A stretch of DNA of 64,000 nt, taken from assembly GCA_963801165.1 (NCBI GenBank), contig CAWDDT010000009.1, positions 384,001 through 448,000 of the forward strand, read 5' to 3'. Shown here piece after piece: positions 1-64,000 of the stretch. This DNA is from an uncultured bacterium. GTDB lineage: Bacteria; Actinomycetota; Acidimicrobiia; Spongiisociales; UBA5794. The notes below the pieces were generated by a model. The model was not told the DNA's origin and searched no databases. It saw only the letters and a list, made by a program, of their open reading frames with translations. The translations under genes and the position numbers were made by a program. How positions within the stretch are numbered: the stretch's first letter is position 1; each line of letters starts with the position of its first letter.

Positions 1-573
1 GACTGTCGGGCTTCCAACGAACGCGAGCGCGATCGCCGCGAGAAACACGAAGAAGGGCACCTTGAGGAGGTGCCATCGTCGACGGGTTGGCATGACCATG
101 ATCGTCCCCATTCTGTCTGCGCGCCCTCGCACTCACCACCACCATCATCTACCGGTGGGCAGGTACGGGCCATTCGGCACTGTTGGTCCCGAAGACGTGG
201 CAGTGCGACCAACGAGTCGGCCGCTCGGTCGGGACTCCTCGGAGGACCTAGGCACAATGAGGATGCCAGACTCCTGCCCTTGGTTGTCGCTTGCCCTGAA
301 GGGTCTGCCGCCAGCGCCCCGAGAATGGCACGAACGATTCGTCCCCCATCCACGCCCACCAGCCGAACGCGGACAATACGCAGGTTCGGCAACAATCCGC
401 TGAGCTCGCGTTGCGATGGAGTGAGTCGATGCATCGGCAATAGGGACTTGGCACATGCCAACCGGAGCCGCATGTCCAGTATGAACCGAAGCCGGACAAG
501 CGATGCGGCCATTCAATCGCGCCCCCAGCGCGCCCTCCGCCGACTAATGACCGCTGCTCAACGAGCCTGGAAA

Positions 574-608
574 CACCGAAATCCCCTGCGGCATAGGGGA
601 TTTCGGTG
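574..608 (-). terminator. Hairpin terminator after tRNA cluster
   Basis: Perfect 14-bp inverted repeat caccgaaatcccct / aggggatttcggtg directly 3' of tRNA-Phe. Confidence 0.7.
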
Positions 609-682
609 GTGGTCAGGGACGGCGTCGATCCGTCGACCTCTGGTTTTTCAGACCAGCGCTCTACCGACTGAGCTACCTGACC
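607..682 (-). tRNA. tRNA-Phe(GAA)
   Basis: Reverse complement GGTCAGGTAGCTCAG...CTGAAAA...CCTGACCACCA; cloverleaf, encoded CCA. Confidence 0.97.
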
Positions 683-723
683 GTATTGCACACAGGCCCG
701 GACCGGGGTCCGGGCGCAGTATG

Positions 724-801
724 TGGCGGGAGCGACGGGATTTGAACCCGCGATCTCCGGCTTGACAGGCCGGCGTGAACTCCAGGCTTCACCACGCCCC
801 C
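724..801 (-). tRNA. tRNA-Asp(GTC)
   Basis: Reverse complement GGGGGCG...CTGTCAA...GGTTCAAATCC...CGCTCCCGCCA. Confidence 0.97.
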
Positions 802-806
802 ACGGG

Positions 807-879
807 TGCCCCCAAGGGAATTCGAATCCCTGTTGCCGCCTTGAAAGGGCGGAGTCCTGGACCGCTGGACGATGGGGGC
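807..879 (-). tRNA. tRNA-Glu(TTC)
   Basis: Reverse complement GCCCCCATCGTCCAGCGG...CTTTCAA...GATTCGAATTC...TGGGGGCA; CCA not encoded. Confidence 0.95.
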
Positions 880-1097
880 CCGAAGGTTTCTCCGGGTTGG
901 GCCCGAGGAAGTCGGGATATTACACCGTCGCCGCGGTCTGAGACCGAGCGCCCGGAGTATAGGGCCTGTGTGGGTAGTCGTGTCCAGATAGGGCGACAGA
1001 ACCGGCCAGAGATGTGGTGTCAATGAAGTGGGTGTTGCGCATCGCCAACTTGTATCCGTACGATGGCGGTCGAGTCAACTATTCGGAGGGAGAAACC

Positions 1098-1601
1098 GTG
1101 CACTTCAGACGCCTTATGGCTCTTGCCGGTGTTGTGATCGGGATCATCGGCTTGTTCATGAAGTCGCTGATCACCGATGGGGAGTCGGAGATGGAGACCC
1201 TGGCGCAGATAGCCCACGATGGGGGCAGCCACTTTCCCAAGGGCATCCCGACCATCTGGGGTGGTCTCGCCGCGTGGGCCCAGGTCCTCCTGGTGATCTT
1301 CATCATCCTCATTGTGTTCCTCTGCCTTCGCCCCGACATCGCCAAGGGCTTTAACCAGATGGACTCGATGATCATCGGTGTGATCGGCGTTGCTTTGCTC
1401 GCCTACGCCGTTTACAAGTTCGTCGATGCCGGGGACGCCGCTAACAGTCTCGCCGCCGGGTTCGCCGCTATGGCGTCGCAAGGGGCACCGACCTCGGCGC
1501 ACGACGTCAGCCGCGGCGTCGGGTTCTTCGTCCTCATCCTCGGCACCGTGCTTATCGCGGCCGCAGGGGCGCTAGGGCTGGCAGGGAACAGCGAGAGCTG
1601 A
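1098..1601 (+). CDS. Hypothetical integral membrane protein (about 4 TM)
   Basis: GTG start after GGAGG; four hydrophobic segments. Confidence 0.75.
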   Translation: MHFRRLMALAGVVIGIIGLFMKSLITDGESEMETLAQIAHDGGSHFPKGIPTIWGGLAAWAQVLLVIFIILIVFLCLRPDIAKGFNQMDSMIIGVIGVALLAYAVYKFVDAGDAANSLAAGFAAMASQGAPTSAHDVSRGVGFFVLILGTVLIAAAGALGLAGNSES

Positions 1602-1672
1602 CCTGATCGAGTCGTGTGGAGGGGTCACCACGGTGGCCCCTCTCATGCGTCGCGGGCAGTAAGTTGCGTGCT

Positions 1673-2446
1673 GTGAGCGACTACATGCATCCCCTGGCGG
1701 CACCGTTCCGGTTCGAAGGCGACCGACCCGAGTCCGTCCTGCTGCTGCACGGTTGGACCGGATCGCCGGCCCACATGCGCGATCTGGGGCAGCGGCTCAA
1801 CGACGCCGGGTACACCGTTGTCGGCCCTCTGCTCGCAGGACACGGCACGACTCTCGATGACATGGCGACCACGGGTTGGCGCGACTGGCTGGGTAGTGCC
1901 GCCGAACCGGCGATGGACATCCTTGAGGGCGGCGATACTCTGCATCTGGTGGGTCTGTCGATGGGCGGAATCATCTCGCTGCTGCTCGCCACCTCCCTCG
2001 ATGCCGCCTCGGTGACAACGATCAACGCACCACTGCTCGTACGGGATCGCAGGTCGTATCTCGCCGGACTCTACCGGGGGAGCAAGCGGATCGAGCATGC
2101 GGAACCCCCGGTGGCGGCACCGCCGGAGATGCGGAAATACCAGCAGCAATACAACGGTACGCCGCTCGGAACCGCCGCAGAGCTGGCAGATCTCATCCGG
2201 GCGGCACGGCGCAGCCTCAGCAAGGTGACATGCCCGGCACTGATCATCCAATCGAAGACAGACGAGACGGTTAGACCAAAAAGCGCCACCATCATCTACG
2301 ACGGTCTGGGGTCAGCCGACAAGGGCATCGTCTGGCTGGAGTGCTCCCGGCACGTCGCTGTGGTCGACGTCGAGCGTGAGGCGATCGCCGCCTCCATCCT
2401 CGAGCATCTCCGTTCCGCTTTCGACAGCCGGCACGCCGCCGTTTAG
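1673..2446 (+). CDS. Alpha/beta hydrolase (carboxylesterase / monoacylglycerol lipase-like)
   Basis: LLHGWTGSP, GLSMGG nucleophile elbow, D and H triad residues near the C-terminus; start approximate. Confidence 0.9.
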   Translation: MSDYMHPLAAPFRFEGDRPESVLLLHGWTGSPAHMRDLGQRLNDAGYTVVGPLLAGHGTTLDDMATTGWRDWLGSAAEPAMDILEGGDTLHLVGLSMGGIISLLLATSLDAASVTTINAPLLVRDRRSYLAGLYRGSKRIEHAEPPVAAPPEMRKYQQQYNGTPLGTAAELADLIRAARRSLSKVTCPALIIQSKTDETVRPKSATIIYDGLGSADKGIVWLECSRHVAVVDVEREAIAASILEHLRSAFDSRHAAV

Positions 2447-2632
2447 CGCCAGGGCCGCGTGTGACCTCCACCGTCCTTGCCGGTCTAGCGGTCGGTTCGA
2501 ACGAGAGCTACCTGAGTCGAGCCAGGAAGCACACGTTCCAATGCCGGTAGGAAGGGGACTTTGGCCCCCTCTCGCATCGCAGTTTTTGGGCTTAGGATGC
2601 ATGACACTGTCCATGTCCAGGAGGAGGACCTC

Positions 2633-4585
2633 ATGGCCGATGAGCCAAACGTGATTGGGAACATGATCTCAGAGGAACGCTTATTTCCCCCGTCGGAAGC
2701 GTTCGTTGCTGCCGCCAACGTAGGTGTCGAGATCTACGAGGAGGCAGAGAACGACTATCTCGCGTTTTGGAAGAAGCAAGCCCTCGATCGCATCACGTGG
2801 TTCAAGGAGCCGACCGTTGTTCTTGATAATTCCAATGCTCCTTTCTTCAAGTGGTTCAGTGATGGTGAGCTGAACGTGTCGTACAACTGTCTCGATCGGC
2901 ATTTGGAGGCGGACGGGGACAGGATCGCGTACCACTGGATAGGAGAGCCCGGCGACAGCCAGAACATCACCTACCGTGACCTGTACGAGCGGGTGACAAA
3001 GCTGGCGAATGGGCTCAAGAGCCTCGGGGTCGAGAAGGGCGATCGTGTAGCCATCTACCTGGGCATGGTTCCCGAGCTTGCCGTCTCGTTGCTGGCTTGT
3101 GCCCGTATCGGTGCGATTCACTCGGTCGTGTTTGGTGGCTTCTCCGCCGACTCGCTGTCCGACCGCATCCACGATTCGCAGTGCAAGATTCTTATCACAG
3201 GCGATGGCGCCTGGCGGCGTGGCAGCGTCGTCTCGCTCAAGGACGTTGCCGACGATGCGCTGAAGAACTCCCCTTCGATTGAGAAGGTGGTTGTCGTCAG
3301 GCGCACCGAGAACGACGTCAACTGGACCGAGAAGGACATCTGGTATCACGACCTGGTCGCCGACCAGCCCACCGAGTGCGAGCCCGAGGTTATGAACGCA
3401 GAGGATCCGCTTTACATCCTCTACACGTCGGGTACCACCGGCAAGCCGAAGGGCATCGTGCACACCCAGGGCGGCTACCTGACTGCGATTACCACGACCC
3501 ACGACTACGTCTTCGATCTCAAGCCGGACGACGTGTACTGGTGCACCGCCGACATCGGCTGGGTGACCGGGCACTCCTACATCGTGTATGGCCCGTTGGC
3601 GAACGGTGCGACCAGCATCATGTATGAGGGCGCACCCAACTACCCGGGTCTCGACCGGCTGTGGCAGATCGTCGAGGAATACAAGTGCACGATCTTCTAC
3701 ACGGCGCCGACCGCGATCCGTGCCTTCATGAAGTGGGGCGACGACCACGTCACCAAGCACGACCTCTCATCGCTGCGTTTGCTGGGAACCGTGGGTGAGC
3801 CCATCAATCCCGAGGCTTGGATCTGGTACAACGAGACCATCGGTGGCGGCAGGTGCCCGATCGTCGACACATGGTGGCAGACCGAGACCGGCGCCATCAT
3901 GATCACCCCGCTCCCGGGTGCGGTCTCGACCAAGCCCGGTTCGGCGACCCGGCCTTTCCCGGGTATCGGCGCTGATGTGGTCGACGAGGAGGGCAACTCG
4001 GTTCCGTTTGGCAGTGGCGGTTTCCTTGTGATGCGTCGCCCGTGGCCGTCGATGTTGCGGACCATCTACGGCAACGACCGCCGCTACGTCGACACCTACT
4101 GGTCACGTTTCGACAACATGTACTTCGCCGGTGACGGCGCCAAGCGGGACGACGACGGTTACTTCTGGCTGTTGGGCCGTGTCGACGACGTCATGCTCAT
4201 CGCCGGGCACAACATCTCGACGACCGAGGTGGAGTCGGCGTTGGTCAGCCACCCCGCCGTGGCCGAGGCTGCCGTAGTCGGTCGTGCCGACCCGGTCACC
4301 GGGCAGGCGATTGCCGCCTTCGTGACACTGCGTTCGGAATTCGAGGGCAGCGACGAGTTGCTTGCCGAGCTGCGCAACCACGTGGCCTCGACGATCGGCC
4401 CGATCGCCAAGCCGAAGAGCATCGTCTTCACCGACGATCTCCCCAAGACCCGGTCGGGCAAGATCATGCGCCGCCTGCTCAAGGACATCTCTGAGAAGCG
4501 GCAGCTGGGTGATGTAACCACCCTTGCCAATGCGGACATTGTCCGGGAGATTGCAGCCAAGTCGACGGAAACCAGCGACGACTGA
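2633..4585 (+). CDS. acs: Acetyl-CoA synthetase
   Basis: YTSGTTGKPKG, DTWWQTETG, LPKTRSGKIMRR; RBS GAGGAGG. Confidence 0.97.
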   Translation: MADEPNVIGNMISEERLFPPSEAFVAAANVGVEIYEEAENDYLAFWKKQALDRITWFKEPTVVLDNSNAPFFKWFSDGELNVSYNCLDRHLEADGDRIAYHWIGEPGDSQNITYRDLYERVTKLANGLKSLGVEKGDRVAIYLGMVPELAVSLLACARIGAIHSVVFGGFSADSLSDRIHDSQCKILITGDGAWRRGSVVSLKDVADDALKNSPSIEKVVVVRRTENDVNWTEKDIWYHDLVADQPTECEPEVMNAEDPLYILYTSGTTGKPKGIVHTQGGYLTAITTTHDYVFDLKPDDVYWCTADIGWVTGHSYIVYGPLANGATSIMYEGAPNYPGLDRLWQIVEEYKCTIFYTAPTAIRAFMKWGDDHVTKHDLSSLRLLGTVGEPINPEAWIWYNETIGGGRCPIVDTWWQTETGAIMITPLPGAVSTKPGSATRPFPGIGADVVDEEGNSVPFGSGGFLVMRRPWPSMLRTIYGNDRRYVDTYWSRFDNMYFAGDGAKRDDDGYFWLLGRVDDVMLIAGHNISTTEVESALVSHPAVAEAAVVGRADPVTGQAIAAFVTLRSEFEGSDELLAELRNHVASTIGPIAKPKSIVFTDDLPKTRSGKIMRRLLKDISEKRQLGDVTTLANADIVREIAAKSTETSDD

Positions 4586-4601
4586 AGGTCTTGAGACCAT
4601 C

Positions 4602-4640
4602 ATGACGGGCCCTCCGCCTGCGGGCGGGGGGCCTCGTCGT
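4602..4640 (+). terminator. GC-rich hairpin after acs
   Basis: gacgggccctccgcc-tgcg-ggcggggggcctcgtc. Confidence 0.6.
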
Positions 4641-4676
4641 GCCCGACGCCGGCGGTTCTCGAACTTGCAGTGAGTC

Positions 4677-4706
4677 AGTCTAGGTTGTAAACTAGACTAT
4701 GTCTAA
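4677..4706 (+). promoter_or_regulatory. Candidate Fur/PerR-family operator upstream of dps
   Basis: Overlapping inverted repeats AGTCTAG..CTAGACT and TAGAC-tat-GTCTA in an AT-rich patch; Fur-family gene follows dps. Confidence 0.5.
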
Positions 4707-4728
4707 ACAAAGTCCCTAGGAGGAAGAT

Positions 4729-5193
4729 ATGGCCTGGACTGTGCTCCCGGAGGAAACGGCAAGCAAGGTCGCCGATGCGATGCAGCCGACAATGCTCGAT
4801 CTTCTCGATCTCCACATGATCGGCAAGCAAGCGCACTGGACGGTTGTCGGTGGGAGCTTCCAGCCCGTGCACGAGCGACTGGACGTCCTCATCGACCAGT
4901 GGCGGCTGTGGAGCGACTCGGTGGCCGAGCGGATCGTCATCCTCGGCACGCTGCCCAAGGGACGACCACACGACATCGTCAACCTGGGCAAGAACGGCGA
5001 GTTTCCGGTTGATTGGCTCGACGGCAACGACGCCATGTGTCTCCTGGCTGATCGGGTGGAGGCGGTTGCCCGGCGCGCCCGCGAGCACCAACATGCGATC
5101 GCCGACCTGGATGCAATTAGTGATGCGCTCTTGCAGGGGATCATCGAGGGCCTAGAGGAGCAACTCTGGATGCTGCGAGCACACCTTCGCTAG
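4729..5193 (+). CDS. dps: Dps family DNA protection ferritin-like protein
   Basis: KQAHWTVVG..F..VHERLD, DSVAERI, LEEQLWML. Confidence 0.93.
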   Translation: MAWTVLPEETASKVADAMQPTMLDLLDLHMIGKQAHWTVVGGSFQPVHERLDVLIDQWRLWSDSVAERIVILGTLPKGRPHDIVNLGKNGEFPVDWLDGNDAMCLLADRVEAVARRAREHQHAIADLDAISDALLQGIIEGLEEQLWMLRAHLR

Positions 5194-5594
5194 CAGACGC
5201 TCGTCTCCGCGATGCGGGCCTGAAAGCAACCCGGGCTCGCGTCCTCGTCCTCATCACTCTCGAAGGTCTCGGCGGGCACCCAACCGCCGATGACGTGCTC
5301 GCCGGGATCATCGACGCCGGAGGCAGCGTCTCTCGGGCCACGGTCTTCAACGCACTCGACGATCTCACCGCGGCGGGTTTGGTCATGCATGCCGACGCCG
5401 GTCCGGGTGCGGTGCGCTATGAGGCGGCGACCGCCGCACACGACCACTTCATATGCGACCGATGCGGCAAGGTCATCGACGTGGTCGCCGGCAACGTGGC
5501 CCGCCCGGCTCACCCTCCGCGAGGTCTCGGCGGGCGGGTCGATAGCGCCCAGATCATCTACCGGGGCGTCTGCGACGCATGCCGCCACGAGTGA
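5166..5594 (+). CDS. Fur-family regulator (FurA/PerR-like), probable CTG start
   Basis: LRDAGLKATRAR, HPTADD, SRATVFNAL, HDHFICDRCG, CDAC; no ATG/GTG/TTG in frame before the conserved N-terminus; GAGGAG 5 nt before CTG. Confidence 0.85.
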   Translation: MDAASTPSLADARLRDAGLKATRARVLVLITLEGLGGHPTADDVLAGIIDAGGSVSRATVFNALDDLTAAGLVMHADAGPGAVRYEAATAAHDHFICDRCGKVIDVVAGNVARPAHPPRGLGGRVDSAQIIYRGVCDACRHE

Positions 5595-5648
5595 CTGGGC
5601 AGAAGCGGTCGTCGTGCAATTGGGGCGGCGACCGCCGATAATGGCTGT

Positions 5649-7361
5649 ATGAGCAACGTTCCAAGTGACCTGAGAGCGCGTACCGAGGCGTGGATCGCCG
5701 CCGATCCGGACAGCAAGACCAGAGCCGAGCTGACGGATCTCCTCGCCGCTGGTGAAGTTGATGAGTTGAGCGAGCGGATGGCGGGATCGCTCGAGTTCGG
5801 CACGGCAGGGTTGCGGGGGCGGGTTGAAGCCGGATCCAACCGCATGAACCGGGCTGTCGTGATCAGGACGACACGCGGTATCGCCGAGTACCTCCTCGAC
5901 CGTGACCCGGACTCGGACCGCCCCGTCGTGGTCGGCCGGGATGCGCGTCTTTCCAGCAACCGATTTCAGAAGGACACCATCGGAGTGCTTGCAGCCGCCG
6001 GGATTGTCGTTCGCTATTTCCCCGACCCGGTCCCCACTCCTGTTGTCGCTTACGCAGCCCGCCGGCTGGGGGCACGGGCCGCCATCGTGATCACCGCCAG
6101 CCACAACCCGCCACTCGACAACGGCTACAAGGTGTATGACTCGAACGGGGTGCAGATCATTCCTCCAACCGATAGTGACATCGCCGCCAGGATCGCCGCC
6201 GCGCCGGATGCGGTCGACGTACCCCGGCTGGCGAAGAAGTATCGAGAGGAGGTTGCCCACCGTGTGCCGGAGGGCATCTTCGCCCGCTATCTGGAGGATC
6301 TCGCCGCCATTAGGGTCGGTGCCGGAGGCTCGGACCTGAAGATCGTGTACACGCCGATGCATGGCGTCGGGGGTGCCTATGTGACCGAAGCGCTCGAGTT
6401 CTTCGGGTACGACGACGTCACCCCGGTGCCCGAGCAATACGAGCCCGACGGCAGGTTTCCTACCGTTGCCTTTCCCAATCCCGAGGAGCCGGGCGCTCTC
6501 GACCTCGCCGCTGCACTAGCCGCAAAGACCAGTGCCGACATCATCATCGCCAACGACCCCGATACGGACCGGCTCGCCGTAAGTCTGCCGCGCCGGGAGG
6601 GGTGGCGGCCGCTTACGGGGAATCAGATCGGTGCACTCCTCGGTGACTACCTGCTCAGCCACACCAAGGTCGCTAGACCGCTGGTCGTAAACAGCATCGT
6701 GTCGTCCCCGATGCTGGCCGACATCGCAATCAAGTACGGTGCGCGCCATGCGACGAGCCTCACCGGCTTCAAATGGATCTGGAACGCAGCGCTCGACATC
6801 GAGAGTACCGAGGGTGCCAACTTCGTCTTCGGGTATGAGGAGGCGCTCGGTTACAGCGTGTCGCCGCAGGTGCGGGACAAAGACGGCATTTCCGCAGCGG
6901 TTGTCTTCACCGATCTGGCGGCCGTTTGTAAGGCGAGGGGCGAGACCGTTCTCGACTACCTGGCGCGCCTGTACGACCGGCATGGGTTGTGGGTGTCGAC
7001 CCAGAAGAGCATTGTCCGGCCCGGTAGTGAGGGCGCCGAAGAAATTGCCGCTGCCGTGGAGCGCCTGGCGGGCGCACCGCCGGCCGAGCTCGCCGGTATC
7101 AGTGTGGTCTCGATGACCGACTACAGGCAGGGCGCCGACGCCCGGCCCCGCTATCTCGCGGCGACTCCGCTGGTCGAGCTCGACCTCGGCGATAGGGGTC
7201 GTGCCCTGGTGCGGCCAAGCGGCACCGAGCCCAAGCTGAAGATCTACGTGGATCTGGTGGCCAAACGTGATCCGGCAATGACCGTCGACACGCAGGAAGC
7301 GGAGCTGGTCGCCGAGGCCAACGAGGTGGCGGAGGACATGGCCTCCAATCTCGTTCTGTAG
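5649..7361 (+). CDS. Phospho-sugar mutase (PGM/PMM)
   Basis: FGTAGLRG, TASHNP, DPDTDR, GYEEALG, RPSGTEPK. Confidence 0.95.
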   Translation: MSNVPSDLRARTEAWIAADPDSKTRAELTDLLAAGEVDELSERMAGSLEFGTAGLRGRVEAGSNRMNRAVVIRTTRGIAEYLLDRDPDSDRPVVVGRDARLSSNRFQKDTIGVLAAAGIVVRYFPDPVPTPVVAYAARRLGARAAIVITASHNPPLDNGYKVYDSNGVQIIPPTDSDIAARIAAAPDAVDVPRLAKKYREEVAHRVPEGIFARYLEDLAAIRVGAGGSDLKIVYTPMHGVGGAYVTEALEFFGYDDVTPVPEQYEPDGRFPTVAFPNPEEPGALDLAAALAAKTSADIIIANDPDTDRLAVSLPRREGWRPLTGNQIGALLGDYLLSHTKVARPLVVNSIVSSPMLADIAIKYGARHATSLTGFKWIWNAALDIESTEGANFVFGYEEALGYSVSPQVRDKDGISAAVVFTDLAAVCKARGETVLDYLARLYDRHGLWVSTQKSIVRPGSEGAEEIAAAVERLAGAPPAELAGISVVSMTDYRQGADARPRYLAATPLVELDLGDRGRALVRPSGTEPKLKIYVDLVAKRDPAMTVDTQEAELVAEANEVAEDMASNLVL

Positions 7362-7669
7362 GCGCGAGTCGCGCCGGCATGCCTCTGGTTTCTCGCCAGA
7401 AACGTGAGGAGCAGCAATCCCCCAATCCCGGGGCATCAGCGGTTTCTCAGGCGTGACATCAAGCGATGACGCCGTGTTGATGATGTCATCGCCGTGTGCA
7501 TCGTTTTCCTTTTTGTGAGCTGGAAGCAAGCAGCGATCCTCCCATATCCCTCAATCCCCGGTTTCTTTTCCCCTCATCGCCTTCGCTCCGCCAACGTCAG
7601 GGACGCCGCTCCTATTGCAGTGAGAAGGAATTCATCCTCGCTCCGGAGGATCGACCGGCCGGTCCGCGA

Positions 7670-7900
7670 TCAGGCGGCGGTGGGTTGATTCCGGTGTCTC
7701 CGCCAGATGGTCATGAAAATTGCCGCACTCAAGACGCCTGGGCCGGTGTGCACCAGAACGACACCGAATAGGGACGGGCCACCCCAGTCGGCGCGGTAGC
7801 TGGCGGGGTTGCCCCAATCGATGACGAAGAGCTCGACGAGCCCACGGCCGATGGCGAAGAGCATGAACAACACGATGAGGAACCGGCCGGCCCTTCGCAT
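7670..7900 (-). CDS. Small membrane protein
   Basis: MRRAGRFLIVLFMLF...; two hydrophobic helices; third gene of the PadR operon. Confidence 0.6.
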   Translation of the reverse strand: MRRAGRFLIVLFMLFAIGRGLVELFVIDWGNPASYRADWGGPSLFGVVLVHTGPGVLSAAIFMTIWRRHRNQPTAA

Positions 7901-7908
7901 CGCAGTTT

Positions 7909-8271
7909 TCAAGTTGAGATGCGGCGACGAATGGCGCGAGCGACGATGAGCCGGGTCGTGGCATCGAGCGTGATTGCCAGGGCCCCGAGAACCACCATCA
8001 GCAACGCCGCGCTGCTCGTGCTCCTGGGGAGCCAGAGGGCGTTCGGATAGCCCGCCGTGTAGACGTACCACTCGGCGCCGAGGAGCGCTGCCGTCCCGAC
8101 GGCAGCACGTATCCCGTGTCGTCGCAGGTCGAGATGCGCTGCCAGCGCATGGAGGACCACGTTGGTGACGATTCCGGCCCGCGATCCCTCCTGCTCGAGT
8201 AGTTCCTCGAACTCGTCGCCGTAGCGGTCCCGCCACCGGCGCGGGTAGAGGCGCAAGAGCAGCCGCGTCAT
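7909..8271 (-). CDS. PadR-associated membrane protein
   Basis: LLRLYPRRWRDRYGDEF motif typical of genes following padR; overlaps the padR stop. Confidence 0.8.
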   Translation of the reverse strand: MTRLLLRLYPRRWRDRYGDEFEELLEQEGSRAGIVTNVVLHALAAHLDLRRHGIRAAVGTAALLGAEWYVYTAGYPNALWLPRSTSSAALLMVVLGALAITLDATTRLIVARAIRRRIST

Positions 8272-8594
8272 GACTCGGCCGTCCTCGCCGCGGTGGTTCG
8301 CACCACTCGCTCCCAGCGGGCCATGTTCTCCGACACAGCTGTCCGGCCTTCAGCTGTTATCTCGTAGGGTCGCCTCCGCCCTGCAGGTTCGAGAGGTGCG
8401 ATGAGACCCCGCTCCTCGAGCTTGGTGAGCGCTCCGTATAGGGTTCCCGGCCCGAGACGGACACCGACGGAGGTATCGATGTCTTTGATGATGGCGTGAC
8501 CGTGCTTGGGACCGTCGAGAAGCGACATGAGGACCAGAAGCGCCGGTTCACCAAAGCGGGCGAGACCAAAGCGATCGCGTCTTTGTTTCGTCAT
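8268..8594 (-). CDS. PadR family transcriptional regulator
   Basis: LMSLLDGPKHGHAI, GPGTLYGALTKLE..GLI, RRPYEITAEGR. Confidence 0.92.
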   Translation of the reverse strand: MTKQRRDRFGLARFGEPALLVLMSLLDGPKHGHAIIKDIDTSVGVRLGPGTLYGALTKLEERGLIAPLEPAGRRRPYEITAEGRTAVSENMARWERVVRTTAARTAES

Positions 8595-8608
8595 ACGATG
8601 CATCGTAT
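8593..8608. promoter_or_regulatory. Palindromic PadR operator over probable leaderless promoter
   Basis: Perfect 16-bp palindrome ATACGATGCATCGTAT overlapping the start codon; TACGAT -10-like hexamer 7 nt before ATG. Confidence 0.6.
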
Positions 8609-8694
8609 CACGTAGTATTGAGGTCACCAAGCGGTCACAGGAACGCGAGAGTCGATGGAACCCCTGCCTGCGCCCGCGCATCGTCGGCGAGCCC

Positions 8695-9069
8695 TCATAT
8701 CCACTCGTCGGTCGCCGTGAGGGTCGTGTCGGAGGCATCGCCGGTGTTGACGACGCCCGCAGGCTCGAGGAGGAGGATCTCGCACTCCTCGGCGGCGACG
8801 GGGCGGTGCTCGACACCCCGGGGGACCACGAAGAACTCGTCGGGCCCGATCGAGACTGCGCCGCGGCCCCGCATCTCGATCCGGAGCCGCCCCGATCGCA
8901 CCAGAAACAACTCGTCGGTGTCGTCGTGGGTGTGCCAAACGAACTCGCCCTCCACCTTGACTGCCTTCAGATGGAGATCGTTGATCTGGCCGACGATCTT
9001 CGGGGACCAATGCTCTGCAAACTTCGCAAACTTGTCGTCCAGGTTCACAACGGTGTCCGGCGCCGCCAT
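8695..9069 (-). CDS. Cupin domain protein
   Basis: [25 protein letters not shown]. Confidence 0.9.
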
Positions 9070-9266
9070 CGTTTCTCCCATCTCGGGCTAGAGGCTCGGG
9101 TCACGATACCTGCGCCGACCCGACCGCCGGTGCGGCATCGCAGACAATGTGGCCGGTAGTCCCTGCAGTCGGGGCCGTTGCTCAGTTTCCCCGCAACAGC
9201 GGCTTCGGCGATAATGATTCGGTTGTCTACTTGCGCTGTTCCGGCGCGCCTATGAAGGAGTCCGAC

Positions 9267-10313
<1,047 letters not shown>

Positions 10314-10333
10314 GTCGCGCGCGGTCCGAGACG

Positions 10334-10362
10334 TGAATCCCCCGGTTTGACCGGGGGATTCA
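10334..10362 (+). terminator. Hairpin between fbaB and pckA
   Basis: tgaatcccccggt-ttg-accgggggattca perfect stem. Confidence 0.7.
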
Positions 10363-10451
10363 TCTATGCAGCGGCCTACTGCCGTTGTCGACTTCCGGCT
10401 ACAGTCTGCCCCACTGAAACGAAGAAGGCCCCCGAAAAGGAGGACCTCCAC

Positions 10452-11978
10452 ATGGTCATCGCTCTCCCCAAAGCCAGGTCGGTTGCAGAAAACCCGACCC
10501 AGGACGAGATGCGCGCGTGGGTATTGGAGTACATGCCGAACGTGACCGAGACCGAATTCGGCAATCTCAACTACAAGGCGGAAGTGAAGGCACGTTTGGC
10601 CGCCTCGACGTTCTTCATAGCCGACGACGAGATTTACCAGAACCGCATGTCCCGGGCCGAATACGAGGAGTGGGCGGCCAAGCAGGACGCATACATTGCG
10701 GACAAGGACATGATCCTGATCGAGGGCTACATCGGGCCCGACCCTGCGTTTCGGACCGGCTCCGCCCTGTACATGGAGAAAACCCATGCCAACATCCCGG
10801 CGATGCAGCAGCAGCTCTACTTCCCCAAGGACGACCTATGGGAGCGTGAGTTCACTGTCATCTACACGCCGGGTCTGCGGTGCCCCGGCAAGCCGAACGA
10901 GCGGCTCATCCTGGTCGATCTCGACAACTATGTGACCCGGGTCATCGGGTCTGACTACTTTGGCGAGTCGAAGATGGGTGGTCTACGCATGTGGAACCAT
11001 CTCGTCTACGGACGAGGCGGGCTGGCACTCCATTCGGGCTTGAAGACATTCCCGGACGTCGACGGGGAGGAGAAAGTAGCTCTCATCCTCGGTCTGTCCG
11101 GAACCGGCAAGACCACTACCACCTTCCGCCAACAGCTCGGCTCGCTCCCGGTGCAGGACGACTTCAACGCGCTAATGCCCGGTGGCTTTGTGTATACGAC
11201 CGAGAATGGCTGTTTCGCCAAGACTTTTGGTCTCGACCCCGACGATGAGCCCACCATCTACGGCGGCACCACCAGTGCCGAGAGCTGGCTCGAGAACACC
11301 TATGTGACCGACAACGGCAAGGTCGATTTCTTCAACGATTCGGACACGGCCAACGGCCGCTCCACTTTCCGCTTGGAGCACATACGCCACCGGTCGCCGC
11401 AGGATCTGCCGCCGGCGAACTACCTGCTGCTGCTCAACCGCAACGAGAACATTATTCCCGCGGTGGCGAAGTTGAGGCGCGAGCAGGCCGCCGCCTACTT
11501 CATGCTCGGCGAGACAAAGGGCACGTCGGCGGGTGGGGCGACCGAGATGGGCAAGAATCTGCGTGTGCCCGGCACCAACCCTTTCTTCTTCAACAACGAC
11601 GCAATGCAAGGGAACCGGTTGCTGGAGTTGCTCGACACCATGCCGGATCTCGACGTGTATCTGCTCAACACGGGGCGGGTCGGCGGTACCGACGAAGACG
11701 AGAGATCGAAAAATGTCAAGATCAAGCATTCGTCGTCGATCGTGCGTGGGATCGTATCGGGCACGATCGTGTGGGAGGAAGACCCCGACTTCGGGTACTA
11801 CGTCGCAGCCGAGTTCCCCGAGTTCCCCGACTACGAGTTGCTCCGCCCGTACCGGCTCTACGAGCGGCAAGGCCGGCTCGATGAATATGCGTCGATCATT
11901 GCCGCTCTCAAGGAAGAGCGAAGAGCCTATCTGCGATCGTTCCCCGACCTCCACCCGAGCATCGTGAACGCCATCTGA
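10452..11978 (+). CDS. pckA: Phosphoenolpyruvate carboxykinase (ATP-type)
   Basis: YFGESK, LHSG, GLSGTGKTT P-loop, QDD, ENGCFAKT, TANGR, LLNTG. Confidence 0.9.
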   Translation: MVIALPKARSVAENPTQDEMRAWVLEYMPNVTETEFGNLNYKAEVKARLAASTFFIADDEIYQNRMSRAEYEEWAAKQDAYIADKDMILIEGYIGPDPAFRTGSALYMEKTHANIPAMQQQLYFPKDDLWEREFTVIYTPGLRCPGKPNERLILVDLDNYVTRVIGSDYFGESKMGGLRMWNHLVYGRGGLALHSGLKTFPDVDGEEKVALILGLSGTGKTTTTFRQQLGSLPVQDDFNALMPGGFVYTTENGCFAKTFGLDPDDEPTIYGGTTSAESWLENTYVTDNGKVDFFNDSDTANGRSTFRLEHIRHRSPQDLPPANYLLLLNRNENIIPAVAKLRREQAAAYFMLGETKGTSAGGATEMGKNLRVPGTNPFFFNNDAMQGNRLLELLDTMPDLDVYLLNTGRVGGTDEDERSKNVKIKHSSSIVRGIVSGTIVWEEDPDFGYYVAAEFPEFPDYELLRPYRLYERQGRLDEYASIIAALKEERRAYLRSFPDLHPSIVNAI

Positions 11979-12101
11979 TCGTTCGTGCGTAATCCGCCAC
12001 TGCGCAGAGATATCCGCCAGAAACGGTGGGTTTGGTGCAATTTCTTGCACCGGCAAGAATTAACTTGTGAAACGCGATAGATATCCGCCGACATCGATGG
12101 C

Positions 12102-12893
12102 ATGCAAGAGAGACTGCCACAGACCCAGCGGATCGACGAGCGGACCTTCGCCATCGTTCGTAAGGGGTATGACACTCGAGAGGTACGGAACTTTCTCGAC
12201 GAACTGGAGCATGCGTTCCAGGATATCGAAGGCCACGCCCGGAGGACGTCACAGAAAGTTGTAGAGCTCCAACGAGATCTCAGCACATCTCGCGCTACCG
12301 AGAAAGCTTCCCTCGATAACGCGATGTATGCGGTCTTTGATGTCAAGGACCGGATGCTGGACCGGGCCGAGCGTCGTGCCCGTGAGATCGAAGAAGAGGC
12401 TGGCAAGACGGCAACCTCATTGCTCGCCCAGGTTGGAGATGCACGTGGCCGTGAGCCGGAACTCGAGCGGCGCATCAGCGGATTGGAGCATGAGCTGATG
12501 CGCAGCCGGGCCGATGGCGAGCGGCTGCGTTCGCAACTCGAAGACGCCTACGCCACCATCGACCGGCTCGAGACCACCACAACGGTTGACATCACCACGA
12601 TGCAGGCCGAGCTCCACCGCGAGCGTGCACAGAACGCTGAGCTTCGCAACGAGATCCGGGAGTTCGATTACCAGCGTCGCGAGTACGAGGACAAGCTGGC
12701 GAAGGCACAGCAGATCGCCATGCATGCCGGGGCCGAGCTCGAGATTATGAAGGCCGAGCTCTCGGCGAGCAGGCGCCAGGACGGCGACGAGGCCCCTACG
12801 GGGACCGTCATCTACGAGCGCAGCTCGGATCTCGAAGACCTGGAAGCTATGACTCCCGCTTCCGCCGGCGACAGCTACAGCCGGGCCGTATAG
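12102..12893 (+). CDS. DivIVA-domain coiled-coil protein
   Basis: IDERTFAIVRKGYDTREVRNFLDEL DivIVA motif followed by coiled coil. Confidence 0.85.
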   Translation: MQERLPQTQRIDERTFAIVRKGYDTREVRNFLDELEHAFQDIEGHARRTSQKVVELQRDLSTSRATEKASLDNAMYAVFDVKDRMLDRAERRAREIEEEAGKTATSLLAQVGDARGREPELERRISGLEHELMRSRADGERLRSQLEDAYATIDRLETTTTVDITTMQAELHRERAQNAELRNEIREFDYQRREYEDKLAKAQQIAMHAGAELEIMKAELSASRRQDGDEAPTGTVIYERSSDLEDLEAMTPASAGDSYSRAV

Positions 12894-13045
12894 CCCGATC
12901 TGGGGACGTTTTGCGGTCCGTTACCTGCTGTCTACGGGGTATTGACGCCACGGCGAGCCTCCCACTGACTCAAGGCACGTAGCCGACGTAGTATCCGCCG
13001 GGTAATGGCTATCAAGCACCCGGCGCATATGCCGATAGCAACCCT

Positions 13046-15184
13046 GTGAGCGACGAACGCAGCCAGTTTGCCCAGCGAATCGACGAACGAAAGTTCAGTC
13101 TGACGCGCCGCGGCTACGACAAGCGGGAGGTCCGGGCCTACCTCGAAGACCTCGAGCAAGCGTTTCGCGAGCTCGAGGGCCACTCCCGCCGGACCGCACA
13201 ACGAGTGGCCGAGCTCGAACGTGACCTGGCCGACGCTCGCGCCACCGAGAAGGTATCCGTAGATAACGCCATGATGGCCGTGTTCGATGCGAAGGACCGG
13301 ATTCTCGAGCGCGCCCGGCGCCGCGCCGACGAGATCGAGGAGCAGGCGCATTCGGAAGCGAGCCGGATCAAGGCTGCGGTAGTTGCTGATGTTGGAGGTG
13401 GTGAGGGCGGCGGCAGAGAGATCGCGGCAGCCACGGCCCAGGCCGATGAGATAGTCGCTTCCGCCCGACGCGAGGCGGAGCGGATCCGGCGTGAGGCCGA
13501 GGGTGGAGCGGGGCGCGACCGTGACCTCGAGGCCGAACTGGATGCGGCAACGGCACAGTTGCGCCGTGCCCACACCGACACTGCAGCCGCCAAGGAACAA
13601 CTCGATGCGGCCAGAAAGAGGATTGTCGAGCTAGAGAGCGGTGTTGGGCCTGCGACGTCGCCGGAGCTCGAGGAGAAGTTCGCCGACCTGGATTCGCGGC
13701 TCCGGGCAGCCCGCGACGGCAACGAGCGTCTCGAGGAGGAACTGGCGACGCGCGCTGAGCAGGTGACGACCCTGGAACAAGCGGTTGCCGCAGCAGAGCG
13801 CGCACTCGACGAGAGCAAAGCGTACGTGGGTCGGGTTGAGTCGGAGGCCGACGAGAAGAACGGCGCGATAGAGAGCCTGGAAGCGGAGCTGACCGGTCTC
13901 CGCGCGATAGCCGACAAGTACGAGGAACAGAACGAGCTGGTCGCCGAGCTCATGAAGGCGAGCGCGGCAGCCGACGATCCCCGGGTTGGTGAGCTGGAGC
14001 AGGCGGTGGGCACTGCCGAGGGAGCGCTGGCAGAGGCGCGTCAGACGATCGCCGAGCTCGAGGCAAAGCTCGCCGACCAGCCGGACAACGCCGGAACCCA
14101 GCAGGAAGTCGACGCCATCCTCACCGCTGCCAGGGCGGAGGCGGAGGAGATCGCGGCAGAGGCCGAGGAGCAGGCCGAGCAGCGTGCCGCAAAGGTCATT
14201 GCCAGAGCGCGCGAGGAAGCGGATCAGGTCAGGCAGACCGTCGCAACGCTTACTGCCCAGGCAGAAGACGCACGATCGGCAGCGCTCCGTTCCAAGCTGG
14301 AGGCGAAGGATCTGGCCGAGGCGCAACGGGCGATGGGTGACGCCAGAAACGACATCATCACATCGGCCAACAGCCGCGCCGAGGAGATCGGCTGTGCGGC
14401 TCGGGAGACGGCGGAGAATCTTCGCAGAGAAGCGGAGGAGATGCTCACGGCTGCGCGGGCCGTGGCCGAGCAGATCACCAAAGATGCCGAGAAGCAGGCT
14501 GCCGACAGGCTGGCCGACGCCGAGAAAGAGGCGGCCGGGCTAGTCGCCGGCGCCGAAGCCACAGCGACGCAGGCTGAGTCCGGCGACGAGCTCGCAGCCA
14601 TGTTGGCCGAAGCCGAGCGGGAACTGGCCATCAGCGAGGAGCTGCGACAGCAGCGAAACGACCTCGCACTCCGCGAGCAGGAGCTGGCGGAACGCGAGCG
14701 AGCATTTGCCGCCAAACAGCAAGGTGAAGCGCAGAGCCTCATCCTGCCCCGGGACACCGTTCCCACCCCGGCCGTCGAACCGCTGCCAGACCCGGCACCG
14801 GAATACGTCACCGAGGAAGACGACGATCCTGCGGACCGTCTCAGCGCCTTGCTGGAGGCAGTCTCGTTGCCGCCCGTGGAGCCTGTTCCGGTTGCCGAAC
14901 CGGACATCTCGCCCGACCCTGAACCCACACCCACCGGCGAGAACCCGGATTCGGAACCCCGGCCGCGGATGGCCTGGCCGGCGCCGAACCGGCTCGTCGA
15001 GGCCGAGCGGAGAGAAGCCGAGGCTGGGAGTGGTGAGGAGGGCGACGAGATCGCCCAGGACGGTGAACCCAGGGAGAGCCGTTACCGGACCAGATCGGCA
15101 CAGCTGCCCCGGCTGGGCAACCAGGCCAAGTCCAACATGACCACGATGGCCAATCTGCGCAAGAAGAGCCATAGGGGCGGCTAG
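13046..15184 (+). CDS. Long DivIVA-domain coiled-coil protein
   Basis: IDERKFSLTRRGYDKREVRAYLEDL; about 500 aa Ala/Glu coiled coil; Pro/acidic tail. Confidence 0.85.
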   Translation: MSDERSQFAQRIDERKFSLTRRGYDKREVRAYLEDLEQAFRELEGHSRRTAQRVAELERDLADARATEKVSVDNAMMAVFDAKDRILERARRRADEIEEQAHSEASRIKAAVVADVGGGEGGGREIAAATAQADEIVASARREAERIRREAEGGAGRDRDLEAELDAATAQLRRAHTDTAAAKEQLDAARKRIVELESGVGPATSPELEEKFADLDSRLRAARDGNERLEEELATRAEQVTTLEQAVAAAERALDESKAYVGRVESEADEKNGAIESLEAELTGLRAIADKYEEQNELVAELMKASAAADDPRVGELEQAVGTAEGALAEARQTIAELEAKLADQPDNAGTQQEVDAILTAARAEAEEIAAEAEEQAEQRAAKVIARAREEADQVRQTVATLTAQAEDARSAALRSKLEAKDLAEAQRAMGDARNDIITSANSRAEEIGCAARETAENLRREAEEMLTAARAVAEQITKDAEKQAADRLADAEKEAAGLVAGAEATATQAESGDELAAMLAEAERELAISEELRQQRNDLALREQELAERERAFAAKQQGEAQSLILPRDTVPTPAVEPLPDPAPEYVTEEDDDPADRLSALLEAVSLPPVEPVPVAEPDISPDPEPTPTGENPDSEPRPRMAWPAPNRLVEAERREAEAGSGEEGDEIAQDGEPRESRYRTRSAQLPRLGNQAKSNMTTMANLRKKSHRGG

Positions 15185-15219
15185 CCGGGCCTCTCGGCCG
15201 GCGGTTCTGGCTGCGTAGG

Positions 15220-16206
15220 ATGGCCGACGTGATTCTCGTTACACGCCGACCACCGGGAGACGCCGTTGCCATGCTGCGTGACCACGACCGGGTCGCGGTG
15301 TGGGAGGGTGACGGGGTCATGCCTCGGGAGGAGCTGCTGGACCAGGTTGCCCGGGCGACAGGTCTCTACTGCATGCTCACGGATCAGATTGATCGCGCCC
15401 TGCTGGCTGTCGCCTCGGAGTTGCGTGCCGTGTCCAACATGGCGGTCGGGGTCGACAATGTCGATCTCGTCGCCTGCAGCGACGCCGGTATCCCGGTCGG
15501 GCACACACCGGGGGTCCTGACCGAAGCAACCGCCGACATGGCGTTTGCCCTACTGCTGGCGGCAGCCCGTCGGGTGGGTGAGGGAATCGACCACGTCCGG
15601 GCCGACCAGTGGGGGGAGTGGGCGCCGGATCTCTTGCTCGGACAGGATGTATACGGATCGACTCTGGGCATAATCGGGATGGGCCGGATCGGCACTGCCA
15701 TCGCTCGCCGTGGCTCCGGGTTTGGTATGTCGCTGGTCTATGCGAGTCCCTCCCGCAAGATCGAGGTAGAAGAAGAATTGGGGGCGATCAGGCACGACCT
15801 TTCCGGTGTCTTGACGGTGGCCGATCACGTGGTCGTTGCCGCGTCACTCAACGCCGGAACACATCACCTGATGAACGAGCAGTTGTTTCGTATCATGAAA
15901 TCGACTGCGACGTTTGTGAACATCTCGCGTGGAGCGCTGGTGGATACCGCTGCCCTAGTCAAGGCGCTCGAGAGTGGTGCCATCGCCGCCGCCGGTCTCG
16001 ATGTAGCCGATCCCGAGCCGATGCGGGCCGACCATCCCCTGGCCAACCTTCCCAATTGTGTCGTCACCCCACACCTCGGGAGCGCATCTCACAAGACAAG
16101 AGCCGCCATGGCCGAACTCGCAGCCCGCAACCTGATTGCTGCCCTCAGCGGGAAGCGCATGGAAGCATGCGCCAACCCGGCGGTGTACGCCCCACCCTCC
16201 GGCTGA
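15220..16206 (+). CDS. D-glycerate dehydrogenase / glyoxylate reductase
   Basis: AVGVDNVD, TPGVLTEATAD, GMGRIG, NISRG, GLDV..PEP, PHLGSA. Confidence 0.92.
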   Translation: MADVILVTRRPPGDAVAMLRDHDRVAVWEGDGVMPREELLDQVARATGLYCMLTDQIDRALLAVASELRAVSNMAVGVDNVDLVACSDAGIPVGHTPGVLTEATADMAFALLLAAARRVGEGIDHVRADQWGEWAPDLLLGQDVYGSTLGIIGMGRIGTAIARRGSGFGMSLVYASPSRKIEVEEELGAIRHDLSGVLTVADHVVVAASLNAGTHHLMNEQLFRIMKSTATFVNISRGALVDTAALVKALESGAIAAAGLDVADPEPMRADHPLANLPNCVVTPHLGSASHKTRAAMAELAARNLIAALSGKRMEACANPAVYAPPSG

Positions 16207-16213
16207 GGTTCCG

Positions 16214-16966
16214 TCACGTCGGAGCGAGGGTTCCCGCAAAGACTTGCCAGGCCAGGAGCGACTTGGCGACGAGGCTGAGGATTATGTACGCCCGCTCGCC
16301 GTAGAGGTAGTCGCTCCATTTCCCGATCTTCCGATACTGCAAGACCATGTTGACGGCGAAGCTGTTGAAGAATATGAACAGCGAGAAGAAGATCCCGTAC
16401 ACAAAGGCAGGCGGTGAGGCGTCGGTGCCGGGGCTCCAGATATAGAAGGTGATCAGGATCCAGGGGACGGCGCCCGCCAGCACCCCGAACCAGTAGGCGA
16501 GCCAGGACGCGTGGCCCGGCCGCTCGTAGTGCTCGACGAGCAGGCCAAACAAGATCATGGCTGCGTTCACCCCGAAGATCGCCCCGAGGGCGGCAATGTC
16601 GGAAATCCCGGGGAGCATGGCGATCAGCACAACCATGACCGATGAGCTCAACGCATACTCGATCCACCGGGCGTAGTTCCGGTCGTGTTGGAGGTTGCGG
16701 ACGTACCAGCTGTAAATCCCGGGTGAAGCGATCAGCCAGTGAGCCAGGGCCGACAGGAATACGAAGGTGGCGACACCCCAGGCGATCCTGATGTCAAAAA
16801 GGTGGGACAACTCGGGATCGGACGCCCCGGGAGGGCCGTTCAGGAATGTTGCCGTTACCGGTAGCGAGAAATCGTTGGCCAACAGCAGGATGACAAGACC
16901 CTGGACGGCATGGAACAACCCCATGATCACGTTGAACCAGCGCAAGCGGCGGTATTTCGAATCCAT
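16214..16966 (-). CDS. heR: Heliorhodopsin
   Basis: LRWFN...HAVQ, NYARWIEYALSSSVM, YGERAYIILSLVAKSLLAWQVF (retinal-binding Lys); 7 TM. Confidence 0.96.
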   Translation of the reverse strand: MDSKYRRLRWFNVIMGLFHAVQGLVILLLANDFSLPVTATFLNGPPGASDPELSHLFDIRIAWGVATFVFLSALAHWLIASPGIYSWYVRNLQHDRNYARWIEYALSSSVMVVLIAMLPGISDIAALGAIFGVNAAMILFGLLVEHYERPGHASWLAYWFGVLAGAVPWILITFYIWSPGTDASPPAFVYGIFFSLFIFFNSFAVNMVLQYRKIGKWSDYLYGERAYIILSLVAKSLLAWQVFAGTLAPT

Positions 16967-17109
16967 TCAGCACTCCCGATCGGATGTTCTCAAGACTATT
17001 CGGCGCCGCTTGCGGAGGTGGACGAGCCCGATGGTGGTTGAGGTTCGGTGCCGCCTGGCTATTGTCCCCGCGTAGCCGAACCGGCCGGTGGCAAATGGTG
17101 GAGATCTAG

Positions 17110-17922
17110 ATGTCGTCACGAGGGTACGACTTCATCTTCTTCGACTGTGACAGCACCCTGAGCACAATCGAAGGTATTGATGAGCTCGCCCGGATGAAGG
17201 GCAAGTTCGACGAAGTCAAGGCCATGACCGACGCGGCGATGGAAGGTGAGGTCTACCTCCAGACCGTCTACGACCGCCGGCTCGAGATGCTGGCGCCCAC
17301 CCTCGAAGAGATTGCCCGCATCGACGATTTGTACCGTCGCACCACAGTCGGCGACGCGGCCGATGTCGTTGGCGCCCTGCGGGCCGCGGGCAAGGAGGTG
17401 TTCATCGTCTCCGGCGGTCTGCTGGCGGCGGTGCGTCCTTTTGGCCAGTGGCTCGGCGTCCCCTACGACCACATTCGTGCCGTCGATCTCGAGTACGACC
17501 AGCTCTCCGGCGAGTGGTGGGACTATATGCAGGATCAGTGGGATCAACGCACCGACGTCCGCTACAAGGACTCGGAGGACACGCCCCTGGTCGACTCATC
17601 AGGTAAATCGGCCGTGATCACTGAGCTATTGCCGAGGCGCTATGGCCGATCGTTGTTGATCGGGGACGGGGTCAGCGACCTGGCTGCGCGTAGCGCTGTC
17701 GACCTGTTCGTCGGTTTCACGGGGGTGGTGGCCCGCCCGCATGTCGTTGCCCGGGCGGACGTTCTCATCACCGGCGACTCGCTGGCGCCGCTCTTACACG
17801 TGGCACTCACGCAAGACGAGACGAACTCGCTATCGGGTACCGTGTACGAAACGGTTGCCGCTACGGCAAATGCCCGCGTGGTAGCTGGTGAATTGACGAT
17901 CCGAAAAGGCGCATCGCCATGA
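17110..17922 (+). CDS. serB: Phosphoserine phosphatase (HAD-IB)
   Basis: FFDCDSTL..IEGIDELA, T..AMEG, VSGG, IGDGVSD; coupled to serA. Confidence 0.88.
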   Translation: MSSRGYDFIFFDCDSTLSTIEGIDELARMKGKFDEVKAMTDAAMEGEVYLQTVYDRRLEMLAPTLEEIARIDDLYRRTTVGDAADVVGALRAAGKEVFIVSGGLLAAVRPFGQWLGVPYDHIRAVDLEYDQLSGEWWDYMQDQWDQRTDVRYKDSEDTPLVDSSGKSAVITELLPRRYGRSLLIGDGVSDLAARSAVDLFVGFTGVVARPHVVARADVLITGDSLAPLLHVALTQDETNSLSGTVYETVAATANARVVAGELTIRKGASP

Positions 17923-19508
17923 AATATCGAATACTGGTGACAGACGAGCTATCCGCTGAGGCGGTGGCGTTGCTCGAGGCCCACGATGACATCGAGTTCG
18001 ATGTGGCCAAGGGTCTCAGCCCCGACGAGTTGCGGCAACGGATCCCAGGCTATGACGCGCTGATCGTCCGGAGCAGCGCCCGGGCGACCGAGGACGTGAT
18101 CTTGGCCGGCGACCGGCTCAAGGTCATCGGACGCGCCGGTGTCGGCGTCGACAACATCAACATCGCCGCCGCGAGCGAACGGGGGATCGTGGTGATGAAC
18201 ACGCCGGGGGCCAACACGGTGGCCACCGCCGAGCACACGATGGCGCTGCTGCTGGCGCTGTGTCGCAACATCCCCCAGGCGGTCGCCAGCCTCAAGGACG
18301 GTCGCTGGGAGCGCAAGCAGTACAAGGGCGTCGAGGTCCGCGACAAGACCATCGGGATCGTCGGCCTCGGAAGGATCGGGCGGCGGGTGGCTCGCCGATG
18401 CCGTGCCTTCGGGATGCAGGTCATCTGCCACGACCCCTATCTCAGCGACGAGCGTGCCCACCAGATGCGGATCGACCGGGTGTCGCTCGACGAGCTGCTG
18501 CGGCGGTCCGACTTCATCACCCTGCACGCGGCCCTCACGCCCAAGACACGGGGCATGATCGGCAAAGAGGCAATTGCCAAGATGAAGCCCGGGGTCCGGA
18601 TCGTCAACGCCGCCCGGGGCGACCTCATCGACGAGGAGGCGCTGGTAGAGGCGCTGCGGTCCGGGGTCGTCGCCGGGGCCGCGCTCGATGTGCTGTCTCA
18701 GGAACCCGCGGATCCCGACAACCCGCTCCTGCATATGGACAACGTGCTGGTGACGCCCCATTTGGCGGCAAGCACTCAGGAGGCACAGCTTCAGGTCGGC
18801 ATCCAGATCGTCGGCCAGGTACTCGACGCGCTACACGACATCGAATATCGCAACGCCATCAACATGCCCGTCGTCGACACCCAGACTCTCCAGGAGCTTC
18901 GACCGTATCTCGCCATGGCCGAGCGTCTGGGCAGTATGCAGAACCAGATGGCGCTCGATGCCATCACCAAGATCGAGATCGCTGTCGAGGGGCGGGTCAT
19001 CAACGAGCACATCAAGCCGGTGACGGTTGCCATCCTCAAGGGTCTCCTCGAGCACGTTTCAAACGTCACCGTGAACCAGGTCAACGCACCGCACGTGGCG
19101 ATGGAGCGTGGGATAGTCGTGTCACAGAGCAGCGGGCTCCACACCACCGATTACCCGAATCTGATCTCGTGCCGGGTCGAGTGGAACGGGGGCAGCCGCA
19201 CTATGACGGCCACGCTGTTCAGCCACGACGAGCCGCGTATCGTGGAGGTAGATCGGTTCCGCATCGACGTGATCCCCGAGGGAACCATCCTCGTTGCCTG
19301 GAGCCACGATCAACCCGGCTTTATCGGCAGAGTCGGCACACTGCTCGGTGAGCTCGGCATCAACATCGCAACGTGGCGGACGGGCCGTACCGGGCTCGGC
19401 GAGGTGGCGCTGTCGTTTATCACCGTCGATGGTGACGTGCCCGATGAGGTTATCGATCAGCTTTCCGTGACGCCGCCGATCGAGCGGATCATCAAGGTAC
19501 ATTTGTGA
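17919..19508 (+). CDS. serA: D-3-phosphoglycerate dehydrogenase with ACT domain
   Basis: GRAGVGVDNI, GLGRIG, TPHLAAST.EAQ, HDQPGFIGRVGTLLG. Confidence 0.96.
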   Translation: MKYRILVTDELSAEAVALLEAHDDIEFDVAKGLSPDELRQRIPGYDALIVRSSARATEDVILAGDRLKVIGRAGVGVDNINIAAASERGIVVMNTPGANTVATAEHTMALLLALCRNIPQAVASLKDGRWERKQYKGVEVRDKTIGIVGLGRIGRRVARRCRAFGMQVICHDPYLSDERAHQMRIDRVSLDELLRRSDFITLHAALTPKTRGMIGKEAIAKMKPGVRIVNAARGDLIDEEALVEALRSGVVAGAALDVLSQEPADPDNPLLHMDNVLVTPHLAASTQEAQLQVGIQIVGQVLDALHDIEYRNAINMPVVDTQTLQELRPYLAMAERLGSMQNQMALDAITKIEIAVEGRVINEHIKPVTVAILKGLLEHVSNVTVNQVNAPHVAMERGIVVSQSSGLHTTDYPNLISCRVEWNGGSRTMTATLFSHDEPRIVEVDRFRIDVIPEGTILVAWSHDQPGFIGRVGTLLGELGINIATWRTGRTGLGEVALSFITVDGDVPDEVIDQLSVTPPIERIIKVHL

Positions 19509-20686
19509 AGACGTCGCGCCGCGGCGAGATCGCTCCGTTCTACGTCATGGAGGTGATGAAGGCCGCGGCCGAACGGGAGCGGGCCGGCGGCGAGGTGTTG
19601 CACCTCGAGGTCGGCCAGCCGAGTACGTCTGCGCCCGTCGCAGTTCTGCAGGCTGCGGCCGATGCCCTCGGTTCGAACCGGCTCGGATATACCGACGCCA
19701 CCGGTATTCCCGAGCTACGGGAGCGTATCGCCGCCCACTACGGCGAGCGTTATGGCGTTACGGTCGATTCCCGCCGGGTGGTGGTCACAATGGGTGCTTC
19801 CGGGGCGTTTGTGCTGGCGTTCCTGGCGGCCTTCGACGCCGGTCAGAGGGTGGCAGTCACCGAGCCGGGCTACCCGTGCTACCGCAACACGTTGGAGGCG
19901 TTCGGAGTGGAGGCGGTGCCGGTGCCTGTAGGCCCCGAGAGCAGGTTCGTACCGACGAGCGGCTTGCTGGCTGCGGCGGGGCAGCTCGACGGGTTGATGA
20001 TCGCCAGCCCGGCCAACCCGACGGGTACCGCGCTGCGGCCCGATGAGCTCGAGGACGTAGCGGCGTTCTGCCGTGTGCATGGGATCCGGCTGATTGCCGA
20101 CGAGATCTACCACGGTATCGAGTACGGCGAGCCCGTGCCGACGGCGCTGAGCGTCGATCCGGACGCGGTTGTTCTGCAGAGCTTCTCCAAGTACTACTCG
20201 ATGACCGGATGGCGTCTCGGGTGGATGGTTGTCCCCGACGATCTGGTCCGCCCCATCGAGCGCCTGGCGCAAAACCTGTTCATCTCGGCGCCGACACTGT
20301 CGCAGCTGGCGGCTCTGGCCGCCTTTGATGCGACCGAGGAGCTGGACGCCAACGTGCAGCGCTACGCCGCCAACCGGCAGGTCCTGATCGACGGTCTAGG
20401 AGAGGTGGGTTTGAACCACTTCGCCTCGCCCGATGGTGCGTTCTACTTCTACATCGACGTCTCGCATCTGACCGGCGACAGCCAGGAGTTGTGCCGGGTA
20501 TGGCTCGACGATCTCGGAGTGGCTTGCACGCCGGGTATCGACTTTGACCCGGTCCAGGGTCACCGCTACGTCCGCCTCTCGTACTCGGAGTCGACGGCGG
20601 ACGTTGCCGAGGCGACGAGCCGTATCGCCGCCTGGGTCCGGGCTCGGCAGAGCTCGAGCGCTGCGTGGGATTGGTCGACTGAGTGA
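19505..20686 (+). CDS. PLP-dependent aminotransferase class I/II
   Basis: LEVGQP, SPANPTG, DEIYHG, SFSKYYSMTGWRLGW. Confidence 0.93.
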   Translation: MKTSRRGEIAPFYVMEVMKAAAERERAGGEVLHLEVGQPSTSAPVAVLQAAADALGSNRLGYTDATGIPELRERIAAHYGERYGVTVDSRRVVVTMGASGAFVLAFLAAFDAGQRVAVTEPGYPCYRNTLEAFGVEAVPVPVGPESRFVPTSGLLAAAGQLDGLMIASPANPTGTALRPDELEDVAAFCRVHGIRLIADEIYHGIEYGEPVPTALSVDPDAVVLQSFSKYYSMTGWRLGWMVVPDDLVRPIERLAQNLFISAPTLSQLAALAAFDATEELDANVQRYAANRQVLIDGLGEVGLNHFASPDGAFYFYIDVSHLTGDSQELCRVWLDDLGVACTPGIDFDPVQGHRYVRLSYSESTADVAEATSRIAAWVRARQSSSAAWDWSTE

Positions 20687-20711
20687 CGAGCCCGGTTTCA
20701 GGGAGAATCTG

Positions 20712-22025
20712 TTGAGAAGATCATGCACCCTCGTGCTCGTCGTACTGTCGATGCTGGCCACCGCCTGTAGCGGCGGTGCGCCCGAGGCGACGACTACTGC
20801 TGCGGACGGGAACGCCACGACGACCAGCGCCACCGGCGTCTCGACGGCAGGCGGGTCTGTCGTCTGCGCCGAGCCCGTGACCATCGGGGTGGTAACCGAT
20901 CTCACCGGCGGTCTGTCCATTTACGGTACCGAGCTGGAGCGGGGAGTAGTGGCCGGCCTGGCCTACGTGTCGGGCGAGGAGGCCCAGGAGGGTGACGATC
21001 AGACCTACCAGGTCGACGACTGTCGGGTCCGGGTGATCTTCGCCGACGACCAATCGAACCCGGAGGTTGCCGGGGTCGTCGCCCGCAGGCTGATCGAGGA
21101 CGAGGGGGTGGACGTGCTGGTTGGCTCGGCCGGTCCCGGAACCACTGCCCCGCTGGCCGCGGTGGCTGCGCAGGTCGGTGTCGTTCTGATCGCCACCTCC
21201 GACACGACGGGTGGGCTCAGCGAGTCCGATTTCGGTGTGAACACGTTCCTCCTGGCATTGAGTGCGGCGCAACATGCATATGCGACGTGTGGCTACCTGG
21301 CGGCGGCCGTCGGGGCCCACACCTTCGTTCAGATCGCCCCCGACTATCCGGCCGGTCGGCGGGCGGCGAGCGCGTTCCATGCCGCCTGTGAGTTGGCGGG
21401 TGGCGGGTTCGTTGCCGATGACGAGATGCTGTCGGCGGCCACCAACGACTTTGCCCCGGTGGTGGCGACCCTCGCTGCCGCGAGTCCCGACTCCGTCCTG
21501 CTCACCTGGCCGGGTGGCGGCCTCGGCTCGCTCATCACAGAGGCGGCGGCTGCTTTCCCGGGCGACACCGCTTTCGGGGTGACGTTTCCCCCGGACGTGA
21601 TTATGCCCATCTATTTCGACGGTGCGATCGGGTGGACCTCACCAATCACATATCACTACACGTCGCCGCAGACTGACGCCAACGACTTCCTGGTGCAGAC
21701 CGAATCCGTCTCAGGGTCGATTCCCGATCAGTTCGACGCCCTGGGCATGAACGCGACGCTGCTCGTTGTTGCGGCGCTCCGCAAGACCGGTGGCGTCACG
21801 GACACCGATGTACTGCGGGCTGCCATCGAAGACGCCGAGTTCGCCGGGCCGAAGGGAACGGTGGCCATCCGGGCGGCGGACCATCTGGCGATCCAGGACA
21901 CGTACATAGTCACCCTGGTCAGTACCGACGACCCGGAGCGGCGCTACTACGACACGGTAGCGACCATCCGGCCCGAGCCGCCTTGTCTCCTCGACGGAGA
22001 CGCCGCGACCCGGTGCGGCGGGTAG
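20712..22025 (+). CDS. ABC transporter substrate-binding lipoprotein (branched-chain amino acid type)
   Basis: Lipobox LATAC; IGVVTDLTGGLSIYG, DDQSNPE, GPKG...R..DH. Confidence 0.85.
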   Translation: MRRSCTLVLVVLSMLATACSGGAPEATTTAADGNATTTSATGVSTAGGSVVCAEPVTIGVVTDLTGGLSIYGTELERGVVAGLAYVSGEEAQEGDDQTYQVDDCRVRVIFADDQSNPEVAGVVARRLIEDEGVDVLVGSAGPGTTAPLAAVAAQVGVVLIATSDTTGGLSESDFGVNTFLLALSAAQHAYATCGYLAAAVGAHTFVQIAPDYPAGRRAASAFHAACELAGGGFVADDEMLSAATNDFAPVVATLAAASPDSVLLTWPGGGLGSLITEAAAAFPGDTAFGVTFPPDVIMPIYFDGAIGWTSPITYHYTSPQTDANDFLVQTESVSGSIPDQFDALGMNATLLVVAALRKTGGVTDTDVLRAAIEDAEFAGPKGTVAIRAADHLAIQDTYIVTLVSTDDPERRYYDTVATIRPEPPCLLDGDAATRCGG

Positions 22026-22083
22026 CCGCTCAGTTCGCGAAAACTTCCGACGGCTCGCGAAATCTGCGCCAGAAACACGGTTG

Positions 22084-22097
22084 CGAACGTGTGTTCG
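22084..22097. promoter_or_regulatory. LexA (SOS) box
   Basis: CGAAC-GTGT-GTTCG matches the Gram-positive/actinobacterial consensus CGAAC-N4-GTTCG, about 40 bp before an ATG. Confidence 0.75.
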
Positions 22098-22134
22098 GTG
22101 TCATAGGGTCGAAGCCTCACACGGAGATCGTCAC

Positions 22135-22944
22135 ATGGAGATCGTGATGGATTTCGGCTCAGACGGCGCACAGAGGATTGCGGACCTGCGCACGAAAGTG
22201 CGTCGCTACCAGGCGCGTTACGGCGAGCTCGAAGGCATGGTCGATCTGGAGAAGGCGAACCGTGCGCTTGCGGTGCGGCAACGGCGGCTCGATCAGCTCA
22301 GCGAAGAGTATCAGCGGATCGCCAGCCGGATGCGCTCGCTGACGGCGGAGGTCGAGCGAATCGAGCGCTGGATGGAGTTCTGCGTCGAGGATGTCGTCGC
22401 CAGGGCAAGACGGGCGCATGCCGAGGGATGGTCGCCGACCGCGGTGCTGGGGTACCGGCTGTGGGCCGTCGGTCCCGACGGGATGCACGGTGTCAAGATG
22501 GCATGGCGTGAGCGAAAGATGACTGCGACGTGTCTGGCGCGGGGCGGCTCCGATGAGATCCCGCACACCGATGGTCGGTGTGGCCGGCTCGGCTGCGGTG
22601 TCTATGCAGCAAAGAGCATCGACCCGCTTTTCCGGGGGTTTGACGTAGCCGGCATCGGGGATGTCGCCGTCGGGCTGGTGGCCCTGACCGGCAAGGTCGT
22701 CGAGCACGAGACGGGTTACCGAGCGGCCGAGGCAACGGTGGTCGCGCTCGGTGCCTGCCACGGTTCGCATCTCCTGTTGACCGGCGACCCCGACCACATC
22801 GACCGGGTGTTCGCCGACCCGGGTCTCATCACAAACGAACCCGTCGTGGAAACACAGCAAGAGCGCCTCCTCGAGATGGAGACGTACGTCGAGCAAGCAG
22901 CAAGGAGGGCCACCCCATGGACATTGGCGAGCAGCAGCGAGTGA
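22135..22944 (+). CDS. Hypothetical protein (coiled coil + GYRLW/GCGVYA/GYRA domain)
   Basis: Open frame with RBS; Cys/His cluster C..H..C..GCG. Confidence 0.8.
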   Translation: MEIVMDFGSDGAQRIADLRTKVRRYQARYGELEGMVDLEKANRALAVRQRRLDQLSEEYQRIASRMRSLTAEVERIERWMEFCVEDVVARARRAHAEGWSPTAVLGYRLWAVGPDGMHGVKMAWRERKMTATCLARGGSDEIPHTDGRCGRLGCGVYAAKSIDPLFRGFDVAGIGDVAVGLVALTGKVVEHETGYRAAEATVVALGACHGSHLLLTGDPDHIDRVFADPGLITNEPVVETQQERLLEMETYVEQAARRATPWTLASSSE

Positions 22945-23072
22945 TCATCGTCGAGGTCGACGAGTCAACGAACAAGCCGGATCCGGCTGAGGAGACGCAA
23001 CCAGTGCGCACGCCGGACACCGCGGCCGCCTGGCCGCTACCACTTGATCTCGAGCCAGAGCCGGTTGGTTAG
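22917..23072 (+). CDS. Small acidic protein, 51 aa (MDIGEQQRVIIVEVDE...EPEPVG)
   Basis: Strong RBS AAGGAGG before ATG; overlaps end of the upstream gene; below the ORF-track cutoff. Confidence 0.65.
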   Translation: MDIGEQQRVIIVEVDESTNKPDPAEETQPVRTPDTAAAWPLPLDLEPEPVG

Positions 23073-23237
23073 CGCCCAACCCGGTCGGCGGCCCCGATGG
23101 GGCCGTGCCACGGCTCGCCGTGCCGGGGGTGGACGCGGCCCGCGCAGCGACTCGTCGCAATTTGCGCGAGACTCTATTGTGTGAACCTCGTGGTGAAGCC
23201 ACGGGGAGAGAACGTCGGTCCGGCTGGCAGAGGGGCA

Positions 23238-23669
23238 ATGAAAACGAACAGCATTTGGATCTGGATGACGATCGCAGCGATCTGGGTCACCATTCTGATC
23301 ATGAGTATGGGGTCGCCGACTCTCCAATTCGGGTCCGACCCGGTGGTGATCGACGTCGGCATCATCATGGACTGGTTCTGGGGCTTGGTGGGAACGGTCG
23401 GCGTTCTCCGGCTGACAATGTTCCGTCGTCCGGCGGAGGTCGGCTGGGGTCAGGACACTGCCTGGCCGTGGGTGTTCGGTATTGTCGCCGCAATGTGGCT
23501 TGCCGCAGCAGTAGCCGCCATCAGCTTGCCGGTATTCGATTTGGGTGAGGACATCGTTATCCCCGTTGCCGCGATTGTGGCGCCCATCTCGGCGGCGATG
23601 CTCACCTGGTACGCCTGCGAGTTCCTCGTTGCCGGGTTCGCCGCTCGACGAGGCAGTACGCCTGCGTAA
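23238..23669 (+). CDS. Hypothetical membrane protein (4 TM)
   Basis: Four hydrophobic Trp-rich helices. Confidence 0.75.
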   Translation: MKTNSIWIWMTIAAIWVTILIMSMGSPTLQFGSDPVVIDVGIIMDWFWGLVGTVGVLRLTMFRRPAEVGWGQDTAWPWVFGIVAAMWLAAAVAAISLPVFDLGEDIVIPVAAIVAPISAAMLTWYACEFLVAGFAARRGSTPA

Positions 23670-23718
23670 ATCACACGCGTTCTAGCCTTCTTGGATGGTC
23701 GGAGGGGCACGAGACAAC

Positions 23719-25176
23719 ATGGACGGGCTGACGCGGCGTGACGGTAGGCTCCCGCTGGTGGCCGCCGCGCTGTCCGCTCTGCTACCGGGCTTGGGGCAGC
23801 TCTATGCGGGCAGGAAATGGCGAGCGGTGTGGTACTTCGCCGTCGCCACCGGGATCGTAGGAGTCGTGGCGGCCGTCTGGATCGACGACCCGAAGACGTT
23901 TCTCAAGCTCGCTTTCGATCCGACCGTTCTCGTGGTGCTGCTCTTCGCCAACGCGGCGTTGTTTCTGTTGCGGGCCTTTGCCGCCGTCGACGCGTACCGT
24001 CTGCTGGGGCGGGTGGCCGCGCCGAGGTGGGCGACATGGACTCTGGTGCCGGCCATCGGGTTGGTGCTGCTCGTTCCCCACGCCTGGCTCGCCTACTACG
24101 ACGGGGTTCAGTACGACCTGATAAACACCCTGTTTGCCGACCCCACAACCACAACCACGACCACCACCACAACAACGACCACCGCAGTGGCGCCAACGAC
24201 CGATCCCGGGACGGGTGTTACGCCGTCGTCGACCACCACCACAACCACCACGACGACCACGACCACGACGACCGAGCCTCCGGCGCCGTGGGACGGTCTC
24301 GACCGGCTCAACATCCTATTGCTGGGCGGCGACGCCGGGGTGGGCAGAACCGGGGTGCGCACCGACACGATGATCGTCGCCAGCGTCGACCTGAACACCG
24401 GTGATCTGGCGTTGATCAGCATTCCCCGCAACTTCGCCAGGGTGCCGGTGGCCGACGACGTCGGTATCTTCTCATGCAACTGCTTCCCCGACATCCTCAA
24501 CGCGCTGTACATCTATGGGGAGAACCATCCCGATTCGTTCCCCGGGCCCGATACGCCGGGCGCCAACGCCATCAAGGGAGCGATCACCCAGCTGACCGGT
24601 CTCCCGATCGACTACTACGCCCTGGTGGCGCTGGACGGTTTCGTCGATGTCATCGACGCCCTGGGAGGGGTCGAGATCACGGTGACCGAGCGGGTCTTCG
24701 ACCCTGCCTACCCCAGTGAGGACGGCGGTACCGAACCCGTCAATTGGGAGCCCGGCACCTACAAGATGAACGGCCATGAGGCCCTCACCTATGCCAGGAC
24801 CCGATACTCCGACGACGATTATCACCGGATGAGCCGGCAGCGCTGCGTCATAGAGGACGTTCTGCGACAGGCCGATCCGTTCTCGCTCGTGCGCAACTTC
24901 CCCAAGCTCGCGGATGTGATCAAGAGCAGCGTCGAGACCGATATCCCGCTCGATGTCGTCCCCGACCTCATCGACCTCATGTCGATCGTCAACACCGACG
25001 AGGCGGTCTCGCTGCGTCTCGTGCCCCCGACCTACGTCTCGGGTCACACCGAGGACGGATACAACATCCCGGACGTCGACCGGATCCACGAGGACGTCAG
25101 GATCGCAACCAGCCTCCCCGCCGCCGAAGCCCGGGTGCAGCTCGGGATCGACCCCGCCGAGGACTCCTGCGGCTAG
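23719..25176 (+). CDS. LCP (LytR-CpsA-Psr) family protein with Thr-rich linker
   Basis: N-terminal TMs; NILLLGGD, RTDTMIV, SIPRN, ARTR..DDDY.R..RQ. Confidence 0.93.
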   Translation: MDGLTRRDGRLPLVAAALSALLPGLGQLYAGRKWRAVWYFAVATGIVGVVAAVWIDDPKTFLKLAFDPTVLVVLLFANAALFLLRAFAAVDAYRLLGRVAAPRWATWTLVPAIGLVLLVPHAWLAYYDGVQYDLINTLFADPTTTTTTTTTTTTTAVAPTTDPGTGVTPSSTTTTTTTTTTTTTTEPPAPWDGLDRLNILLLGGDAGVGRTGVRTDTMIVASVDLNTGDLALISIPRNFARVPVADDVGIFSCNCFPDILNALYIYGENHPDSFPGPDTPGANAIKGAITQLTGLPIDYYALVALDGFVDVIDALGGVEITVTERVFDPAYPSEDGGTEPVNWEPGTYKMNGHEALTYARTRYSDDDYHRMSRQRCVIEDVLRQADPFSLVRNFPKLADVIKSSVETDIPLDVVPDLIDLMSIVNTDEAVSLRLVPPTYVSGHTEDGYNIPDVDRIHEDVRIATSLPAAEARVQLGIDPAEDSCG

Positions 25177-25259
25177 GTCTTGCCGCGAGTGGTTACCCGA
25201 CGTGTCGAGGTGCCGACAGGGGGAATGGTGTCCAGGGGGGACGCCGCGAGGTGCTCAGC

Positions 25260-25517
25260 ATGGTCCCGGTAGAACTCGTCAGCGGTCGACGGCTTCTCTT
25301 GAACGTACATGTGATTGAGTCGATCGAAGAGCTGGCGAGCGGATCGGTGGTCGTCACCGACAGCCAGCGGTACCGAGTCATCGACTCTGCGGACTGCCTG
25401 GTTGAAGCGATCGAGGCTGTGCGCCGGAAAGCAAGAGCGATCGCCCTGGAGCGATTGCAGCCGCGGCGGGTGGAGTTGCAAGTCGTTGCCGCCCTCGGCG
25501 GGGACAGCGGGGCCTAG
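25260..25517 (+). CDS. FlbD/SwrD-like small protein
   Basis: GRRLLLN..VIESIEE...S.V......RYRV.DS...LVEAI pattern. Confidence 0.5.
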   Translation: MVPVELVSGRRLLLNVHVIESIEELASGSVVVTDSQRYRVIDSADCLVEAIEAVRRKARAIALERLQPRRVELQVVAALGGDSGA

Positions 25518-25605
25518 GTGCGCTACCCCCGGCTTCTGGGGTCTCTTCGTAGCTGACAGTCTGCTCTGGTCGATCGGGGACGTTGCCGTCGTAGGATCGT
25601 GGGCG

Positions 25606-26409
25606 ATGGCCCACTTTGCCGAATACGCGCCGTGCGGACCAGGCCGCCGCCCTCCCGCCGACCTCCTTATCGGTGCCGCGGATCAACGACACGCCGATGG
25701 CATAGCTGCGCTGCATGCCGCCCGCGAAGGGGTCTCCAGCGAGCAATCGAGAGAATGGGCGCAGCGAGCGCTGGACCGAGCCGGTGAGCGGTCGTACCTC
25801 GTTGTGGCGGAGACGGGTGGCCGTGTTGTCGGATACGGCCTGGCGGGATGGCTCGACAGCGAGACGGCCCCGCACGGGTTCTATCTCCTGGGTATCGTCA
25901 CCGACCCGTCGTTTCGACGGATGGGTATCGCCCACGAGATCACACTGCAGCGACTCGATTGGATACGAGAACGCGCCGACGAGGCGTTCTACTTTGCCAA
26001 CGCCGCCAACGCCGCAACCATCGACTTACACGCCAGATTCGGGTTTCGTGAGGTGCAGCGGGCGTCCGAGATTGCCGGCGTCACCTTTGACGGAGGGTCT
26101 GGGATCTTGTATCGAGCCGCACTCACCGCCGACCCGCATCCGAGTGCGAGCAGCGGCACCTGGGCGGTCACCGTCGGGAGCACCGGCGTTCGTTTCAGCC
26201 CCGGCCCGGGCGAGGCGTCGGTGGCTCCACCTGACGCCGCCATCAAGGCGGTCCTGGCGGACGGAACTGAGGTGACGCCGAGGATGGAGCTCGTGGCCGA
26301 CGAGGATGGTGGTGGCTTCTGGCACCGGTTCGACCCGCCGCTGGCCAACGGTTCGGTCATCTATCTGAACGGGTCGGCCATCATGACCGTAGGTCCAGCC
26401 GCGCCGTAG
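25606..26409 (+). CDS. GNAT acetyltransferase with C-terminal extension
   Basis: VVGYG, GIVTDPSFRRMGIA, NAATIDLHARFGF. Confidence 0.8.
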   Translation: MAHFAEYAPCGPGRRPPADLLIGAADQRHADGIAALHAAREGVSSEQSREWAQRALDRAGERSYLVVAETGGRVVGYGLAGWLDSETAPHGFYLLGIVTDPSFRRMGIAHEITLQRLDWIRERADEAFYFANAANAATIDLHARFGFREVQRASEIAGVTFDGGSGILYRAALTADPHPSASSGTWAVTVGSTGVRFSPGPGEASVAPPDAAIKAVLADGTEVTPRMELVADEDGGGFWHRFDPPLANGSVIYLNGSAIMTVGPAAP

Positions 26410-26431
26410 GTCGCAACGAGGAGGACAACAC

Positions 26432-26884
26432 GTGCAAATCGACCTGAGCCAGGCAAGGTGGGTGCACGACATCGACACCGTCGATTGGCAGGAGCTCTCC
26501 GATCTCTACCGGAGCGCCCCGCTCGGGGACAAGCCGCCGGAGCGGCTGCGCACGGTTTTCGGCAACAGCATGTTCCCCTGTTTCGTCTACCTCGGCGGGC
26601 ACCTGATCGGAGCCGGCAGAGCCATTGCCGACGGGCTCGACTGCGCTTATGTCGCCGATGTGGCCGTTCACCGCGACTACCAGGGCAATGGGGTAGGCGC
26701 GGCGATCATCCGCAAGCTCCTTGACGTCACCTCGGGACACAAGAAGGTCATCCTCTATGCCAACCCGGGCACCGAGGGCTTCTACTCGGCTCTCGGGTTC
26801 CTGCCGATGACCACCGCCATGGCTGTGTGGGCGGACCCGGAACGGGCGGTTGCCGTCGGGCTTGCCCGTGTGGTCGATCGTTGA
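26432..26884 (+). CDS. GNAT acetyltransferase
   Basis: DVAVHRDYQGNGVG, EGFYSALGF. Confidence 0.92.
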   Translation: MQIDLSQARWVHDIDTVDWQELSDLYRSAPLGDKPPERLRTVFGNSMFPCFVYLGGHLIGAGRAIADGLDCAYVADVAVHRDYQGNGVGAAIIRKLLDVTSGHKKVILYANPGTEGFYSALGFLPMTTAMAVWADPERAVAVGLARVVDR

Positions 26885-26964
26885 AAAGACCACCGCCGGA
26901 GAGTCCCGATCTCCGCGGTGCGCCCGCCTGAGGTCGCCGGCGAGATAGTCTCCGCAGGAGACTC

Positions 26965-27642
26965 ATGGTCGAAGCAGAATCAATCGCAAACGCCCGGCCG
27001 GGCGCAATCATCACAATCGGCAAGTACCCGCATACGGCCGCGGGGACGGACAGCACGCCGATTCAGTGGCTAGTCCTCGAGAACTCCGGCAGCGAGCTGC
27101 TCGTGTTGAGCAGGTACATCCTGGACTGCAGGCGCTATCACACTGAGTTTGCGGCCACTACATGGCGTGACTGCGACCTGCGGCGCTGGCTGCACGATGA
27201 GTTCTACGACGCCGTCTTCAGTGCTGCCGAAAAGCGGGTGGTCAACACCGCACACAACACAGACAACGGCGAGGGCAGCCCGGACACCGACGACAAGGTA
27301 TTCCTCCTTGGCGTCGCCGCGGTGCACCGGGCTACTCAGGAGCTCGGCAGCGACTTTCGACGCACCAGAGGGACCGAGTTCGCCAAAGTGGAGAAGGCGG
27401 ATGGCTGCCATCTGTACGTGATGGACAAGCACGTCGACGCCGACTACATAACCGAGGGCGGCACGAGGTATGGCTGCTCATGGTGGTGGCTGAGAGACCA
27501 AGGAAGGCTGAAGGAGAAGGGGAACGACCCGTCGCGTGCCGCATTTGTCGGCACACGGGCCAGCATCCGCTACTACGCCCGTGTCGATCTCAACCGCGAC
27601 GGCGTGCGCCCTGCAATGAGGATCGATCTGTCGAAGGGGTGA
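26965..27642 (+). CDS. DUF6273-like protein
   Basis: PIQWLVLE, TW..CDLRRWL..EFY..VFS..EK, TDDKVFLL, WWWLR, GVRPA. Confidence 0.8.
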   Translation: MVEAESIANARPGAIITIGKYPHTAAGTDSTPIQWLVLENSGSELLVLSRYILDCRRYHTEFAATTWRDCDLRRWLHDEFYDAVFSAAEKRVVNTAHNTDNGEGSPDTDDKVFLLGVAAVHRATQELGSDFRRTRGTEFAKVEKADGCHLYVMDKHVDADYITEGGTRYGCSWWWLRDQGRLKEKGNDPSRAAFVGTRASIRYYARVDLNRDGVRPAMRIDLSKG

Positions 27643-27778
27643 GAGCCGTCGGGTTGCCTGCCGCCCTTGGTTGTCTCACTCCAGTCACGCGGACAGTACA
27701 TGCATCGGACATGTCGATCGACGTCCATCCCGTGTACGTCGTCTGTAGGTTGGTGGGACATGACCGACGGGATGACTG

Positions 27779-29803
27779 TTGATTGTATTCATTGCACACT
27801 TGCCGCTCGTCAGGATGGAGCGGGAGGATGATGTCCCGATGGGCCGAGGGGTGCTGACCAAGGTTCCGTGGGATCAGTACGACTCGCTGACCCTTGGTTC
27901 GTTCACCGACTGGAAACCCAGGTACGAGGCAGCCGACCCGGTCTTCTTCTGGTTCCAGGCCGACATCGATCTTCCTTTCGTGCATCCGGGTCCGGCACAA
28001 CAGGCCGGGATGATGGAGATGAAGCTGCCTCGGGCCACCTGGCGGGACACCCTGCCGGGTCTCGGGCTCGACGTGCTCAACGTGTTCCACGACCGATTTG
28101 TCGATCCGGTGTGGGCAGCCCTGGCGCTTGCGGCGCCGGCCGCGCTACCGGTAGATCCGCGGTCTTCGATCTCGTTTCTGATGCCGGCGGGTGGGCGGCA
28201 GCACATCGAGCTGTCGGGGGCCGAGTTCGAAGGGGTCCGCGTGCAGGGCGATGCCGACCAGGAGCTCGTGTTCCTCGCGGACGCTACGAGCACGCCGTTG
28301 ACCGATGTCGCTCTAGCCCGAACCGCCGAGCTGTGTGAGCTCACGGAGCGGGTCTTCACCGATGAGCCGGACTCCTCAGGTCTCATGCGCCGGCTGCTTG
28401 GTGTCAACGAGATCACCTTCGCACCACATGAACGGTCGCTGCTGGCGGTCACAGACCTCGAAGACCTTCTGCTGCCCGATGTGGTGGACGCCCCGGGCGA
28501 CACGCTCGCACGACGCGTGGCGAATCTGCTCGGTGGGGGCGAAGAGCGCCGCACCGTGTTGCGCGACATTGCTCGGAACGTGTACCGCCAGAGGAGCTCC
28601 GTAGTGCACGGCAACGCGGGCGCCGCGGCCCCTCCTGGCGACCTGCCCCCGGAGGCGGCGGTACAGCTGCTGGCGGGCGCGGTGCTGGAGCTGGCACGGA
28701 CCGGTGCCGGTGGTGATCCTTCGGTGGACCTCCTGGCCCGGCTGGACCAGGAACCAACGGGAACCGGCACCGTCGACATCGAGATGGAACCGGCGACGCT
28801 TGCCGCCGCCTACCGGCTCGGGCCGCTGCGACCGTGGTCGTCGGCCACCTGGTCGTCCTCAGGGAATCGAGGGGTCGGAGAAGACACGCTGTGGAGTTGG
28901 TCCCCGTTGATCGACCTCGGTCTCGATGGAGGGGTGGTTGTCGATAACGACCTGCCCATGACCCTGACTTCGATGGATGCCGAGGAGATTGTCAGCATGG
29001 AGGAGAAGGACATTCGCCGCGACTTCATCGCAAAGTTACGGCTCGAGGAGCCGGTTGCGGCTCTGGCGACCTCGGTCGGGCGGCAAGACGCCTTTGTCGA
29101 CGACGAAACGGTGGCGCTGCTCACGCGGCGTCGTGACCTGGCGGTCGCCGGGCTACGCATGTGCGGGTTTTCGGCGTTTATCGATCCCGAGCTGTTGGGC
29201 TGGTACATGTATCACGGCCTGATGCGCTCACGGAGGGAAACGGTGCTCCGCCAATCGGTCCTGATGGCCATGGGCACACCACCACCAGTGCGGGTAGGGC
29301 CCGGCGACGCGGGCGCGGTCCTCGGGTCATGGAAGCTTGTTGCCCGGTACGACGCCGAGGCGCGTGACCCCGCTATCGACAGAACGCTCGATCTCTACCG
29401 AAGAGCTCACGACCGGCGGTTCATCCCAACCGAGACCCGGGCGGTTCTGGCAGTCATCTGTCTCGAAAGCCTGCTGGGCGAGTTCCGCCCCAAGAAGTCG
29501 GGAATCCAGTTCGAGGACTGCGTAGGGGTGCTCGACGATGTCCCGCGAGAGGCAGTGGCATGGTGCACGAGCGAGGGGCGACAGTTCCGTAACCTGGTTG
29601 CCCATGGCTCGTGGCATCCCGAGCCCATCGAACAAGCGGAGATCGCGACGACCGATCACCCTCCCGTCGCCCATCTGTTGGCGATCACAGGCGCAGCAGT
29701 CCGCACGTTGTTGCCAATCTGGCTCGAGTCGGAGCCAAGGGTGCGGACATACCACGGTCCGAGCAAGCTGCTGGTGCGGGCAGTCGGCGAGCGGTTGGCA
29801 TGA
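27779..29803 (+). CDS. Protein with two HEPN (ApeA-like) domains
   Basis: Two RxxxxH motifs, YRQRSSVVHG (~28592) and FRNLVAHG (~29588), each preceded by an upstream LE.LL helix. Confidence 0.8.
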   Translation: MIVFIAHLPLVRMEREDDVPMGRGVLTKVPWDQYDSLTLGSFTDWKPRYEAADPVFFWFQADIDLPFVHPGPAQQAGMMEMKLPRATWRDTLPGLGLDVLNVFHDRFVDPVWAALALAAPAALPVDPRSSISFLMPAGGRQHIELSGAEFEGVRVQGDADQELVFLADATSTPLTDVALARTAELCELTERVFTDEPDSSGLMRRLLGVNEITFAPHERSLLAVTDLEDLLLPDVVDAPGDTLARRVANLLGGGEERRTVLRDIARNVYRQRSSVVHGNAGAAAPPGDLPPEAAVQLLAGAVLELARTGAGGDPSVDLLARLDQEPTGTGTVDIEMEPATLAAAYRLGPLRPWSSATWSSSGNRGVGEDTLWSWSPLIDLGLDGGVVVDNDLPMTLTSMDAEEIVSMEEKDIRRDFIAKLRLEEPVAALATSVGRQDAFVDDETVALLTRRRDLAVAGLRMCGFSAFIDPELLGWYMYHGLMRSRRETVLRQSVLMAMGTPPPVRVGPGDAGAVLGSWKLVARYDAEARDPAIDRTLDLYRRAHDRRFIPTETRAVLAVICLESLLGEFRPKKSGIQFEDCVGVLDDVPREAVAWCTSEGRQFRNLVAHGSWHPEPIEQAEIATTDHPPVAHLLAITGAAVRTLLPIWLESEPRVRTYHGPSKLLVRAVGERLA

Positions 29804-31575
29804 AGGGAGCGACAGTGCCGGAGATCCAGGCGACGTCATGGTCCAAATCCGCTCAGGTCAACATATCCTCCGAGGAGCTGTGGGACCTGATGTGGCGCCC
29901 CGAGACTCAGCCTCGGTGGCTTGGTGAGGGGCCGGCGATCCGGCTCGAGCGCGACACGAGGTGTGCGCTGACCGACGAAGCGGGAATATGGCGGAGTGGG
30001 TACGTGGAGAAGATCCGGTCACCGTCTGGTGTGACCCTCCACATGGAGCCGCCGCCCGCCTGGGGAGATGCGGGACCGACGACCGTGCGGATCCGTATCG
30101 CGGCGATGGCGGAGCGCAAGAGCAGGGTCGAGATCGAGGAGGCCGACGTTCCTGCGGCGCGGGTTAGCGAGGTGGAGAGGTACTGGTCACGCCGGCTTGG
30201 TCTCATCAGAGCAATGGCGACCGCTGTGAATCGGAGGAGGGATCAGGTCAAGCAGGCAGTGGTCGTGATCCACGGTATCGGCGAGCAGCAACCAGGCGCC
30301 ACCCTCGCCTCCCTCGCTGCCAGCGGTGTTCTACCGCACGGGGAGGAAGGCGAGTCCATATGGGTGAAGCCCGACCGTGCCTCACACTCCTTCGAGCTAC
30401 GCAAGATGACGTACAAGGCGTCGTTCCAGAACCGATTGCCGAGTACCGACGTCTTCGAGTTCTACTGGGCACACACCATCCGGGACACAACCCTCGGACA
30501 GTTGGGCGCATGGATGCGGCGGCTGCTTCTTCGCCGGCGAGTCCCGCGTCCCTTGCGCCCGCTGTGGTTGATGTCGTGGGTGCTGATCATCGCCGCTGCC
30601 GCCATGGGGGTGGCAGTGTGGATCGGCGCGATCGACCTCTCGCGGTGGCTGGTGGGCGGGACTGCGCTCGTTGTGATCGTAGGTGCGGTGTGGAAGCTGA
30701 TCGGCCGTGGCCTGGCGCTCCAGGTTCTCGGGGACGCCGCCCGGTATCTGTTGCCGTTGCCGGGCAACATCGCACATCGTCAGGCCATAAGAGAGGCGGG
30801 GGTGGAACTGCTGGAGCGTCTCCACGACTCGGGAGAGTACGACCGCGTCGTCATTCTCGGTCACAGCCTGGGCTCGGTGATTGCATATGACATCGTCACC
30901 CACGCCTGGATCCGGATGAACACCCGACATCAGCGACCGCGGACCGCAAAGTTTGCGGAGCTGCGTGACGTGGAGCGAAGCGTGGCTGTCTCAGGCACGG
31001 AGGCCGCCCGGAAGTTGCAGCACGCCGCCTGGCGTAGGCAGCGGGCCAACACACAGCCATGGCTCGTCACGGATCTCGTGACAGTGGGGAGTCCTCTCAC
31101 CTACGCCGATTTGCTGATGGCGGCAGGGCCCGAAGCGCTTGCCGAGGCGAAGCGTGACCGGATCCTCCCCACCTGCCCTCCGGTGACGGAGCGGGAAGCA
31201 TCTACCGGTCACCTGCGGATGAGCTACGAGCGCCCGTTTCGCGACGCTCTTGGCGGCACCAAGCTGACCTTTACGCAGTTCCATCACGCGGCGCCGTTCG
31301 CCGTGACCCGGTGGACCAACCTCTATTTCCAGACCAAGTGGTTCGGGATCGCCGGGGATATCGTCGGCGGTCCGGTGGCCGGTTGCTTCGGCGACTGGGT
31401 GCGTGACGTTGCCTTGACCTCACCGGCGCACCGGTTCACCCACACCTGGTACTGGCGACCCGCGGGGGATTCTGCCCATCTGGCCGCGTTGCGTGATGCG
31501 CTCGCGCTGGATGGGCGCCCGGATCTAGTCGAGCTGTTGCGGGAGGTACCCGCCTACTCGCTGATTGGCAAGTGA
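29800..31575 (+). CDS. START/SRPBCC domain + 2 TM + alpha/beta hydrolase (lipase-like) fusion
   Basis: ATGA overlap with the HEPN gene; EELW...P...RWLG..YWSRRL N-terminus; IHGIGEQ, GHSLG, TVGSPL, WTNLY, GDIVGG, HTWYW. Confidence 0.8.
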   Translation: MKGATVPEIQATSWSKSAQVNISSEELWDLMWRPETQPRWLGEGPAIRLERDTRCALTDEAGIWRSGYVEKIRSPSGVTLHMEPPPAWGDAGPTTVRIRIAAMAERKSRVEIEEADVPAARVSEVERYWSRRLGLIRAMATAVNRRRDQVKQAVVVIHGIGEQQPGATLASLAASGVLPHGEEGESIWVKPDRASHSFELRKMTYKASFQNRLPSTDVFEFYWAHTIRDTTLGQLGAWMRRLLLRRRVPRPLRPLWLMSWVLIIAAAAMGVAVWIGAIDLSRWLVGGTALVVIVGAVWKLIGRGLALQVLGDAARYLLPLPGNIAHRQAIREAGVELLERLHDSGEYDRVVILGHSLGSVIAYDIVTHAWIRMNTRHQRPRTAKFAELRDVERSVAVSGTEAARKLQHAAWRRQRANTQPWLVTDLVTVGSPLTYADLLMAAGPEALAEAKRDRILPTCPPVTEREASTGHLRMSYERPFRDALGGTKLTFTQFHHAAPFAVTRWTNLYFQTKWFGIAGDIVGGPVAGCFGDWVRDVALTSPAHRFTHTWYWRPAGDSAHLAALRDALALDGRPDLVELLREVPAYSLIGK

Positions 31576-31789
31576 GCTCGCAGGTATCACCCGAAGGCAC
31601 CGGGCCTTTTGCCCGACAAGCAGTGCTCGATACCTGCGAGCATCCCAAGAGTACCGGAGCCTTGGCGTGCTTGGAAGAACAGTAGGCGATCACGAGAGGC
31701 TGCGATGAAGGTGGCGATGTCGACGGTGGGAACGAGGACGTTGGCGCCCGCAGAGGTGGTAGTGCCGGCCACGGTGTCTTCTCGGTTGC

Positions 31790-32115
31790 CACTCCTCTTT
31801 CAGCCGCCGAACCGCTTGTGCCAAGTCGCCTCGCACCAGCTCCGCATTCCTGTCGACCCCACTCAGCGCGGTCGACACGACGTACTTCTTCGCCCGGTCG
31901 ATGGTCTTGGCGAACGGGATCTGCAACCCACCCATCCAGGACGGTGCCGTTTAGTCGCCGTGAAGGCCTGCACTTAGTGCACGTAGGGTCGCAACGCCCC
32001 GATTCCTCATTATTTCTAGCCGGGTAGTGCATGGACCCCTCGTCCGGCGGGAGCCCGGCCTCGTATGGCAGCAGCCGTCGGTCGTGACGTTGGTCGACTA
32101 TCGCAGTGGTGTCAT
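31790..32115 (-). pseudogene. Dihydrofolate reductase / RibD-C family pseudogene
   Basis: MTPLR*STNVTTDGCCH and PFAKTIDRAKKYVVSTAL..ELVRGDL; stops and frameshifts. Confidence 0.7.
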
Positions 32116-32149
32116 CGAGATCTCCTCCTGGATGCGGCGGTCCAGCTGC

Positions 32150-32620
32150 TCACGCCACCACCCTTTTCGCCAGGAGCGCGTCGAGTTTGGCGAAGCTCTC
32201 TTGCCAGCCCGCCTCGGTGGCTCGGGTCACGTGCGCCGGTAGCCATTGCCGGACCTCGAGGCGGGTGCGCCCGTCGGGCTCGTCGTAGAACTCGAACCGG
32301 AACCGTGTCTCGAACGGTTCGAAGCCCCCGGGCAGGTGGCCACCCACGCGCATCACACCGTCGAGCACCTTGCCGTCGGCTACGTCGGTGAGGTCGATGT
32401 GCACCTCCGCCCGGATGGACGGGTCGTCGGGGAACACCTCGACAAAGCGTTGGGAGCCGCCGGGTCGGACGTCGAAGTGCATCTCGTCGAGCGGCCGCAC
32501 GCTACCGGTCGGCCCCCACCAGGCCGCCAGCTGCTCCGGGTCGGTGAAGGCCAGGTAGACGAGAGCCCGTGGCGCATCGAACACGCGTGTGATGGAGAGG
32601 TCGGGTGGTTCGGTGGTCAT
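32150..32620 (-). CDS. SRPBCC (AHSA1-like) protein
   Basis: LSITRVFDAPRALVY.AFTDPEQL..WWGP ... GWQESFAKLD. Confidence 0.92.
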   Translation of the reverse strand: MTTEPPDLSITRVFDAPRALVYLAFTDPEQLAAWWGPTGSVRPLDEMHFDVRPGGSQRFVEVFPDDPSIRAEVHIDLTDVADGKVLDGVMRVGGHLPGGFEPFETRFRFEFYDEPDGRTRLEVRQWLPAHVTRATEAGWQESFAKLDALLAKRVVA

Positions 32621-32967
32621 CAGTTCTCCTTTTCCTGTTGCAGAGTGGCAAGGTGGGCGTCGAGGCGGTCGAACGACGAGTCCCAGAACCCTCGGAATCG
32701 CTCGATCCAGCCGGCCGCCTCCCGGAGCGGCGCCGCCTCCAGGTGGCTCCGCTGCCACTTCCCCTCGCGCGAGCGGGAGATCAGAGCGGCGGCCTCGAGC
32801 ACCTTGAGGTGCCGTGACACCGCCGGCATCGAGATCGGCAGCGGCGCTGTGAGTTCGGTCACAGTGGCGTCGCTGCGGGTGAGCTCGGCCAGGATCGCTC
32901 TGCGGCTCGGGTCGGCCAGCGCTGCGAACACGACGCTGAGTTGGTCATTGGCGGCCATGCCCATCAT
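32620..32967 (-). CDS. ArsR family transcriptional regulator
   Basis: FAALADPSRRAIL, SMPAVSRHLKVLE. Confidence 0.93.
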   Translation of the reverse strand: MMGMAANDQLSVVFAALADPSRRAILAELTRSDATVTELTAPLPISMPAVSRHLKVLEAAALISRSREGKWQRSHLEAAPLREAAGWIERFRGFWDSSFDRLDAHLATLQQEKEN

Positions 32968-33252
32968 TTAACCACCTTGTGAAGTGTTCTGTCAAGGAAA
33001 GGTCGGCCCTTCTCGGAAGAGCGCGACGGCTGGGGCGAGTCTGGAGGCGGCAATCACTCGTTCGGGCGGGAGCATCGTGGCTCAGCCACTTGGCGGGACG
33101 ACAACGAGAGAAGCCAGGATCTGTTCAACTTCCTCTGCCTCGAGAGAATGGAAGTCTGCGGTGAGTGAACCGCATGCGGGGTCAAGGCCATCCAGATCGA
33201 TAAGGGAAACGCAGTTGGACTGTCGGTGTGCGGCCTGCCGCGTTGAGTCGCT

Positions 33253-35790
33253 TTAGCCAGCAGCCAGGGGGTAGTGAGCTTCCGGGATTGCGTCAGTGAT
33301 GACGAACGATAAGGCGGGGTTGTCGGCCTTGTACATCGTGACGTCGCGGCTCCCGATCACGGCGATCCATTGTCCGTCTGCTGACCAGGTTGCCAGTGGG
33401 TAGCCGTTCTCGTATGTCGCGATCTGGCGGGTAGAGCCCTTCGCTAGGTCGATCGTGTACAGGCTGGCACTGGCGGGGGTGCCGTTGAGGTCGGGGTCTT
33501 CGCCGTAGCCGATGAGCAGTTTCGTACCGTCCGGCGAGATGGCTGGTAGAGGCATCGTCTCACTCGGGATCGACGGCCCGCCCACTGGCCGCCAGGTGCC
33601 GTCGCCGGGACGTACTACGGCGCCGCTGGAGCCGCCGATCCATAGGTCGCAGCTGTATTGATTCTCGATGGCGCACACCCGGCGTACGATGGTGTCAGCT
33701 GCGGTGGCGATGGCGCGACCCGGCCCAACCTCAGTGACGGTGCCCGTGGCGTCGACGAGGATGACCTGTTCGGAGCCGGGCTCGGTTGCCCAACCGTCAC
33801 CGGTGTCGACGAGACGTTGGGTGTTGAGCACGAGCCCGGCGTCGGTGGCGCCTGCGGGAAAGGCGTTCGGCTCCACGTCAAAGGCAGCGAGCCGGCGACC
33901 AGTTGGCAGTTCGAAGAGCTCTACCCGGGTAGGAACGTTGACGGTTCCGTAGGCGGCTCCGGGTTGGACAACCCAAAGCGCATCGCCGTCTGGAGTGGGT
34001 ATGACCCGCAGGGCAGGAGCGAAGCTGGAGGCAGGATTCGACTCGGGACGGATCTCCAGTTCGGGATCGGTGAGGTCACTGGTGAACACGTACACAGCCG
34101 GCTCACTTGTCCAAACGGCGAGTTGACGGTTCGGAGTCAGAACAGCGCCTTGGGGTTGCGATCTCCACGCTGCTGTGTCGCCGCTGAGGACGGTTGTCGT
34201 CGCTGCGGCTAGATCGACCACCGCCGCGTCGGCGGTGGTTCCCTCAGCCGTGAATATGGTTAGCGGGACGGATTGCTCGACCTGAAGTGGTGTGACTGAG
34301 GGCAATGCTTCGGGTTCGTTGATCACCTCGCCGGTGTCGATGCTGAGCCGTACCTCCTTGGAGCCCTGAAGGAGCACAACCGTGTTGTTTTCGATGGCGG
34401 CGATCCGGGAGAAGGGAAGGTCGGTTGCCCATCGCACCTCCCCGGACGCCGGATCTATGGATACGATGTAGCCGGTCGGTGTCGCGGCCACGAGCAAACC
34501 GCGGCCCGGGTCGGAGGCGAGCAGGCCATGAGAAAAGCTCTCGTCGCTGTTGACATCTACGACCCAGCGCCGTTGCCCGGTTGCCGGGTCGAATCCGATT
34601 ACATGCCCGGTATCGGCTACGCCGACCTGATCGACGTAGCGGGGCACGTCGAGGATCGCTACTGCATCGTCGAACACCACAGGGTCTGCCCATTGCAGCG
34701 ACGTCGCCTCATCGCCGTCGGCTTCCCACAAGACCGTCCCGTCGTCGCCGTCGACGGCGAGCAGACGGGGAGCGGCGGTTTCGCCCTCACTTTCCGCGTC
34801 GACGCTTAGGTACCAGACCTCCTGCGTCGAATCACTTGCTGCGCCGACGATTGTGAAACGCTCCGGCAGAGGTGTTTCCCAAAGCCGCTCGCCTGTTGTG
34901 ACGTCGAGCGCTGTCACCGGCCCTCCTGCCGATGTTGCGAGGACCCGTTTGCCGTCCGTCCCCAACAGAATGCTTGTGTTCCCTAGCGAAACATCCCAGC
35001 GCGGCACCAGCACGTCGCGGCTCCACGCCGTCACCCGACCCGATGACCAACCGTTGGCGGTGACGACAACATCCCCGATCGTGAGCGGTCCGAAGTCTCC
35101 GGCATAGCCAATCCATGGCGTGTCGGCGATCGCCGCATAGCCATCGCCGATGGCGATCGGCACGATGTCGAACCCGTCGACAGCATCAGGGTCGATCTCG
35201 GTAACACCGGTGATGTCGAGGACGAGGAACTCATCTGGCCTGCAGACGAGGATCGAGGATTCGGTGGCAGCGACAAGCGCACCCTTCTCATTGACAGCTC
35301 CATGGTTCTGGGAATCGCCCGGGCAGGTTTCCAACGTCAGTGTGGCGTCGAAGCTGTCGGCGCTGAGGTGAGCCGACGTGCGATCAGTGGTGATCTTCAC
35401 CGGGGACTGCACCATTCCAGTCGGTACGAGCACGGCAAACCTGCTTCCGTCATCGAGCCCGATATCAAACACATCCGATCCGCCATTGATGGTGCGAGGA
35501 ATCACCAACACCCCGTCAGGTGTGGAGGTTGTCGTTGACGGGATGGTCGTGGATGACGATGGGGCGGTGGATGTAGGCGGCAGGGTGGTGGGAACAACAC
35601 CGGCTTGGTCCTCACCGGGTCCTCGACCTACCCAGGCAGCGACAAGAATGGCGATGCCAACAAGCAGAGCGGATGCGACACCTATTAGCGGCCCGCGGTG
35701 ACGTGGCGGAACGAACTCGGGCACATCGACGTGATCGAACACGCCGGCAGCTTCATCCGCAGTCTGTTGGATCCGATCGTCGAGGTTCAT
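33253..35790 (-). CDS. Putative anti-sigma factor with extracytoplasmic PQQ-type and TolB-like beta-propellers
   Basis: ATGA-coupled to ECF sigma; short cytoplasmic N-terminus, one TM, Thr-rich linker, repeats ALD.TTGERLWE / D..TG..RW. Confidence 0.8.
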   Translation of the reverse strand: MNLDDRIQQTADEAAGVFDHVDVPEFVPPRHRGPLIGVASALLVGIAILVAAWVGRGPGEDQAGVVPTTLPPTSTAPSSSTTIPSTTTSTPDGVLVIPRTINGGSDVFDIGLDDGSRFAVLVPTGMVQSPVKITTDRTSAHLSADSFDATLTLETCPGDSQNHGAVNEKGALVAATESSILVCRPDEFLVLDITGVTEIDPDAVDGFDIVPIAIGDGYAAIADTPWIGYAGDFGPLTIGDVVVTANGWSSGRVTAWSRDVLVPRWDVSLGNTSILLGTDGKRVLATSAGGPVTALDVTTGERLWETPLPERFTIVGAASDSTQEVWYLSVDAESEGETAAPRLLAVDGDDGTVLWEADGDEATSLQWADPVVFDDAVAILDVPRYVDQVGVADTGHVIGFDPATGQRRWVVDVNSDESFSHGLLASDPGRGLLVAATPTGYIVSIDPASGEVRWATDLPFSRIAAIENNTVVLLQGSKEVRLSIDTGEVINEPEALPSVTPLQVEQSVPLTIFTAEGTTADAAVVDLAAATTTVLSGDTAAWRSQPQGAVLTPNRQLAVWTSEPAVYVFTSDLTDPELEIRPESNPASSFAPALRVIPTPDGDALWVVQPGAAYGTVNVPTRVELFELPTGRRLAAFDVEPNAFPAGATDAGLVLNTQRLVDTGDGWATEPGSEQVILVDATGTVTEVGPGRAIATAADTIVRRVCAIENQYSCDLWIGGSSGAVVRPGDGTWRPVGGPSIPSETMPLPAISPDGTKLLIGYGEDPDLNGTPASASLYTIDLAKGSTRQIATYENGYPLATWSADGQWIAVIGSRDVTMYKADNPALSFVITDAIPEAHYPLAAG

Positions 35791-36284
35791 ACTTCGTCTC
35801 CCAGCCAGCCGGCGAGACGCCGCTTTGCTCGCTTGAGGTGTGTGCGCACCGTCTCCACGCCACATCCGAGAACCTGGGCCGCCTCGTCGTGAGACAACGC
35901 CGCGAAATAGACAAGCACCACCACCTCGGCCTGGCGCACCGTCAAACGACGGATCGCGTCTCGCACCGCGATCGCGTCGGCACTGATTGGCGGTGCGTCG
36001 TCGTTCCGTCCCATCCGAACCAGAGCCCTGCCCTCGGCGGCGAGCCTGCGGAAACGAGACACGGAGCGGTTGGCGACAACCTTCCGCACCCAACCCTCGG
36101 GGCTGTCCATTTGCGACACCTCGCCCCATCGCCTGAACGCTGCAGTGAACGCCTCCTGGGTGAGTTCCTCGGCGGTCGTCCGGCTGCGGCACAACACATA
36201 GGCGAGCCCGAGTACCTCCCGGTACTCGCGCCGATAGAACTCACCAAACGCCGGGACAGCCCGGACGACAGGATGCTCGCTCAC
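35787..36284 (-). CDS. ECF RNA polymerase sigma factor
   Basis: FGEFYRRE, AEELTQEAF, L..RQAEVVVL, GCGVETVRTHLKRA. Confidence 0.92.
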   Translation of the reverse strand: MSEHPVVRAVPAFGEFYRREYREVLGLAYVLCRSRTTAEELTQEAFTAAFRRWGEVSQMDSPEGWVRKVVANRSVSRFRRLAAEGRALVRMGRNDDAPPISADAIAVRDAIRRLTVRQAEVVVLVYFAALSHDEAAQVLGCGVETVRTHLKRAKRRLAGWLGDEV

Positions 36285-36479
36285 AACTTGCAGGACAGTC
36301 GACACACAAAGTACATCGCACCAACCACCACTAAATGGGGACAACCGATCGAGACGATAGGAGCCTGTGGGCAGCTCACCCAACGAGCCTGGAACCTGAT
36401 TTGGTCCGATCGACCGCCAGTTCAACCAGAAGGAACACCCCGGCGACGGCAAGCCACAACCGGGACAACATCAACGAGG

Positions 36480-36570
36480 GCAAAACCACCGGCCGCCAAC
36501 GGGCAGAACCGTTGACCATCAGCCGGCAGTCACATGGCCGCCAACGGGCAGAATCTCATGGCCGCCGAGA
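36480..36570 (+). mobile_element. IS21-like terminal remnant
   Basis: 18-bp direct repeat ggccgccaacgggcagaa at 36491 and 36536, ending ...catggccgccgaga; no transposase nearby. Confidence 0.55.
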
Positions 36571-36934
36571 TCATTGGTTGAGTCACATCAGCGAGTTTGA
36601 CGAGCAGCGTCCCGGCACGGATTACTGAGCCGGCGTTTGAGACTCCGCTGAGGCTGAGCGCAACATCGACCCCAAGTCGCTGGGCATCCGAAGCGGACCA
36701 TCAGTTCGAAGTCACGCTCAGAGAGGTCATCGACAATCGCCATTTGTTGGTGCCCGCTCGGGGTGCCACACCACCAAGTGGGGAATCTCGTCTACTGCCG
36801 GAAGTCCCTCCGTCCGGAGGCGGGCGTCCCGGACGAGATTCTGTCCGGCCGGACCGCGGAGCGTCCTTGTTGCCCGCAGTCGGCGGGCATACGGTTCCAG
36901 GAAGCAGATGTGGAGCGACAGAAGGAAGAGGCTG

Positions 36935-38212
36935 ATGGCAAGAGCCACGACACCAGTTGAGCCTGCCGACGGCAAGGTAGTCGGAAGAAGTGCGATCCTC
37001 ATCTTGATTGCCCTCGCGGTGCTCTTCACCGCGATTACTGCGTCCGCGGCGTCCGCTCAATCCCCGGGGCTCGTCGCACGCGGCACGGTTGTAGACAGCG
37101 ATGGAACCCCGCTGCCCGACATAAGAGTGATCGCGTACTTCGTGAACAGCCTCAGCGATGGTGAAGAGGAGTGGATACCGTTTGCAGAGACGACCACACG
37201 CGCACGAGGTCAATTCAATATCCTCCTCGACAAGGGTGACGTCGCAGTAATGGACGATCTGGATGGGTTGACCAAGATCGGGTTCACTGCCGCCAGCGCG
37301 GACGGGGCCGGTTCCGCCATTTATGCGACCTACTTCGATAGTGATGATCTCCGCAACGGCGATTGGACGCTGGGCACCGCCGATCCAGAGCCCGACGCTT
37401 CCACCGCGGCTCATCTGAACCGAACCACGGCTTTGCCCGGCCGGGGCCAGGGCGCCGAGCTGGAGCTCGTCGTGACACCAGATTCCTCGAGTAGCTCGGT
37501 ATCAGCCGACGGTCTCGTTGCGACTGCAAGCATCCCAGACGGGTCGTACTGCTGGAACCTCTACGGCTGGGGCCTCGCGGACTGGTCGCTCCTCTGGAGG
37601 AATGCGACTGCCACCGTGACGAAGGCAGACGTTCGTTCTGGCTATGCGAAGACCACGCAGGGAACAGGGGTGTGGACGGTCTCGAATCAGACATCTACGA
37701 AAATGGAGATCGGCTACAAGTACGGAAGCTCGTACGGCGGGTCGATGGGATTCAGCTCACAATCGACCAACTCGAGCTCGGAATCGATCACGATCGGTTC
37801 CAGCAAGAACGTCTACATTAACCAGGAGATGGATTACCGCTTCCAGGTTCTCTACTGCCAGCGAAAGATGAGTGGTGGTGTGGTGGTCGAGGAGCACCCG
37901 ACGGCATACTCGCGTATGTATCCGACGCGGTGGACCGGGGGTACCAGCTTGACAGCGACGTCGCGTGGCAACTTCGCAAGCCAGTACGAGACCAAGCATG
38001 CTGGCGATGTCACTGTGACCAGGAACGAGGTGACGACGTGGTCAGGGGGCATTAGCATCGCCGGCCTCAGCCTGCGCAGTCAGCAGACTTTCAACACAAC
38101 GCACTCCATGGTCTACCGGAAGAACTCGGGATACACCAGACAAGTTCTCAGAGGAAGCAACGACTACGCCATCTACGCAAACGAGGCACAGCAGATCGGT
38201 CATTCCTCCTGA
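36935..38212 (+). CDS. Secreted protein: carboxypeptidase-regulatory-like N-domain + Ser/Thr-rich beta domain
   Basis: Signal peptide ending ASAASA; RGTVVDSDGTPL; paralogue at 39499-40368. Confidence 0.8.
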   Translation: MARATTPVEPADGKVVGRSAILILIALAVLFTAITASAASAQSPGLVARGTVVDSDGTPLPDIRVIAYFVNSLSDGEEEWIPFAETTTRARGQFNILLDKGDVAVMDDLDGLTKIGFTAASADGAGSAIYATYFDSDDLRNGDWTLGTADPEPDASTAAHLNRTTALPGRGQGAELELVVTPDSSSSSVSADGLVATASIPDGSYCWNLYGWGLADWSLLWRNATATVTKADVRSGYAKTTQGTGVWTVSNQTSTKMEIGYKYGSSYGGSMGFSSQSTNSSSESITIGSSKNVYINQEMDYRFQVLYCQRKMSGGVVVEEHPTAYSRMYPTRWTGGTSLTATSRGNFASQYETKHAGDVTVTRNEVTTWSGGISIAGLSLRSQQTFNTTHSMVYRKNSGYTRQVLRGSNDYAIYANEAQQIGHSS

Positions 38213-38287
38213 CTTTGGAAAGAGATGGCGACATCGGCCCCCCAGCAGTTACCGGCTGTGGGGCCGCCCGCCGAGAAGGTGTCAACC

Positions 38288-38884
38288 ATGACCGAGAGTG
38301 CATTGCGCAGCTCCAGGGCTAGAGCGCTGACGATCTCGATAGCGCTTGTGATTGCAGCGGCGCTGTTCTGGGGTATGTCGGCGATGTTCGGCTCACCCTA
38401 TTCAGATGGACCGCTGTCAGGTATGGAGGGCATCCGGGAGGCCGTGGCGGATAACACAGGTGAACCGCTCCCCGCAGGTCAGTTGTTGACATTTGGCTGC
38501 CAGGTACTCGAGAACGAGTCACCCGACCGGCTGGTCGTCGAGGACGTCGCGCTTGTCTTTGGGTCCGCCGGACTCGAACAGGTGGAGGGTCCGCTGTATT
38601 GGTACGCGGACGGATCGCCTCTCACCTGCACCGACTTCGGCCTGCCCTCGGCGATCTTGCCAGATCTCGAGCCGCCACGACCCGATGGGATGCCGATCGA
38701 CCCTGGCGACATGTTGGCGGTGTTCTTCGGCCTTCGCTATGACGGCACCGACATCGCCGAGGTAATCGGACACGATGTGACCTATCGACAGGGGGAAACA
38801 GAGTATCGGGAACGGTTCTTATCGGGAGTCAGCGTGTGCCCGGTCGTCGACCCATGCCCGTTCCCTCCAGCCGAGTGGCCATGA
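38288..38884 (+). CDS. Membrane-anchored extracytoplasmic protein (partner of upstream secreted protein)
   Basis: One N-terminal TM, DGPL, PIDPG, VTYRQGETEY; paralogue at 40388. Confidence 0.75.
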   Translation: MTESALRSSRARALTISIALVIAAALFWGMSAMFGSPYSDGPLSGMEGIREAVADNTGEPLPAGQLLTFGCQVLENESPDRLVVEDVALVFGSAGLEQVEGPLYWYADGSPLTCTDFGLPSAILPDLEPPRPDGMPIDPGDMLAVFFGLRYDGTDIAEVIGHDVTYRQGETEYRERFLSGVSVCPVVDPCPFPPAEWP

Positions 38885-38915
38885 ACACACCGGAAAAGAG
38901 GCCGGCACAAGGTGA

Positions 38916-39479
38916 TCAGGGAGGTCCGAGTTCGGTTTCGAATGCAGCGATTGCTTCGTGGCGATCGCTGGTGCCGGCCTTGGTGAGGGCACTCTGGAGG
39001 AGCCTTCTCACATGCCGGTCGCTGTAGAAGGTGTGTTCTGCCGTCTCGCCGATCGATCGACCAGACCGGAGGTGCCACAAGACGGACCGCTCTCCGTCGG
39101 TGAGCGAAGGGCTAGTTCTGGACAGGCATGCAGCAAGTATCCCTGCGGGTACCACTATCTCACCTCGTGCCGTTGCTGCGATGACATCCACGATCGATGC
39201 CAACGACGAGTCAACGTGAGCGACGCTGGCGCCCAACAAATAGAGACGACGATACGTAGCGATTTCGTAGACGTCGGTTAGAACAGTGACGCCAATGCGT
39301 TCCCCTGCTGGCGCATCGACCCGGTCCCAAGCCTTGCGGTTTGGGCCGAGAAGGCCGATGAGGTCGACATGGGGCTGGTCGGTGCCCGCCACCGCGACCA
39401 AGCCGCGCTTGTCCAGCTCCGCGGCGAGACCCTCTCCGAGTGCGGCGGGAATGCCCGAGAGGACGACGGGCGTGGGCAC
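38916..39479 (-). CDS. LuxR/NarL-type regulator with degenerate receiver domain
   Basis: LTDGERSVL..LRSGRSIGETAE..FYSDRHVRRLL HTH; GGAGGAG before GTG. Confidence 0.8.
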   Translation of the reverse strand: MPTPVVLSGIPAALGEGLAAELDKRGLVAVAGTDQPHVDLIGLLGPNRKAWDRVDAPAGERIGVTVLTDVYEIATYRRLYLLGASVAHVDSSLASIVDVIAATARGEIVVPAGILAACLSRTSPSLTDGERSVLWHLRSGRSIGETAEHTFYSDRHVRRLLQSALTKAGTSDRHEAIAAFETELGPP

Positions 39480-39498
39480 AAACAACTCCTCCATGGAC

Positions 39499-40368
39499 AT
39501 GGCAGCTTCAGGCAGGCAAGCGTACCACTTCGTTCCAGTAGCGGGTGTTCCGCCCGCGCAAACGGAGGATTCGACGGCGACGGACGCCACGAACCAGCTC
39601 AGTTCGCCGCTCTTCGAGGGAATCGACGCTGGCGGGGTCGGGGAGCCGGTCGTGATCCAGGTCGGAGGCGGAGCTATCGATGCCGCCAAAACAGATGGCG
39701 TGGCCGCAGGGGAGGTTCCCGGATCAATGGTGGTCAGCGAGACCGCGGCTGTGGCTAGCCGGTCGTTGTCCTGCCGATCGATACCGGGTTCTATCGAGTC
39801 CCCTGGCTGGGCGTATGTGGGCGAGGTATCCGCTGTTCCCGGCGGACGTGGCGACTTCCAGTATTCGAACGGCGCGTCCTCGTCACTAGGGGTCGGCTTC
39901 AAATGGTTGCTGGGGGGTTCCTGGTCGCAAGGGGGAACCTCGTCCAAGAGCTCGACGGTGACCATTGACTATGCCTCCACGACTGGTAGCCGTCTGTTCA
40001 AGACACAGTTCCAGTATCGGTTTTGGGACATTGAGTGTGACGACTGGTTCAGTCCGGGCATATACGAATGGGACCACTCTGAGCTCCGACCTCACGCATT
40101 CGTTGGTGGTGCGGCCAGTTCGTCGCTATATCCAACGACGTTGACTTAATGCACACCCTATGAGGCAGGCTCGACGTTCACCCGGAAGAGCAGCTCGGCC
40201 ACAACGTACAGCGCTGGCATCAGCGTCGCCGGGGTGTCTCTGACTGCGAAGACCGGGTTCACGACTACCGCTAAGGTGATTTACACGTTCACCGAGGATC
40301 GGAACCTCTACGGGTCCAACACTTGGCCCACGACCTCCAAGCGGCTTGGTTCTCGCTATAGGGTCTAG
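39499..40368 (+). pseudogene. 5'-truncated, nonsense-interrupted paralogue of the 36935 secreted protein
   Basis: In-frame TAA at 40147, then CTPYEAGSTFTRKSSSATTYSAGISVAGVSL...YGSN matches the 36935 C-terminus; no signal peptide. Confidence 0.75.
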
Positions 40369-40387
40369 GAGTTGAACGGTCCGAGCT

Positions 40388-40972
40388 ATGGAGTCAAGAC
40401 GTGAGCGGTCGCGCAGTATGAGTTGTTGCCGCTTCGAACGTCCGGTTGTAGGCCGTCGGGGTCAATGGTTCTGGCCCCGACGGCTGGCTCTTCTAGTGAC
40501 GTTGATTGTGCCCGTCATAACGGGGTGTGGCGGCGCCGGCCCTCATGCCGACGGTGACGGCCCCTTGACGTTTGCTCCAGGCGAGACGATCACGGTGGAG
40601 TTTGACAGCTTCGGTGAGGACGCCCTGGTTGTCGGGTCGTTCCTGCTGACGAACGGCGCGTCTGAACTCGTTCGGATTTCTGAGATTACTCAGGCGGTTG
40701 AATCCGACTGTGTCCCGACTGTGTCGACGTGGCGGGAACCGATTGATCATGTGACCGGCACGGCGCGGGCGCGGGTAGAGGAGATGCAGGTGGCGCCGCT
40801 GCAGGGAGCCGCCGCAGCGGTTCAGCCGGGGGAGACGGCACCGATTCTGTTTGCTTTCGGCCGGAATGACTGTCAGAAGCAGCAGACAACTCACTACGGT
40901 CCGGTGACCGTGGATTACTCCGTCGGCGGCACAGAGTATCGCGGCGTTTATGAGTTCTTCATCGATCTTTGA
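40388..40972 (+). CDS. Lipoprotein partner, paralogue of 38288; last codons displaced by IS3
   Basis: Lipobox ITGC, DGPL, AVQPG, VDYSVGGTEY; removing the IS restores ...FIDLHW*. Confidence 0.75.
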   Translation: MESRRERSRSMSCCRFERPVVGRRGQWFWPRRLALLVTLIVPVITGCGGAGPHADGDGPLTFAPGETITVEFDSFGEDALVVGSFLLTNGASELVRISEITQAVESDCVPTVSTWREPIDHVTGTARARVEEMQVAPLQGAAAAVQPGETAPILFAFGRNDCQKQQTTHYGPVTVDYSVGGTEYRGVYEFFIDL

Positions 40973-41030
40973 CGTGAGCCCCGGATAGTGGTCCACCTGC
41001 TGTGGGAGTCCCTTACCCTTGATTGGGAGG

Positions 41031-41318
41031 ATGAACACAGTGAAGCGACATCGACACACACCTGAGCAGGCGGTGCGTAAGCTCCGTGAGGGCGAGCGCC
41101 TGTTGAATGAGGGCAAAGACCTGGCCGAGATGTTGCGGCATCTCGAGATCGCCGAGTCGACTTGGAACCGGTGGCGGAGCCAGTACGGCGGGATGAGTAC
41201 CAACCAGGCGAAACGGCTCAAAGAGCTCGAGTCGGAGAATGCCCGGTTGAAGAAACTGCTGGCTGAAGCGGAGTTGGACAAGGCGATGTTGAAGGAGTTG
41301 GCCGAGGGAAAATGGTGA
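41031..41318 (+). CDS. IS3 transposase OrfA
   Basis: [28 protein letters not shown]. Confidence 0.9.
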
Positions 41319-42162
41319 CCCCGGATCGTCGCCGCAGAGCGGTCGTCGTTCTGCAGGAACGGTCGGGGTATCTGAGCGTAGGGCGTGTCGGGTGGTGGGT
41401 CAGCATCGCTCCACGCAGCGGCGCCCGGCACGGACCGAACCGGAGCCTGATCTGAAGTTGCGGCGCCGGTTGTGTCGTTTTGGCCGTGCCCATCCCCGTT
41501 TGGGATGGCGGAAAGCCCACGACGTGGTACGCCGCGAGGGCTGGGCGGTGAACCACAAGAAACTACGCAGGTTGTGGCGGGAAGAAGGGCTGAGACGGCC
41601 ACCACAGCGCAAAGCGAAGAAACGCCGGCCCGACAGCTCGGATGGGACGCTGCTGAGGGCCGAGTACCCGAATCATGTCTGGGCCCTCGACTTCCAGTTC
41701 GACGAAACCTGCGATCTGCGCCGTATCAAGCTGCTCAACATCGTTGACGAGCACACCAGAGAAGCCCTCGCTACCGATGTGGCCCGCTCCATCACCGCAG
41801 ACGACGTGGTCGCCACGATGGAACGTCTCGTCACCACACGGGGAGCCCCCAGGTTCATCAGGATGGACAACGGCCCCGAACTGATCGCCTGGGCACTACG
41901 GGACTGGTGCCGCCTGACGGGACTCGGCACCCTCTACATCGAACCCGGCTCCCCCTGGGAGAACCCGTGGATCGAATCGTTCAACGGCCGGATGCGAGAC
42001 GAGCTGCTCAACATCACCGAGTTCGGCTCCCTCACCGAAGCCCGGATCGTCATCGAAGACTGGAGACACGAATACAACACCTGGAGACCACACTCAAGCC
42101 TCGGAGGACTCACTCCCGCCGAGTACGCTAAACAATGCACCCACCAGCCGGACCACCCATAG
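41312..42162 (+). pseudogene. IS3 transposase OrfB (DDE), probable 1-nt deletion near 41362
   Basis: [22 protein letters not shown]; N-terminal [11 protein letters not shown] is out of frame with GVSERRACR. Confidence 0.75.
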
Positions 42163-42306
42163 CGGCCGGACCATTCAACGGGGCCCTCTCATCTTCACTG
42201 GTGACCACTCGGCAATGTGTCGCGTTGCACCGTCGGTGGTGCTAGCTCTACTTGTCCTCCTATTCGGGTGTCGCGGTGGCAACAGTTCGGAGCCGCCTCC
42301 AGCCCG

Positions 42307-42357
42307 CGACGCGCCCCAGGTACCCGAGCACCGGCTACGCAAAGCCGTGCTAGGGGT
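42307..42357 (+). repeat. 51-bp repeat, copy 1 (copy 2 at 46347-46397)
   Basis: cgacgcg.ccc.ggtacccgagcaccggctacgcaaagccgtgctaggggt; 2 mismatches between copies. Confidence 0.9.
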
Positions 42358-42413
42358 ACTCAACAGGTTCCGAGCTGAGTGCCGCGACCGCGAGGCGCAA
42401 GGCTGACGACGGG

Positions 42414-42564
42414 CCACCTTCGACCGTGATGGACACCTGCTTCCCGAGATCTCGAGGTCCTCGCCGCCCCGAATCGACGCGGCAAGAGACAATCAGTCGT
42501 TCGGACCAAACGCGGACCGGGGGTTGTGGAGCTGTCTGCCGAGAGGGCGGAAACGGCGCTCTGA
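42414..42564 (+). pseudogene. Remnant 3' end of a tyrosine integrase related to 59589-60740
   Basis: caccttcgaccg..ggacacctgcttcccgag..ctcgagg..ctcgccgccc..tcgacgcggca..cggaccaaacgcggaccgg..ctctga aligns with 60581-60740. Confidence 0.85.
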
Positions 42565-42626
42565 CAAGGGATTTGAGAGGTGGGCCCGGTGGGAATCGAA
42601 CCCACGACCTTCGGATTAAAAGTCCG
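42559..42626. repeat. att repeat (3' part of tRNA-Lys plus 22 bp), identical to 60735-60802
   Basis: 68-bp exact direct repeat ctctgacaaggg...ttaaaagtccg. Confidence 0.95.
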
Positions 42627-42867
42627 TCCGGAGGGTTTTCATTGGTTTGCATTATTGTGGAAAAACATGCTCTGAGCGGGGCGTTTGTGCTCATTGCCGC
42701 TTATCGTCTTTCATCGTCTTGCGCCAGCCGCGCGGACCACACGCGGACCGTGGGTGCCGCGTGATGGAGCGGTGTGGCGGTTCGCTGCATGCCTCGGGCT
42801 TGTCGAATTCGCTGCTTGTGACACCGGCGGGTGGTACGTTGATTGCGTCCGGAGGTTCTGTTCTTCG

Positions 42868-43537
42868 ATGTCGCCGACGATGACCGCAGGTTCCCTACTC
42901 GCTGCGTTGGAAGGCTGCTATGAAGCGCCTCGGGCGGCCGCGCTCTCGGGTGTTCCGGTGTCCACCGTGTACTACTGGGCGAGGACAGGGCTCATCAACG
43001 CAACTGTGTCCCAGGGGAGGCCGAAGCGTTGGTCGTACGCAGACCTGATGGGGTTGCGCATCGTGTACTGGCTCCGTCATCCCAGGTGGCCTCAAGGGGG
43101 CGAGTCCAATGAACGAAGTCAGGCGTGCGCTCGATGAACTGGACGAGCTCGGTCTAGATATCTGGAGTCAGGATCTCCCGTCTCCCGGTTCTCCGCTGCG
43201 TGTCGACCGTACCGGCCACATCTTCATCGTCTCGGCTGACCGTGTTGAGACCGCTCACCGGGAAGGGGTGATGGGAGAGACGCTCGATCTCCTCGGGCCG
43301 TTCAACGTAGGAGAAGGGCACGGGCCCGACCTGATCCGTCCTCGGGAACACCTGAGGATCATCCCCGGCAAGGTCTCAGGTGAACCGTACCTGGCCGATT
43401 CGCGTATCACCACTCAAGCGGTGGCGGCACTCTTCGAGCGTTTCGGGGACATTGATCGTGTTGTGGCGCTCTATCCGGATCTCGACAAGGCTGCGATCAA
43501 GGAGGCGATCGATCTCGAGCAGCATTTGGCGGCGTAG
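42868..43537 (+). pseudogene. MerR-HTH + DUF433 antitoxin-like gene, frameshifted near 43090
   Basis: AAALSGVPVSTVYYWAR..WSYADL; PGKVSGEPYLADSRI..LYPDL...IKEAI in a second frame. Confidence 0.75.
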
Positions 43538-43662
43538 CGGATGTCCCGCTTGACTATCGGTTGTCTCAGCAGCCCGTCGCCGGTGGGTGGACCTGTTGCT
43601 TTGTCGTGGCAGTGACGGGATTCGAGGGTCCGCGGCTTGTTTCTGTCTTCCGATAGATACAT

Positions 43663-45057
43663 TTAGTTTCCCTGGAGCACAAAGCTGCTTGAGCCGAAAA
43701 CGATTACCGTGTCGCCCGTCCAGATCAATGTGCCGCCTTGGCCGAGTGGCAGGGGCGGTGCGACATGCCATTCATCCGAGTCTGGTTGATAGGTCAGTAC
43801 CCGTGTTTCGCTGTCCCTTGGTTGGTCATCGAGTGTGCCGACCCAGACGATCATTTCTTCGCCGGTCCATACGGCATCCTGGCCACCAGGCGTCCATTCT
43901 CCCCAATCCACCGCTGGGAGAGGCGGTCCGGCGATCTCGCGCCATGTGTCGGAGATGGGGTCCCACGCGGCACCCCGCTGTTCGCTCTGATTTGCGATCC
44001 CGAGCCCAACGCCCCAGACGATGACCTCGCTACCGGTCCAGACGAGGCTTGGTGTGTCGATTACTTGGACGAACTTGGGGATCTCCAATTGCCGCCAGGT
44101 CCCATCTGCCGGGTCGAATACGACTGGTGAGTGTCCGGGTCTGTCGAAGCGCGGCCAGGCGAATAGCTCAGATCCGGTCCACGTAACAGCAAAGCCCGAG
44201 GGAGACTCGTACGGTGGATCGGGGAGGAGTTCCCACGTATCCGACGAAGGCGTGTATGCAGCGAACTGCGCCAAGCCGGGTAGCCCTCCAACGACATACA
44301 GCTTCGACCCCGTCCATACGGCCCCGGGACCTTGGCTACCGAATCTAGGGGCCGGGGAAGCTGCCCGCCACTCCCCTGTATTCACCGAATAGACTGCCGT
44401 CTCGACGTTCGAACGTTCGCTGGCATTAACGCCACAGCAGACGATGATTTCGGTGCCCGCGGCAGCCACGACGGGACCCTTTTTCGGATCGATGGGCGCC
44501 TGGGGAATGGGCGTCCATTCAGCACTGCCGGGCACCCACTCTGCCGCTGCATCGCCTGGCTGGTCACCAGACGTACCGCCCCACACGACCAATCGATCCG
44601 CGGCCCAAACGGCTACTCCGTTCGATTCGAAACCGGATGGCAACGGAGGTAGCGCTGCCCAGGAATAGTCCAGGTCGGGAGCGTATGTTGACCCAACCCG
44701 CCCCGTCGTCGGAGGTGGGGTAGTCGACGTCGTGGTCGTCGACGCAGGAGTTGTCAGAGTCGTTGGCGTTGACCGCAGAGTCGTTATGGGAGCCAGCGAC
44801 GGGGCCCTCGTGACCGACGACATAGATCCTCCCGGAGGGACCGGGCTGGCGACCGTAGGCTGAGACTCGCCGCGGAGAGCAAGCCCGGCGATTCCCACGG
44901 TTGCGAAGATGCCGACAGCGGCGGCCACGACCACCACCACAGGACGTCGGTACCAGCGAGCAGGCGTGCGCCCCTCCCCCTGGTGCCATTCGTTGGGCAC
45001 TGGGAATGCGTCGCGTAGATCCGCTGCTGTCTTGGAGAGGTGTTCGTCAATGTTCAC
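43663..45057 (-). CDS. Putative anti-sigma factor with Kelch beta-propeller
   Basis: GTGA-coupled to ECF sigma; TM, Thr-rich linker, repeats AVWTGSE..VWGG ... YxP..DTW. Confidence 0.85.
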   Translation of the reverse strand: MNIDEHLSKTAADLRDAFPVPNEWHQGEGRTPARWYRRPVVVVVAAAVGIFATVGIAGLALRGESQPTVASPVPPGGSMSSVTRAPSLAPITTLRSTPTTLTTPASTTTTSTTPPPTTGRVGSTYAPDLDYSWAALPPLPSGFESNGVAVWAADRLVVWGGTSGDQPGDAAAEWVPGSAEWTPIPQAPIDPKKGPVVAAAGTEIIVCCGVNASERSNVETAVYSVNTGEWRAASPAPRFGSQGPGAVWTGSKLYVVGGLPGLAQFAAYTPSSDTWELLPDPPYESPSGFAVTWTGSELFAWPRFDRPGHSPVVFDPADGTWRQLEIPKFVQVIDTPSLVWTGSEVIVWGVGLGIANQSEQRGAAWDPISDTWREIAGPPLPAVDWGEWTPGGQDAVWTGEEMIVWVGTLDDQPRDSETRVLTYQPDSDEWHVAPPLPLGQGGTLIWTGDTVIVFGSSSFVLQGN

Positions 45058-45581
45058 TTCAGCTCCTTCGAAGTAGCGAGACGTTTGCGCGCTCGACGCA
45101 GGTGTGTGCGGACGGTCTCTGGCGCGCAACCGATTGCGAGCGCAATCTCCTCGACCGGCAGATCACCTATGTAGCGGAGTGCGATGGCCTGTGCCTGGCG
45201 CCGCGGTAGGCGACGAACCATATCCCACGCGATCACGATATCGTCAGGGATCCCTTGAGGATTCTGCTGAGGTCGAAGCCGTGCTAGAGCCCTTAGTTCG
45301 GTCTCGATTCGACGTAGCCGTGAGGCTGCCTTGTTGGCGACGACGCGCTTTACCCAGGAATCGGGACGCTCCATCGTGACTACGCGATCCCATTTGACGA
45401 ACGCAGCCAGAAACGCATCCTGAGCGAGCTCCTCGGCGGCTGCTCGGTCCCCCGAGAGGGCGTACGCGATGGCCGCAACCGATTGATAGTTACGTGTGTA
45501 GAAGGAGTCGAAGCCGAAGAGTCGTGTCTCGTGTGTCGAGGTGTCCTCCCTTTGGACGGAGTTCAGGACCGCACCGTACAT
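45054..45581 (-). CDS. ECF RNA polymerase sigma factor
   Basis: FDSFYTR, AEELAQDAF, LPRRQAQAIALRY, GCAPETVRTHLRRAR; start approximate. Confidence 0.9.
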   Translation of the reverse strand: MYGAVLNSVQREDTSTHETRLFGFDSFYTRNYQSVAAIAYALSGDRAAAEELAQDAFLAAFVKWDRVVTMERPDSWVKRVVANKAASRLRRIETELRALARLRPQQNPQGIPDDIVIAWDMVRRLPRRQAQAIALRYIGDLPVEEIALAIGCAPETVRTHLRRARKRLATSKELK

Positions 45582-45646
45582 GCCAGTAAATCGCACGGGA
45601 ACCGCGTATAGGGGTACAAGTATTCCGCCTTGCACTCCAGAGGATT

Positions 45647-46397
45647 GTGTACCTGTTCTGGTCCGCGGCCGCTCCGTTTCTGAAGGACACATCCGATGTC
45701 CATGGTTTCGGTAGTGTTGACCCGCCGATATGGTGGTCGGAGGATGATCGGTACCAGGCGAATGCCCCACGCCATCGCATGTGGCTACAAGACGGGTACG
45801 CGCATTACCTATCACGCTGCATCCTTCGTGGCTCTGATGGCCTGTGGTGGGACTGGGAGAAGAACAAGAAGATGCAGCTTGCCGGCCAGCCGTGCATCGT
45901 GGGTTTCAGAACCCGCGATCGCTTCCACACCATTCATCGACGGCGCGCCGTTCTAGGACACGCGCTTCGTGAAGAGACCAAGACCGCCCCCATCCCGGCC
46001 TGTACGGCCGCGATGGGGCAGCGGTGCTGGAGTCTGCGTGCCGCAACTGGCTCGCGCTGGCCCCGGAGCCCGGCACGCCGCCGGCTGAGCCGGTGTGGGT
46101 GTGGAGCCAGGATTGGGGCTACAAACCGTCAGACGTGCACGTCTCGAGTCCATCGTTTGGCGAGATCGAGCATTGGCTGGACGAGGCTGGCCACGACTGG
46201 GATGGCGCGTGGCTGGTTGACGTCCCGCAACGCATCATCGCCGATGTCGAGCCGAGAACAGAGTTCGCCCGGATTCTCGAGGAAGATCTGTGCGAAATCG
46301 ATGGAGTGCGACGAGCCGAATGGGTAGAGAAGGTCGCATATCTCGTCGACGCGGCCCGGGTACCCGAGCACCGGCTACGCAAAGCCGTGCTAGGGGT
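45647..46397 (+). pseudogene. Fragmented hypothetical gene ending ...VPEHRLRKAVLGV
   Basis: Two overlapping Trp-rich frames; its natural C-terminus (LNRFRAECRDREAQG*) appears in the copy at 42307-42406. Confidence 0.4.
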
Positions 46398-46483
46398 TCG
46401 ACGCGGCAAGAGACAATCATGTCAAGTTCCGGTACCCGTGCTCCGGGCTGGCTTCGGTTGGTGGGCGACGTTTAGTACGCGGG

Positions 46484-47950
46484 CTAGGAGGCGGCGTTGC
46501 GCCGTTGGGGCCGACCACGGGGGGTGGCGAAGGCGCCGTGTTCTTTGTCCCGGTCGTGCCGGATCGGGTGGCTACGCACAACCCGGCCGTCATGGGAGAT
46601 CTCGACGGTGTCGCCGACTACCCGTACCTGAACCGACTTGCCTCGATACTTGTTACCTGCCCGATAGGAGGCAGCTGCGAAGCTGATACTCCCCGACTGG
46701 TCGACCTTGCGGGTCACCGGCACCCCAGTGGTTTCTGGTCGGACCGGGCGGCCACGCCGCTGTCGTTGCCATGCGGCTGGTTCGTCCTCGACCGCATGCT
46801 GTCGGGCATGTGAGGTGATGAGTACTTCCCGATGCCATACCTCAACCAAACCACCGTTGATAGCCACCGTGACGGTCTCGCCGGCCAGCCAACGCCCCAC
46901 ATGGTATTTGTGACCGGCCAGGCTGATCCGGCCGCCTTGTCCCACCTTGCGGGTCACCCGCCGGACCCCATCTGCTGGTGGTGGCGGATCCGGTGGCAGC
47001 TGTGGCGCATCGTCGATCACGACCTCGAGCGGCACGCTCTTGGCTAGTTCGAAGCGACGGATCGGGGGCACCATCCCGATCCCCTGATGAGGCCGGGCAG
47101 TGTTGTAATGCTCCACCCACAAATCGAACTCTTGTTGGGCTTCCTCAATAGAGGCGAATACCCGGCCTTTCAGGAATTCGCTACGGATGGTCTTGTGGAA
47201 CCGTTCCACCTTCCCAGTCGTGGTCGGCGACCTCGGTGCCGTCAACAGATGATCTATCCCGTTTTCCCGACAGATCCGGTCAAACAACACCTCCCCAGAA
47301 CCCGGCCCGAACCGGCCAGTAAACACCTTCCCGTTATCAGTCAATACCTGATCAGGGACTCCATGGCGTCGCATCGCCAACGCCAACGCCTCACACACCG
47401 GCCTAGCCGTCGCCCTCCTCACTACCAGCGCCGAGACACAGAACCTCGAGTGGTCATCAACCCCGGTCACCACCTTCGCCTCCGAACCATCACCAAGTCG
47501 AACGCCACCCATCACATCCATCTGCCACAACTCCATCGACCGCGACCGCTCCCACCTTCGATACGACGACCTCGGCCTACGACGACGCCTCCTCTGCACC
47601 AAACCGTGACGCAGCAACGCCCGATAAATCCCCGACCTCGACGGCACCGGCACAATCCCCTCCTGCTCCAAGTGATACCGAATCGTGCGAGGTCCCCAAT
47701 CCGGATGAGCCCACCGCATCTCCACCACCCGCGCCTCAACCCGAGGCGGCATCTGATGCGGACACGAATGCGGCTTCGACGACCCATCCACCAAACCCTG
47801 CACCCCCGCATCCGCATAACACCTCAACCAGCGATGCACCGTCTGCCGGGCCACCCCATAACGACGAGCCACATCCGTCACCGCAGCTCCGCCCAAAACC
47901 TCCAACACCGCCTGGAATCGCTGCTCCACAACACCCAACTCCACCAACAC
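46484..47950 (-). CDS. IS481 family transposase
   Basis: HTH VARRYGVARQTVHRWL; WQMD, DDHSR, TDNG, GKVERFH. Confidence 0.93.
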   Translation of the reverse strand: MLVELGVVEQRFQAVLEVLGGAAVTDVARRYGVARQTVHRWLRCYADAGVQGLVDGSSKPHSCPHQMPPRVEARVVEMRWAHPDWGPRTIRYHLEQEGIVPVPSRSGIYRALLRHGLVQRRRRRRPRSSYRRWERSRSMELWQMDVMGGVRLGDGSEAKVVTGVDDHSRFCVSALVVRRATARPVCEALALAMRRHGVPDQVLTDNGKVFTGRFGPGSGEVLFDRICRENGIDHLLTAPRSPTTTGKVERFHKTIRSEFLKGRVFASIEEAQQEFDLWVEHYNTARPHQGIGMVPPIRRFELAKSVPLEVVIDDAPQLPPDPPPPADGVRRVTRKVGQGGRISLAGHKYHVGRWLAGETVTVAINGGLVEVWHREVLITSHARQHAVEDEPAAWQRQRRGRPVRPETTGVPVTRKVDQSGSISFAAASYRAGNKYRGKSVQVRVVGDTVEISHDGRVVRSHPIRHDRDKEHGAFATPRGRPQRRNAAS

Positions 47951-47989
47951 AACAACCTCCTCCGATACCTCTCAGAGGAGCATGAACTG

Positions 47990-48245
47990 AAGCGCCCTGG
48001 GTTTGATGGAGACCGTTTTGTTTGGTCTTCTTTGTTGGCTGTGGTGGCTAGTTGAGCGTAGTGGTTCTCCTCGTGTTCGTCGGGTGGGATGTCGCCGCAG
48101 TGGCTGTGGAGCCGCTGGCTGTTGTACCAGTGCACCCAGGACAAGGTGGCGAGTTCGACCTCCTCGACCGTTCTCCAGGGTCCTTGATCGGGTCCAAGAT
48201 GAGCTCGGTCTTGTAGAGCCCGTTGATTGTCTCGGCCAGAGCATT
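47990..48245 (-). pseudogene. IS3 OrfB 3' fragment
   Basis: NALAETINGLYKTELI, then frameshift to GPWRTVEEVELATLSWVHWYNSQRLH. Confidence 0.85.
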
Positions 48246-48271
48246 GATGCTCCTATAGATCGCAAGTCGAC

Positions 48272-49354
48272 TCAGGCTGCTGGTCGAAGCTCGGTTGAGG
48301 TGCTTGGTTCGGGGAGTAGGTGGTAGAGCTCGCGGGCGACGAATCGTTTCAGGCAGCGGATGATGTCCTTTTTGGAGAGACCTTCGGCGGTGCGTCGTTT
48401 CACGTATGCGATGGTGGGTGGGTGCCATCGCATACGGACGATGATGACGCGGTAGAGCGCGGCGTTGGCTTGGCGGTTGCCGCCCCGGTTGAGACGATGA
48501 CGGCCGCTGGTTTTGCCCGACCCGGCGGGGATGGGGCAGGCGCCACAGAGTTTGGCGAAGGCGGCCTCGGAGCGGACTCGATCGGTGTTGTCACCGGCGG
48601 TGATGAGCATCTCAGCGGCGGTGTCGAACCCGACGCCGCATCGTTCCAGCATCTGAGGGGCGGCGGCTTTGGTGAGTTGTTTGAGGTGTGCAGTGTGGGC
48701 TTTGATCTCTTCGTGAAGGTTCAGGTAGCGGCGGGCGAGCGATGCCAGGCTGTGCCGGATCGCCACCTCGGGGTCGCTGATGTCGCCGTCGGTGTCGAGC
48801 TCGGCGCATGTCATGATCAGCTGGTGGTCGGTGAGCGGTTCGAGTGTTCCTCGTAGGTCGTCGGGAGCGGTGACCACCACCGTCTTGAGTGTGATCATGG
48901 TTGTGGTGTGCGCCTTCACGGCGGTGTCACGGGCGATCTTGATCAAACGGATCGCCTCGATCTGGCCGTCGGCGAGTTTCGGTGTGGCCGTGCCTTGGCC
49001 GGACAACACCGTCCGTGCCGCATGCTCGGCATCGATCGAGTCGCTCTTGCCTGACGTGCGACGTTCCCCACGTCGAGGCGGCCGTGCCACCTCGCGCACC
49101 GTCTGGTCGTGTCGACGAAGAAACCTCGCCAGTCCCGACCCATACGAGCCGCAGCCTTCGACACCAAAGGCGTGAACCGTCCCCAGGGTATGTGCCCAGT
49201 CGAGGAGCTCGGCGTAGCCGGCCGGGTTCGCTGCCACCAATAGTGGCTCGTCAACGAGGCCGCCGAGGCCGTCGATCGCCACTGCGACGTGTTGATCTTT
49301 GTGGGTGTCGACACCGATGATGACATCGGAACGTTCGAGTGCGATGCTGGTCAT
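48272..49354 (-). CDS. IS110 family recombinase
   Basis: DEDD residues GVDTHK, GVEG, KSDSIDA; C-terminal PIPAGSGK, RLNRGGNRQAN. Confidence 0.95.
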   Translation of the reverse strand: MTSIALERSDVIIGVDTHKDQHVAVAIDGLGGLVDEPLLVAANPAGYAELLDWAHTLGTVHAFGVEGCGSYGSGLARFLRRHDQTVREVARPPRRGERRTSGKSDSIDAEHAARTVLSGQGTATPKLADGQIEAIRLIKIARDTAVKAHTTTMITLKTVVVTAPDDLRGTLEPLTDHQLIMTCAELDTDGDISDPEVAIRHSLASLARRYLNLHEEIKAHTAHLKQLTKAAAPQMLERCGVGFDTAAEMLITAGDNTDRVRSEAAFAKLCGACPIPAGSGKTSGRHRLNRGGNRQANAALYRVIIVRMRWHPPTIAYVKRRTAEGLSKKDIIRCLKRFVARELYHLLPEPSTSTELRPAA

Positions 49355-49364
49355 GACTGTTGAT

Positions 49365-49590
49365 CCTTCCGGTCGATGGTCTCCGTGCTCGCTTGGTCGG
49401 GCGGGAAGGACAGGACTGCGATGAGACCTGGGTCGATCAGGCTCCTATTAGGTCACTACCCGCTCGGCCGGCGAGACAACACACCGCGTCTCGGGTGACC
49501 GACACGTCAACGCAAGGACACAAGGTCGGTCATAACAAGGGTCAGGCCACCCGAGACAACAGCACCGAGAAGCATCTCATCTCGGCAACA
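49365..49590 (-). ncRNA. Predicted IS110 bridge RNA
   Basis: Stem 49541-49557/49488-49503 encloses TATGAC and GCGTTG (target match); second loop has ATAGGAGC and TCGCAG (donor-end match); boundaries approximate. Confidence 0.7.
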
Positions 49591-49601
49591 GGATCCTCGC
49601 A

Positions 49602-50273
49602 GTCATACGAGTCGCCGACCGACCCGATCGATGGGACAGCACCGAGTTCGGCGAGTCGTTCTCCGTAGCGGATCGACGTAAATTGCGACCCGGCATCGGA
49701 ATGAGTCACTAACCCTTCCAGGTTCGTGCCTCGGGACCAGCGGGCCATCTCGAGGGCGTCGAGCACAATCTCGGCACGCATATTGGCGGCGACCCGCCAG
49801 GCGACGATCTTGCGTGAGAACGCGTCGGTGATAAAACACACATACCCAAACCCGGACCAGGTGGCCACATAGGTCAGATCAACCACCCACAGCCGATTAG
49901 GCCGCTCTGCGGTGAACTGACGGTTGACCAGATCAGGCGGCCTCACAGCAGAAGGATCCGGTTTGGTGGTACGAACCCGCCGTCCCCTCGTCACACCCTT
50001 GATTTCGAGGCGTTTCATCAACCTGGCGGTCTGATCCCGGCCAATATCGATGCCATCACGAAGCGCCGCCTTCCACAGCTTCCGAGCGCCATAGACCTTC
50101 CGGTTCGCCATCCACAGCGTCAACAACAGCGGCATCAGGATCTGGTCCCGAAGCTCCCGAACCGACGGTGGCCGGCTCTTAGCGGCGTAATAGGTAGAAG
50201 GGGCCAACTGCAACTGGGTGCAGATGGGCTCGACCCCGAACTCGTCACGATTCTCATCAACGAACTTCACCAT
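49602..50273 (-). pseudogene. IS3 OrfB 5' fragment
   Basis: FGVEPIC, WVVDLTYV, HSDAGSQF, GSVGDSYD then IS110. Confidence 0.9.
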
Positions 50274-50614
50274 TACTTCTGTGGGCGGTCGAGCTCCGCA
50301 GCGAAAAAAGCCGAAGCCCGCTTCAAGATCTCATTCGCTCGACGCAACTCACGATTCTCCTGCCGCAGCTGCCTCAACTCCGTCTGATCCTCACTAGTCG
50401 TCCCCGAACGCTCACCGCTATCGATCTCGTCCTGTCGCACCCACGACCGCAAAGACTCGACCCCGCAGCCCAACTGGTCAGCAACCCGCTTGATCCCGCC
50501 AGTCCTCTGCCCCGTCTCGGCACGCAGCTGACGCACCATCCGTACCCCACGCTCTTTAAACTCCGCCGAATACCGCCGTCTCGTTCCATCACCCTGATAA
50601 TCCATAGACTCCAT
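50273..50614 (-). CDS. IS3 transposase OrfA
   Basis: RRYSAEFKERGVRMV, ENRELRRANEILKRASAFFA; T6C slippery site. Confidence 0.9.
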   Translation of the reverse strand: MESMDYQGDGTRRRYSAEFKERGVRMVRQLRAETGQRTGGIKRVADQLGCGVESLRSWVRQDEIDSGERSGTTSEDQTELRQLRQENRELRRANEILKRASAFFAAELDRPQK

Positions 50615-50958
50615 CCTCACTTCAAAACTCAGGAGTCTCCACTATTCCCAGGGCGATTCAATGTCCATCATGAACCGAAACAGGACATCCACAGGGTCCA
50701 GCACCGCCGCGACGTCTACCGACCACGGTGATCAACCTCCCGTCAACGTGACCGATCGCCCGGATACAGTGGGTAGTCGCCCTGCCGAGCAGCGAAGTGC
50801 CGATCTCGGACACCCGGCGACGTGCTCATTATCGGGCGAGAATTGTTGATCTAGGACGGGACCGAGGGTGTTCCATGCGAAGGTCCGGTCCTGTGTTTCT
50901 TCGGAGGTAATGCCTTCGGCGGTGTTGAATGAACTGTGGATGGGGTTCGGGCAAGTAG

Positions 50959-51564
50959 GTGGTAGTGGATCCACTAGATCTTTCAGATTCGGAGATCGTC
51001 GAGGTTGCGCTGTCGGAACCGGGGCGCTTTGGCGACCTGTTCGATCGGCACATGTCGACCGTGTTCGAATATCTCGCACGTCGGGTCGGTTCCGATAGCG
51101 CAGAGGAGTTGACGGCTGACGTCTTTGTCGTGGCGTTCCGTCGCCTGGACAGCTTTGACTTGACCCGATCGTCGGCGCTGCCGTGGCTTTACGGGATTGC
51201 GCACAATATGCTGCGAAGACACCGGCGCTCAGAATATCGGCGACTGCGTGCGATTGGCCGACTACCGGGTCAGCTCCGTCTCGTGATTGATGATGACCCC
51301 GCGTTGACCGCGGTAGCGGCAGCGGACTTGTTGGAGCGGGTAACCGCCGCGTTGTCCGAACTCCCGGTTCGGGACCGTGAACCGCTCCTGCTTCATGTGT
51401 GGGAATCCATGTCATACGAGGAGATCGCACAGGCCTTGGGAATCCCAGTCGGTACGGTCCGGTCCCGGATCAACCGGTCACGGCGTCGGCTTCGTGAACT
51501 CGTCGGTCTCAGAGGGCAAGAACCAGACACAGAACCAACCTCGGAAAGGAGTAGCCATGGATGA
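50959..51564 (+). CDS. ECF RNA polymerase sigma factor
   Basis: FGDLFDRH, AEELTADVF, PWLYGIA, MSYEEIAQALGIPVGTVRSRINR. Confidence 0.93.
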   Translation: MVVDPLDLSDSEIVEVALSEPGRFGDLFDRHMSTVFEYLARRVGSDSAEELTADVFVVAFRRLDSFDLTRSSALPWLYGIAHNMLRRHRRSEYRRLRAIGRLPGQLRLVIDDDPALTAVAAADLLERVTAALSELPVRDREPLLLHVWESMSYEEIAQALGIPVGTVRSRINRSRRRLRELVGLRGQEPDTEPTSERSSHG

Positions 51565-52582
51565 CCTCGACGTGGTGCGAATGGTTCGCCCCGAGGTAGA
51601 CCAACCCAGCAACGATATGGCGGCTGCGATACGGCGAGATGTCCTCGAACGAGTCACCAGCCCCACCCGAGAGATTCAACGACGAAGGAGCGCCGGGGCT
51701 GGTTGGCCTCGCTGGGCTGTGTCGGTGCCGCTGCTCGCTGGACTCGTGGCAGTTGTTGTTGCTGTTGGTTTGGTCGTTCCGGTAAATACCCCGTCTGCGG
51801 CAGCTGAAATGTTGCTCGCCACTGCGGACCGTGCCGAGAACCCGGCGACCGCGGCAACGACAACGATCCCTGTTGACGGAGCCCCTACCGACATGGCAGG
51901 CATCCGCTACATGCGTTGGGAAAACGCCTCATTGGTCATGGTCGGCGCCGGGGATGGTGCTGTCTACGCGGCGCAGGTTCAGCTCACCCGAGACATGTGG
52001 GTAGCCCCCGACGGGTCAGGCCGAATCGCCGAAACACTCGAAAGCATCGACTACCTCAGCGAACAAGACCGGATCAGCTTCGAAGCCATGGGGGACGACA
52101 GCTTCGAACCGATCAACCAGGACTTCGGGCCGGGCGGACTGTCCTATGTCGACTACTCGACGCTGCCAACAGACCCAGACAAGCTCGAAGCGGTACTCGC
52201 TGAAATCCCCCACGGTGACTGGCCCGACAACGTAGGGTTGCTCTGGTCAATCCAGGATCTCCTCCGCGACGGTGGAACCCCACCCGCCCTCCGAGCCGGC
52301 CTATACCGAGTAGCGGCAGGCATCGACGGGATCGAACTCATCGGCGACGTCACCGACCGAGCCGGACGACCCGGCGTCGGTGTGTCCCTCACCTACCCCG
52401 GAAACGGGCTCGAATACCGCGACACAATGATCTTCGACCCCGATACCACCGCACTACTCGGAGAAGAAACCCAGATCCTCACCGCATCACCAGAACTCCG
52501 GACTGAACCACCAATCACAATGTCCTGGTTCGTCTATCTCGACAGCGAAGTCGTCGACGATATACCTGAACAGTCGTCGTGA
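51557..52582 (+). CDS. CU044_5270-like anti-sigma membrane protein
   Basis: MDDLD.VR..RP, TM, PSAAAEML, LPTDPDKL, TDRAGRPGVGV, IFDPDT..LLGE. Confidence 0.85.
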   Translation: MDDLDVVRMVRPEVDQPSNDMAAAIRRDVLERVTSPTREIQRRRSAGAGWPRWAVSVPLLAGLVAVVVAVGLVVPVNTPSAAAEMLLATADRAENPATAATTTIPVDGAPTDMAGIRYMRWENASLVMVGAGDGAVYAAQVQLTRDMWVAPDGSGRIAETLESIDYLSEQDRISFEAMGDDSFEPINQDFGPGGLSYVDYSTLPTDPDKLEAVLAEIPHGDWPDNVGLLWSIQDLLRDGGTPPALRAGLYRVAAGIDGIELIGDVTDRAGRPGVGVSLTYPGNGLEYRDTMIFDPDTTALLGEETQILTASPELRTEPPITMSWFVYLDSEVVDDIPEQSS

Positions 52583-52624
52583 GCGCCGCACCGATCAAGC
52601 AGTGACGGGGCTGGGGAGAGCGCA

Positions 52625-53617
52625 ATGTCAACCACCCCGGCCATACCATGGCGGCGAAGCCGTCGAAGGCTCCTTCTGTGCGGTCTCGCTGCTGTCGTCA
52701 CACTGAACTCGGCATGCGGGAACCCAGCTGAAGATCAGGTCGTCGATGATTCACGCTCACCGATTGAGGTCGCCCTCAACGCGACCGCAAACGGCGACAA
52801 CAAAGCAGCTTCGATTCGAACCGAGATGATGCAACGGGCGGACCTGATCGCAGAATGTATGCGACGAGAAGGCTTTGAATACATGCCATGGGTCCCTCCC
52901 GACGCCGGCGCAAGCGACGCTGGCGGGGGTTTGCCGACGGGCGAATACATCGACCTGTACGGCTATGGGATCTCCACCGATCCCGACACCTATCGCCAAA
53001 CCATCTTGGCGCAACAAGACCCCAATATGGTCATCGCCCAGGCACTCTCACACGAGGCCTTAGCCGAGTACGAACGCGCCCTTACCGGCATCGATCCCGC
53101 CGCCATCGGCGACGAACCGACAGTCATCGAGGACGGGGGTTGCATGAAAGAGGCCTCGGACGCGTTGATACCGAACGACGCTATCCCAACAGAACTGATC
53201 GACGAGTACTACACGCTCAAGAACCAGCTCGAAACCCAAATCGTCGAAGACCCGAGAATGCGGCAAGCGCTCGCCAACTGGCGGGAATGCATGGCCGACC
53301 ACAACTACAGCTTCCAAGATCCCGGCGAGACACGCGACAGCGTCTACGCCAAATGGGCGGAACTCGTCCCCGATCCCGCACCAGAGATCGCCACCCCCCA
53401 AGACGCCAGCAACCTCGAACGGACAGAACTCGCCAAGTTCGTTGACCCCGACCTGTTGGACCAACTCATAGCCTACGAACTCGACCTTGCCCGCATCGAC
53501 TACGAATGTCAGACGGAATACCGTCAAGTCGAAACCGACGTACGACTAGAACTAGAAACCAGATTCATCGAAAACAACGCCGACCTCATCCAACGGATTA
53601 GCCACGCCATCAGGTAG
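52625..53617 (+). CDS. Cys-patterned lipoprotein
   Basis: Lipobox NSAC; IAECMRREGFEY, YGYG, GGC, WRECM, DYEC. Confidence 0.85.
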   Translation: MSTTPAIPWRRSRRRLLLCGLAAVVTLNSACGNPAEDQVVDDSRSPIEVALNATANGDNKAASIRTEMMQRADLIAECMRREGFEYMPWVPPDAGASDAGGGLPTGEYIDLYGYGISTDPDTYRQTILAQQDPNMVIAQALSHEALAEYERALTGIDPAAIGDEPTVIEDGGCMKEASDALIPNDAIPTELIDEYYTLKNQLETQIVEDPRMRQALANWRECMADHNYSFQDPGETRDSVYAKWAELVPDPAPEIATPQDASNLERTELAKFVDPDLLDQLIAYELDLARIDYECQTEYRQVETDVRLELETRFIENNADLIQRISHAIR

Positions 53618-53705
53618 CAAAACCCACCGCCGCGCGCCTGTGAGCGAGAGACAGTCGGCAGCTCAGAGGCCAAGAAACCACAGCCGGCAACGGAGCAGCC
53701 AGCAT

Positions 53706-54572
53706 TCACGAGTCGCTGCCGGCGTAGGTTGTGAGGAGTTCGCGTTGGACCGTTGCCAGTATTTCGTTTCGTTTCTGGTTGCATGGGAGTGTTGCCAGCG
53801 CCGCCTCGATCTCTTTCGCCTCGAATGCTGCCACTGCCGGGGAGTCCAAAACGGTCTGGCCAGACCCGACGACTGCGGCTTCGGGTCCGACGATGGCTAG
53901 GAACTCCTGGTGAAACTCCGCGGTGAGCTCCAGGAGGTTTGCTGCGTCGGTATCGAATCCTGTTGCACGAACGCAGGCGACCCATTCCTGTTCAGCGTCC
54001 ACCATCCGAGGGTCAGCCAAGACCTCGTTGTAGAAATCGGAATCAACGGCTGCGACCAGGCTGGCGATACCGAGAGACTCCCGGGCGTCGCGTTCGGCTG
54101 TCCCCCAACAGCCGTCATCAGGCACCTCGGGGTCGCCGTCGATGGCCTCGCCGTAGGCTTGCCGCGCGGCAGGGTCGAGTGCCATTAGGTAATCATCGTT
54201 TCGGTTCGGCGGGGGCGATTCCGCTAGCTCTCGGTAGCTAGCAACGATGCCGAACCCGTGGCTTCTGGCTTCTTCCTCGTTGTCGAAACTGAACGCGGTG
54301 CCGTACACCGAACCTATGTCGGCACCCGGGTAGTAGTCGAAGCCCTCCGCTTTCATGCACACCACAATGCGGTTTTGTATCTCGTTGAACAGCGTCTCTT
54401 CAAGTTCCATGGCATCCTCACCACCAACCGAGCCGAGGAAGTAGTCCAGGTAGCGTTCCGCATATGTGCCTCGGCCAGATTCGCCACCCAACTCCTCGGG
54501 CGAACCTGAACTGCAAGCCGCAACTAGCACGGGCGTGAGCACCAACACCAAGATGGAGAATCGTTGCCGCAT
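53706..54572 (-). CDS. Cys-patterned lipoprotein (paralogue of 52625)
   Basis: Lipobox VAAC; IVVCMKAEGFDY, HGFG, DGC, WVACV, LPC. Confidence 0.85.
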   Translation of the reverse strand: MRQRFSILVLVLTPVLVAACSSGSPEELGGESGRGTYAERYLDYFLGSVGGEDAMELEETLFNEIQNRIVVCMKAEGFDYYPGADIGSVYGTAFSFDNEEEARSHGFGIVASYRELAESPPPNRNDDYLMALDPAARQAYGEAIDGDPEVPDDGCWGTAERDARESLGIASLVAAVDSDFYNEVLADPRMVDAEQEWVACVRATGFDTDAANLLELTAEFHQEFLAIVGPEAAVVGSGQTVLDSPAVAAFEAKEIEAALATLPCNQKRNEILATVQRELLTTYAGSDS

Positions 54573-54610
54573 ACCCGACCACCCTTTCACGTAGCCTGAC
54601 CGACTTGTTG

Positions 54611-55438
54611 CTACCTGTCTGATGCGGGAATGGCGTGGTCGGGGGTCGCAACTTCAATGACGTTCCCGTCAGTGTCGATTGCAGCCAGGCTTGCCCCGTC
54701 CAGCGTCCTGCCGTCAGTCAAATTGAAGAAGACAGTGCCCGCCGTGGGTTGCTGCCAGTAGTTCGATCCGTCGTCGAGCTCCAGTTGAACGGCTGCTGTT
54801 GCTTCGGGCAGTTGAGGCCATACGAGCCAACCGCCGAGTGGCGGATCGGCCATTGTGCCTGCTCGCGGTCCGTCGATGATGTAGCAGTCGCCACCGCTGG
54901 GGATCAGTTTGTGGTCGCCGATGTAGACGCACAATATGCCATCGCTGGTGCTCGGCGGAAGTGGGCCACCGTCGGTGACTTGCAATGCGATCTGGGCACC
55001 GTTGATGTCACCGAGATAGACCATCGTGGCGGCATCAAACACATCTGGGACCGTGAACTCGGACACTGGTAGTCGTTCCAGCGAGACTTCCGTCCCGAGT
55101 GATTCCGTGTCGAACGCCGGCTCAGGTCCTGACAAACCCACATACACAATGACACCATCGGACTCCACCGAAGCGGACTCGACATCAACTGCAAAGCCGC
55201 CCGGCAGTTCCAGCACCGTCACGTCAGCGCCCCTGGCCACAGGCGGATCCACAGGGCGTAGCCAACCAGCAACGCCGACAACCAATGCGGCGACTGCGGC
55301 TACCGTCGCTGCCGCGCTGATCCGGTAGGCGAGGCGACGCCGTCGGCCCCGAACCAAAACAGACTCGATGTTCCCAACCCTATGTGGTGTGTTCTCAATG
55401 ATCGTTTGGACATAGTCTCTGGTCGCATCGTCGATCAT
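54611..55438 (-). CDS. Putative anti-sigma membrane protein
   Basis: ATGA-coupled to ECF sigma; VLVRGRRRR before a single TM; extracytoplasmic domain. Confidence 0.8.
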   Translation of the reverse strand: MIDDATRDYVQTIIENTPHRVGNIESVLVRGRRRRLAYRISAAATVAAVAALVVGVAGWLRPVDPPVARGADVTVLELPGGFAVDVESASVESDGVIVYVGLSGPEPAFDTESLGTEVSLERLPVSEFTVPDVFDAATMVYLGDINGAQIALQVTDGGPLPPSTSDGILCVYIGDHKLIPSGGDCYIIDGPRAGTMADPPLGGWLVWPQLPEATAAVQLELDDGSNYWQQPTAGTVFFNLTDGRTLDGASLAAIDTDGNVIEVATPDHAIPASDR

Positions 55439-55935
55439 GCACCCATCTCCTTCCGTAGTCTGGCTAGACCGCGATGCAGGCGGCTCTTGACCGTGCCTGG
55501 CCGGATCGACAGTGCATCTGCAATCTCGGTCTCGGACCACTCGAAAGCCGATGCCAGGACGACAACGGCGCGCTGCTCGATCGGCAGCAGCGCCAGAGCC
55601 GCTTCGAGACCGGGCTCGACCAGATACTCCTCGTCGTAGGTTCCCGATCCGAGTCGCGGTAACAACACCCGCAAACGCCCACGTCGACGCAGCCTGTCCA
55701 CAGCCCACCGGTAGGCGACCCGGTACACCCAGCCCTCCGGGTTACCCAAACGGCGGACCGTATCCCAACGGGCAAACGCCCGAGACATCGCCTCGTCCAC
55801 CGACTCGGCAGCGAGGTCAGCGTCACCCAACGTCGCCGCCAGCGGGCGATAAACCAACCCCCAGGACACCCGATAGAAGGCCTCAAAGCCATCAGGCCGA
55901 AGCTGCCCGACAGTGTGCTCGAGCGCCGTATCCAT
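55435..55935 (-). CDS. ECF RNA polymerase sigma factor
   Basis: FEAFYR, NPEGWVYRVA, LPIEQRAVVVL, IRPGTVKSRLHRG. Confidence 0.92.
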   Translation of the reverse strand: MDTALEHTVGQLRPDGFEAFYRVSWGLVYRPLAATLGDADLAAESVDEAMSRAFARWDTVRRLGNPEGWVYRVAYRWAVDRLRRRGRLRVLLPRLGSGTYDEEYLVEPGLEAALALLPIEQRAVVVLASAFEWSETEIADALSIRPGTVKSRLHRGLARLRKEMGA

Positions 55936-56232
55936 ATTCGAAGGACGAACGAACCCGTCATCTAGTTCCAAAGAAACACCACGACCGAATCGTACGACAC
56001 TGGACCCGATGTCATCTCGGCCTTCTGGTCGAGGCTGCATCAGGCGATCGCAGAGTCCGCACTGGCAACTCGCACCCCAACGTCTGCGCGCTTCCAGCCG
56101 CAGAGCCGGGTACTTGACGGCCAACACCCCTCACCGCCCATAACACCCACTTCCCTGCACGTTATCGAGCGACCTCGAACCGGCAGTCGGCGCTATCTCC
56201 CATTATCTGGAGACCACGTTGAGTGGTCGTGT

Positions 56233-58908
56233 TCAACGATGAACGGCGAGGCCGATCTCTCGTGCTGGTTCTTGGTCGATGGCTGCGGTCTGAGCCTTGC
56301 TGCGGGCGATCATTGCGGAAGCGATATCAGTTCCGGCGTGTCGTGTCTGGTGGGTGAGGTGGGTGCAATCCTCATCGCCCGCCTCGGGAGAGGCGAGGTA
56401 GAGGGTGTTGGCGTTGCGGCCTCGGCTGAGGGCGACGTAGGCCCACTCCCTTTCTGTGGCTCCGGTGATGACAGTGAAGGTGCGATCGGTCGTGATGCCT
56501 TGGGCTTTGTGGGCGGTGAGGGCATATCCGTACCCGACGTTGCCTTCGGCGAGATACCAGCTTGGTAGTTGCCGGGCTTCGGGGTCACGGTCGAGACGGA
56601 CCGTGACGGTTCCCGCGTCTTGATCGACGACGGTGATTGTGCCGAGGTCGCCGTTGAGGACATCGAGCCCATGTTGGTTTCGGCGGCAGAGGATCCGGTC
56701 GCCGGCTTGGAGCACCATGCCTGGTCCGTCGAGTGTGGGTCCGTGTACCTGCCCGGAGGCGGCGAGGTGTTGTCGTGCTTGTTGGTTGAGTTCGGTGACG
56801 GTGTCGTTGTCGTGGGCAAGTAGCAGCGCCGAACTGACATCACCGGTCGATTGGACGTACCGGTACCAGTCGCTGCTTGATTTGGCGATCGTGTCGGTGC
56901 GGTTGCGTCCGAGGACGAGACGCCGATGCTCAACATAGGCTTGCATTGCTTGTTGTACGGATCCGTTGCGTAGCTCGCCGAGTGCTTGCCGTTCCCAGGC
57001 GGCCTGTTGGCGGACGTTGTCGGTGAGCTGGATGGCTGGTAGCCGGTTGGCGAGGGCACGGAACAGACCACCGGCGTCGATTTCGGGGAGTTGCTTGTCG
57101 TCACCGACCAGGATCAGCTTGCCTTCTGCTTGTTCGACTAGGTCGACGACGGCGGCGAGTTGACGGGTGCCGACCATGCCGGCTTCGTCGACGACCACCA
57201 CCGCACCAGGGGCAAGGCTGGTTCCGTGTTGGGCCTGGTTGAGGAGCCGGGCGAGGGTGGTGGAGGGGACGCCGGTGGTGGCCTGGAGGCCGGAGGCGGT
57301 GCGGGCGGCGAGGGCGGCTCCGATGATGGGTCGTCTGGTGAGTGTTGCGAGTTGGTTGATGACGGCGATGACTGCGGTTTTGCCGCTGCCGGCCGAGCCG
57401 ATACCAATGTCGACGGCGTTGCCGGAGGTTGCGAAGCTGCGCACCATTTGGCGTTGCCCTTCGGTGAGTTCCGGTCGGTGGCGAAGCCAGGTTTCAACGA
57501 GACGCCGGGGTGCCTGCCAGCGACCCTGACCGATACCGGCGTTTGCGTATTCGAGGATCCGCTGTTCGGTGGCCAGCAGTTCGGCGGTGGTGTATTCGGG
57601 CAGGGTCGGTGCGGGGAAGGGTTCGCCTTGTTGGGTTCGCATCGGAGGCACCGTTCTCTCCTCGATGGACACTCCAAGGTTTGGTTCGACATGCGAATCC
57701 GCCTCGGCAGGTCCGGCGGGTTCGAGTACCGGGCTGGACAGGAGCGGCACGATGTCGCTGCCGACAAGGAACGAGTCGGCGAGGGCCTCGATCTCGGCCC
57801 GGGTGCCACCTTCGGGCAGCGCCGCGGCGACCTGTTGGATCACGTCGGGTGCGGCGAATGTCGACTTGTGTGCGGTCAGACCGTCTGGTGACGCCAGGTC
57901 CGCAAACAACGCCTCGACATCCGGTGCCGTGACCTGTCTGCTTCGATCGACAATCCGCCGGATCCTGTCCCGGGTGAGGCCCACCTCTTCGGCTCGTTGC
58001 TGCCAGACGGCTTCCAGCTCGTCGAGGGTGCGGTTGGTTTTGGCGGTGCGGGTGGCGATCACCGCTACCTGCCGCGCCGCCGCTGTGTCTGGGAGGTCGT
58101 TGGCTTCACGCCAGGTATCAAGTTGTCGGCGCCGCTGGGAGAAGGCTTCGATCTGGTTGCGGGTGAACCCGGCAATGTCGGCCATGCCGTGGTGTACCGG
58201 CTGCCACCGCACCCCCAACCTCTGGGTCAGCTCACTGCGTAGAACCGCCTCATGCAGATAGCCGGCGGCGAGCTGATACCGATACAGCAATCTGCCGTCG
58301 ATGGTGCGCCACACCCCATCTACGCCTTTGACCTTGTTGGCAACGACCACATGGGTGTGTAGCTGGGGGTCGTCGGCCCGTGACGTGTACTCGGTGAATG
58401 CGGCGGCGACATACCCCGACGTTGCGATCGGCCACGTCTCTATCTGATACCTCGGCCGCCCGTTCGGGCCACAAACCGGGTTGCCGTTCTTGTCTACGGC
58501 GGGTGTCTTCGCAGCGCCGCGAGTGTCGGATGCCACCGACTCCAGATAGCCCAATGCCTGTGACGTTGCCTCCTCGAACGCCTCGACAACTTCTTTGCGG
58601 GTCAGTTCGTCACCCAACGCCCACAGCAGCGACACCGACTTGTCTGCTGAGAAGGTGACATCCCACGCCGACACCCCATCTTTGCGGAGCCGGCGACCCA
58701 GCTGCTCGCCGGTGCCGGGATGCTCCCCATCGAACAGGCGCACCAGCCCCTCCGCCGACACGGCACCCACCAAACCGAGTTCGGCGGCTCCGGATCCGCA
58801 CCAACGACCGGTAGCCGTACCGCCCTGCAGGTAGTAGTCCTCCCGCGGTGAGATCTCACCCAGCTTCTGCAGGTAATAGTCCTTGGCCGCCTTCGCCAAA
58901 CTCAACAC
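56233..58908 (-). CDS. MobF (TrwC-type) relaxase-helicase
   Basis: N-terminal DYY..DYY, DVTFSADKSVS, DPQLHTHVVVAN; SF1B helicase GSAGSGKT, VVDEAGM, GYALTAHKAQG. Confidence 0.95.
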   Translation of the reverse strand: MLSLAKAAKDYYLQKLGEISPREDYYLQGGTATGRWCGSGAAELGLVGAVSAEGLVRLFDGEHPGTGEQLGRRLRKDGVSAWDVTFSADKSVSLLWALGDELTRKEVVEAFEEATSQALGYLESVASDTRGAAKTPAVDKNGNPVCGPNGRPRYQIETWPIATSGYVAAAFTEYTSRADDPQLHTHVVVANKVKGVDGVWRTIDGRLLYRYQLAAGYLHEAVLRSELTQRLGVRWQPVHHGMADIAGFTRNQIEAFSQRRRQLDTWREANDLPDTAAARQVAVIATRTAKTNRTLDELEAVWQQRAEEVGLTRDRIRRIVDRSRQVTAPDVEALFADLASPDGLTAHKSTFAAPDVIQQVAAALPEGGTRAEIEALADSFLVGSDIVPLLSSPVLEPAGPAEADSHVEPNLGVSIEERTVPPMRTQQGEPFPAPTLPEYTTAELLATEQRILEYANAGIGQGRWQAPRRLVETWLRHRPELTEGQRQMVRSFATSGNAVDIGIGSAGSGKTAVIAVINQLATLTRRPIIGAALAARTASGLQATTGVPSTTLARLLNQAQHGTSLAPGAVVVVDEAGMVGTRQLAAVVDLVEQAEGKLILVGDDKQLPEIDAGGLFRALANRLPAIQLTDNVRQQAAWERQALGELRNGSVQQAMQAYVEHRRLVLGRNRTDTIAKSSSDWYRYVQSTGDVSSALLLAHDNDTVTELNQQARQHLAASGQVHGPTLDGPGMVLQAGDRILCRRNQHGLDVLNGDLGTITVVDQDAGTVTVRLDRDPEARQLPSWYLAEGNVGYGYALTAHKAQGITTDRTFTVITGATEREWAYVALSRGRNANTLYLASPEAGDEDCTHLTHQTRHAGTDIASAMIARSKAQTAAIDQEPAREIGLAVHR

Positions 58909-59089
58909 GAGACACCGTCCCGTGCAACTGGTTGCAGATGCGTGTGTCGAGCATCTCGTCGTGACAGTCGAAGCCGTGAAGGTGTCCTGGCGTCGGGTGA
59001 GGTCGTGCCTGCTCGAGGATTGGCGAGGAGGGATCTTCGGTACTGGTTCGGGTCTGTCGGGGGTCTCATAACTCCGACTAGACACCCTG

Positions 59090-59263
59090 ACCCTCTCATC
59101 AGACTCTCATAGACCCTGTTATTTGGTTGTCATTTACCCTGTTATCCGGTCCCGGGCGGCCCCGACGACGAAAAAGCCCGCCCGTCGAAATCGTCCGCAA
59201 AATCAGCGTTTCCGACGCAATAACAGGTCCAAGTGCAACGAAATGAGACTCTGATGAGAGGGT
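59090..59263. promoter_or_regulatory. 21-bp inverted repeat between relaxase and excisionase (operator / oriT candidate)
   Basis: accctctcatcagactctcat (59090-59110) versus atgagactctgatgagagggt (59243-59263), 1 mismatch. Confidence 0.5.
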
Positions 59264-59282
59264 TGGCGGGCACGATTTCGGC

Positions 59283-59522
59283 ATGGAACAGGTTGAAGAG
59301 CTAATCACGCCGCAACAGCTGAGCACGTACCTGGGTATTCCCGTCGCCACGCTTTACGCCTGGCGTCAGCGAGGGCGAGGGCCGGCAAGTTTCCGGGTGG
59401 GCAAACACCTCCGGTACCGCCGCAGGGACATTGTCCGCTGGGTCGGGCAGCAGCTCGAACTCGAGACCGTCTCCGGGAGTTCGTCAGTGATCGCCCGGCG
59501 CGTTGGCCATGCGGGTGAGTAA
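59283..59522 (+). CDS. Excisionase / AlpA-like HTH protein
   Basis: LITPQQLSTYLGIPVATLYAWR..G.GP..RVGKHLRYRR. Confidence 0.9.
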   Translation: MEQVEELITPQQLSTYLGIPVATLYAWRQRGRGPASFRVGKHLRYRRRDIVRWVGQQLELETVSGSSSVIARRVGHAGE

Positions 59523-59588
59523 GGTCGAACTCCGGCCGTCGCGTGGCAGGACTCATCGACAGCTGTAGAACGAACAGGAGGGATCACG

Positions 59589-60740
59589 ATGTCGCTTCGA
59601 CACCGCCCGGGACGACCGAGACCGTGGCAGGCGCGTTTCCGAGGTCCAGACGGGCGGGAGCGAACCGCAAGCTTTCGCCTGAAGAAGGACGCCGAACGGT
59701 GGATCCGGGAACAAGGCGCCACCTTGGATCGTGGCGTTTGGGTCGACCCGGTCCTCGGTCGGGTCACCGTTGCTGAATGGGCGGACCGGTGGTTGGCGAC
59801 GACCGTGCATCTGAAACCAAAGACGGCCGAGGGCTACGAGTCGCTGCTTCGGGTTCACGTGCTGCCAGTGTTCGGACACCTGGAGCTTGCTTCGGTCGAT
59901 CGGGTCGCAGTGCGACGCTGGGTCGCCGAACTGGAGTCCTCGGGTCTCTCTCCTTCTCGGATACGCCAGGCTCGTCAGGTGTTCGGGGCGGTGCTGGGCG
60001 CCGCCGTCGACGCTGGATATCTCGGTCGTAACCCGGCGAAAGGGGTGAAGGTGCCCCGTGATCGTCGCCGTGAGATGCTGTTCCTCAACGCCGGCCAGGT
60101 CGAGGATCTCGCCGCAGCAGCCGGCGAATGGTCAACCCTCATCTACCTGCTGGCATACGGCGGTCCTCGCTGGGGAGAGGCGGTGGCGCTGCGCCGCTCT
60201 CGATGCGATCTGCTGCGGTCCCGCCTTCACATCACCGAGTCGGCCTCCGAGGCAGGCGGTCGCCTTGTCTTCGGACCGACGAAGACCTACGACGACCGCA
60301 CCATCATCATCCCCGGGTTCCTGAGGAGCCTCCTCGCCGAGCACCTCGCCACCCAGACCGGACCCCAGGAGTCGGCGTTGGTGTTCACCGCACCCGAGGG
60401 CGGTCCGCTCCGACACGCCAACTTCTACAAGCGGGTGTGGCGCCCGGCGAAACAAGCAGCAGGTGTGCCGGAGGATCTGAGGATTCATGATCTTCGCCAT
60501 ACCTGCGCCGCTCTGCTGATCGCCCAGGGTGCGTCCCCCAAAGCGATCCAGGCGCACCTCGGCCATTCATCGATTCAGGTCACTTTCGACCGCTACGGGC
60601 ACCTGTTTCCCGAGGATCTCGAGGACCTCGCCGCCCGACTCGACGCGGCACGTGAAATCAGCCGCGCGGACCATACGCGGACCAAACGCGGACCGGAGGT
60701 TTTGGAGCTGCCTGCTGAGAGGCCGGAAACCGCTCTCTGA
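59589..60740 (+). CDS. Tyrosine recombinase / integrase
   Basis: GPRWGE, PTKT, IHDLRHT, LGHSSIQVTFDRYGH; abuts tRNA 3' end. Confidence 0.96.
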   Translation: MSLRHRPGRPRPWQARFRGPDGRERTASFRLKKDAERWIREQGATLDRGVWVDPVLGRVTVAEWADRWLATTVHLKPKTAEGYESLLRVHVLPVFGHLELASVDRVAVRRWVAELESSGLSPSRIRQARQVFGAVLGAAVDAGYLGRNPAKGVKVPRDRRREMLFLNAGQVEDLAAAAGEWSTLIYLLAYGGPRWGEAVALRRSRCDLLRSRLHITESASEAGGRLVFGPTKTYDDRTIIIPGFLRSLLAEHLATQTGPQESALVFTAPEGGPLRHANFYKRVWRPAKQAAGVPEDLRIHDLRHTCAALLIAQGASPKAIQAHLGHSSIQVTFDRYGHLFPEDLEDLAARLDAAREISRADHTRTKRGPEVLELPAERPETAL

Positions 60741-60756
60741 CAAGGGATTTGAGAGG

Positions 60757-60829
60757 TGGGCCCGGTGGGAATCGAACCCACGACCTTCGGATTAAAAGTC
60801 CGCTGCTCTGCCTATTGAGCTACAGGCCC
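60757..60829 (-). tRNA. tRNA-Lys(TTT)
   Basis: Reverse complement GGGCCTGTAGCTCAATAGG...CTTTTAA...GGTTCGATTCC...CGGGCCCA. Confidence 0.97.
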
Positions 60830-60893
60830 GCAGAGACGTTACCAGCGTTGTGGCGGCTGCCCACAGCCGGGGGCGGGGCGTCTTGTCGTGACG

Positions 60894-61592
60894 CTACAAG
60901 CGATGTACCGGCAGAACGTCCGCCGGGATCTCTCCGAACACGTCTTGAAGCACCCGGGGCGGCGCGGTCTCCTTGGTCAGTCGGGCGTCCTGAATCCGGT
61001 CGAGTCGGAACACGCGCCCGTCTTTGCGTAGACGACACCAAGCAAACACGAGCCAGCGGTCACGATCACGGCCCATCGCCATTGGCTCGATGGCCCTCCG
61101 TGTCAGCTCTCCCTGCCCGTCCACGTAGTCGATGTTAACTACCCTGCCCGTCCGGACCGCATCTCCCATGACCTGCATCGCCCGTGTCGAAGGCTCGACT
61201 TGAACGTCCCGCACGTACACGCGATCGGCTTCTTCCTCGAATCGCCGACGTGTGCTCTCGTCCATGGTCGCCAGGATCTTGTTGAGCGCGGTACGCCCCT
61301 GTGGCTCGAACGGCAGCCCGCCTCCTACCGCAAGCGCCACTGCAAGGGCGAGCACCTCGCCCGTCGTGAAGGCGATCGGCGGTAGCGTCGCGGTGCTATT
61401 CAGCACGTATCCCCCGCCCGGCCCGATGGACGTCCAGATCGGCAGGCCGGCCTGCTGGAGCGCCGACACGTCCCTCTTGATCGTACGTTCCGACACCTCG
61501 AACCTGCCGGCGAGACGTGTCGAGGAGAGGGGTCGCTCACCTGCTGCCCGGAGCTCCTCGACTATGGCGTAGAGGCGGTCGGTGCGATTCAT
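60894..61592 (-). CDS. YafY-like HTH-WYL transcriptional regulator
   Basis: MNRTDRLYAI, FEVSERTIKRD, GPGGGY, WLVFAWCRLRKDGRVFRLDRI. Confidence 0.93.
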   Translation of the reverse strand: MNRTDRLYAIVEELRAAGERPLSSTRLAGRFEVSERTIKRDVSALQQAGLPIWTSIGPGGGYVLNSTATLPPIAFTTGEVLALAVALAVGGGLPFEPQGRTALNKILATMDESTRRRFEEEADRVYVRDVQVEPSTRAMQVMGDAVRTGRVVNIDYVDGQGELTRRAIEPMAMGRDRDRWLVFAWCRLRKDGRVFRLDRIQDARLTKETAPPRVLQDVFGEIPADVLPVHRL

Positions 61593-61648
61593 CAGAATCT
61601 CCAAAAGGGTGACATAACGGTGGCAGCGTGTCATCGCACAATAGAGCC

Positions 61649-62509
61649 ATGGAACAGACAACACACCATCTCATCAAACGATCTGACGGCGGCGATCTGT
61701 CGATCTGGACCATCGGTCCCGACAGTGGCACGCCGCTGGTCCTCTGTCATCCCGCCCCGGGATCGGGTCTGTTCGACCCCGATCCGGTGGCCACCGCGGA
61801 GGCAGGGATCCGAATCATCGCCCCGGATCGTCAGGGCTACGGTGCATCGAGCCGCTCGGCCTCGCCGGCAACGATTGCGGAGGCCGGTCGTGACGTCATG
61901 GCTGCGCTCGACCACTTCGACGTGTCCCGAGCCGCCGTCGCCGGATGGTCTGCGGGCGGTCGGGTGGCGATGTGGGTCGCCGCACATCACCCGGACCGCA
62001 TCCACTCGCTTGCGATTGTGGCAACGCCGGCCCCACACGAGGACGTGCCGTGGATCCCGGCGGAACAGGTTGCGCTGATCGATGCAATGCGGGCCGACCC
62101 GGCTACCGCGATCGATCAGATGGTGGCGATGTTCGCGCCCATGGTGACCGATCCATCGGTCCGCAGGAGCTTTCTCGCGCCGAGCCCGGCCGACACCCTG
62201 GCAGTAGAGGCCGACCCGGGTCTCCGTGCTCGCGTCGAGGCCATGCTGGACGAAGCATTCCGGCAAGGGGCATTGGGGATGGCAGCAGACATCGCCTCGT
62301 ACACGATGGCCGGATGGGGGTTCGATCCATCCAAGATCGCAGCCCCGACGGTCGCATACAGCGGATCCGAAGACGTGGTCGTCCCGCCGGCGCACGGCGA
62401 GTGGTACACAGAAAGAATCCCACGGGCGCGGCACGTTGTGGAGACAGGGGCCGGGCACCTCGTGATTGCCCGGGTCTGGCCGAGAATCGTCGAGCACCTC
62501 CCAGGCTGA
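61649..62509 (+). CDS. Alpha/beta hydrolase
   Basis: PDRQGYGAS, GWSAGG, D..VP, GAGH. Confidence 0.9.
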   Translation: MEQTTHHLIKRSDGGDLSIWTIGPDSGTPLVLCHPAPGSGLFDPDPVATAEAGIRIIAPDRQGYGASSRSASPATIAEAGRDVMAALDHFDVSRAAVAGWSAGGRVAMWVAAHHPDRIHSLAIVATPAPHEDVPWIPAEQVALIDAMRADPATAIDQMVAMFAPMVTDPSVRRSFLAPSPADTLAVEADPGLRARVEAMLDEAFRQGALGMAADIASYTMAGWGFDPSKIAAPTVAYSGSEDVVVPPAHGEWYTERIPRARHVVETGAGHLVIARVWPRIVEHLPG

Positions 62510-62635
62510 GCTCACGATCTGCACAGCCTGACCCACGTCACGTCATCCCGCATTGTACGGTGCGTAGCAGTGCCTTACGATGGCACAGTGAGCATGTACC
62601 CACCCCATAACGACCCGGCGCCTTGCTCCGGTACG

Positions 62636-63070
62636 GTGTCACGTCTTCGCTCTCAGGCAGGGTCCGTCACCATCTGGGGGATCGGGCTGACGCTGGTGAT
62701 CGCCGCCTTTGCCGGAATCGTCATCGACACGTGGCGGGTGTTCGCCGTGCGTCAGGATCTCTCGGGGATGGCCGACGCAGCCGCCATCGCCGGGGCGACG
62801 GCCATCGACATCGATTATCTCAACGAGACGGGCGAGGTCATCCTCGACGGCCCTGAGGCGGAGGCCCGGGCGCTCGAGTATCTGCAGCGTCAGGACGGAT
62901 GGTCAGCCGAGATCACCTACGCCATCGTCGCCGCCGGCGACGGGTCCGAGCTCACGGTGACGCTCGACGAGGACGTGGATTTCACCCTCGTTGGGGCGCT
63001 GCTCCCCGGCGAGGAGCCGTTCCATATCGCGGTGACATCACTTGCCTCTCCCAACGTGGTAGGGCCGTAG
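62636..63070 (+). CDS. TadG-like pseudopilin
   Basis: QAGSVTIW cleavage-like site, TM helix, ADAAAIAGA; start approximate. Confidence 0.8.
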   Translation: MSRLRSQAGSVTIWGIGLTLVIAAFAGIVIDTWRVFAVRQDLSGMADAAAIAGATAIDIDYLNETGEVILDGPEAEARALEYLQRQDGWSAEITYAIVAAGDGSELTVTLDEDVDFTLVGALLPGEEPFHIAVTSLASPNVVGP

Positions 63071-63112
63071 GCCCGTCCCGTGCCCGGGCGACAAGCGATA
63101 GCCTTGCTTTCC

Positions 63113-64000
63113 ATGATTCGGTTTGGGATCTCGCGCATGCCACCCGAGGGCGTCGAGCACGGAGATTGGCTCGACTCACTGCTTGCTCGCGGGCACAACG
63201 CCGTCGAGCTGCCCTTTGTCACCGGATTCCCCTGGAAGGAGAAACAGTGCGCCCGGTTCGGGGAGCTGGCCGCCGACCGCGGGATCGCCGTGTCGGTGCA
63301 CGCCCCATACTTTGCCGTCCTCACAGTCGATGACCCCGAGAAGCGGGGCAAGACACTATCCGCGCTGGAGCACACGATGAAGCTGGGCCGGGAGCTGGGC
63401 GCCCACACCATCGTGGCGCACACCGGCCACGTCAAGGACCGCAGCCCCGAGGAGCTGCATGCGCTGGTCGCCGACGGGCTGAGCACCATCGAGCCCAAGG
63501 TGCGGCACCTCGGCGTCGCCCTCGGGTTGGAGACAGCAGGCAGCGACCGTGCCTTCGGCTCGCTCGGCGACATCGCCCTCATCGCCAAGGAGTTCTCTTT
63601 CGTGCGTCCGGTCATCGACTGGGCACACGTCCACGCCAAGTCCGGTGGCGGTCTCACCAGCCGAGACGCCTTTCTGTCCGTGATCGCGTTCCTTCGTAGT
63701 GAGTTCCCCGGCTGGGCAATAGACCCGCTCCACACCCAGTTCACCGACAACGAGTTCGGAGTGCACGGGGAGATCCGACATCTCCCGTACGGTGAGGGGT
63801 CGCTACGGGCCAACCTTCTCGGCGAAGCCGCCGCAGCCGCAGGACTGCGCATGATCGTCATCTCCGAGGCCCGGGAGGAAGCGAGTCACGATCTGATCCA
63901 GAAGGATCTGTTCGCCGGCGTGGCCGCTGTCCGGCCGACCGCCGCCGAGGACGGCGAGCCGCTCGCCGATGCCGACATCGAGTTCCCAGACCCGATTCGG
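63113..64000 (+). CDS. Endonuclease IV-like TIM barrel protein (runs off the window)
   Basis: MIRFG, SVHAPYF, VAHTG, GLETAG..AFGSL, IDWAHVHA, GEIRH, VISE. Confidence 0.85.
   Translation, partial: MIRFGISRMPPEGVEHGDWLDSLLARGHNAVELPFVTGFPWKEKQCARFGELAADRGIAVSVHAPYFAVLTVDDPEKRGKTLSALEHTMKLGRELGAHTIVAHTGHVKDRSPEELHALVADGLSTIEPKVRHLGVALGLETAGSDRAFGSLGDIALIAKEFSFVRPVIDWAHVHAKSGGGLTSRDAFLSVIAFLRSEFPGWAIDPLHTQFTDNEFGVHGEIRHLPYGEGSLRANLLGEAAAAAGLRMIVISEAREEASHDLIQKDLFAGVAAVRPTAAEDGEPLADADIEFPDPIR

Follow-up and report, generated by a model that had tools for sequence, protein, structure and literature searches.

Several insertion sequences of the IS110/IS1111 family are aimed at the sequence of another transposable element. 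IS4321 and IS5075 are reportedly specific for the terminal repeats of Tn21-family transposons, IS1383 is said to be specific for IS1384, and IS621 reportedly has its natural targets in REP sequences. Both IS4321 and IS5075 are members of the IS1111 group, in which the RNA region lies downstream of the gene. The element described here lies in a 64,000-nt stretch of DNA from an uncultured bacterium (the window, meaning the whole stretch that was analysed). It resembles IS4321, IS5075 and IS1383 in being aimed at another transposable element, but their targets are non-coding ends, whereas its own target, unlike REP sequences, is coding and consists of conserved codons.

The IS621 transposase combines a DEDD RuvC-like domain with a Tnp domain that carries a catalytic Ser (S241) (PMC11208158; Durrant, PMC11208160). 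In the scheme published for IS621, the 5′ RNA contains two loops, one that binds the target and one that binds the donor (PMC11208160), and within each loop the left guide pairs with the bottom strand and the right guide with the top strand (PMC11208160, PMC11208158); the window element is alike in both respects. ISEc21, also of the IS110 family, is reported (Siddiquee et al., Nat Commun 2024; PMC11187229) to have as its target, in IS3 transposases, the codons surrounding the second catalytic Asp. According to that report, ISEc21 has an upstream non-coding guide-RNA region with the bottom-strand match on the 5′ side of the top-strand one, joined ends that form a promoter, no duplication on insertion and, as its natural target, a conserved codon block of IS3-family transposase genes (PMC11187229). 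The window element is like it in all of these, as regards the promoter and the missing duplication in its sequence arrangement. The codons themselves differ: ISEc21 is said to have the second catalytic Asp (HSD) as its target, and the window element is inserted after the Asp of S-Y-D/N-A (the slash marks the junction), by the catalytic Glu and 32 codons past the HSD Asp of the same orfB. Targeting of IS3 codons is already a published concept, and the idea of homing is less novel because ISEc21 has been described as an IS110-family element that targets codons of IS3 transposases (PMC11187229); the clade of the window element represents a different target block. A literature search for an earlier description of this target returned only the ISEc21 work, and the ISfinder target logos (PMC11187229, more than 300 entries) and published target lists (PMC11208160) may include members of the clade.

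To judge from its own sequence and those of its relatives, the window element is very probably an apparently intact IS110-family system that is guided by a bridge RNA (seekRNA) and homes into IS3 orfB. Its anatomy, its complementarities and their co-variation among relatives are established here by computation.

Anatomy of the element and its IS3 host

The element is a complete insertion sequence of the IS110 group whose junctions can be read directly (Table 1). On the minus strand, the left junction reads ..TCGTATGAC/TGCGAGGATCC at 49602/49601 and the right junction ..CTATAGGAGCATC/AATGCTCTGGCCGAG at 48246/48245. The flanks translate to ..VGDSYD/NALAETINGLYKTEL and rejoin to an unbroken reading frame with no extra bases, which means that there is no target duplication. 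The initial annotation had proposed that an IS110 element splits IS3 orfB at TATGAC/AATGC (Y-D/N-A) just ahead of the catalytic Glu. This is right, the Glu following four codons on, and so are the coordinates it gave for the junctions, a stem and four sequence motifs, all of which are read on the minus strand. The non-coding ends measure 247 nt on the left (the 5′ region) and 26 nt on the right, after the stop codon. As is characteristic of the IS110 group, terminal inverted repeats are absent and the target is entered in one orientation; with loci oriented on the IS110 gene, every IS3-hosted relative runs in the same sense as orfB. The element agrees in length and ends with 29 relatives of 1323-1389 bp, and a search of its own genome returned one full match, so that the element is single-copy.

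The recombinase matches DEDD_Tnp_IS110 (PF01548, E 4.8e-16) and Transposase_20 (PF02371, E 3.8e-16), both above the cut-offs, and the NCBIfam model NF033542, ‘IS110 family RNA-guided transposase’, with 159.3 bits at a cut-off of 140. D16, E66, D105 and D108 do not vary among 15 homologues, and conservation of S279 is 90% or higher. A search of the PDB with the single sequence gave no match at E 0.001; the IS621 transposase, a distant protein, is found by profile, as the 15 homologues together match 8wt6 with E 1.3e-16. The five residues align with the IDT, IEATG, DTVDA and ESG motifs of 8wt6_A (of the IS621 residue numbers in this alignment, S241 alone was checked against the paper, PMC11208158). 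The recombinase would use Ser279 together with the DEDD residues.

The host possesses the features of an IS3-family element, namely orfA and orfB, a frameshift signal, an rve catalytic domain and terminal inverted repeats. It matches NF033516 (IS3 family) with 235 bits over profile positions 91-312 of 369, as well as Pfam rve and HTH_21. The WVHWYN tail of orfB is located in another frame (ORF 47878-48144).

Table 1. Coordinates of the IS110-group element, its guide RNA region and its IS3 host in the window
Feature	Position	Strand	Remarks
Host IS3-family element	47988..50660	-	1317 bp without the insert
Host IS3 terminal inverted repeats	47988-48013 / 50635-50660		26 nt, 81% complementary
Host IS3 orfA	50273-50620	-	
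ALIL frameshift pseudoknot of host IS3	50199-50312	-	83.6 bits, E 4.8e-21
Host orfB, N-part	49602-50273	-	
Host orfB, C-part	48048-48245	-	followed by a frame change
Left target half TATGAC	49602..49607	-	codons Tyr-Asp of IS3 orfB
Right target half AATGC	48241..48245	-	codon Asn and first two bases of Ala
IS110-family (IS110-group) insertion sequence, complete	48246..49601	-	1356 bp; junctions read directly
Recombinase ORF, intact	48272..49354	-	360 aa; Pfam PF01548, PF02371; NF033542
Right end	48246..48271	-	26 nt; left donor sequence ATAGGAGC at 48256-48249; last three bases ATC
-35-like TTGCGA	48265-48260	-	in right end
-10-like GAGGAT	49593..49598	-	in left end; half of putative junction promoter
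Target-binding loop	49485..49561	-	alignment and RNAalifold; guides match flanks
Outer stem of target loop	49561-49541 / 49503-49485	-	both sides changed in 10/17 pairs
Left target guide UUAUGAC	49535-49529	-	matches left flank; TATGAC at 49534-49529
Small hairpin of target loop	49527-49517	-	GAC/GUC to GGC/GCC switch in 12/32 sequences
Right target guide GCGUUG	49513-49508	-	next base A at 49507
Donor-binding loop	49389..49474	-	outer stem 49474-49459 / 49405-49389
Left donor guide AUAGGAGC	49448-49441	-	DNA ATAGGAGC, repeated in right end at 48256-48249
Hairpin of donor loop	49438-49425	-	between left and right donor guides
Right donor guide UCGCAG	49421-49416	-	next bases UC at 49415-49414

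The guide RNA region

The outer stem of the target loop encloses TATGAC and GCGTTG, as had been claimed for a long stem at this place, and the motifs attributed to a second loop, ATAGGAGC (with its repeat in the right end) and TCGCAG, are present where they had been put. The four guide motifs occur at homologous positions in the 5′ regions of 34 relatives and co-vary there with the flanks and the element ends. Because of this co-variation at homologous positions, the four-motif match of the window is, on sequence comparison, more than chance.

Five helices are found in the alignment of 5′ regions, and both sides have changed in 19 of the 35 scaffold pairs. Within this scaffold 93.9% of cells are paired, compared with 33-51% when the partner is slid, and none of 500 shuffles reaches this value. 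RNAalifold also pairs guides with each other: the two target guides are joined over 3 nt, and the left donor guide pairs through 4 nt with bases that follow the right donor guide, in 97% of cells. Double changes are seen in none of the 11 guide-guide pairs that it proposes, and the intramolecular pairings break when a guide follows the element end (L022, L044). The fear that the matching hexamers might fold into stems rather than lie in loops is not borne out, as the helices around the guides co-vary and the guide hexamers are without compensatory changes. Folding of 49355-49601, which had been suggested as a check, is less clear: the minimum free energy is marginally better than that of shuffles (z = -1.82), but parts of the guides pair together. 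As this fold is weak and pairs guide segments, support for the loops is drawn from the alignment and not from the single-sequence fold. A search of Rfam with 47000-51000 at E values up to 1 returned only ALIL, which belongs to the IS3 host, and no curated family for the 5′ region.

Co-variation of guides with targets and element ends

The guides were compared after removal of loci in which the left end is absent, truncated or of another type (L010, L030, L031, L035, L045, L047, L068 and L069). Across 35 loci, the right donor guide is complementary to C followed by the first 5 nt of the left end in 34, with one G-U, and four loci show the double change of UCACAG in the guide with TGTGA in the left end. 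Left donor guide and right end have changed together in L022, L048, L053, L055, L056 and L058. On the target side, a left guide with C (UACGAC) is accompanied by C in the target in all five loci with a readable left flank, and the guides GGAUUG and GGGUUG pair up with AATCC targets (L039, L046). Distant clades (37-55% identity) have quite different guides, which match their own flanks. In the window, all four guides match their partners if one G-T wobble is allowed.

The co-variation of guide and target among homologues, proposed in the initial annotation as a test, is found in close and distant relatives alike. Upon permutation of guide classes, the left guide scores 196 against 126.9 ± 6.3 and the right guide 83 against 51.6 ± 5.1, with 0 of 20,000 shuffles in either case. 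The right ends of L057, L060 and L065, which are doubtful and lower the right-guide score, were kept in this permutation. In the distant relatives, left ends were located from the right donor guide; agreement of these two is assumed there, and only the target guides and the left donor guides count as tests.

These results bear on the alternative that the protein alone chooses the site and that the complementarities of the 5′ region are coincidental or only regulatory. No support for it was found, apart from the pairing by RNAalifold of some guide bases (the 3 nt and 4 nt seen in 97% of cells). It is scarcely credible in view of the co-variation of guides with both targets and ends across clades (0 of 20,000 permutations), of intramolecular guide pairings that lack double changes (0 of 11) and are broken in L022 and L044, and of the bridge or seek RNAs that are described as experimentally established for IS621 (PMC11208160) and ISEc21 (PMC11187229).

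Insertion sites of relatives

The close clade comprises 43 entries from several phyla, the window included, with at least 63% protein identity (63-80%). An informative flank is available for 40 of them (the flanks of L024, L031 and L044 are too short), and L074 and L084, whose best alignment falls below 63%, lie outside the clade. Thirty of the 40 are inserted at the same codon of an IS3-family orfB, in 28 different host contexts, with flanks reading ..G-D-x-(Y, F or W)-D/N-A-x-x-E.. One more relative (L046) sits at the homologous D/N-P of another rve transposase, and nine are located elsewhere or in unidentified sequence (L011, L012, L034, L037, L038, L039, L042, L045 and L071). When the two halves of orfB are used in tblastn, the N-half ends exactly at residue 223, just upstream of IS110, in 15 loci, the hosts of which are 31-70% identical in protein. 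Host profiles break as well, with Pfam rve ending at 99-102 of 102 (5/5 hosts tested) and NF033516 at 312/313 of 369 (4/4 hosts tested). The claim that the guide homes the element into TAYGAC/AAYGC is supported by these 30 relatives together with guide-target co-variation and co-varying helices.

Two relatives, L013 and L014, are 100% identical over 1365 nt and occupy two different IS3 orfB genes on one 2.7-Mb contig, which documents recent movement in a relative. Repeated independent insertions are evident from the 32 IS3-hosted loci (with two isolate plasmid examples), which form 29 host-flank clusters with a between-cluster median nucleotide identity of 46% beside the junction. Relatives on plasmids include L109, from Rhodococcus rhodochrous. 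It is very improbable, given such flanks, that one ancestral IS3::IS110 composite was spread by descent or transfer and that the shared position reflects a single insertion. Some loci would fit, since L019/L020 and L021/L047 share both element and flanks, and L032 and L043 cluster on the left flank. Set against these are the protein identities of the hosts, 31-70% versus 63-80% for the IS110 proteins, and the identical elements in unrelated IS3 hosts on one contig.

Copies with the same loops at unrelated sites had been named as a finding that would speak against homing, and here the outcome is divided: 30 of the 40 are at the IS3 codon, but nine, with the same or nearly the same loops, are elsewhere or in unidentified sequence. 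Apart from L038 and L045, the nine can be read in both guide loops and in one flank or more, and in these seven the flanks match the guides at most positions, which points to the limited specificity of an 11-nt site and does not argue against RNA guidance. Among the nine, L039 sits in a group II intron maturase, and L011, L012, L034 and L071, near-identical copies from two Alphaproteobacteria MAGs, occupy sites outside IS3 that match in part. The genome of the window element contains 10 intact exact TAYGACAAYGC sites, one in IS3 orfB (L095) and nine outside IS3, none of them occupied. Since nine of ten intact exact 11-mers lie outside IS3, the guide alone cannot explain the 30 of 40, and either further recognition or selection acting once the insertion is made must contribute.

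Selection of this kind could even be the whole explanation, if the element were RNA-guided to an 11-nt word with no specialisation on IS3, and enrichment in IS3 were survivorship, insertions into host genes being purged and those into selfish elements tolerated. The small share of exact sites that lie in IS3 orfB (one in ten), the alphaproteobacterial copies at partial matches and the maturase insertion are in line with such a reading, which is unlikely on four other observations. Within four conserved codons, exactly those positions are read that are non-degenerate or transition-degenerate; U and G stand in the guide at the two wobble positions; the re-targeted L046 is again found at the homologous D/N-P of another rve transposase; and a 44%-identical enterobacterial relative occupies another catalytic codon block of IS3 orfB. 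Survivorship and IS3 specialisation are compatible, and selection could have shaped the guide.

The enterobacterial relative is a plasmid element encoding a 358-aa protein, annotated as ‘IS110 family transposase’, that is 44-47% identical to the window recombinase. It is inserted directly after ..VIVHSD of an IS3-type orfB and repeats its left flank CACAGCGAT inside a CUGAC..CGAC..GUCGG scaffold like that of the window. It is probably of the ISEc21 type; the length of TnpEc21 is likewise given as 358 aa (PMC11187229). The window element itself has no DNA-level match in 5,426 E. coli genomes.

Element ends and crossover

If the ends are abutted, TTGCGA and GAGGAT are separated by 17 bp (14 nt from the right end and 3 nt from the left), just as the initial annotation had it. 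At the -10-like position, 35 relatives have GAGGAT (13), GATGAT (12), GAGCAT (7) or other sequences (3). Right ends contain TTGNNN in the 17-nt register in 16 of 37 cases and a hexamer fitting TTGAC, shifted by one base, in 19 of 37, so the arrangement is kept in relatives, 17-18 nt apart when abutted; the TTGCGA of the window is a weaker hexamer than TTGACA, which relatives have. A search of the integrated copy in the window gave no complete sigma-70-like promoter. A circle would form, and its joined ends would make up a -35/-10 promoter.

The weak -35-like hexamer would also suit a fossil, that is a correctly built copy that no longer moves. The copy is single in its genome, where a perfect target (L095) is unoccupied, and the host IS3 is already decayed, with a frame change in the C-part of orfB. 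No near-identical copy was found in 30 relatives, where partial matches of 66-88% identity cover parts of the gene. A fossil is quite possible, though the less probable state of the copy, as the ORF is intact with all five catalytic positions and the four guides still match their partners, one G-T wobble allowed.

Target (..GAC/AAY) and donor (..ATC/TGC) have only the C in common, in all 35 loci, and with donor and target sharing one base only the geometry of the crossover core is uncertain. In the scheme described for IS621 a CT core dinucleotide is present at both ends, whereas the window clade shares only C (target AC, donor TC); also unlike that scheme, the left donor guide ends short of the crossover by three bases, leaving ATC unpaired. 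An A follows the right target guide in 35/35 loci, and donor position 8 is T in 30/30 right ends. Conversely, UC follows the right donor guide in 35/35, and targets end in GAC in 31/33 and in GGC in two. Distant relatives have UU with targets ending in AAC in nine loci, with five exceptions. A core of one shared base (C) may be involved, the neighbouring position being read crosswise by the other loop in a handshake-like manner. This crosswise reading of position 8 would mirror the handshake guides that are described beside the right guides of IS621 (Hiraizumi et al. 2024, PMC11208158).

A second IS110 element, unrelated to the first, is located on contig C6 of the same genome. It does have CT on both sides, and it may be aimed at the stem-loop of an ALIL frameshift signal. 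Its homologues in 150 genomes of the order (L115 and L123 left out) amount to 27 loci from other genomes, none with IS3 orfA or orfB in the flanks available, and the observation at the ALIL site stands alone.

Proposed mechanism

In the preferred reading, RNA-guided homing into IS3 orfB, the guide RNA is presumably made, and the 247-nt 5′ non-coding region would fold into two stem-enclosed internal loops. Within the donor loop, AUAGGAGC would pair with the right end of the element and UCGCAG with C followed by the five bases that begin the left end. The target loop would read 11 nt, TAY GAC AAY GC, which correspond to the codons Tyr-Asp-Asn and the first two positions of Ala, four codons before the catalytic Glu of OrfB. 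Since a guide U and a guide G are opposite the two codon third positions, both synonymous codons would pair (U-A or U-G, G-C or G-T), and since a conserved codon block is read, the element would land, always in sense orientation, in very different IS3-family genes of many phyla. Here, IS3 may provide a safe, abundant and mobile landing pad. Insertion would cut off the Glu-containing C-terminus of IS3 OrfB, and the disabling of other transposons, as first proposed, would be a consequence of this position; it may also be the purpose of the element.

A wider reading, tentative and on the whole somewhat unlikely, would be that of an IS110 superclade across phyla that is parasitic on IS3/rve transposons, repeatedly re-aims its guides and acts as a natural brake on IS3 expansion. 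Equally tentatively, its targets would include HSD/QG (the enterobacterial ISEc21 type), Y-D/N-A (the window clade), N-D/N-P (a Parafrankia lineage) and the ALIL stem-loop (the unrelated IS110 of the same genome). Guide U and G at codon third positions would keep synonymous variants in reach, and the sense orientation would let transcription of the host element supply the guide RNA. If this is true, a landing pad would be ready in any new host that carries IS3.

Significance

The window clade, with dozens of independent insertions in several phyla, would represent a second, well-populated natural RNA guide aimed at conserved codons of the catalytic motif of another transposon. Its 11-nt guide would be useful across hosts, as it reads only positions that are fixed by the protein and tolerates synonymous transitions via G-U and G-T pairs. 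For the engineering of bridge recombinases, the clade may offer natural data on wobble tolerance, on a common core of one base and on crosswise (handshake-like) reading of the neighbouring position. Split transposase genes that result from such insertions confuse automated annotation. With regard to genome biology, these elements would be a case of insertion sequences preying on each other, by which IS3 copies can be inactivated.

Structure of the element and its host

The IS110-family element splits the orfB of an IS3-family insertion sequence and is read on the minus strand, with 247 nt of non-coding sequence before its ORF and 26 nt after it. The ORF matches Pfam DEDD_Tnp_IS110 and Transposase_20, and scores 159.3 bits (cut-off 140) against NCBIfam NF033542, 'IS110 family RNA-guided transposase'. 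Searched against PDB chains, the protein sequence by itself gave no match; a profile built from 15 homologues hit the IS621 transposase (8wt6) with an E-value of 1.3e-16, and in the profile alignment D16, E66, D105, D108 and S279 fall under the corresponding IS621 motifs. Both the ORF and the guides of this copy are intact. It is the only copy in its own genome, and no near-identical copy was found in the 30 relatives searched.

Coordinates of the element, its host and adjoining features in the window
Feature	Position	Strand	Remarks
IS110-family element	48246-49601	-	1356 bp; starts TGCGAGGATCC, finishes CTATAGGAGCATC
Recombinase ORF	48272-49354	-	360 aa, sole long ORF of the element
Stem enclosing target guides	49561-49541 / 49503-49485	-	
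Left target guide	49534-49529	-	TATGAC
Right target guide	49513-49508	-	GCGTTG
Left donor guide	49448-49441	-	ATAGGAGC
Repeat of left donor guide at right end	48256-48249	-	ATAGGAGC
Right donor guide	49421-49416	-	TCGCAG
Host IS3-family element	47988-50660		26-nt terminal inverted repeats
Host orfA	50273-50620		
ALIL frameshift pseudoknot	50199-50312		E 4.8e-21
Host orfB downstream of insert	47878-48245		
ORF with W-V-H-W-Y-N segment	47878-48144		
IS481-family transposase gene	46484-47950		488 aa, intact; NF033577, 299 bits, and Mu-transposase C-terminal domain

The element and its motifs are confirmed as real: every coordinate of the initial annotation is correct on the minus strand. The two hexamers that it joined into a junction promoter lie 14 nt from the right end (TTGCGA) and 3 nt from the left end (GAGGAT). 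The first, -35-like, is mostly TTGAC(A/G) in relatives, and the integrated copy, when searched, held no complete promoter-like site.

The host orfB scores 235 bits against NF033516, and the flanks translate as ..VGDSYD|NALAETINGLYKTEL, placing the insert directly behind the Asp of Y-D-N-A and four codons ahead of the catalytic Glu; this point coincides with the end of the Pfam rve profile. Because the W-V-H-W-Y-N segment falls in a separate ORF, the downstream part of orfB contains a further frame change, between the K-T-E-L-I and the G-P-W-R / W-V-H-W-Y-N segments, and the host IS3 therefore bears a second lesion besides the insert. The IS481-family gene ends 38 bp from the right inverted repeat of the IS3 element, making a small nest of three insertion sequences.

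Insertion sites of relatives

Relatives were collected by a scan of one genome per species, which returned 80 loci, each oriented by its IS110 gene. When the two halves of the window orfB were used as tblastn queries, the match to the N-terminal half stopped precisely at the final residue of that half (223), immediately upstream of the left end of the IS110, in 15 loci whose hosts are 31% to 70% identical. Element ends were set by alignment and flanks translated in frame. With the window counted, the close clade (protein identity of 63% or more) has 43 entries; the flanks of three are too short to judge. The expectation that relatives sit at the same IS3 codons held for 30 of the remaining 40, where the junction reads G-D-x-(Y/F/W)-D|N-A-x-x-E of an IS3-type orfB. 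The other ten are one copy in another rve-type transposase (L046) and nine outside any recognisable IS3 gene (L011, L012, L034, L037, L038, L039, L042, L045 and L071). Two models support the IS3 assignment of hosts: in each of the five low-identity hosts examined, the rve domain ends at Pfam profile position 99-102 of 102, and NF033516 stops at 312 or 313 of 369 in the window, in L017 and L018, and in L046, which scores under the family cut-off. The same junction occurs in two isolate plasmids, of Rhodococcus rhodochrous GD02 and Paenarthrobacter ureafaciens, the latter copy being 5'-truncated by an IS1380 element.

Two Parafrankia copies, L046 (2272-3631) and L039 (505-1862), are 96.5% identical and have re-aimed target guides, AAACGAC with GGGUUG and AAACGAC with GGAUUG, respectively. 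The L046 junction, S-N-D|N-P-Y-S-E, is the end of the rve profile; by Pfam, L039 adjoins, and its junction lies within, a group II intron maturase HNH domain. More distant Dehalococcoidia relatives (46-55% identity) occupy a repeated sequence, with ..GGTAAC at the left (L055, L056, L062) and (G/A)(T/A)TTTTGTTGAGGC at the right (L055, L056, L067, L072); ATTGTGAGGCAAT recurs near these sites.

Co-variation of guides with targets and ends

An alignment of 35 left ends places the four guide motifs in fixed columns. The right donor guide is fully complementary to C and the five bases that open the left end in 34 of 35, with one G-U (L022), and a double change, UCACAG with TGTGA, occurs in four loci (L017, L018, L028, L029). 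The left donor guide repeats bases 11 to 4 from the right end, stopping three bases before it; the two change jointly in L022 (GAAGC) and, among distant relatives, in L048 (AAGAGC), L053/L058 (GGAGA) and L055/L056 (GAAGC). The base just 5' of the right donor guide is A in all 12 loci with left end TGCGAGG, and in nine TGCGATG loci it is C in six, G in one and A in two; the sixth left-end base would thus be mismatched in 18 of 21, possibly an avoided pairing. L010 (79% identity) and L030 (70%) keep the right donor guide and the IS3 right flank (N-A-x-A-E-S), and upstream of these a quite different sequence replaces their target loop and left donor guide; the two could be hybrids or have a loop of another type.

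In most loci the left target guide is UAUGAC, facing TAT or TAC by U-A or U-G, and the right is GCGUUG, facing CAACGC (n=16) or CAATGC (n=5) by G-C or G-T. All five loci with a UACGAC guide and a readable left flank have C in the target, and CAATCC targets accompany GGAUUG (L039) and GGGUUG (L046). Among relatives at 37-55% identity the target guides are altogether different and match the flanks of their own elements: GGGUGUGAC with GGGTGTGAC (seven loci), UUCCACAAC with TTCCACAAC, and UAUCCG with C+GGATA. The proposed co-variation of guide and target was borne out by permutation, in which one target per guide class was used, assignments were shuffled 20,000 times, and misfits (L049, L057, L060, L065 and the loci with a different 5' region, L051, L052, L061, L067) were retained. 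The left guide scored 196 against 126.9 +/- 6.3 shuffled and the right 83 against 51.6 +/- 5.1; no shuffle reached either value.

RNA fold and crossover

RNAalifold, run on 32 distinct left ends, gives each loop an outer stem and a small hairpin. Both sides change in 19 of 35 pairs of the five helices; 93.9% of cells pair, against 33-51% with the partner slid, and none of 500 shuffles reaches the observed measures. The program also pairs three bases of the two target guides with each other, and four left-donor-guide bases with bases after the right donor guide. These pairs show no double changes (0/11), no different from shuffles, and are disrupted in L022 and L044, whose guide tracks the end of the element. 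It follows that the hexamers act as loop guides rather than stems, as the initial annotation held.

The only base common to donor, (A/T)TC|TG(C/T), and target, GAC|AAY, is the C that precedes the crossover. In 35 of 35 loci the right target guide is followed by A, which fits the T that donors have at the adjacent position; UC follows the right donor guide in 35 of 35 and fits target GA in 31 of 33 targets (GGC in two). In distant relatives UU accompanies AAC-ending targets in nine loci, with five exceptions. These patterns suggest a one-base common core with the bases beside the crossover read crosswise. This would resemble the handshake guides of IS621 as described in the text of PMC11208158, shifted by one base; the CT core of IS621 is absent in the window clade.

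Independence of insertions and site specificity

Compared over the 120 nt adjoining the junction, the 32 IS3-hosted loci form 29 clusters, with a median between-cluster identity of 46%. L013 and L014, on one 2.7-Mb contig, match at 100% over 1365 nt; no alignment exists between their left flanks, and that between the right flanks is limited to 83 nt at 75%. These data rule out descent from a single ancestral IS3::IS110 composite and show that an element has recently moved into a second IS3 at the same codon. A single insertion may underlie each of two pairs: L019/L020, with element and flanks in common, and L021/L047, alike in the sole comparable flank. L032 and L043 group together by left flank.

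The own genome holds 10 intact exact copies of the 11-mer target TAYGACAAYGC, against 5 for a control pattern. Only one (L095, contig C6) lies in an IS3 orfB and none is occupied, so 30 of 40 is more than the guide alone can account for, and the IS3 enrichment must owe something to selection after insertion or to further recognition. Two Alphaproteobacteria MAGs carry near-identical copies at partially matching sites outside IS3.

Other IS110 elements in the own genome

A second, unrelated IS110-family element (L003, contig C6, 2194-3647) lies antisense to its IS3 host, a 75%-identical relative that it interrupts within stem-loop 1 of the ALIL pseudoknot. The ORF of this second element is split into two fragments, of 129 aa and 170 aa, CT stands on both sides, like the IS621 core, and the 5' region, read by eye, holds the left-target 7-mer and a sequence complementary to the right target. 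Other genomes of the order have homologues at 34-73% identity; at the 27 loci inspected, no IS3 genes occur in the flanks. Two more IS110-family genes (C7:41487-42500 and C13:72152-73144) are only 30% identical to that of the window.

Relation to known systems

Bridge RNAs, or seekRNAs, of IS110-family elements are established (PMC11208160; PMC11187229), and an element aimed at IS3 transposase codons, ISEc21, is described in the text of PMC11187229. For the Y-D|N-A target, a literature search that took in text passages of these two papers yielded nothing beyond the ISEc21 work. On a Klebsiella pneumoniae plasmid (NZ_CP101838.1, about 1490-2870) an IS110-family element stands right after ..VIVHSD of an IS3-type orfB, and the same protein recurs at a further locus (L141). 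This protein is 358 aa long, the length stated for TnpEc21 in the text of PMC11187229, and 44-47% identical to the window protein; the element repeats its left flank inside a scaffold like that of the window element. The record gives it no name; it is likely, by these likenesses, to be ISEc21 or closely related to it. Any match to the window protein occurs in 1932 plasmid records, of which 1028 are from Klebsiella.

The insertion point in the window orfB is 32 codons past the HSD Asp, so the window element represents a related but distinct lineage, directed at a different catalytic block. The initial proposal, that a bridge RNA is aimed at IS3 orfB codons and that the element homes there, is supported by the sequence comparisons. 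What is notable in this clade is its breadth, the wobble-compatible guide, the apparent one-base core with crosswise reading, and natural re-targeting.
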